A stretch of 64,000 nucleotides of DNA from Ginglymostoma cirratum (lineage: Eukaryota). The notes beneath the pieces were generated by a model. That model worked only from the letters and a program-made list of their open reading frames with translations. It was not told the DNA's origin and made no database searches. Within the stretch, counting starts at the first letter, position 1. Each line of letters opens with the position of its first letter. The DNA lies in assembly GCA_024137785.1 (NCBI GenBank), contig JAHRHZ010000058.1, positions 20,872,534 to 20,936,533 on the forward strand. Reading direction: 5' to 3'. Of the stretch, positions 1-64,000 are shown piece by piece. Position numbers and translations under genes: made by a program.

Positions 1-14
1 AAACAGGAGCGGTC

Positions 15-445
15 TATGTACACATTCTTTTAACTCAACAAAATGCTGTGCGCAGACCTGGTCATTACAATATAATAAGAATGTGACTGCACTAGAGAGA
101 GTGCAGAGGAAATATTCCATAAGCCGCCTGGGTCAGAGAACGTGAACTATGAAGAAAGATTGGATTGGGCTGTGGTTATTTTCCTCGGAGTAGTAAAGTT
201 TGAGAATGGGAACCTGATACAGGTATGTAAGATTTTGAGGGGGACACAGTTAGTGTGGATAGGAAGGCACTTTTTCCATTAGTTCATTGGTCAATAACCA
301 AGGAGCACAGATTTTAGGCATTTAAGCTGCATATAGATATTCACTTAGGAGAACTTGAAAATGGGATTAATGAAGTCAGCCCTTTGTTGACCGGTATAGA
401 CACTGTGTGCTGAATGACCTCCTGCGCTGTAAATGTGACTCTATA
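15..445 (+). mobile_element. CR1-type LINE 3' fragment, decayed
   Basis: Typical CR1 ORF2 end (ctagagagagtgcagagg...ctgatacaggtatgtaagattttgagggg) and tail (gctgaatgacctcct..ctgtaaat..gactctat). Confidence 0.7.
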
Positions 446-454
446 AATAGATAG

Positions 455-725
455 CAGCTGTTCTTTGGCTCATTGGTCAAGCATTTGTACTTGGTAAACC
501 TTTTTGTTTTAAAGTTAACCAGAGATTGGCACTTAATTGTTGTTCATCATTTGTTTGGGCATTCATCGCCTCAGTGCCTTTGGTTGACAAATGCATTTTG
601 ATTAACAATCAGGACTCCTCTTGTTCTCCCTTACTTTGGTGTTTCTTGCAATTTGTCCTGATGAGTTCAAGATGAAAAGTCTCAATAAAATCTATTTTTT
701 TTCAGCAGTACTCAAGTTCAGTATT
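455..725 (+). mobile_element. Penelope-like element end with degenerate hammerhead-like motif (652-689)
   Basis: tttgtc-CTGATGA-gttcaagat-GAAA-agtctc-aataaaa, followed by a T-rich end. Confidence 0.5.
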
Positions 726-949
726 ACCAAATGATGAATTTAGATATGTTCAAATTGGGATGATGTTGGATTTGGGGTTGGAACTTAAGTAATTATATTT
801 CTGTGACATTTTGAGATTTTATGCTTTTTTTGATAGTGGAGAAAAGGAGAGATCGGTGTTGCAATGAGGTTGATAATTTGCTGCAGTGAATCCTTTAAAT
901 AGTATTTGCTGTGAGTATACTATAACGGTGATGGAAGAATGAATATTAA

Positions 950-1205
950 TACAAAAGAATACAGTACAGCATGGGAACAGACCGTCGGTGCAAGCCTGCA
1001 CCAATTCCTAGGCCTTATTTTGACACGCTACTGTCTGTCTGTCTGTTGTGTTTGTCGTGTCTGTCCCTCTGCTTGCCTCCAGTTCATGTCTATCAAGGTA
1101 CTCCTTAAACGTTGCTGGTTTGCCTGCTTCCACCACCTCCACTGGCAGTGCATTCCCGGCACCACCCACCCTCTGTCTGGAAACATTTTCCTTGCACTTC
1201 TCCAA
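950..1205 (-). mobile_element. CR1-type LINE 3' tail fragment
   Basis: The minus strand reads ...NALPVEVVEAGKPATFKEYLDRH, the typical CR1 ORF2 C-terminus. Confidence 0.7.
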
Positions 1206-1399
1206 GTCTGCCATCAGGAGTACAAATCAAGTGTTTGCTCTGAACAGGATAGTATTGAATTGCTTAAGTGTTGTAGCTTCATCTGTCCAGAGACTGGTGG
1301 TTATTCTATCGTGCTCGTGGGTTGAGCCCTCCAGACACTATAAAGGCTTTGAAGGTCGAAGAGGTACAACATTCATTACAAATTGACAATCCTCAGCCC

Positions 1400-2120
1400 T
1401 TCTGTTATAAGCACGTTATTGCTATGGCCAACTCAGCTAAGCTCCTAGTCTCCACTGTGATGTTGCTGATAAGGGAGCTGAGCACTGGCTGTATGATTTT
1501 TGGGCTTTCTTCTGTTCGAGATGGCCATTATTTGAAGTGAATGTGCTACGTGTCAGCTGCAGTGTGGATGTTGACCAAGTCCTGTTATCAGTGAGCAAGG
1601 GCTGTTTCATTATCAAAGGAGTTGTGAATGGAGCTTAGCACTGGAATTTTCAGTGAACAATCACATTTCTGCCTTTACAATTGTGGAAAAATCATTGAAC
1701 AGTTGGGGATAAGCCAAGGATGTTGCTTTGAATTCCTGTTGTGATATTCTAAGGTGGTAGTGATTGTTTTCTGGCAACCACAATGATCCTCTTTTTGACA
1801 GATGTGATACAAACTGTCAGTGGGACTTCCTTCAGCACCCGTTGACTTAATTTTTTTTACTTGGCTTTGGTTGAATATAGTTTTGATCTTGAGGACAGCT
1901 TCCCCAGCTTCTCTGTCATTCAGCTCTGACATCTAATCCGAGAGTTCTGAAGTAAATGGCTCATTCTGAACTTGGTGTGCGTGTGGAGCAAGTTATTGGT
2001 GATTATTATCATTGTATTATTTAGGAGGAGTCTGATAATTGGTCAAGTTAGAATTGGCTTGGTTTTTTGTGTTCTGCAGGTCTCCTGCATCACAATCAGG
2101 ACATTGTCAGATTCCGCAAT
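1400..2120 (-). mobile_element. Highly decayed CR1/L2-clade LINE RT fragment
   Basis: Resembles the antisense of the GVPQGS/FADD region (ggagttgtgaatggagc...cagtgaacaatcacatttctgcc...tcattgaacag); no intact ORF. Confidence 0.45.
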
Positions 2121-3392
2121 CTTTGATATTTAAATGACGTAGTAATTGTTGTTAATTAACAAGAATAACCATTAAACATGCTTCATAATTGAACCTTATT
2201 GGATTTCAGGAACCCATGTAATGATCTTTTCCCTCTGTTTCCTCATTGAATATTCCCATTCCAAGGCAGCCTCTTTTCTTTGCTACCACAAGACAAAGTC
2301 ACTTTCAGTCTTATCGCCTCCCACTTTGTCACTTTCTATTCTCCCTGAAGGCCTAAACTGGAGCATTCTCTTCCTCTTTAGACAATTAATTAGTATTGCA
2401 AGATAAGATTGGAAAGTGCTGTTTTGGTCCATGTCACTAGCTCCAGTGTTCAAAACTAAGAGTTGTTAAGTTGTTTTAGCTGTGAGCACCAGACACTCAA
2501 CATGATAATCTCATGCCTAAACCCCAACAACCCTCCTTTTAATGTGAGAAAATGCACCCTTCTAGAGTAGTCTAAACACAATGCAACTTTACAAAATGTG
2601 AAGTTATTTGCCTGTGCAATACAAATAGTCTGCACAGTTTGAATCCGATAAGTGCTAATGTTTGACCTATTCAGTACTTTGGGTCTGAATTAGTCTAAGT
2701 TTTTGTCCCATTGGCAGGGACTGGGGGAAGTTTGATTACTTTTAAAGAAGTACAAAACGTTTGAATATTTTTGCATTGATCCTAGATAGTCCAGAAAGTA
2801 AATCGACTGCACTTCCTTCTATTTTAATATCCATCAAAATATTAAGAAGTAAAGATATTCTTGTGTAGGAGCAGCTTGAAAATTAGCCATTGGGAAATCT
2901 AGGTGCTGAAACAGATTATCATACTTTGATCTACTGCTAAAACTGATTTCAATATTGGGATCCCACTGTAGATTCCAATTCAGTATTAAATTGTTAAGTT
3001 CACTCAGGCTGCTAAAATATAGAAGAGGGTAAAAATATAACAAACCAGTAAGGGTAAGCTTGATTTAACATTGGAACAGAGGTACATTTTGGGCAGAGTA
3101 GAGGATTTACTATGCATGTATTGTTGCAGTGATTAGAATTGTTTGCTGTTGAAATGAGGTTCCTGAAATGGGCATTTCATTTTCTAACACTGTAAGTAAG
3201 AACTTAAAATAAAAAAGGTTGCTTAAAATGCTGCTGAATTGCTGCACAATATTGATGCATTGTACTCTGACCTCAAATCTTTTCCTCTCAGTAAAAATTC
3301 AGCGTTTGAGTTTTTTCTAAATAAAATCAGTCCAACTCAATTAGCATTGATTCCACGGTGACTGTCTAAACCTATTTAAATCCATTGCTTAG

Positions 3393-3463
3393 GAGAGCAG
3401 TGGAAGATGCAGTGGAGCCCGAGCTGCAAGGAATAACAGTTTATGTTGCTCAGGACTGTACAG
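3393..3463 (+). CDS. ATG4C: ATG4C coding exon (first in window, 71 nt): RAVEDAVEPELQGITVYVAQDCT
   Basis: Acceptor ttgcttAG|G at 3392/3393 and donor AG|GTGAGT at 3463/3464. The peptide matches the ATG4 'YVAQDCTVY' motif, and the phase (2 in, 1 out) fits the next exon. Too short for the ORF track. Confidence 0.93.
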
Positions 3464-4212
3464 GTGAGTGACACGGTATGGTAATGGAAAAAACTGACTG
3501 GGCATCTTGCCCAGTTCTGCCAGGCATATGAAATTGATGATGCCAGGCAATGCTTAACATTACTGAACATAACTCATGTTTGATGCATTAAGTCAGTGCT
3601 TCTCTGTTCTACAAGAGAGTAATTTAATTTTTTTTTAATGCTTTCACTTAAAAATGAAGATCAAGGGGCTTATGACCACCCATATATTTACTGATGTTTC
3701 TACAGTGTCCATTGTTTTGTAAGCTAGAACATCCATTTTTCGTTAGTATAAAAGTCAAAAATGAAGGAGCTATTCAGCAGGCCAATCAGCATCAGCTTAG
3801 TTGGAACCATACAGCTGGAGAGCTTCTTCAAGTTCGTTTGAAACAAAAAGGGGGAATGAGGAAGACTAAATGTAGCAATACATGTAATCAGCTGTACGTT
3901 TATAAATTCATGAATAGTATTTACAAATCAGAAACACAGTGTAAGGGCTGTTTGTTTACAAGTACCAACTAACCAGGCATGAAAGGCTTAAGAAAAACAG
4001 CAGCCTTGGTTTCGAACCTAATCCACCTGGTAAGAACAAAATGATCTGGCCGGATCCCCAATTTACACCTAGCTCAGTGTTTTGACTTCTTTGGAGCATG
4101 TAATCAGATGTTGTTTAAATTGGGTTTACTACTTAAACACTTTTGCTGATAAGGGTAGAAACATTGTTTAAAGAGGATGTGAGTTCTGTTTTTATATCAA
4201 TGCTAATTTAAA

Positions 4213-4548
4213 TGGTAATGACAATGTCATTGGACCAGAACTCCAGAGCACCAGGCTAAATATTCTGGGGAAGCAGGTTTGAATCCTACCTTGGCAGATG
4301 ATGAAAGTTGAGCTCAATAAAAACTGGTCTAATGTTGACCGTACAAGCCCCGTCAACTGTCATAAAAGAAAATCTAGTTCACTGATGTCCTTTAGGGAGG
4401 GAAACCTGCTGCTCTTATTTGATCTGGCCTACATCTGACTGCAGACCATATCAACATGATCGATTCTTAACTATCTTCTGGAGAAATAAGGATAGGCTGT
4501 AAATGCTGGTTTATCCACTGATGCCCTCACCCATGAACCAGTAAAATA
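4213..4548 (+). mobile_element. tRNA-derived SINE (family A; other copies at 25546-25912 + and 33650-33992 -)
   Basis: B-box-like ggtttgaatcc, shared core 'ttcactgatgtcctttagggagggaaacctgc...ctggcctacat.tgact.cagacc' and LINE-like tail 'taaatgctgg'. Confidence 0.75.
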
Positions 4549-5500
4549 ATTTGTATTTTACCTGGCTGTTTAAAAGTAATTGGCTTTGCCTTTTCATAAT
4601 AATTTAAAAAATGCATTTTTATTCAGTGTTTTTATTGCTTTTTTGTACTCTAGAATGACTTGGAATGGAATGGAATGTAGTATGTCATCCTATATGTTAT
4701 ATGAAACTAATATTTTAAAGTTGCTCATTTTGTAAGATGTATGAATGGGACTGTTAGCATTCGTTACAATTCTTCATGTTATAAATTCTTTCTAAAACGT
4801 TAAAGATGTTGTTAATACACTAGGCCATATTTCTTAAATCCAGGTTCAAATGCATCTGAGAAGGTGTAGAAGTCTACCTCTTTTATTGTGAAGTATCTTT
4901 GGTGGTGAAGTCTCAACTTGGACCCACAGTATAAAACTAGCTTTTATTTAGCAGTGGTTGACACTAAAATTGGCAATGCCACTTGGGCTACAAGATGGTT
5001 AGTGTGACAAAAGAGCTTGAGTGCACAGGGGTAGCCTAGCATACACTTTATTTGGACATAATTTTATGAATTGTACTTGTATTTATTATTTCAAAGCAAT
5101 AAAACAATTTTTTACAGTCTCAGAAATCTGATACTGCCATTTGGTTGTAAAGGAAAAACCGGAGTCTGAAGTCAGTGACTAAGTAAAATATGTTCCTTTC
5201 ATTAATGAGACACCTAGGTGAAAGGCCAAGAGCCATTGTGAAGGACATGATTGTGATTGTAAAGGCTGAAAAAAAGTTGTGAAATAAATGTAGGCACTAA
5301 GCTTGAGATCTAAAGCTTGAAGTATGTCAGACTAAAAATGATGACGGTTTCAGTGTCTAGAGAGAGAATAAGTTGGAACAGAAGATGACACTGAATGTTT
5401 TGGATTCAATAAATCCAGGGAAAAGGAAGGACAAATTGGAAAATATATTTGGCACTTTGGAAGAACAGAACTATGATTAAAACATTACTATCTTTTTCAG

Positions 5501-5646
5501 TTTATATTGCTGATGTAATAGAAAAACATTTGCAAGTTATTGGATCAGGAGTACCAAAATCATCAGACAGGACAGCTGTTGTTATCCTAATACCAGTGAG
5601 ACTTGGAGGGGAAAAGGTCAACCTTGAGTACAAAGAGATTGTAAAG
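5501..5646 (+). CDS. ATG4C: ATG4C coding exon (146 nt): (V)YIADVIEKHLQVIGSGVPKSSDRTAVVILIPVRLGGEKVNLEYKEIVK
   Basis: tctttttcAG acceptor and AAG|GTAATG donor. Contains the ATG4 'ILxPVRLGG' motif and lies within ORF 5449..5817. Confidence 0.95.
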
Positions 5647-7899
5647 GTAATGGTGTTTAATATTACTTCAGCATCTGAGATATTTATTGTGTTTGTAAGT
5701 CCTTTTCTCACCTTGAATTTGAATTCTTCCACTTTTCAACAAGAGTCACGTAAGATCACCAATGATGAGGATTTAAAAGGGCAAGTTCACTGTCCGCAAT
5801 GCTTGATTTTGGTTTAAGATAGAGTGGTGATTGAGACACTGTAATAAACCTTCGAACTCTTGACCAAAGAGGGGTAGCCAACTTCCTGCTGTTCCTCCAG
5901 TAACTTCTGCTGTGTAGTTTATGTATCTAATGAAACAAGAGTCATCTTGATTGTAGCACCCTCCATGGTTTCATAACTTGTTTGGCAATGACATTAGCTC
6001 TCGTGTAAATATAGCATAATACCATAATTCCCATTTGAGTAAGACACTGGAGGAAGATTGGTGCTGAAAAAAAGAGTGCATCAAATTTATCAGCTGATGG
6101 GTTTGTTAGGTGGATATGGTAAGGGGGCAAATAGCCTACTAGACTATCTTTATTTAGAAGTATACAGATTGATGGAAGTCGACAGTTGGAATACCAGTAA
6201 ATCTAAGCATAATACTTGAACTTCTAATCTTCACACTTTTTGAATTCAGTTAGTCTGGTTATTGTAACACATTGTGTCGTTTTATTGAAGCAACTGTATC
6301 CAAACCAAGGGATTTTGGGAAAAATTTATAATTGCTCACATGTACAAATGCATGCTCCCATTGACCAGATTAGTATCCAGCTATTTCGTGGACAATTGTT
6401 AAATTTATTTATTGTCAGCAAAGACTTTGGTTTCATTTAATTTATCTATTAAAAATTGATCTATTAATCTATAGATTCTGGGTTTCTCTCAAGTTGCAAA
6501 GCCACTCCATTAAAATCACATTCAGGCAAAATCATTCTTCCAGGCCTGCTGGCCGTGAGGCAAATGAGTGAGTTGTATATGGTGGCAGTAGGGCTGACAC
6601 ATTATCTGAATAATGTAAACAAGGCCCAAAGTTCAGGTTCCGGCTGACCTCAGACCTGCAAGTTTGGCCTCATGCTGTCTGCACCTGGTTAGAGCGCAAA
6701 TTAGATATAATGAATTCCCAGGACGTTGATTCCTTGATGGGCAGCAGTTCCATAGTAGAAGGTGATTTCACTATCTTGGCTAGTTGACTGTTGCTTATAT
6801 GCAACTGTGGTTTAAATGCAAAGTGAATTATTACCAGTTCTGTCCTCCATTTCAATGCACCCACGTTTCAACAGATTTTTTAATAAAATTGAGAAAGGCA
6901 AACTCCTTAGCTCTCTAATTCTAGACAATTTATAATGCAACTTTTCGGCTGAGTTTAACTAAATTAGCAGGCACTAGGAATTGAATCTAGGGCTTTCCAT
7001 TTTTCGACTCAGCTGCTTGATTATCCAGCTGAGCTGTACAAGAGTGAGTTTCTGCTTATTTTGTATTTTCACTGAAATTAGTTGTAACATTTTCAAAAGC
7101 ATTAAAGCACATTGAATGGCCCTATAAAAATGTTGTCCTCCCTTTGTGTTAAAAGCCTCCTGAGCCATACAATAAATTACTTTTCCTTTGGCCTTGAATT
7201 TATCCACATGATGAACTTTTATTGTACTTCACTTAACATATGAAAAGTGTGCTAACTAAGCATGCTTAACTGGACAGGCAGTAAATACCTTGAATATTTC
7301 TAGGGTCAAGGCCACTTTGTCATTTAAAAAGTACACTGTTTTTATGTTCATTATAGAGAATTGTCTATAAATGTAAGTCAAGGCTAACAGCTGTTTAACA
7401 TTTGTGTTTTTGTGGTCAGTGAGAAAAATTTGATTTGAGTATTTATAAGCCTTGAGGTGTCTTAAAAATGCTACTGAAAACAAATTGAGGCTTCCTAATT
7501 TTCATGAAAGGTAATTGAATTTTCCACAATGCTAATGACCAGTATGGATCAACAAAATCCCAGATTCCTAAAGTAGCTAGTTTCTGTTAGACTGCTGGTA
7601 TTGCTCCCTGGTGAGAGGGAAAACATTAGCCAGAGTTCCCGCTCCTGATGTTATCCAGTTATTGTCACTTGCAGGGTCGGGGGAGACAATCTCTGTATAT
7701 TTGAATACATACAAATTAGGAGCAAAAATAGGCCATATAGCTCTGTAGAATCAGGGCATGATACTGGTGCCTTCTGCATAACGTGCCAACTATCCAGGAA
7801 CAGGAATAGTAAATATCAAAGTAAGTACAGTACAGTTCAGTGCAATCCTTCAGCATAACTCAAAATGTAACAACTCTTCCTGGAAAAAAGGCAGAGAAA

Positions 7900-9445
7900 A
7901 GTATATAAAACTGACATTAGAGCTCCTTTAAATATATAAAAAGGAAGAGTGAGGTCAAAGTGACCATAAGACCCCTTAGAAAATGAATCTGGGGAGATAG
8001 TTATGGAGAACAAGGAAATGGCAGAGGAGTTAAACAGACATTTTGCAATGGTCTTTGTGGTGGGAAGGTACTTTGATCATCCCATTAATTCTGAAGAATG
8101 CAGGGGACGAATTAAGCATCATCACCATAACTAGAGAAGTATTATTAGTCAAATGAATAGGGCTAGAGGCAGATGAGTCGTTTGGTCCTGATGACTTGCA
8201 TCCAAGGATCCAAAAGGTGACATTAGATGCATTGGTTGTAATTTTCCAAAAATCCTTGGATTCTGGTGAAGTAGTGGAGGATTTGAAAACTGCCAAAGTG
8301 ACACCCCTATTCAAAGAGAGAGGGAGATTAAAAAGTGGGTAAATATAGGTCAAAGAGCCTGACATCTATTTTTGAAAAAAAATTTTGGAATCAATTACTA
8401 AGGAAGTAATAACAAATTTAGAATATCATAATCGGCAGAAGCATGGCTTCATGAAAGGGAAATGATGTCTTGACTAATTTATTAAAGTTTTTGAGAAAGA
8501 CTCAACCAGTGAGTAGAGGACAACCAGAATATGTGTTGTATTTGGACTCCAATAAGATGTTCGACAGGTACCTCCAGAAAAGGTTAAATCATAAGAGGCT
8601 ATGGTATTGGAGGTAACATATTAACAAGGATTTAGAATTGGCTAATGGGCAGAAAACAGCTGGATAAGGGGTTGTATTACACATTGGCAAACTATGGGGT
8701 TCCACATGAATCAGTGGTGGGACCGCAACTGTTTACAATATGTGTCAACTATTTGGAGGAAGGGAGTGTATGTACTGTAGCCATATTTGCAGACAACTCA
8801 ATAGGTGGAAAGACAAGTTGCAAAGGGGACACAAACAGTTTACAGAGAGATAATAATAGGTTAAGTAAATGGGCAAATAGTTGGCAACTGGAATATGATG
8901 TGGGAAAATGTCAAATTGTTTACTTTGGAAGAGAGAACAAAAGAACAGAATATTATTTAAATTGAGAAAAGCTGCAGAAACTGCAACATAAAAGGACTTT
9001 GGGATTCTTGCGCAGAAAGCGAGCACAGAGCTGCTTCAGGCAATCAGGAAGTCTAATGGAATATTGGCCCTTATTTTAACGAGGTTGCAGTATAAGATTC
9101 GGGAATTATTATTGCAACTGTGCAAGCTGCTGGTGAGACCACATCCGGAGTGGTGAGCAGTTTTGGTCCCCTTATTTAAAGAAAGATATTGTTTCGTCGG
9201 TGTCAGTTCCAAGAAGATTCGCTAGGTTGATCGCTGTTACGGAGGGACTGTCTTATGATCACAGGCTAAACAAGTTGGAACTCTACTCACAAGTTTTTGA
9301 AGAATGAGAGGTGATTTCATTGAAACATATAAAATTTTTAAGGTGCTTGACAGAGTAAATGCTGAGAGGATGTTTCCTCTTATGTGAGAATCTAGGACCA
9401 GAGCGAATAGTCGCAGAAGAAAGTGGCATTGATTTAAAACTTAAT
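7900..9445 (+). mobile_element. CR1 LINE ORF2 (reverse transcriptase) remnant
   Basis: Degenerate RT motifs GVPHESVVGPQLFTICVN, IFADN and LQRD..RLSKWANSWQLEYDVGKC (ORF 8645..8965), with frameshifts and stops. Confidence 0.9.
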
Positions 9446-10036
9446 GCTCCACAAAAACCGAGTACAGTTAGGACAGGTCAAAGAGCTTTTTTGAGAATGA
9501 AAACTAACAACAAGTTGTACTCATGATCCAGCAGGCTTGGGATCAGACCTTTGCCAAACCAGAGAATTTGCCAGATTATGGGAGGTCACCAGTCCAAAAC
9601 ACCATCCTGGGCTTCTGGCTGGTACCATCGATTCACAATGAGACTAAACCCCAACATTTGGTCTGGCCGTCTGCTCTTTCTGACTGCTTTAGCTATTGAT
9701 ATTCTGGAAGAGGATGAGGTGGTGCTGAAGAAAAACAACATCATGGACATGCTTCAGCACACCAACACCTTCTGGTGGAATTCTGAGAGTGGTGGAGGAA
9801 GGGATCTAACCAGGACCCTTAATTAGTATATCCAGTGTGTAACTAGTAGTAAACTGCATCAGTGACTAGCATTTAATCACTTGATAGGAGGTGTTGACTT
9901 TTTTAAATGAACTTCAGAATTGAACAGTAGAGAATGATTGTGGGTGTGTCTTTAACCAGATGTATTCTAGATGCCAGATTAGAGGTTGCCCTACTTAAGA
10001 GTGCTAAATAAGCAGGGATACAACTTGCACTGTAGA

Positions 10037-10165
10037 TTAAAAGCAGAAGATGCTAGAAAACTGATATAAAAATAGAAAGTCATGGAGAAACTCAGCAGAT
10101 CTGCTGGCAGCCGAGGAGAGAGAAGCAGTTAACATTTCAAGTCTGATACAGGTCTATTTCAGATT
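10037..10165 (-). mobile_element. Degenerate Penelope-like terminal fragment
   Basis: Similar to the PLE ends at 18697-18800 and 40322-40427 (gagaaactcagcagatctg...gagagaagcagttaacatttc...ttcaga). Confidence 0.6.
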
Positions 10166-10169
10166 GCAG

Positions 10170-11810
10170 CCTATAAAGTGACCCCTTTTTCTCAGCACCA
10201 GAATATACTGGGCATATAAGTCAAACTTTTAACCTCTTGAACTACGAAGTAGCTTTAGCAGTTTGCCTAAATTTTTCACTCCAGGAATACTTGACTTCTA
10301 CTGAGAGTCAGGAAATGGAATAGAGAAACCAGAAGGTCTGTGTTGCAAAAAAGATGCACAGAAGTTTGAGACATAGAGTAGGCCACATGTGACAAACAGA
10401 ATGGGTCCTCCAACAAAACTAATGAAGTATGAAGCTGTTGCAGCAAGAAAACTTGGTTTTAGGAATAAACAGACGCAAGAAGAGGAAAAGAATTTATTGG
10501 AAAGAAGATGTCCAAGACTCATTTTTCCATTAGAATATTGACCAGCCATTGGCCTGAGCATTACTCGCTGTATCTAAATGGATTCTTGAAAATAGGCAAA
10601 ATCGTTATATCATCTCTTGAAATCCAGTGCATTATAATGCGTTTAAGTGGGCTGAATCAAACCCCGAGTCGACTAAAAATTTCAGGCCAACAGCTATTTG
10701 GTGTGGTCCGTTTAAGGAGCAAGGCAGTCATGTGTTGCAGCAGACATATGTCAAAAGACCTCAGTGTCAAAATGACCAATTTCCAGTGATCCATTGTTAA
10801 ACAATAGCCAAAGCCTAAGGACCCATTAAGTTACATTGGAAAAATGGATGAAACACCCGAGAATTTTGATATGTGAAGTGAAAATTTTGCAAACAACTCC
10901 AATGTAAGTGACTGGACATGAGAAGGCAAATTTGCTGTGGCTCTCCGTGCGTGGCTGACTAGTGCAAAGCCATATTGAACGTCAGGTTCCCTGCAGGAGT
11001 TTTTGTACGTGTCCATGACAATGATTGGATGGATGGGATGGAGATAATGTGTGGATAAGGCATCCAAGGGAATATACTTTACTGGTACAGAGGATATTAA
11101 GATCCCATCTAACCAATAAGATCAAGAGGTATCTGCAAGAAATAACGCCCACATTGCAGTTACACCACAGGTGTCGAGGGTCTGTATTCAGTCTTTGGAT
11201 GTGTGCCTCAACAATCCATTCAAGGATTAAGTTCCCAATGAATTAAATAGTTGGATGCTTGACAGAGACAAAACTTCACAAAGCGTGGAAATGTGTGTGC
11301 TGCACTGCTTAAAGTTGTGTGGACTCGCTAACAAATTGTATAATGTTATTACTGTACCGAGTGCCATCAGATAATTCAAAATGTGTGGAATATCCAATTG
11401 AATGAATGATGAGGAAGATGACGACTGGTTGTGGAGGGACGACCCTACGTAATACAAGTTCCAATTCTGATCCCGAGTAGGATTCTTTCTTTGATGCTAT
11501 AGCTAAATTGACTCAGAATGATACAGCTTGTTTTACAATTTTTGATTTCATGATACAGCTTGTTTTACAATTTTTGATTTCATTGAAGACATTAGAAATA
11601 AAAATCAGATGTGAAATGGAATTGCATCAGAAACCAAAGGCCATTAATTTCCCAGGTTTAAAGCACTTGATTGTGGTTAAGGTATTTGTGTATAATTAAT
11701 TAATGTAATAATCCTGTCACTTAAATTTAATGTGAATTTCAAAATGGTGACCACCCTCCTCCGCATTGGTAGTTTGCATTTTATATTGGTATATAAGTTG
11801 ACCCTTTTTT
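10170..11810 (+). mobile_element. Decayed pogo-family (POGK-like) Tc1/mariner DNA transposon
   Basis: Broken-frame DDD transposase motifs: IGKMDETPENFDM (~10835), NVWIRHPRE..LLV..RSHLTNKIKR (~11045-11130), IQSLDVCLNNPFKD (~11186) and FKMCGISN*MNDEEDDDWLW (~11375). Subterminal 'tataagt(c/t)gaccc'-like motifs at ~10171, ~10215 and ~11792. Confidence 0.8.
11518..11583. repeat. Perfect 32-bp tandem duplication (atgatacagcttgttttacaatttttgatttc x2)
   Basis: Read directly from the sequence. Confidence 0.95.
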
Positions 11811-11814
11811 AAAC

Positions 11815-13272
11815 CATATCCATGATAAAGTGAAATCAGTAGATCTCATATTCAAATTTCAAAAAGATATTCAATAAGGTGTATCCAAAATGGTTAATGC
11901 ATAAGACTTGGGTTCAAGGAGTTGGGATGGATAGAGGATTGGTCAGCAGATGGGAAATAGAGAGTAGGGCAAGTGAGCTGTTTTCAATGCTGTAGCTGGT
12001 GGATTGTTGCAAGGTTTAATGGTGGGGTCTCTGCTATTCACAATCCATATTAGTGACTTAAATGAAAAGACTGAGAGTAATATATCTAATTTTGATGACA
12101 CTGTAAAGCTAGTTGGGAATGCAAACAGTGGTGAGGCCACCGAGATTCTTCAAAATGATATAAACAGATTTAGTTCTGAAGAAAGGTCACTGAACCCAAA
12201 AAGTTATTCTGCTTTCTGTCCACAGATGTTGCCAGACTTCCTGTGTTTTTCCAGCAATTTCTGTTTTTGTTTCTGATTTCCAGCATTTCCAGTTTTTTTT
12301 TCAGCAGGTTTATTGATTGGGCACCAAGGTGAAATGTGAGATTATTCACTTTGGGTTTTGTGTCTGGAAAGCCAGAATATGTTTTTAAAGGCATTAAACT
12401 TGTAAATGTTCATGTTCGGAGACTACTTATACAAGGAGTACAAAAGCTTGCATGTATAACAAGTATTTGGGAGATGAAATAGCTTGTTTGCCTTCATAGT
12501 GAGGGAACTAGAGTACAAGAAAAAAAGACATCTTGCTACAATTGTATGGAGCTTTCGTGAGCCCACATCTAGAATACTGTGTGAAGTTGTAATGAAGAAA
12601 GTGCTCGCATTAGAGACAGTACGTCAAAAGGTTTGCTAGAGTGGTCCTGCAGGTGAGGGTTGTCACGTGGGTAAGGCTGAGTACATTGTTTCTATATTCT
12701 TTGTAGTTTAGAAGAATGCGTGGTAATCTCATTGTATTATGATCAAGATTATGATGGACTTCCAAGACAAAACGCTGAGATGGTTTCCCTTGCTCCAAGG
12801 GTTGATGTGGACTTGTTGGGCCGAAGGGCCTATTTCTACGCTGTAGGGATTCTATGATTCAGACCGAGGAATGTAGAACATCGGGACAAATTTCAGAATA
12901 GGGACCTAAGCTAAGGGGACTGAGATGAGGAGAAATCCCTACAGAGAGTTTTTAACAGTGTGGAGCAGACCCTTCAGCCCAACTTGTCTGCATCAGTCAT
13001 TAAACATTCATCTGTTTTAATCCCATTTTTCAGCACTTGACCTAGACGCCAGCAATTCTTCACTTGAAGGATTGTGTGACTTGGGATTCTCTACCCAGGG
13101 GGTTGCAGATATACCACTGAAACTGAAAGATTTTTGGTGTCTTTGGGACTTGAGATATGGGGAACAGGTGGGAAAGTGAAGTTGAAGCTGAAGATGAGCT
13201 GAGATCATATTGAATGATGGAACAGGCACAACAGACCATGTGGTCTTCCTCTGCTCCTATTACTTACGTCCT
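11815..13272 (+). mobile_element. CR1 LINE 3' half, decayed, interrupted by three younger inserts
   Basis: RT motifs LQGLMVGSLLFTIHISDL..ISNFDDTVKL.G and a CR1 tail at ~13200-13272. Inserts at 12172-12300, ~12799-12860 and ~12955-13052. Confidence 0.85.
12172..12300 (+). mobile_element. Solo Penelope-like terminal repeat nested in CR1
   Basis: agttCTGAAGAaaggtcactgaaccc[a]AAAagtta...ccacagatgttgccagac; reverse-complement homologue of 40322-40427. Confidence 0.8.
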
Positions 13273-26033: not shown

Positions 26034-26433
26034 NNNNNNNNNNNNNNNNNNNNNNNNNNNNNNNNNNNNNNNNNNNNNNNNNNNNNNNNNNNNNNNNNNN
26101 NNNNNNNNNNNNNNNNNNNNNNNNNNNNNNNNNNNNNNNNNNNNNNNNNNNNNNNNNNNNNNNNNNNNNNNNNNNNNNNNNNNNNNNNNNNNNNNNNNNN
26201 NNNNNNNNNNNNNNNNNNNNNNNNNNNNNNNNNNNNNNNNNNNNNNNNNNNNNNNNNNNNNNNNNNNNNNNNNNNNNNNNNNNNNNNNNNNNNNNNNNNN
26301 NNNNNNNNNNNNNNNNNNNNNNNNNNNNNNNNNNNNNNNNNNNNNNNNNNNNNNNNNNNNNNNNNNNNNNNNNNNNNNNNNNNNNNNNNNNNNNNNNNNN
26401 NNNNNNNNNNNNNNNNNNNNNNNNNNNNNNNNN
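26034..26433. other. Assembly gap (400 N)
   Basis: Run of N. Confidence 1.
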
Positions 26434-28279
26434 TATTTCCATTATTTTCTGTTTTTATTTCAGATTTCTGGAATATGTCGCATGTTGCTTTTGCCAAATT
26501 CTAGTTTATATTAAGCTATTGTGTCAAAGCAACAATGACCTTCAATATCTCTCATGTGATCAATCTTCTAAAGTGAGACAGGAGAGTGAAAGCCCCAGAC
26601 TATTTAACTGACCATGTATCGAGTGTCCGTATGGTGGAGGGAGATCATAATCCAATCCTATCCACATCCAATGTCCATGCAGGCACACGTTTCACAAGGA
26701 GCTCCGGATTGTATTCATCAGTGGGAATGTTAGCTGAATTTTCCCCTTTCAAGAGCAAAGATCCTGAGATTATGGCTTTGCCACTAGCTGATCCTAACAA
26801 ACTCAACATAGGCCAAGTGTTGAATCTGGAACCTTCAAATTCCATGTAATTAAAAATTCAGCAAACAAATATAAGAAGATAGGTTTTAAAAATCTGTTTA
26901 AGATAAACTAGTTTAAAGAGAGCAGACACAAAAGTTGAACCTGAGAAATATAAAAATGTTATCTACTCATGGTTGTACACTGAGTGCTTAAACCACAGGA
27001 AACAGCCCACATGTAAAATCTGTTTTTATGACTGTTCTATTGGCAACGTAAGCAATGGTTTGTTGTCATGCTAAATACAAATTCTTGTTATAGGTTGGTG
27101 CCTGGCTTTCTTCATCTGTATTTGAGAGCCCATTGAATTGATGGTAAACAAGGGAACAGAAGGAGAATTCATTGAGAGTTTCTTGGTTACAGATTAAAAA
27201 TGGTTGGTATGTTGCAATGAAAGAATAATTTTTAATTTAATTGTGTGACCAAGAACATTTTGCAATCGGTCAGACGGGTTCACTTATGTCCTTTTTGAAA
27301 ATGGCGTGGAGAGTTACATACATTATAAATTCAAAAACATGACCACATGTTCTGAGGATTTTTTGTTGCAGTTTTTACATGAAAGGATGCTTGTACTGGG
27401 ATGCTTTTCTCTGAGGGGATACACTGTTCAGTGTGTATTTACAGAGAGGTATGAATATTTGATTAAATGAGTCATGGTCTCTGGAGAAATTTAATAACTG
27501 TGGCATACACAGCACGCTCCTTTCACTGTTAACACAGCTGCCAATAATGTCAGTGACATTCAGACCTTCCAAATCTAATATATTCTGTGGAGTAAATTCC
27601 TGGTTACAAAGAGATCTATAAAGTGACACTATTCAGATTTAAGTTTTGAACTATTATCAGACCAATTTACTGTGTCTAATTTGTAAAGATTTTTTTTCCC
27701 TGCGGAAATGAGCAACCATGGGAAAGAGACAGAAGCTTACACACTAAGCACATGACATTTAGAGACATATAACTTCAGTCATTATGTCTAAAAGAAGCTA
27801 ATGGTAGAAAAATAACATTTAAGTACAAACAAAGCCATAGAAACTATTTTTAAGTTTGAAGTTCATAGATAAGCAGGTTTTTTTTATTTAACGTAATTTT
27901 GTTCTCCCTGTTCAGTTTCCACCAAAGCTTCTTTGCTCAAAGTGACCACATCTCATGAATGAATCAAAATAATTACTGCTGGCCAGCTATTACTTCACTG
28001 GGGAGGGATAATCACAGCCAAACCTTTTCCTATCCTCAACTTGAATCTATCCACATGTACCTTCCAGCAGGAATCACTGGATGGTGAACATTAAATTGGA
28101 ATTTAAGGAGTACTCAGCCTACTTAAACTTTATCCTGAAACTGTTAATGTGCACTCTGGGAAGAAAGATAATCTTATGTTTTGAGTGTTGCAAGTTTTAA
28201 AACTCCAAAAAGAAAGGGAGAAACATAAAGTCATAATAGGTCAATTAAAAAATGCTGATTATAAACTACTTCAGAGATT

Positions 28280-28705
28280 ATAGGAACTGCAGATGCTGGA
28301 GAATCTGAGATAACAAGGTGTAGCGCTGGATGAACACAGCAGGCCAAGCAGCATCAGAGGAGCAGGAAGGCTGACGTTTCGGGCCTGGACCCTTCTTCAG
28401 AAATGGGGGAGGGGAAGGGGGTTCTGAAATAAATAGGGAGAGAGGGGGAAGCGGATAGAAGATGGATAGAGGAGAAGATAGGTGGAGAGGAGACCGACAG
28501 GTCAAAGAGGCGGGGATGGAGCCCATCCCCGCCTCTTTGACCTGTCTGTCTCCTCTCCACCGATCTTCTCCTCTATCCATCTTCTATCCGCCTCCCCCTC
28601 TCTCCCTATTTATTTCAGAACCACCTTCCCGTCCCCAATTTCTGAAGAAGGGTCCAGGTCCGAAACGTCAGCCTTCCTGCTCCTCTGATGCTGCTTGGCC
28701 TGCTG
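28280..28705. mobile_element. Penelope-like terminal element folded back as a palindrome (arms 28337-28519 and 28523-28705)
   Basis: 183-nt arms with 7 mismatches and a 3-nt spacer (AGC). Each arm carries CTGAAGA-A-GGG-TCCAGG-(C/T)CC-GAAACGTC. The left end 'actgcagatgctggagaat' is shared with 25997-26030. Confidence 0.9.
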
Positions 28706-30584
28706 ATTATAAACTGCATTAGCTTTACAATATTAAATATTCAATTATTTCCTATGCAAATCTGCAAAACTTTGTAGAGAATGGTTAAGTTCTGGAAATC
28801 ATTTTGAATGTGCCTGGGTGATACCATTGCCAACAATAAGTAACAGTCTTTTTGATACCACTGTGCTGGATTAAGAGTCAGACTGAGAAATTTGAGGAGG
28901 AAAAGCTGAGAACGGCAGGAACAAGAATATTGCAATAAAGTGTATTCAGATTACTTGTCGGTAGAGTCTGGCAGCAGATCATCAGAGATGCGATATGAAG
29001 GCAACATCAGTAAGCCTATACCATCAATGATTTAAATAATGACATCGTCAGTTGGGAAGTGATAGCATATGATGGCCGAGGAATCAGCAGCACTGAGGAA
29101 TTTAGAAAGTGGAATTCAGTTGATCCAGCTATGTTTAACAGCAGCAAGAAACAACCAGGAGAGAAAAATCTGCAGAAATGTTCATCTCTATTGAACAGGA
29201 TATTGAGACAATTTGTGAAAGCTTGACTGCCATACCAGTTGAGAACAGACAGCACAAAAAGATTGGATACAAATGCATAATCCATATAAATTCACCATTG
29301 TTTGGGACAGTGCTTTAAATGAATGAGGTGGCTACTTCATTGCATTGTTTGTAGAAATTTGACACCATACAACGGAAAATAATTTCCATGTTTTTCAGTT
29401 GATGCATGTCTATTTGATTGCCTTCTAAATGCACCCACTGTCATTGTTGTTATCCTTTGTGGATAGAATATCAAAACAAAACTTTCTATTTTGGAAATAT
29501 TCCTTACAAATTGACAAGATTAGCAGAGGCAATCAGAAATTTTAGTGTAGTGTTTCCTAAACTTTATCCTGGTGCCTCCCCAGTCCCCCAATTAATGTCT
29601 CAGATTTTATGTGATACCAGCATGAAAATTTGGGATATATGGATTTTTGAGCTGCATGATGAGGTGGGCTTTGATTCTTGAATGGAGGGGTTGTGTGCGA
29701 TAGGGAAACAGGAGATAGGTGTATGGAAAGTTGATGAAAACATAGGGCTTCTCCAAATATGCAACTTACTTGTACAGAAGCTTTATTTTGCAGTGCCAAT
29801 CAAGTCTCCAAGATCAGTGCATTAGGCCATGCCCATTAACAAAACAAAGTAACTACCTAAGAGGTGGCCATATCTGCCAGAAATCAGTATGAGCTCCCCA
29901 GTAACTACTGCTGGCTCAGAAGTTGCAGATCCAAAATCTCATCTCATTAACTTACTGTGGTTTGCATAGTTTGAAAAGCTCTGTTTAGCATCTACTGACA
30001 AAAACTTGCTTAAATTCTTTGCATCACCATAATTCTTTCATATGTGATGATTGCAAGAACATGTTAACCCATTCCAATCTTATTTCCAAATATAAAGTAA
30101 ATGCCTAGTGCACAGACTTGTAATTTTTTTTTTACATTTGAGATGAACGTTTTCTTTGAATGAGTATATTGACTGTACATACCTTTTGTACTAGGGCAGA
30201 AAGTAAGGCAGCATGAAGCAAACCAAGAAAACAGGAAGGCTGAATCTTCAGCAGTAGCATAGGCTGCCCTAAGCAAATAGTCCAACCTTGTGGCAACTAC
30301 CATCACAGCAGTCCAAACATTTAGCTTGAACAATGGGTTATTTTTATGCGCAAACTGTGGCCAGCAAGAGAAGGATTCCATTTCACTGTTTTTTCCAGTG
30401 CTATCTTTGAACATTGGCAGCGTGAGTCCAGGTGAGGAAGCCATGAAATTGCAGTTAATGGGAGTTCCATCTTCAGATATCCATCAAACCATTTCTGAAG
30501 TTTGCTTAATCCAATAAAATGTAGAACTACTAACAGAATTCTGGAAATGCTTGGCAGGGCAAAAAACATCTAAAAGGAAGGGTC

Positions 30585-30865
30585 TTAAGTGGAATCCTAC
30601 ATCATGATCGCTCTTTAACTGTATTTCTTCTTTCAGATGGTAGAGAATCTGTGGAATTCTTTACTGCAGAGAGATGTCAAGGCTGTATCACTAAGTACAT
30701 TCACAGCTGAGATCAATGGATTTTTGATCAATAAAGGAATCAAGGGTTATAGGGAAAAGACAGGAAAGTGGAGTCAAGGCTGATCAGCCTTGATCTCATT
30801 GAATGTCACAGTGCACTCAATGGGGCAAATGGTCTATTCTGCTCCTCTGTCTTACAGTCTTATAT
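30585..30865 (+). mobile_element. CR1 LINE 3' end
   Basis: ttctttcagatggtagagaatctgtggaattctttac...aatcaagggttatagggaaaagacaggaaagtgg...tggtctattctgctcct. Confidence 0.8.
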
Positions 30866-31431
30866 TTGCCAAAAGGAAGAAAGGCGGAATAAGGAAGGTA
30901 AGCATACTGAAGTACAGACCCTCAGAGAGCCAAGGATCATGTTTTCTGACAGTTGTTCAGACAGATGTTCAGAAGAAAGTTTCAGCCTTCATTGGTCTCC
31001 CCATTATGAAGGTAGTCATACTGTGCATGGTGGATACAATGTACGAGCTTGATGGATTCATATGTCGCACATTTAAAAGGTTTTGGGGACTTGAGTTACT
31101 GGTGTGGGTAGAACTAGCACGGCAAGTAATCCAACTAATTCCATTACATGAGACAGGGTTAGGAGGCCTTTTGTTTCCATTCGAAATTCATTCCTTTTTC
31201 AAAACAAAATCTACTTTGAATTTCATGATTTAAGTTTGGTATGGTCAGAAAGGAATACATTTAAGTAGCATCAAAATAACACGCTGAAAAATTGAAATAA
31301 AAGCAGAAAATAATGGAAAATCATAGTTAATATTTGGAGCAAGCTTATTGTTTAGAAATTTTGTTTCATGATATGCAAAAACATCCACATCTGCTTTAAT
31401 TGCCCATTAACACTAATAAAGATAGTCTTGA

Positions 31432-31478
31432 TGATGTACTTCAAAAATGCATAATTGATGTACTTCAAAAATGCATAA
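31432..31478. repeat. 24-bp tandem duplication (tgatgtacttcaaaaatgcataa)
   Basis: Read directly from the sequence. Confidence 0.9.
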
Positions 31479-32205
31479 CAGTTTCAGCTGTGCCGTAGAA
31501 AAACAGTGAGGAAAAGAATATTTTACCTTTGTCCACCTTTGACATCCAAGCAATTAAGTTTGTTACAGGGTTGCAATAAACATTGTGCTAACTCAACAGC
31601 AGTCAGCTGTAATTGTGATCATGAATCACATCAATTGATAATCACCGTGAGCAAAGCGTCAGCAACTTAATGTTTTAATCTAATCTTTTGTCAAGCATGA
31701 ACTGTTTACATTTAAAACAAAAAGGTAATGCTTCATGGGCAGATATCTGAACATTACGAATTACACACGTATAAAATGTTCAAACACTTTGTTTTTCAAA
31801 GTATCATTTCGATTTTTAGTGAGTTGAAGATAAAATATTATTATCAAGATAGATGTATTCGATTGCAATTTATAACATGTTAAAGAATGTGTTTCAGTAA
31901 TAATAACCAGTCAGCAATGGTTTTTGAATTGGGAAGTTGAGACTAGAGGTTGATGGTGTTGATTCGATGGGGGACGTTGGGGGTTGCTGAATTATGTTAA
32001 GTACATTTAAATGTTAATGCTATTTTCGAAAAATTAAAACCACTTAAAGTACAAAAATGAGTATTATTATCCTTGCAGAGTCATGTAACAATTAAGTGTA
32101 CAGAGTACTGTATCAAGGTGAGGCATTTAGTAACAATGGTTTACCAAATACCATTTCTGACTTGAAGGCATGAGGAAAGTAGTGTTCAACAATACTAACT
32201 TGAAA

Positions 32206-32283
32206 GGCCATTTTACACCTGCTTGGTTTTGTTTTCCATTGAAATCAATGGACAAGAAGATGAAGCAGTGTGTAAAAAGGGCT
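32206..32283. repeat. Short imperfect palindrome, MITE-like
   Basis: ttttacacctgctt...tccattga-aa-tcaatgga...aagcagtgtgtaaaa. Confidence 0.6.
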
Positions 32284-32874
32284 ACCGATTCATTGTCACC
32301 TGATTTGTACTATTACCAAAGATGAATTCACTCCTATTGACTCCTGCTGAAGTATAGTACCATCAGTGCTGATATCCAGATAACTTTTGTTAAGTATGAC
32401 CCAAAGCCATGAGTGTTGTCTTTTTTTTGGGACCTTGGATTGCAGTATTGTTAAGTTGGATTCATGTACACAAATGCTGGGTAACATTCAGAAATAAAAA
32501 TGTTTTCTCTTTTTCCGTTCACGTGCCCAACATGCTGAAAGCATCTGCTAATTCATCAGAACAGTAAACACCAGGATCAGTGGCTAAATCTGCTTAATAA
32601 AAACAGAAAACGCTGAAAAGACTCTGGTCTCGCTGCAAGTGTACAGTAAGAAATGGAATAATTATATGATGACTTTGCATCATAACTATTAAGTAAATTT
32701 GTGAATTAGAAGTGTGTCAATTAATCTCAGTATCCTTAACAAAAGTGCAGATAATATAGCACTTCTATCCCACATAGTAAAAATAGCGAGCATAGCTTAA
32801 TATGGAGAAAACAACACAAACTAACTGCAAATCCAGTGATGTTAGGTAGGCACCCAAAAGCATATAATGAAGAA

Positions 32875-33200
32875 GGTGGCATGGTGGCTCAGTAGTGAGC
32901 ACTGCTACCTCATAGTGCCAGGGACCCAGGTGTGATTCCAGCCTCAGGTGACTTTGCAGAGTTTGCACATTTCCCCTCTGTCTGTGTGGATTTGCTCCAA
33001 TAGTGCGAAGATGTGGAGGTTAGGTGGATTGGCCATGTTAAATTTCCCATAGTGTCCAGGGATGTGCAGGCTAGGTGGATTAGTCATGGGAAATGTAGGG
33101 TTGGAGGGGTTGGGGCATGGATCTGGGTGGGATGCTATTCGGAGGGTCGGTGCGGACTTGATAGGCCAAATAGCCTGCTTACACACTGTAGGGATCCTAT
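32875..33200 (+). mobile_element. HE1-type SINE (tRNA head, V-domain, CR1-derived tail)
   Basis: A box TGGCTCAGTAG at 32885-32895, B box GGTGTGATTCC at 32929-32939, V-domain 'gagtttgcacatt..ccc', tail 'acactgtagggat.ctat'. Homologous to 49171-49481. Confidence 0.9.
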
Positions 33201-33649
33201 CTCATATGATAAAGCTCTGCACAAAATTATTAATTAAAATCAGAACTGTTGGAAATCACCACAGAACTTGGTGAAGATGACAAGTTGGCTGAAATGTGTT
33301 TAGAAAACAATGAGTATTAAAGAGAGGAATAATGTCAGAATTGGGGAAGAATGCTGACAGGTTTCTCATAGTTGCCCTTTTTCATGTAAAACTAACTGAT
33401 TTCAGAAACTTGGACCGAGAACCAACATTGGACAACAATGCAGTAGATACAAAATTTTTGCTGTTTCTGCTTTGGCTGCACTTTGACCATTCTGTCTAAT
33501 TCTGGCCAGGTTGCACCTTGAATAGTTTGTCTGGTTATGATCAGACTGCACCATGAACATCTTTTGCAGTATTATACCTCATTGGGTAACATGCTAGAAA
33601 TCAAGCTCCCGAGTCATCAGACCGTTGAGGATAGGAGAAGGGACATAAT

Positions 33650-33992
33650 TTTTAAAAATTCTTTCACAGCATGTCACTGGCCAAGCAGCATTTATTGCTC
33701 ATCCCTAATTGCACACAGGGCAGTTCAGAGTCGACCACATTGTTGTGGGTCTGGAGTCACATGTAGGCCAGACCAGGTAAGGATAGCAGTTTCCTCCCCT
33801 AAAGGACATTAGTGAACCAGATCGGTTTTTCCCCTGACAATCGGCAATGGATTTATGGTCATCATTAGACTCTTTAACTCCAGATATTTATTGAATGCAA
33901 ACTCCACCATCTGCCACAGCGGGATTCCCAGAACATTATCTGGGTCTCTGGATTAACAGTCCAGCGATAATACCACTAGGCCATCGCCTCCC
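33650..33992 (-). mobile_element. tRNA-derived SINE (family A), inserted in a CR1
   Basis: Reverse complement of the family at 4213 and 25546. The head reads gggaggcgatggcctagtggtattatcgctggact. Confidence 0.85.
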
Positions 33993-34675
33993 ATGTTAAG
34001 GTTGTACAGGATGTTGGTGAGGCCACTTTTGGAGTGCTGTGTACAGGTCTGGTCACACTGCTATAGGAAGGAAATTGGAGAGGATGCAGAAAAAATTTAC
34101 AATGATGTTATTGGGATTGGAAGGTTTGAGTTATAAAGAGAAGCTAGATATTTTTCACTGGAGCGTAGGAGGTTGAGGGGTAACCTATGGACATTTATAA
34201 ATTCACGAGGGGCATAGATGAGGTGAATAGAAAAAGTTTTTTACCTTGGGTTGGGCAGTTCAAGACTAGAGGGCATAATTTTAAGCTGGGAGGACAAAGA
34301 TTTAAAAGGAACACATGGGGCAACTTTTCGCACAGAGGTGTGTGAATATCTGCCAGAGGAAGTGGTAGATGCAGGTACAGTCACGACGGGGATCAAAGGT
34401 CACAGGGAGAAGATGGAGAACGTGGTTGAGAAACTTATTAGCTATGACTAATGGTGGAGTAGACTCCATGGGCTGAATGGCCTCATTTCTGCTCCTATGT
34501 CTTATGATCTTATACAACATTTAAGATACACTTGGATAGGTACACGAATAGAAAGATTTAGAAGCAAATGGGCCAAATACAGGCAAATGGGACTAACTTA
34601 ATTTGGGAAACTTAGTCAGCATGGATGAGTTGGACCGAAGGGCCTGTTTCTGTGCTGTATGACTCTATGACTCTA
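33993..34675 (+). mobile_element. CR1 (HER1-like) LINE 3' end with a second CR1 tail nested at ~34388-34512
   Basis: ttgtacaggatgttggtgaggccacttttggagtgctgtgtacag...ggaccgaagggcctgtttctgtgctgtatgactctatgactcta, ending in an 8-nt terminal repeat. Confidence 0.9.
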
Positions 34676-34701
34676 AAAGTTAAAGATCATATTAAAGTTT
34701 G

Positions 34702-35512
34702 TGTAACTCCCTGACTTATCTTTCTTTTCGGAGCCAGGTTAACAGAAAATATGGACCAGGGTTCTGTACTTAACAAAAATTACTATATATTATAAGTAGA
34801 TTCTAGCTACATGGAAACAACTATGAACTGTTGGCATGTAATTCCACTAGTTAAAACTCTAACACCCTGACGAATTCTCCCTAGGTACAATATGCAGTCA
34901 CACACACACAAAAACAAAATGTTGTACTGGTGGAGGAAAGGCAGTTCAATGGTCCTTGATCATAGGGTTCACTGAGATTTACCTTTTGACTTAGCAGGAT
35001 TTGTAGCTCCTCGATTTCTTGTTAACGGGTACTTTCCCTTGCAGAAAGTACAGAATGACAGATTCACAACTTACAGAGTCCCTGACTTATTGGCTAAAAG
35101 CAATAGCTTACAACAACTGATGATCAAAAATAAATTGTCTCTCTTTAAGATTTAGGTTTTTTTAACTGCAGAGAAAAGGATACCACCTGCTCTCCAAAGA
35201 ACTGAAGGCTTCTGGCTATATCATTCACATCCACAAGCTGTTCAGCTACCTGGGAGCCAATCACATAGCTGTTGGCAGGTGAAAGGGTTTTGTCATGGAC
35301 AACTGGTCACCAACCCCATGGACTTCTCAACCACTTGTTGCCAGCCGAGCCTCACTTTGTACATGCCCCCTTGGCACCAGTTCATCTGCAGTAACTTGCC
35401 CCCAGTGTTTGAACAATCAGCATTATCAACAATGCTTACAATAAATACTGGTGGCTTACTTTTAAAAATGCAGCAATTCTTTCCATCATCCCTAGTTTTA
35501 ATCTCGTCCACA
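34702..35512 (-). mobile_element. Possible solo LTR
   Basis: Bounded by TGT...ACA, with a CCAAT-like box and LTR-like composition; no target-site duplication seen. Confidence 0.3.
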
Positions 35513-35599
35513 ATCAAAAATGTAGAAAAATACATTCTAATCACCATGCACCTTTAGCAATGTGTGCATTTCTGCCCATACTACACCTTGAAGTATGAA

Positions 35600-36620
35600 A
35601 ACAAAGAAAGTAGGTGCAGGAAAAGGCTATAAAACCATAAGACATAAGAGTAGAACTAAGCTTCAAAGAATGTATAAATGCTGCATTGCATATATTTGTT
35701 CCTTAAACATTAGGCATTTGCTATTGTTATGCCTTTTAATGAAGTTAACTAGTTTATCCACAATCATGTCACCTCTCACAGTTTCATAGTTTCTTTTGTT
35801 TGGATTTAGGATCTTAGTTTTGGATTGGACTATTTCATTTCCACCCCAAAGAAGAATTCTAACCTATTTTGATCACTTTTTCCTCAAGGATCTCTCTCAA
35901 CAAATTTACTAATTACACCTTCTCATTGCACAAAGTGTAGGATTATTTGTTTTCTAGTTGATTCCACAATCTGCTGGGCTAAAAAAAAAACCTTGCACGC
36001 ACTCCAAGAATTCTTCCATCACAATCTTATTACTAATGTGGTTTGCCCAATCTTTAAGTAGATTAAAATCACTCATGATAACTGTTACATGCATTTCTAA
36101 TCTCTTGTTTAATGCAAGTCTTTATCTTTACTATTGTTAGAAGGTGTATAGACATGTCCCATTAATATTTTCTGCAGTTTGTTGCTTCTTAGCTCCATTC
36201 AAACTGATTCAATATCTAGAGTTCCTAAGCTAATATCCCTTCTGAGCATTGCACTGATTTCACCTTTCAATAAGAACACTACCCTCCCTCCTTTTTCATT
36301 TTTCTGGCCCTTCCCAAAGATTAGCTTCCTTTGGATGTTCAGTTCCCATCCTTGGTCACCTCACAGCCATGTCTCCATAATCACAACCATTTCATACTAT
36401 CCAACTATCTACCTTTTGCGAATGCTTAATGCATAAAAATATAGTATTTTTAGACTTGTGTATATTTTTACACATTTTATTGGATTCCACTCTTTTTGCT
36501 GCTAGTCCATCTTTCCTGTGCCTTTCACATTGCTTTCTATTGTTCTATTTGCCATTTCTATTTTTGATTCCCTCAAGCTTGTCTCCCTGCTCAGGTTCCT
36601 GTGCCCCTAAAACTCTAGTT
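35600..36620 (-). mobile_element. Decayed CR1 ORF2 5' (endonuclease) region
   Basis: Antisense CR1-like phrases (ggatgttcagttcccatccttggtcacc..cagccatgtctccataat). Confidence 0.5.
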
Positions 36621-38914
36621 TAAACTATCCCACAATATGAGTTAGCATTCATTAACGAGTATGAAGCAGTATTTCCAGTTCTACTCTAACTGCACATTGG
36701 GCATTGTGCCCAATTCTGATCAGATTGTAGCTTGAGTATTGTGTGATGGGGTGTGCTGACAAGGTCTAAGGATTGGGGGCTGTGTGTGTAAAGACATGAG
36801 CGACTTTGGAATGGTCCATCTGGTTGACAGCACCTATTGCAGGTCAGATCAGACCCTTTCCACTTCCTTGCACCTCCCCCCCCGCCGATCTACCTGTATT
36901 CTTCCCATCCTTCTCTGGTCCCCTCTGGTCTCCTCTTCATCCTCATGGCTACACAGACTGCTTCTATCACCTACTTGAGCCTCTTCACACCTATTCACCT
37001 TGGGTTCTGCTGATTACATCCCTCCTTTCCTGCTAATAACCCTAACATTAGCTTTTAGCATAGATTTGAAATTGCTTTCTTGGCCTGAAAAGATAGTCTT
37101 GAAGAGGTAATTTGACAGGGCTGTATATGATAGCAAACAATACAGAAAACTTTAACATAGAACACAACTTTAAAATAAACTACGCAAGTAGAAGAAGGGG
37201 AACATGTGTTTAAATTGGTAAAAGTTAACCCAACTGAAAGTTCCTTGCATAGTTATTAAAGCACGAAGTAGAATTCCAAGTGGAGTTCTAAATAAAAATC
37301 CTAAAATCATTGAAGACAAAAATTATACACTGCGTGGGTGTTGACAGGTATTGCATTGGTGGAAGGGGTAGTATTCTGGATGGATGAATTAAGATGGTCC
37401 AAAAGGACTTCTTCATCCACAAATATCTTGGTGTGTTGTGATTCCTGATAGAAGCAGCTATGGGCATGTTGGGTGAAAACTCCACTGTGGTTTCTTTCCA
37501 CAGTGCAGTGTCACTGTCTGCTTACATTCACTAGTTATAATCACCTTAAAGGTCTGAAGAGAATAGATGTTCGTACAGGACATGAATCATGTGCAAAACC
37601 AATGCCTTCTCCTACCCCTCTCACAGTGACTTGCTATGTAATATTTGCAATCAGATCTCCAAATCAAGATCTGGTTCAAACATCACACAAGGCACTGATC
37701 TTGACTGTAAATAGATTTTTTCCATGCCTTCATTTACCACAATGGAATTTATCAAAGAAAGGCCACTTGATTAAGGTATCAGAAAGCACATGGCATCAAC
37801 ATGGAACTGGAGCTCAGTATGAGTCAGTTCCCCCAGCAGAAAAGAAGGCAGAAATGTTGAACATAGTCGCTCTGAAGGTGGGAGGAGGAGAATTGAAGAT
37901 AAGATATCCCTCCTGTTGTGTGTTCTCTTACTCCTTGAGAGAAATCATTTCATTGCTGCTTAAACAGCAATAACCTCAAGAGAAGCCTATTCCTTACACT
38001 AGATGGGAACATTTTATTTACATCAGGATCAAATTACAAAGAAAAACATATTGATCAATTCATCGTTTCATTTCTAGGAGCGTGTTGACAAAAACCCTTC
38101 ACTGAATTTGTCTAATTTCTTGCACCTGTTTAAATTTTTATAACAGGGAATGAATGAATCCCACAGTAATGTTTTATAGAGCTTATTTCTGTATTACGCA
38201 CCAATGCCCTGCAGCAATTTACTTTGTTTTCTAGGCCCTGTCCTGAGTGAGACTGTTCAACTTGTGTACAGATGGGTCTCTGACAGGCCTACAGCTGTTC
38301 CCTAATTGTCCATTAAGTGTTCTATTGATTGTATGATTCAAACTACATGTGTCTTTCTGTGAAGAGCTCTCATGTAAAGTGGCAGGAACATTCTGGGCAG
38401 GATGACAGAGTCAGTCCGAAGCTAAAATGTGAACTGCCAGTTTCAATAGAGGAGAGCCTATAGTGAACAGTGAAGCCAACAGCACCAAACAGCTTTGTAA
38501 GATTGGACAGGTTTTATTTTTCCAAACTTTTGATATCAATCAATTAAACCTTCAGGAAAAAGAAGATTTTTAATTTTCCCTTTACTAAAAAAGATTCAGC
38601 TGACAAATTCTTTAATAGAGCTTTTTTTGTGAATTACTGTGCTCATCAAAGTGAGGTATTTTAGTTCTAGGGATTCAAATATTCTTTTCATTGTAGGTTC
38701 CTCATGGTTAGCAGTAAGCACTGCTTGGCCAGATGTAGCCCTAACAATATAATCCAGTTCTAAATTTGAACAACATCCCACCTGCAAAATCTTTCACCAA
38801 CTCCCATGCTCACTACCCTGGAGCTATCTGACTGAGATTGCCAATTAGTAACTTGGGGTAGATTTATATTGGAATCCAATAGTCAAATTGGACTGAAACA
38901 CCCCTCCTTTCTTT

Positions 38915-51907: not shown

Positions 51908-52244
51908 TCCGGTGAATTATATGAGTCAGAAAGGGACAAAGAGAGATGAGGTCAAGACGCAGGGGTCAAACTTGCACATGAGCAGTGCTTTAGTATGGCC
52001 TTTGGGAAAACACTTTCTGCTGACCACTTCCAATAATCTAGGGCAACACCCAGATTTTTACAAAAACAGAATTTAAAAATAGAAAATTCATAGCTGGTCA
52101 GTCAGCAGTTGAAAGGGAAAATAAATCAGCACTTTGGACACAACCTTGATCAGAAGACTAACAGATGTTAGCTGAGCTGCCTTTTGTGTCTTTCTTTAGA
52201 AATGAAGAGATGGTTCTGTGTTTCTTCCCTCATCTTGACTTGTG

Positions 52245-52600
52245 CTAGAATCTGGTTCTACGGGCACCTGCTACTCTCTGGTACCTTGCTAAATTGACCA
52301 TACCTTTTGCGTGACCTTTGATAACTGGCAGACTGTTTGACTTTAGGAAATCATTTTCAGCTAAACCCAATTCAGTCCTCACCTGATGTGAGGACTGAAT
52401 TGGGTTTACATGCATTTTCCAGCAGGTGTCACTGGATAGCAATTAGAGGCAGAAATACTGACTAATTTTCCCTCTCCCATGTGTACTGAACACAGACAAT
52501 TGCACTAACCCTAACTTCTCCCCAGTAGTGATAAATTGACTAAACAAGATGAAGGACCAAATTCAAGTTTTCCTATATGTACAACTCAGAGCCATGTTAG
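52245..52600 (-). mobile_element. Ancient SINE-like repeat (family B; other copies at ~7575-7760, 23425-23640, 26600-26840, 27980-28090, 41335-41570, 42560-42880, 53380-53710, 58310-58550, 62340-62510)
   Basis: Recurring core 'ggaaaa..agccag.gttcc..ctcctga...tatccagtgac.cctgctggaaa' on either strand. Confidence 0.65.
52362..52408. repeat. Perfect 21-bp inverted repeat with 5-nt loop
   Basis: taaacccaattcagtcctcac-ctgat-gtgaggactgaattgggttta. Confidence 0.97.
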
Positions 52601-53804
52601 GTAGTGCACATCGAAGTGGATGAAGCTGGGCATTTTCTTAAATAACTAACGGTGATAGGTATTTAGTTCTTTACAAGTAATTATTTGTAAATTAAAAATT
52701 TAAAGGAATTATGGTGATCATTTTTGTGCTAACATGCTAACTCACTTTCTTGTATGGTCTGAATGCAGGGGCTGTTCTCAGTTGTTCAAACCTTCTCTTT
52801 TAATTCTGCAATACTGGTGCTCCTGTCTGTTGCAATTTTGTAGTCAGGATGGCAAAACACAGCTCTCAGGATTCAATGTCTATGACTCTAACAGCATTGC
52901 TCTCTGCCCAGAATCAATTCCTTTCTGTTTACAGACCATTTCACAGCCCTTTACCTGCACCGGCACTTGTGTCATTCATATAAACACTTTCAGATAAAAT
53001 GCTTGAATTAACATAATGGTAAATGCATAGTGCTTGAAAATGCAAGGCAAAAATAGCAAGTGTCAACATGGTTCTTTCACTGAGATAATTAGAGCCATTA
53101 TACTGCTTCACTGGAACTATCATCAAGGTTAAACCCTATCCCAACAACCCCTCCAACCTTTTTATACCTAGTCCATTAAATGAAGCATAGAAACTGATAT
53201 GTTAGTAAACAATTTTGCTTTCCAGCCTTTTTGACTTCAGAATTAATCAGTTCAGTTATTTCCTGAATGTAGCCTGTAATGAGTTCTCAGATCTTAAGAT
53301 TTTGAGGGTTTCCTCTTCCTCGATTACTTTCCTCCTTTGAAGATGTGGCCTCCTGCCAAAGTGCATTTCCACAAGTTCCTTGAGCCCTCCAGTGTCTCAG
53401 CCAAATCAATATTCTTCACATGTGAGGCTCACCAAGGAATGTGAGTGGCCTATTTGACTGTAAGAGGCATCACTGCTGAACTCGATCCTTTCTTAACCCA
53501 TTGTCTGGAAACATATTTTCCAGCAAGAATTACTGGATAGCAATCAGGAAGCAGGAACCTAGATAATATTCACTAAACTCCCCCTCCACCCCCACCCCAT
53601 GATTCCTGCGTGTAGACCAGGAGTGTTTAGGCGATTTCTAGAAATGAAAGTTGTTCTAGTGCCGTACCAGCCTCAGTTTAGGTCAATTTCTGCAGGAATT
53701 GAACTGGGTGCTGTTAGACTGGTGCAGTTTGCCTGCAACACCTTTGTTTTAGGAAGATATATTTGGATGTTTTAGTTGTTGCTGCTTTGTATTTGTATTG
53801 TGTA

Positions 53805-54140
53805 GACTGGACAGAGGAGTGAAGGAGAAATTGTTCCCATTGGCGGAAGGCTGGAGAACCAGCAGATATCAATTTAAGGTGAACGGCAAAACAGCCAATG
53901 ACACAATGAAAAAAAATCTTTACGCAGCGACTGGTCAGGATCGGACTGTTGCTTGAGAATGTGCTGGAAGCAGATTAATCGTGATTTTCAGAAGGGAATT
54001 AGATAATTATTTGAAGAAAAAATAATTTCCAGCGCCACAAAGGGCGAGGGAGTGGGGCTAGGTGATTACTTTTGCATGGAGTTAGGATGGACATGGAATT
54101 GCAGAATGTCATCATTGTATTCTGTAAATATTCTTTAAAT
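53805..54140 (+). mobile_element. CR1 LINE 3' end, decayed
   Basis: aaattgttcccattggcggaaggg..gagaacca...aatttaaggtga..ggcaaaa...gaagggaattagataattatttgaag. Confidence 0.75.
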
Positions 54141-57100
54141 CTACGGATATTCATAACTTTGATGAGATAAAAGGTAGACAATTGGGGATGTTTCCGCTGG
54201 ACTTTGCGAAGCAGCAGTGAGGTTATGAAATGCACACTGAACCAAACCTAAATACTCTTGTCCCTTTCCTGTCAGCTACATTTAGAAATATATTGGGGTT
54301 TTCCCCTCTGCTATACAATTTATGCTGAGAGCTAGCTGATTTTTACTTCAATCCCAAGGAATATTTTATAGAATGCAAAAAGATCTTTGTTATTTTTTAC
54401 TATACCTGTTTCTTATTCTTTCTTCTGCCATCTCACATAAATGGGTACACTCCACTTGGAAGCCAAGACAGTTGACTATTCAACTGGAAGACATCGCAAC
54501 CACCCTAACTCTGCAATCACTTAGCATTCTCAAAGGTAGGCATTCCAACGAGAGTTATCGATAACAATTAGTAATGTGAATCCTGGCTGCTTTATTTGAG
54601 GATGGTGAGGCAAGTTGCAATGCTCTAGCTGCTGCCCAGCAAGGAGCTACCAGTTCAAGCTGAGATTGAATTTGGATCTTTCTAATCATTATGGCATGTT
54701 ACCCTACTGAATGGTATACTTACCAATAAACCACCAAGAGAACTGAATAAAGATAATGGAGAGAACCTTTACAATGAGCTGGTATGTTCATGGCCCGTGA
54801 GTTATGACTCCCCTACGCTGGTAAAACACCGGCTGTAATACACACCACTGATACAATTTGTATGAAGCTCGAATTTTACTTTTTTTAAAAAAGCCATTAA
54901 ATAGAGTCATCTGTATGGCAGTAATTTTTGATTGCAAAATCTGTATTATTGAATTGGAGACAGGTTAATAACAACAGCAAGAATTAAACTAAATAAACTC
55001 TGGAATTCAGCACTAACACTATGTACATATCTCGTCTGAAATTACAGTACTTGCAAATTCCTTCTTTTCGGGATGGTCATTAATTTTTTGTGGCGTTTGA
55101 AAATTGCAATTTTTGCTACCTGGCACACTTAAATTCTGCTAACCTGACGTGACGGATTCAGATATTTTGACTGTTAATACGTTTGAAATGAAAATTATTT
55201 ATACATATATTTTGCGGCTGACCAGCTTGCATTTGATCACTGCTGTTGGAAATGAAAGCAGAACACCACGAAATTTACATGTCATCTCCTGATGTATTTC
55301 CAGATTACAAGATGATCAGAAACACGTAAAATAATTTGCATCAAACTATGGCTATCGTCACTCTCCTGACAAGCCTTCTTGATTTCCCCCCCACTGTTTT
55401 TGATGCATTTCATGCGATTTCAATCTATTGACAAGACCAGCTATTAAACATACTCAGTGGAGACAGCAAGAAGAATTTCTAAAGGTTATTTTTCCTTCAC
55501 TCTCCGTTGCACACATACACTGTGTAGGATCAGGAGTGAATCATATTTAGAATCTGCATGCATTATGATACGCTACATGGCATTCATCAACTCTGTTTAG
55601 TTATGGTTAGGCTGAGAGGTAAAGGATGCAATCTAGCCTCTGCATGGGGTCTGAAATAGAGATGTGTGGAGCCACAATAAATTATTCACGTCTTACAAGG
55701 AAGGAGAAAAATTTCTTTTCAGCTGCATAAAATGACAATTTGCCATTGAAGGTGGATGGAATGCCATCAGTTTTTGTTCAATTACAAAGGCAAATATTTA
55801 TTATTTATAAGTACTAATCTTGTAGGGGCTTAATGTTATTTATAAACCTGTTGCACGGTGATTTTCAATGTAACTCATTATTTTTAGCCTAAGGGTGTTG
55901 TAAAAGAGCAGGGATATATTTAATGACACCAGGCTAGTCAGCGCAATTACAGTGTAATCATTATGTAAAATGTGCTATTAATTAAACCAAATTCTTGCTG
56001 GTACGTGGTTGTCTGTGGAGATTTTAATCTTGATCTCCCGCAATTTTTCTTGCTGTTTTTCACCTGTTACTTTCTGTTGTTAGTTAGTGAATTAAATATT
56101 TCAGATTGGGTGCGGGAATTATTCATTTTTAAAAGCACCTATCTATGTTAACCAGTTGTTGGATATTCTTTTCGGTGGAATTTAGATGGAACATATCAGC
56201 AAGGGGTTAAAAATCAAATGGCTCTCCTTGCAGCTTCTGATCATTGAAAAGAACCTGTGAAATCTAGATGAAGAACCATGATTTGTAGGACAGAATTGTA
56301 CCAGAGGTGCAAAAAAGTAAATGAGAAGATCAGGAAATCAAAAATTAGTGGTTAAATAGATGTCAACTTGAATTTTCAAAACCTATTGATTATCAGAGGA
56401 AGGAAAGAATAAGTTAAACCAATTTTGGAAGATGTCCCATGGTCATAAGGAAGGAATGAGTTAAAATGGAAGTGATGTTAGTAATAATCTTAACTTCAGA
56501 ATAAGTGAAAATGTAGGAATATGAGTGTGCAGGAACAAAATGAAAGACCAAAGGATCACATAGTATAAAATCTGTACATTAAAGCTTTGAAAGAATAAAA
56601 ACAAGTGCAAAGGTGTGTAAGTATTCTAGTAGGTTGAATTGACCAAACAACACAAATAGTGGACAGATTCAGGTTGCTATTTAATTATCATTGTGTCAGA
56701 GATTGCTGTGTAGTTTGTTGCCTTCTAGGGAGAGGTACAATAGAGGAAATATCAGAGGGGTTGTGTTGTCCCTATTCTCTAGCTGTGTAGACACTGTCTT
56801 TTACTTCTGGTATTAGGCTCTCACTCCAGCCTTTCCGATGTGATTAAAGTTTTCTTTTTCTGTTAGCTTTGAAGGTCTAAAATGAAATATGTGACATAGA
56901 CTTAATTAACTTTACAGCCAATATAGGCCTACGAGACAAAGCCAGCTCTCAGAGAGACTACAGGATCATTGATGTTGAGATGTAGAGAAACAACACACTA
57001 GTAGACTAAAATCTCCTATGATTAGCATATTATTATGCACAGAAAGTAAATTTAACTTCACATGTACCTGCTCTGGCAAAGTATTTCACTATATAGCAAT

Positions 57101-60100
57101 ATCACACTCAGTAAAATGTGCAAAAGAATTTACAGAAAGAAAAACAAATAATGAGAAAAGGCTATTCAGTCCCTCATGCCACTTCTTCCTAGTCTATATA
57201 CCATATATCATTTAATATCCTGGGGGAAGTTCAATTGAAGTATTCCTGAACCTAAAAGTTGATTGAGTAAATTGGTTGAATATTCAATCATCCTCATAAT
57301 TTGGGAAATCAAACCTGGTTAGCTGCCTTCCACTGACAATACCTCATCTTCAGCCCCCATAGTATCCCACCAAGTGTTCAATCATCTACGCCCACACTTA
57401 CCCATAGACACTAATCCCATTCCCAAAGGATATTTATGCAACTCAATTTTTGAAGGAGTTAATCAGCACTGCAAGATAAAGCTGAACAATGATTAACAGC
57501 TTTAGAAGATGATAATGGGTAAGAGGCAATTAGGTAAAAGAAATATGAATGGTAAGAAATTAATTTTTGTTGTGGATACATGACAGAAAATAATTACTTA
57601 GATAACTGAAAAGTGAATGTAAATTGTAAAATGATGTTTATGTTGTATCTTAGGGATTTTCCGATGAGAATCTTACAGACAATATGGCAAGATGACAGAG
57701 ATTTATACTACCCTAAGATTTTCACTCAGGTGCACTTTGGAGCAGAAACATTCATAGAACTTCCGCCTCTTGGAAATTAGATAAACTGGTCAGTACCTGA
57801 CTAGATTTTACTTGATCTGTGCAAAGTGAAGACTTAATAGGCTGAATGTGTTCTTTTCAAGGAAGGTACTAAATAGCTTTACCAGAGAAATCAAGCAGAG
57901 TCAACTACCGAGCACAGCTGCCTCATTAGACTTCGGTTATTGCTGGGGGCCCAAGAAATTTTGGAGAAATTATACTGGGCATCAAGAGGCAGTTCTCAAT
58001 GTCCCAAAACCTAATGCCTATTGTAAAAACTCCGCCTTTATCCAATTACAGTAATTGCTCCTCTAAATGTTCTCTTGATTATCATCAGTACTAAATACAC
58101 AATGTGCATGCTCTTCTTCCTCGCTGTGTCCTGCTTCAATACATTTTATCAGGACACCATAACTGTGGATCTCTGCTTCTCTTCGTCTTTCTTATCTGAT
58201 ACAGACATTCAAAACTTAAATTCTGTGAAAGGATGTGCTGTAATGAATCTCTTATGCACAAGAACCCATGTATCTCCCAGAAATAATTAATTTAACAGTT
58301 GATATTGTGTTCACTAGGGTGGCAGTGAGGCACTATCACTGCCCTGAATATCCATGGACTGATGAAGTGGAAAATCAATCAGGGTCCTCACCTATGACTG
58401 ATATCCAGTGATCTTTTCTTGATGCTATGCACAAGAATGAAGCCAAAGAGATGATGCTACTCCTATTTGAACATTTCAGCAATGCTCCATGGAGAAAATT
58501 GCATATGAGGAAATAGTACTTGGGTAAAGTATCATGGAGTGAAAAGAGTCAGTGGAACTTTACAATACATTTACAATGATCTCTTATCCAAATGGATAAT
58601 AGTCCCATACTTTCTAGCAGGTATATCTGGATATCAATTGGGAGCAGGAATCCCGCCTTATTTTTCTCTCCTTCCTCATCCCAAGATGTTGAGTCCAATT
58701 ATGGAACATGGTTAGAGTCAGATAACTTGATTTTGAAGGATTGTATCTTTTGATTCTTAATGGCTCAGTACCATATTGGACAGTGCGTGTGACAACTGAG
58801 CTCACTGGAAAGTGCACTAACTCATAGTCAGCCCATCCAAATACTAATTCCTGATATATAAATTTTTCTTTTAGAAATGGTGTTTACTTTTGTTGATGAA
58901 CTAGAGTATTTTGAGATTTTTAAAAAATTGCTTCATAGCGGGTAATTTTGATGCAACATTGTAGTTACAACTTATGCCGAATGCACTTATGTTAATATTC
59001 TGAAGACTAGTTCGTGTTTTGTGACTCACCTTATGTGCAAGATGGATGTGTTATAAAAATTTTTATGGCACTGTGTGCACTGTGTAATATATCGACACCT
59101 TCAGAAAAGTAACATTAAGACAGAGACGTACAGTATTTGATGAAACATAAATCACACCCTGCTTTTGGTTTTAGCACTTGGTTTTTGTGAACTCGTATAA
59201 GTCACATCAGAGTATAAGCTGCGCTTGATATATTATGGACAGGTGACTTCAACTTAGGGATAAAACAAATGTCAGTCAAAAGCTTCAGCCTTACATTTTG
59301 GTCTGTAATGTTTGCTAGGGTTTATTCGAATGTTTTTACTTTGGCAATGCAGGTAAACTAAAAGCTTGTTTGTAGATGTGTAGACAAGGGTATTTTTCTG
59401 AACATAGTTAGTATAATATTTTTGTCATCATTTTGTTTTCTTATTGTTGCTGAGTATGAATACTGTATTGTATAAAGATATATAAACCTTTAATAACAGG
59501 TTGGACCATGACGCCTTGCTGGGCTACTCTTTTATAATGAATCAATTCCACTTTCTCCAAATATTCCACAATCCCTTTTATTTCTAAGAATGCTCTTAAT
59601 TGTCCCTTGCATTCAGTTGTACATCTCATTTTTATCAAACTCCCTGCAAATTAATCTACCTTTTGATGAAATATTTCACCTTAAGTATTTTCCTGCTCCT
59701 AAATTCATAATGAGTAACTTATATCCTTTGATATTTGAAATGTGCAACTTGTCTAGATCAAATTCAACAATTTTCTTTATAATCTTGAAAATGCCATATT
59801 GTTTATTCAAAGGTATGTCTTCTCCTAACAGTTTGCTAAACCTTTTTTTTTAACCTAATTTATATTTCTAAGACCAGGAATCATTTTGGGTTGCTCACCA
59901 GACAGTTTATTGGGGCAGATAAAAATTTCGAATTTATGAGTAGGCATAACAGAATTAAGTCAGGGAGCTGACTTTGTTATATTTTGCCAAGTACAGATCT
60001 GGACTATGACAGATTCCTTGGGGCCATTATCTGTTATTTTCTTCCTCTTATAAAGACTCTGGCACAAGGTTCCACGTGGCACTTTCTAAAAAAAAAATGG

Positions 60101-60134
60101 ATGGACTGGTAGTCATCCAGCACCTTTCATTTCT

Positions 60135-60290
60135 GAAAACACCAGTATGTGCACGGCAACATCCCGTAAACAGCAATGTGAAAAGGAACGAATAATTGTT
60201 TCCGTGATGTTAATTAAGAGATAAATATTGATTTTGATGCTGCAGAAAACTCCTCTACTCTTGTTCAAATATTGCTATAGTATGTCTTGT
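60135..60290 (-). mobile_element. Deu-domain SINE remnant
   Basis: tgtgcacggcaacatcccgtaaacagcaatgtga...gagataaatattg...aactcctctactcttgttcaaata. Confidence 0.6.
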
Positions 60291-61069
60291 CTCACACAAT
60301 GTTTTAACAACATTCAGGCCAATATGGCCAAAAGCTTTTATCAACTGGATGGGGGCTACAGTGATGGTGCTGCCAGTGTTTGGGATCATCTACTGAAGGT
60401 GGCTTGAATAAAGTTGAACAGTTTTATCTCAGGATGTTTTGGGGATGAGCCTGAACTTTGAAAAACAGATGCTGTCTGGATTGTACTTCTGGACTCATGT
60501 CCTCAATTGGTCAAACATAGTGGATAATCAATCCAAAACAGGACCGAAATCCAGACATCTTCTCCTTCCAGAAGGAGTGTGCAAAGGAACAATTATAGAA
60601 AATAAGAGAGCTTTCAAAAAAAAGTCAGCTTCTTTGTTGGCTCAATTAGTCAGTGTCCTACCTAGTCTAAATTTGAGCCAAATAGACCATCATACAACAA
60701 GATTCAGGTACCAAATTGTGTTCAGATAGCTGATTTATCCAACCTGTTGTAGGAACATTACCATGGAACATTACCTTAGACTTGGGAGAAATAGAAATTC
60801 AGTCAAGGCTATTATTGCTATCACTGAAAAGTGCAAATGTAAAACTCAGGCACTGAGAACCTCTCTTGTCCCAGTCAAACCTAAAATTAGTGAATTATTA
60901 TGGGAAATATGTACAAAAAAGCGAAAACAACAAACATTTCATGTAGACTTGCAATGATATGAATAACACACCACTAAGTGTCACATAAGTATTTAATCAA
61001 ATAGGCCTCTATCTGTACTTATAACCTTCAATTTCACTCTCTTCCAAATAAACATCCAACTTTTTTTTT

Positions 61070-61235
61070 AATAGAAGCTTAATGGATGAACCGTATTTAG
61101 TTTTCAGGGGAGTGAAGGACTATGAAGGGCAGGCAAGAGATTGGAATCAATGCAACAGTCAGTTCAGCCATCAACTTATTGAATGCTGGAGCAGAATTGA
61201 AGGACTGAATTGTTTACTTCCGCTTCTACTTCTTA
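61070..61235 (+). mobile_element. CR1 LINE 3' tail
   Basis: gggagtgaaggactatgaagggcaggcaagag...cagccatcaacttattgaatgctggagcag..ttgaaggactgaat. Confidence 0.7.
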
Positions 61236-61699
61236 TAACCCGACCTCTGATGGGAGTGCATTCTGCGTATCACTCAATTTGAGAACAAATTCTTAATGAA
61301 TCTTCAGTAACAATACTGGTTTGTCTTTCTTCAGTCAATATCCTTTACTCGTAGAAGCTCACCTGAAGTACCAGAATGACTATGTCATCCATTTTTATTG
61401 TTATTTTAAAGTCTTAAAACATGTCCCAATCTGCGATTCTTTAATGAACACAGTTGCAGCAGTTTTATGTCCTCAGCTCATCCTAGTTGTTTTTTAAGAT
61501 AATGGAGAAGGTAATTGATCAGAGTTCTTGCTGCAAATGATCCATGATGGAAAGTCATGATTAGAATCTTCAAAAATAGGCAATCTCATTGAGGTCCTTT
61601 ATGAAACACCAGAATTACCTACACGTCTTATCACTATAGCTTCGATCCTTCTCATCTCAGAAGCACATTTAATTGTCTGTCAAACTCATTTACACTGCA

Positions 61700-61800
61700 A
61701 TAAAAAAACCAGAAAAAGCTGGAAATGCTCAGCAGGTTTAGACGCATCTGTGGAGGGATAAACAGAATTAAAGTTTTAAGTCATGACCATTCGTTCCCTG
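61700..61800 (-). mobile_element. Degenerate Penelope-like terminal fragment
   Basis: aaaccagaaaaagctggaaatgctcagcaggtttagacgcatctgtggagggataaacagaattaaagttt is homologous to 40322-40427. Confidence 0.7.
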
Positions 61801-63320
61801 AGATATTACTGTACAAATCTATCAGCTTTTGTTTGCTGATATTCCTTCTTACTCTTAATTTTATAACTGTACTCCCACAGTATCATAGCTGAAACTATTA
61901 ACTCTGAAACATGATATAGAGGCCATTTGTTAAACACCTCTGCTTCATGTACAGTGATGCACTGTGAGGTACATGCTTCAAACTTTCACCTATGATGCTT
62001 GGCTCTCACAGCTGATTGAAAAGATGTTATCATTATAACTGGACTATCAACTTTGGAACTCGAGAGATATGAGACATCAATGCTCTGGTCAATGGTTGTC
62101 AATAAAATATTAATTTATCTTTTCTTTACAGATTCTGATGGGCGACAATTTTACAAACACCAGCTTCCTTCTGGTAGCATGTTTTAAGTGCATTGATTAC
62201 GTGTGACTGCAAATTAGCGGAATAAAATTTGTCTCAACCAAAGTGCAAAATGTGTGCAAATCGGCAAATCCATTTCACACTTTTTTACTCCTGTAAAATC
62301 TGTTTGGTTATATGTCCAGGTGACATTACCGCACCATCCAATTCGACCCTCCTTCACTACACATATCCCTGCATTTTCCAGCAGGCATCAATGGCTCAGG
62401 AACTAGAATTCTAGCTTATCTTTTTGCCCTCAGTAGTTCAGGGACAGTGAGGTTAATTGTTGAGTACACAGTATAAAAAACTGGCCGAGGGTTGAATCTT
62501 GAATCTTTCTGTTTATCTGATTTATCATCCAAGGCAGTTCATTCACTAAAATAATCATTCAGAGGATGTGCACATTTTAGGTTTGTATCTACAGGAAGCA
62601 AGGTAGACCATAAACATCTTCCTGGTTGGATCAAACCTGAGTGTACAAAATCATCAGAATGTTTCTAAAGTATTCTTGACATGACTCAATACTTGCAGAA
62701 ATAAGGTGGCAGATAAATCTTCAGCCACTTCTTTACTGCATGTCATAAATGTCAATACAACAGCACTTGAAACTTTCCAAATGCAGCGAAGTGTTTCTAA
62801 TTTTTTTTCAGCACAATGTGGCTGAATTGCAGGCACAAGGTTAGCTGACCCTCCCATACAACTAGTAATATTTTCCTCTCACAGCTAAATTCCCATGGGT
62901 CTGTAGAAAAGATTGCACTGGGAGTGCTTGTTTACACCCTGAAAGTCCAACACACCGACAGTAACATCACAGAATACAGAAATGCCTTTTCAAAATCGGA
63001 AGTCTAAAAGCTTTCTAAAACGCCTTTAGTTTTTAATCTCACTGTTGAGTTGTACAGGGAGGCGTGCCACTATCACTTAAAGATTAATGTGCTCTTGGGA
63101 TGCACTGAAATGTATAAGAATGCTCTATTCATACTTTGTTTGGCTATGAGATTGAACATTTAATAGATTCACTAGTGTACATTTCATTGGAGCAAAATTA
63201 AGTGAAATAGCAGAATTAGTCATTACAGTACCTTGACAATGAGAAGTGAGCAATGAGAGTATATCACTCTGTGAAAAGGAGGCAAGATTTTTATGTAATA
63301 TTAAGCTTTGAACACACATT

Positions 63321-63355
63321 CTTCCTTTTTTGTAAAACCTTCCTTTTTTGTAAAA
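63321..63355. repeat. 18-bp tandem duplication (cttccttttttgtaaaac)
   Basis: Read directly from the sequence. Confidence 0.85.
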
Positions 63356-64000
63356 AAAAGCAAACGTGTAGAATATGATTGAAATTACTTCTAATCAATG
63401 AGATATGTTAAAATTATAATTGAATCAAGGTTTTACACCATGGTTGGTTAGATTAAGAAAAGACAGCATCAACAAATCCAGGAGCCTGCTAGTCAGTAAG
63501 AACTGGCCATCTTTCTCTCTGTGTGTCAGTGAAAATAGACTGATGGATCACTTTGCTGTGTCAAAAGCTGCGACTGGTGACAATCAGGGAAATGATTGTG
63601 TCTGCCTCTACACATATTTGTAATTGATTGCCCAAACCCTAAGACTCTCTTTTGCTGGTGATATGATGGAACATTGTACCACAATCACTCCAGATGAGGA
63701 GGAGCTGAGGCCATTTGTTATTTACTTGGGAGAGTCGCTCCTCTCTCACTCTTCTCGAATTGTACCGCAAGAATGCGTTATGGTAATAGGAGGGAATGTG
63801 TGTACAGGAATCAATCAAAGAGAGACTCTTCACAAGAGTTATGACGTTCTAAAGTCTGTTTGTAACTTTTGATTTATGGAAGGATTTCAATTTTATAAAT
63901 TGAGAAAGAGGCATGGTGGGAAACATTAACCCCTTGACTACACTGAAGGCTCCTAGCACTCACACTATCTATCATCGAAAATTTCTTTGTTAACTTTAAA

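Follow-up and report, generated by a model that had tools for sequence, protein, structure and literature searches.

A near-perfect inverted repeat in the genome of the nurse shark Ginglymostoma cirratum raises the question of whether it is a mobile palindrome in its own right or the end of a known kind of element, and of how its two halves came to face each other. It lies in the window analyzed here, by which we mean the whole stretch of 64,000 nucleotides from contig JAHRHZ010000058.1, and a preliminary description read it as a young, non-coding, Penelope-derived fold-back unit of 369 nt.

Structure and surroundings of the palindrome

The two arms are reverse complements of 183 nt each with exactly seven mismatches (28383, 28405, 28411, 28419, 28450, 28480 and 28495) and an AGC spacer, just as first described, and pairing ends abruptly outside of both arms. 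Folding of the palindrome gives a z-score of -30 relative to 100 shuffles. The 15-nt direct repeat TGCTGATTATAAACT that had been noted on both sides is an exact match and constitutes a target-site duplication (Table 1). However, the insert between these repeats is ~433 nt (28268-28700) and not 369 nt, because the left arm has 69 further unpaired nucleotides that belong to the 3' end of the element. In 29 other copies the 3' end matches this unpaired segment, and the 31 nt that lie beside the tail are absent from the right arm. At the opposite side, the right arm and the right target duplication overlap, in that the final 5 nt of the former (TGCTG) open the latter. Expressed as distance from the tail end (d), the left arm covers d0-253 and the right arm d249-67, and the family letters of the main arm run on to 28523 (GGCT). 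The copy has no coding capacity or ORF; its ATG is the one that opens a long frame in the full-length copy L084.

The insertion had been placed ~3.6 kb past the stop codon of ATG4C. A plus-strand gene does indeed have its last exon (ending in NEEFVLL) stop at 24702, 3.55 kb upstream of the palindrome, and a Pfam C54 exon at 20451-20567, which identifies the gene at the level of the ATG4 family. Several AATAAA signals lie between this stop and the element. A second ATG4-family gene is located at G000 C86:16906285-16920885, and its exon matches parallel those of the window gene.

Table 1. Features of the insertion, in window positions.
Feature	Positions	Strand	Remarks
Left target-site duplication, 15 nt	28253-28267	.	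exact repeat of 28701-28715
Unpaired 3' end of the element	28268-28336	-	PLE tail of ~35 nt (about 28270-28305) plus 31 nt
First codons of the element ORF	28268-28354	-	ATG at 28354; mirror ATG at 28688 on the plus strand
Main arm, a 5'-truncated pLTR in element sense	28337-28519	-	94-97% identity to genomic copies
Minimal type I hammerhead motif	28371-28400	-	predicted cut after 28373; constrained energy -1.8 kcal/mol
Putative core promoter, outward-facing	28400-28435	-	TATTTAT at 28435-28429, initiator-like A at 28404
3-nt loop at the fold point, over the family micro-hairpin TGG-CT-CCA	28520-28522	.	
Inverted arm	28523-28705	+	atypical end, 67-72 nt from the tail end; 5-nt overlap with the target-site duplication
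Mirror putative core promoter, outward-facing	28607-28641	+	TATTTAT at 28607, initiator-like A at 28637
Second hammerhead motif	28642-28671	+	predicted cut after 28669; constrained energy +3.8 kcal/mol
Right target-site duplication, 15 nt	28701-28715	.	exact repeat of the left one

Assignment to a Penelope-like family

The palindrome is almost certainly the 3' end (pLTR, minimal hammerhead and tail) of a 3.5-kb Penelope-like element (PLE) with RT and GIY-YIG domains. Specifically, the left arm with its extension is 94-97% identical to the best 40 of 1,586 candidate genomic copies, and the 30-nt hammerhead core occurs without mismatch 8,463 times in the genome. Longer copies carry RT (PF00078, E 2e-7) and GIY-YIG (PF01541, E 2e-5) upstream. 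Among the 21 frames of longer copies scanned for domains, RT was above the cut-off in one PLE frame and GIY-YIG in one, with weaker matches to these domains in other frames; three strongly matching frames were set aside as unrelated LINEs. The order of RT followed by a C-terminal GIY-YIG is present in contiguous longer copies, and the frames are broken in every copy examined. In copy L084, the pLTR-ORF-pLTR unit spans 3,505 nt; its 628-nt direct repeats lie 3,505 nt apart, and an inverted 5' piece is also present. The near full-length stretch (L084:3970-8830) has several stops and frameshifts, and its N-terminal ORF includes an Ala/Thr-rich low-complexity region. L084 also encodes a DKG motif and, before GIY-YIG, a C-x4-C-x2-C linker, both of which point to the Neptune clade, by motif rather than by an RT tree. 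A Zn-finger-like linker between RT and EN is described as common to Neptune and Nematis (PMC8557442).

The RT, GIY-YIG and pLTR-ORF-pLTR organization of the longer copies bears out the Penelope origin first proposed, and the head-to-head pLTR arms with their 15-nt duplication bear out the view that the inverted end is typical of PLEs. The insertion shows a 30-40-nt tail at one end, an inverted 5'-truncated copy and a target duplication. A 30-40-nt tail on one arm, a short duplication and heavy 5' truncation are likewise reported for EN+ PLE insertions (PMC3846280, PMC8557442, PMC2377424); a general scheme of inverted insertions appears in PMC8557442, an example from D. virilis Penelope in PMC2377424, and Adineta Pen2a, as described in PMC3846280, also has head-to-head pLTRs with a palindrome at the junction. 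Thousands of such PLE stumps exist, and the structure seen at this locus was already described in 2013. Unlike those EN+ insertions, the window copy retains just ~250 nt of the 3' end, folds over a minimal loop, and has a second arm whose end falls ~35 nt before the position usual for tail-less arms.

The Poseidon element of Anolis carolinensis, PAc, resembles the family in that, according to PMC11167929, its hammerhead adjoins the ORF start and a pair of neighboring RT start sites, located within the 5' part of the ORF, delimits its tail. There are also differences from PAc, as the nurse-shark family has the Neptune/Nematis Zn-finger-like RT-EN linker and has its ATG just downstream of the motif, whereas in PAc the ATG is at helix II. 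Non-LTR retrozymes are described as non-coding, pLTR-derived and equipped with a type I hammerhead (bioRxiv 10.64898/2026.07.22.740005), all of which is shared by the window element; this assignment was rejected because retrozymes, as presented there, are head-to-tail tandems whereas the window element is head-to-head and single.

Other PLE-like sequences are present in the window. An older RT/EN remnant, ~64% identical, lies inside the ATG4 gene at 19197-20168 (minus strand). A more distantly related PLE-like family, which has a hammerhead-like motif, is represented by ends at 18697-18801, 40325-40428 and 61718-61776 (the copies at 18697 and 40325 are 90% alike), and further short fragments, from the same family or from related ones, lie at 25984-26028 (a tail piece, 91% alike), 12174-12294 and 47203-47264. 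A near-perfect 47-nt palindrome at 52362-52408 is unrelated to the PLE family.

Copies of the palindrome center in the genome

The preliminary description had further suggested a mobile palindromic non-autonomous family built on this center, to be recognized by a genome-wide count of the central junction. The exact center has one match in the 4.36-Gb genome, so that the same center does not recur. Freeing the loop adds locus L052, and allowing three mismatches in the 35-nt center adds L214, giving two further loci in all. Both are independent insertions with other subfamily letters and with duplications of their own (15 nt in L052, which has a 19-nt inverted arm, and 12 nt in L214, which has a 35-nt inverted arm). 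They fold at, or within 10 nt of, the fold point of the window copy, the register of which recurs in L052. A genome-wide search at three mismatches in 35 nt found no sibling or source of the window center, and a search with the private letters of the inverted arm found only L217, a copy of an unrelated subfamily. The proposed family thus falls away, and a MITE-like palindromic family with the same center and ends at many loci was ruled out since no sibling was found. Near-symmetric centers are present at every position probed (12, 14, 2 and 6 loci) and the palindrome is therefore a point on a continuum.

Two loci on different contigs, L180:1446-1708 and L187:1446-1708, have one center and its private letters in common, at 99.2% identity over 263 nt, and the genome contains exactly two copies of that center. 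Their flanks are unrelated and their outer ends differ; segmental duplication of this pair was rejected as the flanks have no homology. At L203/L204, one center is present twice (L203:1366-1555 and 1969-2158), inverted, 476 nt apart and 98.9% alike. Because the L180/L187 center sits at two unlinked loci, palindromes of the family appear to be occasionally re-copied.

The description of the insertion as young holds only in relative terms. Its arms differ by 3.8%, whereas 38 tailed/tail-less pairs average 7.5%, and a relative that is ~4% diverged in the flank seems to carry the right junction. Contigs of this relative from two runs show 24 differences in 619 nt and reach 19 nt into the right arm, which weakly suggests that the junction is genuine and that the insertion is older than that split.

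Inverted ends across the family

Family-level counts were taken from 93 stretches that together contain the first 100 matches to the core, in genome order, plus best-match loci; 32 of 194 arms with a short or missing upstream flank were left out, and 68 inverted pairs minus five masked ones, one duplicate and the window copy gave 61. The 3' ends of family copies fall into two groups, around d4 and d36. Tailed and tail-less arms occur together in 33 of 39 unmasked genome-order inverted pairs (~49% expected if independent; P = 5e-6) and in 52 of the 61 pairs overall. Of these 52 pairs, 29 have the longer arm on the tail-less side and 16 on the tailed side, and the arms of the other 7 are within 10 nt of each other. 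Duplications of at least 9 nt, mostly 13-16 nt, are present in 39 of the 61 pairs. The two arms of a pair resemble each other more than chance would predict, but occasional differences at transversion markers occur. Specifically, the non-CpG marker at d87 is discordant in 7 of 46 pairs (15% versus 33% expected) and that at d126 in 3 of 31 (10% versus 29%), and there is no excess of likeness at d180. This suggests that the arm templates are usually related and sometimes different, although later gene conversion could also have contributed.

Because a fold-back copy can neither outgrow its template nor gain a tail, most head-to-head pairs fit an origin as two separately primed cDNAs rather than by self-priming. 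This reading agrees with the two-strand nicking and two RT start sites seen in vitro, where the PAc protein is reported to nick and extend both strands, starting at two adjacent RNA sites (PMC11167929). Self-priming has been proposed as the origin of inverted PLE ends (PMC3846280), and their formation is elsewhere called undefined (PMC8557442); the family counts weigh against the PMC3846280 proposal as a general cause. Our search of the literature, largely of open-access papers, found no published account of the family's junction statistics or of the 5'-end peak considered below as RT run-off.

Formation of the palindrome in the window

We consider it somewhat probable that the locus is a single 5'-truncated, non-coding, Neptune-type PLE insertion with a 15-nt duplication and an inverted arm likely derived from fold-back of the cDNA. 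Snap-back as the route to that arm has, in our judgment, about an even chance of being correct, and it is preferred for this copy because the minimal loop and the off-site outer end make it atypical. Under this model, the endonuclease would have nicked both target strands 15 nt apart, and RT would have copied ~253 nt of RNA from the tail end onward. The 3' end of the cDNA would then have snapped back at TGG-CT-CCA with a 3-nt loop, the minimal size for a hairpin, been extended by ~180 nt on itself, and been joined to the other target end via the shared TGCTG.

In favor of snap-back, the inner arm ends differ by only 4 nt across the 3-nt loop, and L052 and L214 fold at or near the same point with their short arms. 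The inverted arm of L052 carries a minor letter of its own copy, and the two window arms likewise share a minor allele (frequency 0.12) and have a likeness rank of 0.07 among 210 comparisons. Near-symmetric loci number 35, of which 28, the window copy included, remain after seven masked loci are left out. Off-site outer ends are seen in 7 of the 27 other unmasked near-symmetric loci versus 1 of the 61 general pairs. Against snap-back, two of the seven arm mismatches are at family-polymorphic sites, as two templates would give, and 20 of the 28 near-symmetric loci have ordinary ends (ten loci were re-examined and four of them reassigned to ordinary). In addition, the off-site arm is the longer one in four of the seven other off-site loci, which snap-back cannot give, and two of the remaining three are the re-copied pair L180/L187. 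The frequency of longer tail-less arms (29 of 52) also indicates that fold-back is not the main route of the family.

A different account, in which the two arms were primed separately, one per target nick, and the cDNAs joined at their 5' ends, is possible but unlikely for this copy. The right primer would have annealed inside the element at UGCUG, which the 5-nt TGCTG overlap fits just as well, and the ends would have met near the same point by chance. As judged by the excess of tailed/tail-less pairs, the discordant markers and the in vitro activity of the PAc protein, this is the family's usual route. Moreover, the window arms differ at two polymorphic sites, and L186 combines an off-site end and a 16-nt duplication with a longer off-site arm. 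However, separate priming requires two rare features at once, the 4-nt symmetry and the off-site end, and it leaves the identical register in L052 unexplained.

It is improbable that the whole unit was copied from read-through RNA of an older palindromic copy, with the right end being the 5' truncation of one cDNA, which amounts to a weak form of the mobile palindrome first suggested. Such re-copying is what the shared center of L180/L187 and the doubled center of L203/L204 argue for, and it would account for off-site ends in either direction. Against it stand the absence of a source or sibling within three mismatches in 35 nt and the recovery of the inverted arm's private letters in an unrelated subfamily copy only, and even the L180/L187 center amounts to just two copies. 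Finally, an assembly fold-back artefact is very improbable given the seven mismatches, the intact 15-nt duplication, the asymmetric outer ends and the family-typical anatomy; among the contigs listed, none of four public runs bridges the center, a gap that proves nothing, and the relative's contigs enter the inverted arm from the right flank short of the 31-nt bridging threshold.

Hammerhead motifs and the 5' ends of family copies

Hammerhead-like 30-mers are present on each strand where first reported, and their sequence features match the motifs of metazoan PLEs. Using the general hammerhead numbering, the motif shows the minimal type I core (CUGAnGA / GAAA / NUH, G10.1-C11.1 and an extra base after A9) together with the palindromic ACGU at 15.2-16.2. 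On the minus strand it consists of CUGAAGA, an extra A, a 4-bp helix II, GAAACGUC and a helix I of 2 bp, and on the plus strand a C>T change at 28659 weakens helix II. Core position 7 varies between A and T (74 and 23 of 99 arms), which the core permits. A helix I of 4-5 bp is not present, as just a U-A and a U-G pair form. Rfam returned no hammerhead family among 62 matches (5 kb) or among five matches (one arm); its miRNA matches were discounted as they are below the gathering score and merely reflect the hairpin. Unconstrained folds do not form the motif, and the 99 arms show no excess conservation of the core. There is also no footprint of cleavage, with 1 of 82 incidental arms ending within 2 nt of the predicted cut. 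The hammerheads would be passengers of the pLTR.

The metazoan PLE hammerheads described in PMC4209133 likewise have CUGAnGA, an extra base before G10.1, GAAA and a palindromic 15.2-16.2, and lack helix III; that study already noted pairs of motifs on opposite strands, separated by 100-700 bp. The shark helices of 4 bp (II) and 2 bp (I) differ from the 7-8 and 4-5 bp given for S. mansoni families, and a 2-bp helix I also occurs in a D. virilis variant (PMC4209133).

The 5' ends of family copies accumulate immediately upstream of CUGAAGA and not at the predicted cleavage site. Specifically, 65 of 126 unmasked arms that reach d128 end at d128-140 (48 of 80 arms picked by the core pattern and 17 of 46 incidental arms). 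About half of the hammerhead-reaching copies in the L086-L178 series end 0-10 nt before CUGAAGA. CCCTAA telomere-type repeats are found at or near 5' junctions at L100:4935-4953 and, upstream of the core, in L128. Among the contigs listed, loose ends fall at the matching place, 28403, in three of four runs from two organisms. The 3.5-kb unit has a single TATA-like motif, followed 31 nt later by an initiator-like A at d134, with the qualification that the pattern was picked after the peak was seen and that initiator-like motifs occur 63 times. Consensus and spacing of TATA and initiator are as generally known. The pile-up possibly reflects RT running off at the start of the transcript. The rival reading, T-rich microhomology, may be its sole cause, but the TATTTATTT run 30 nt further up takes none of the 29 incidental arms extending beyond 140 nt. 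TATA and Inr are reported for the Adineta pLTR (PMC3846280) and a TATA-less internal promoter for D. virilis Penelope (PMC2377424).

The putative promoters face outward and start ~4 nt before each hammerhead, and the hairpin RNA that had been envisaged from transcription of either strand would therefore require a transcript that reads through from outside. If the run-off reading is true, both arms would fire outward and the hairpin would not be made from them. A signature of A-to-I editing in the arms was rejected, since at most one of the seven mismatches fits A>G on a minus-strand hairpin.

Implications

The family-level counts are more informative than the single locus. The combination of tailed with tail-less arms, in which either arm may be longer, and the 5'-end pile-up are genome-scale predictions for the in vitro PLE system described in PMC11167929. 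Tentatively, we propose that the tens of thousands of copies of this family may record the Penelope cycle in vivo. Both nicks would be primed, one per tail boundary and sometimes from different RNAs, and RT from the 5' start site would run off the 5' end of the transcript, leaving hammerhead stubs of 100-135 nt without a ribozyme cut. The palindromes would occasionally be re-copied, and so would be weakly mobile.
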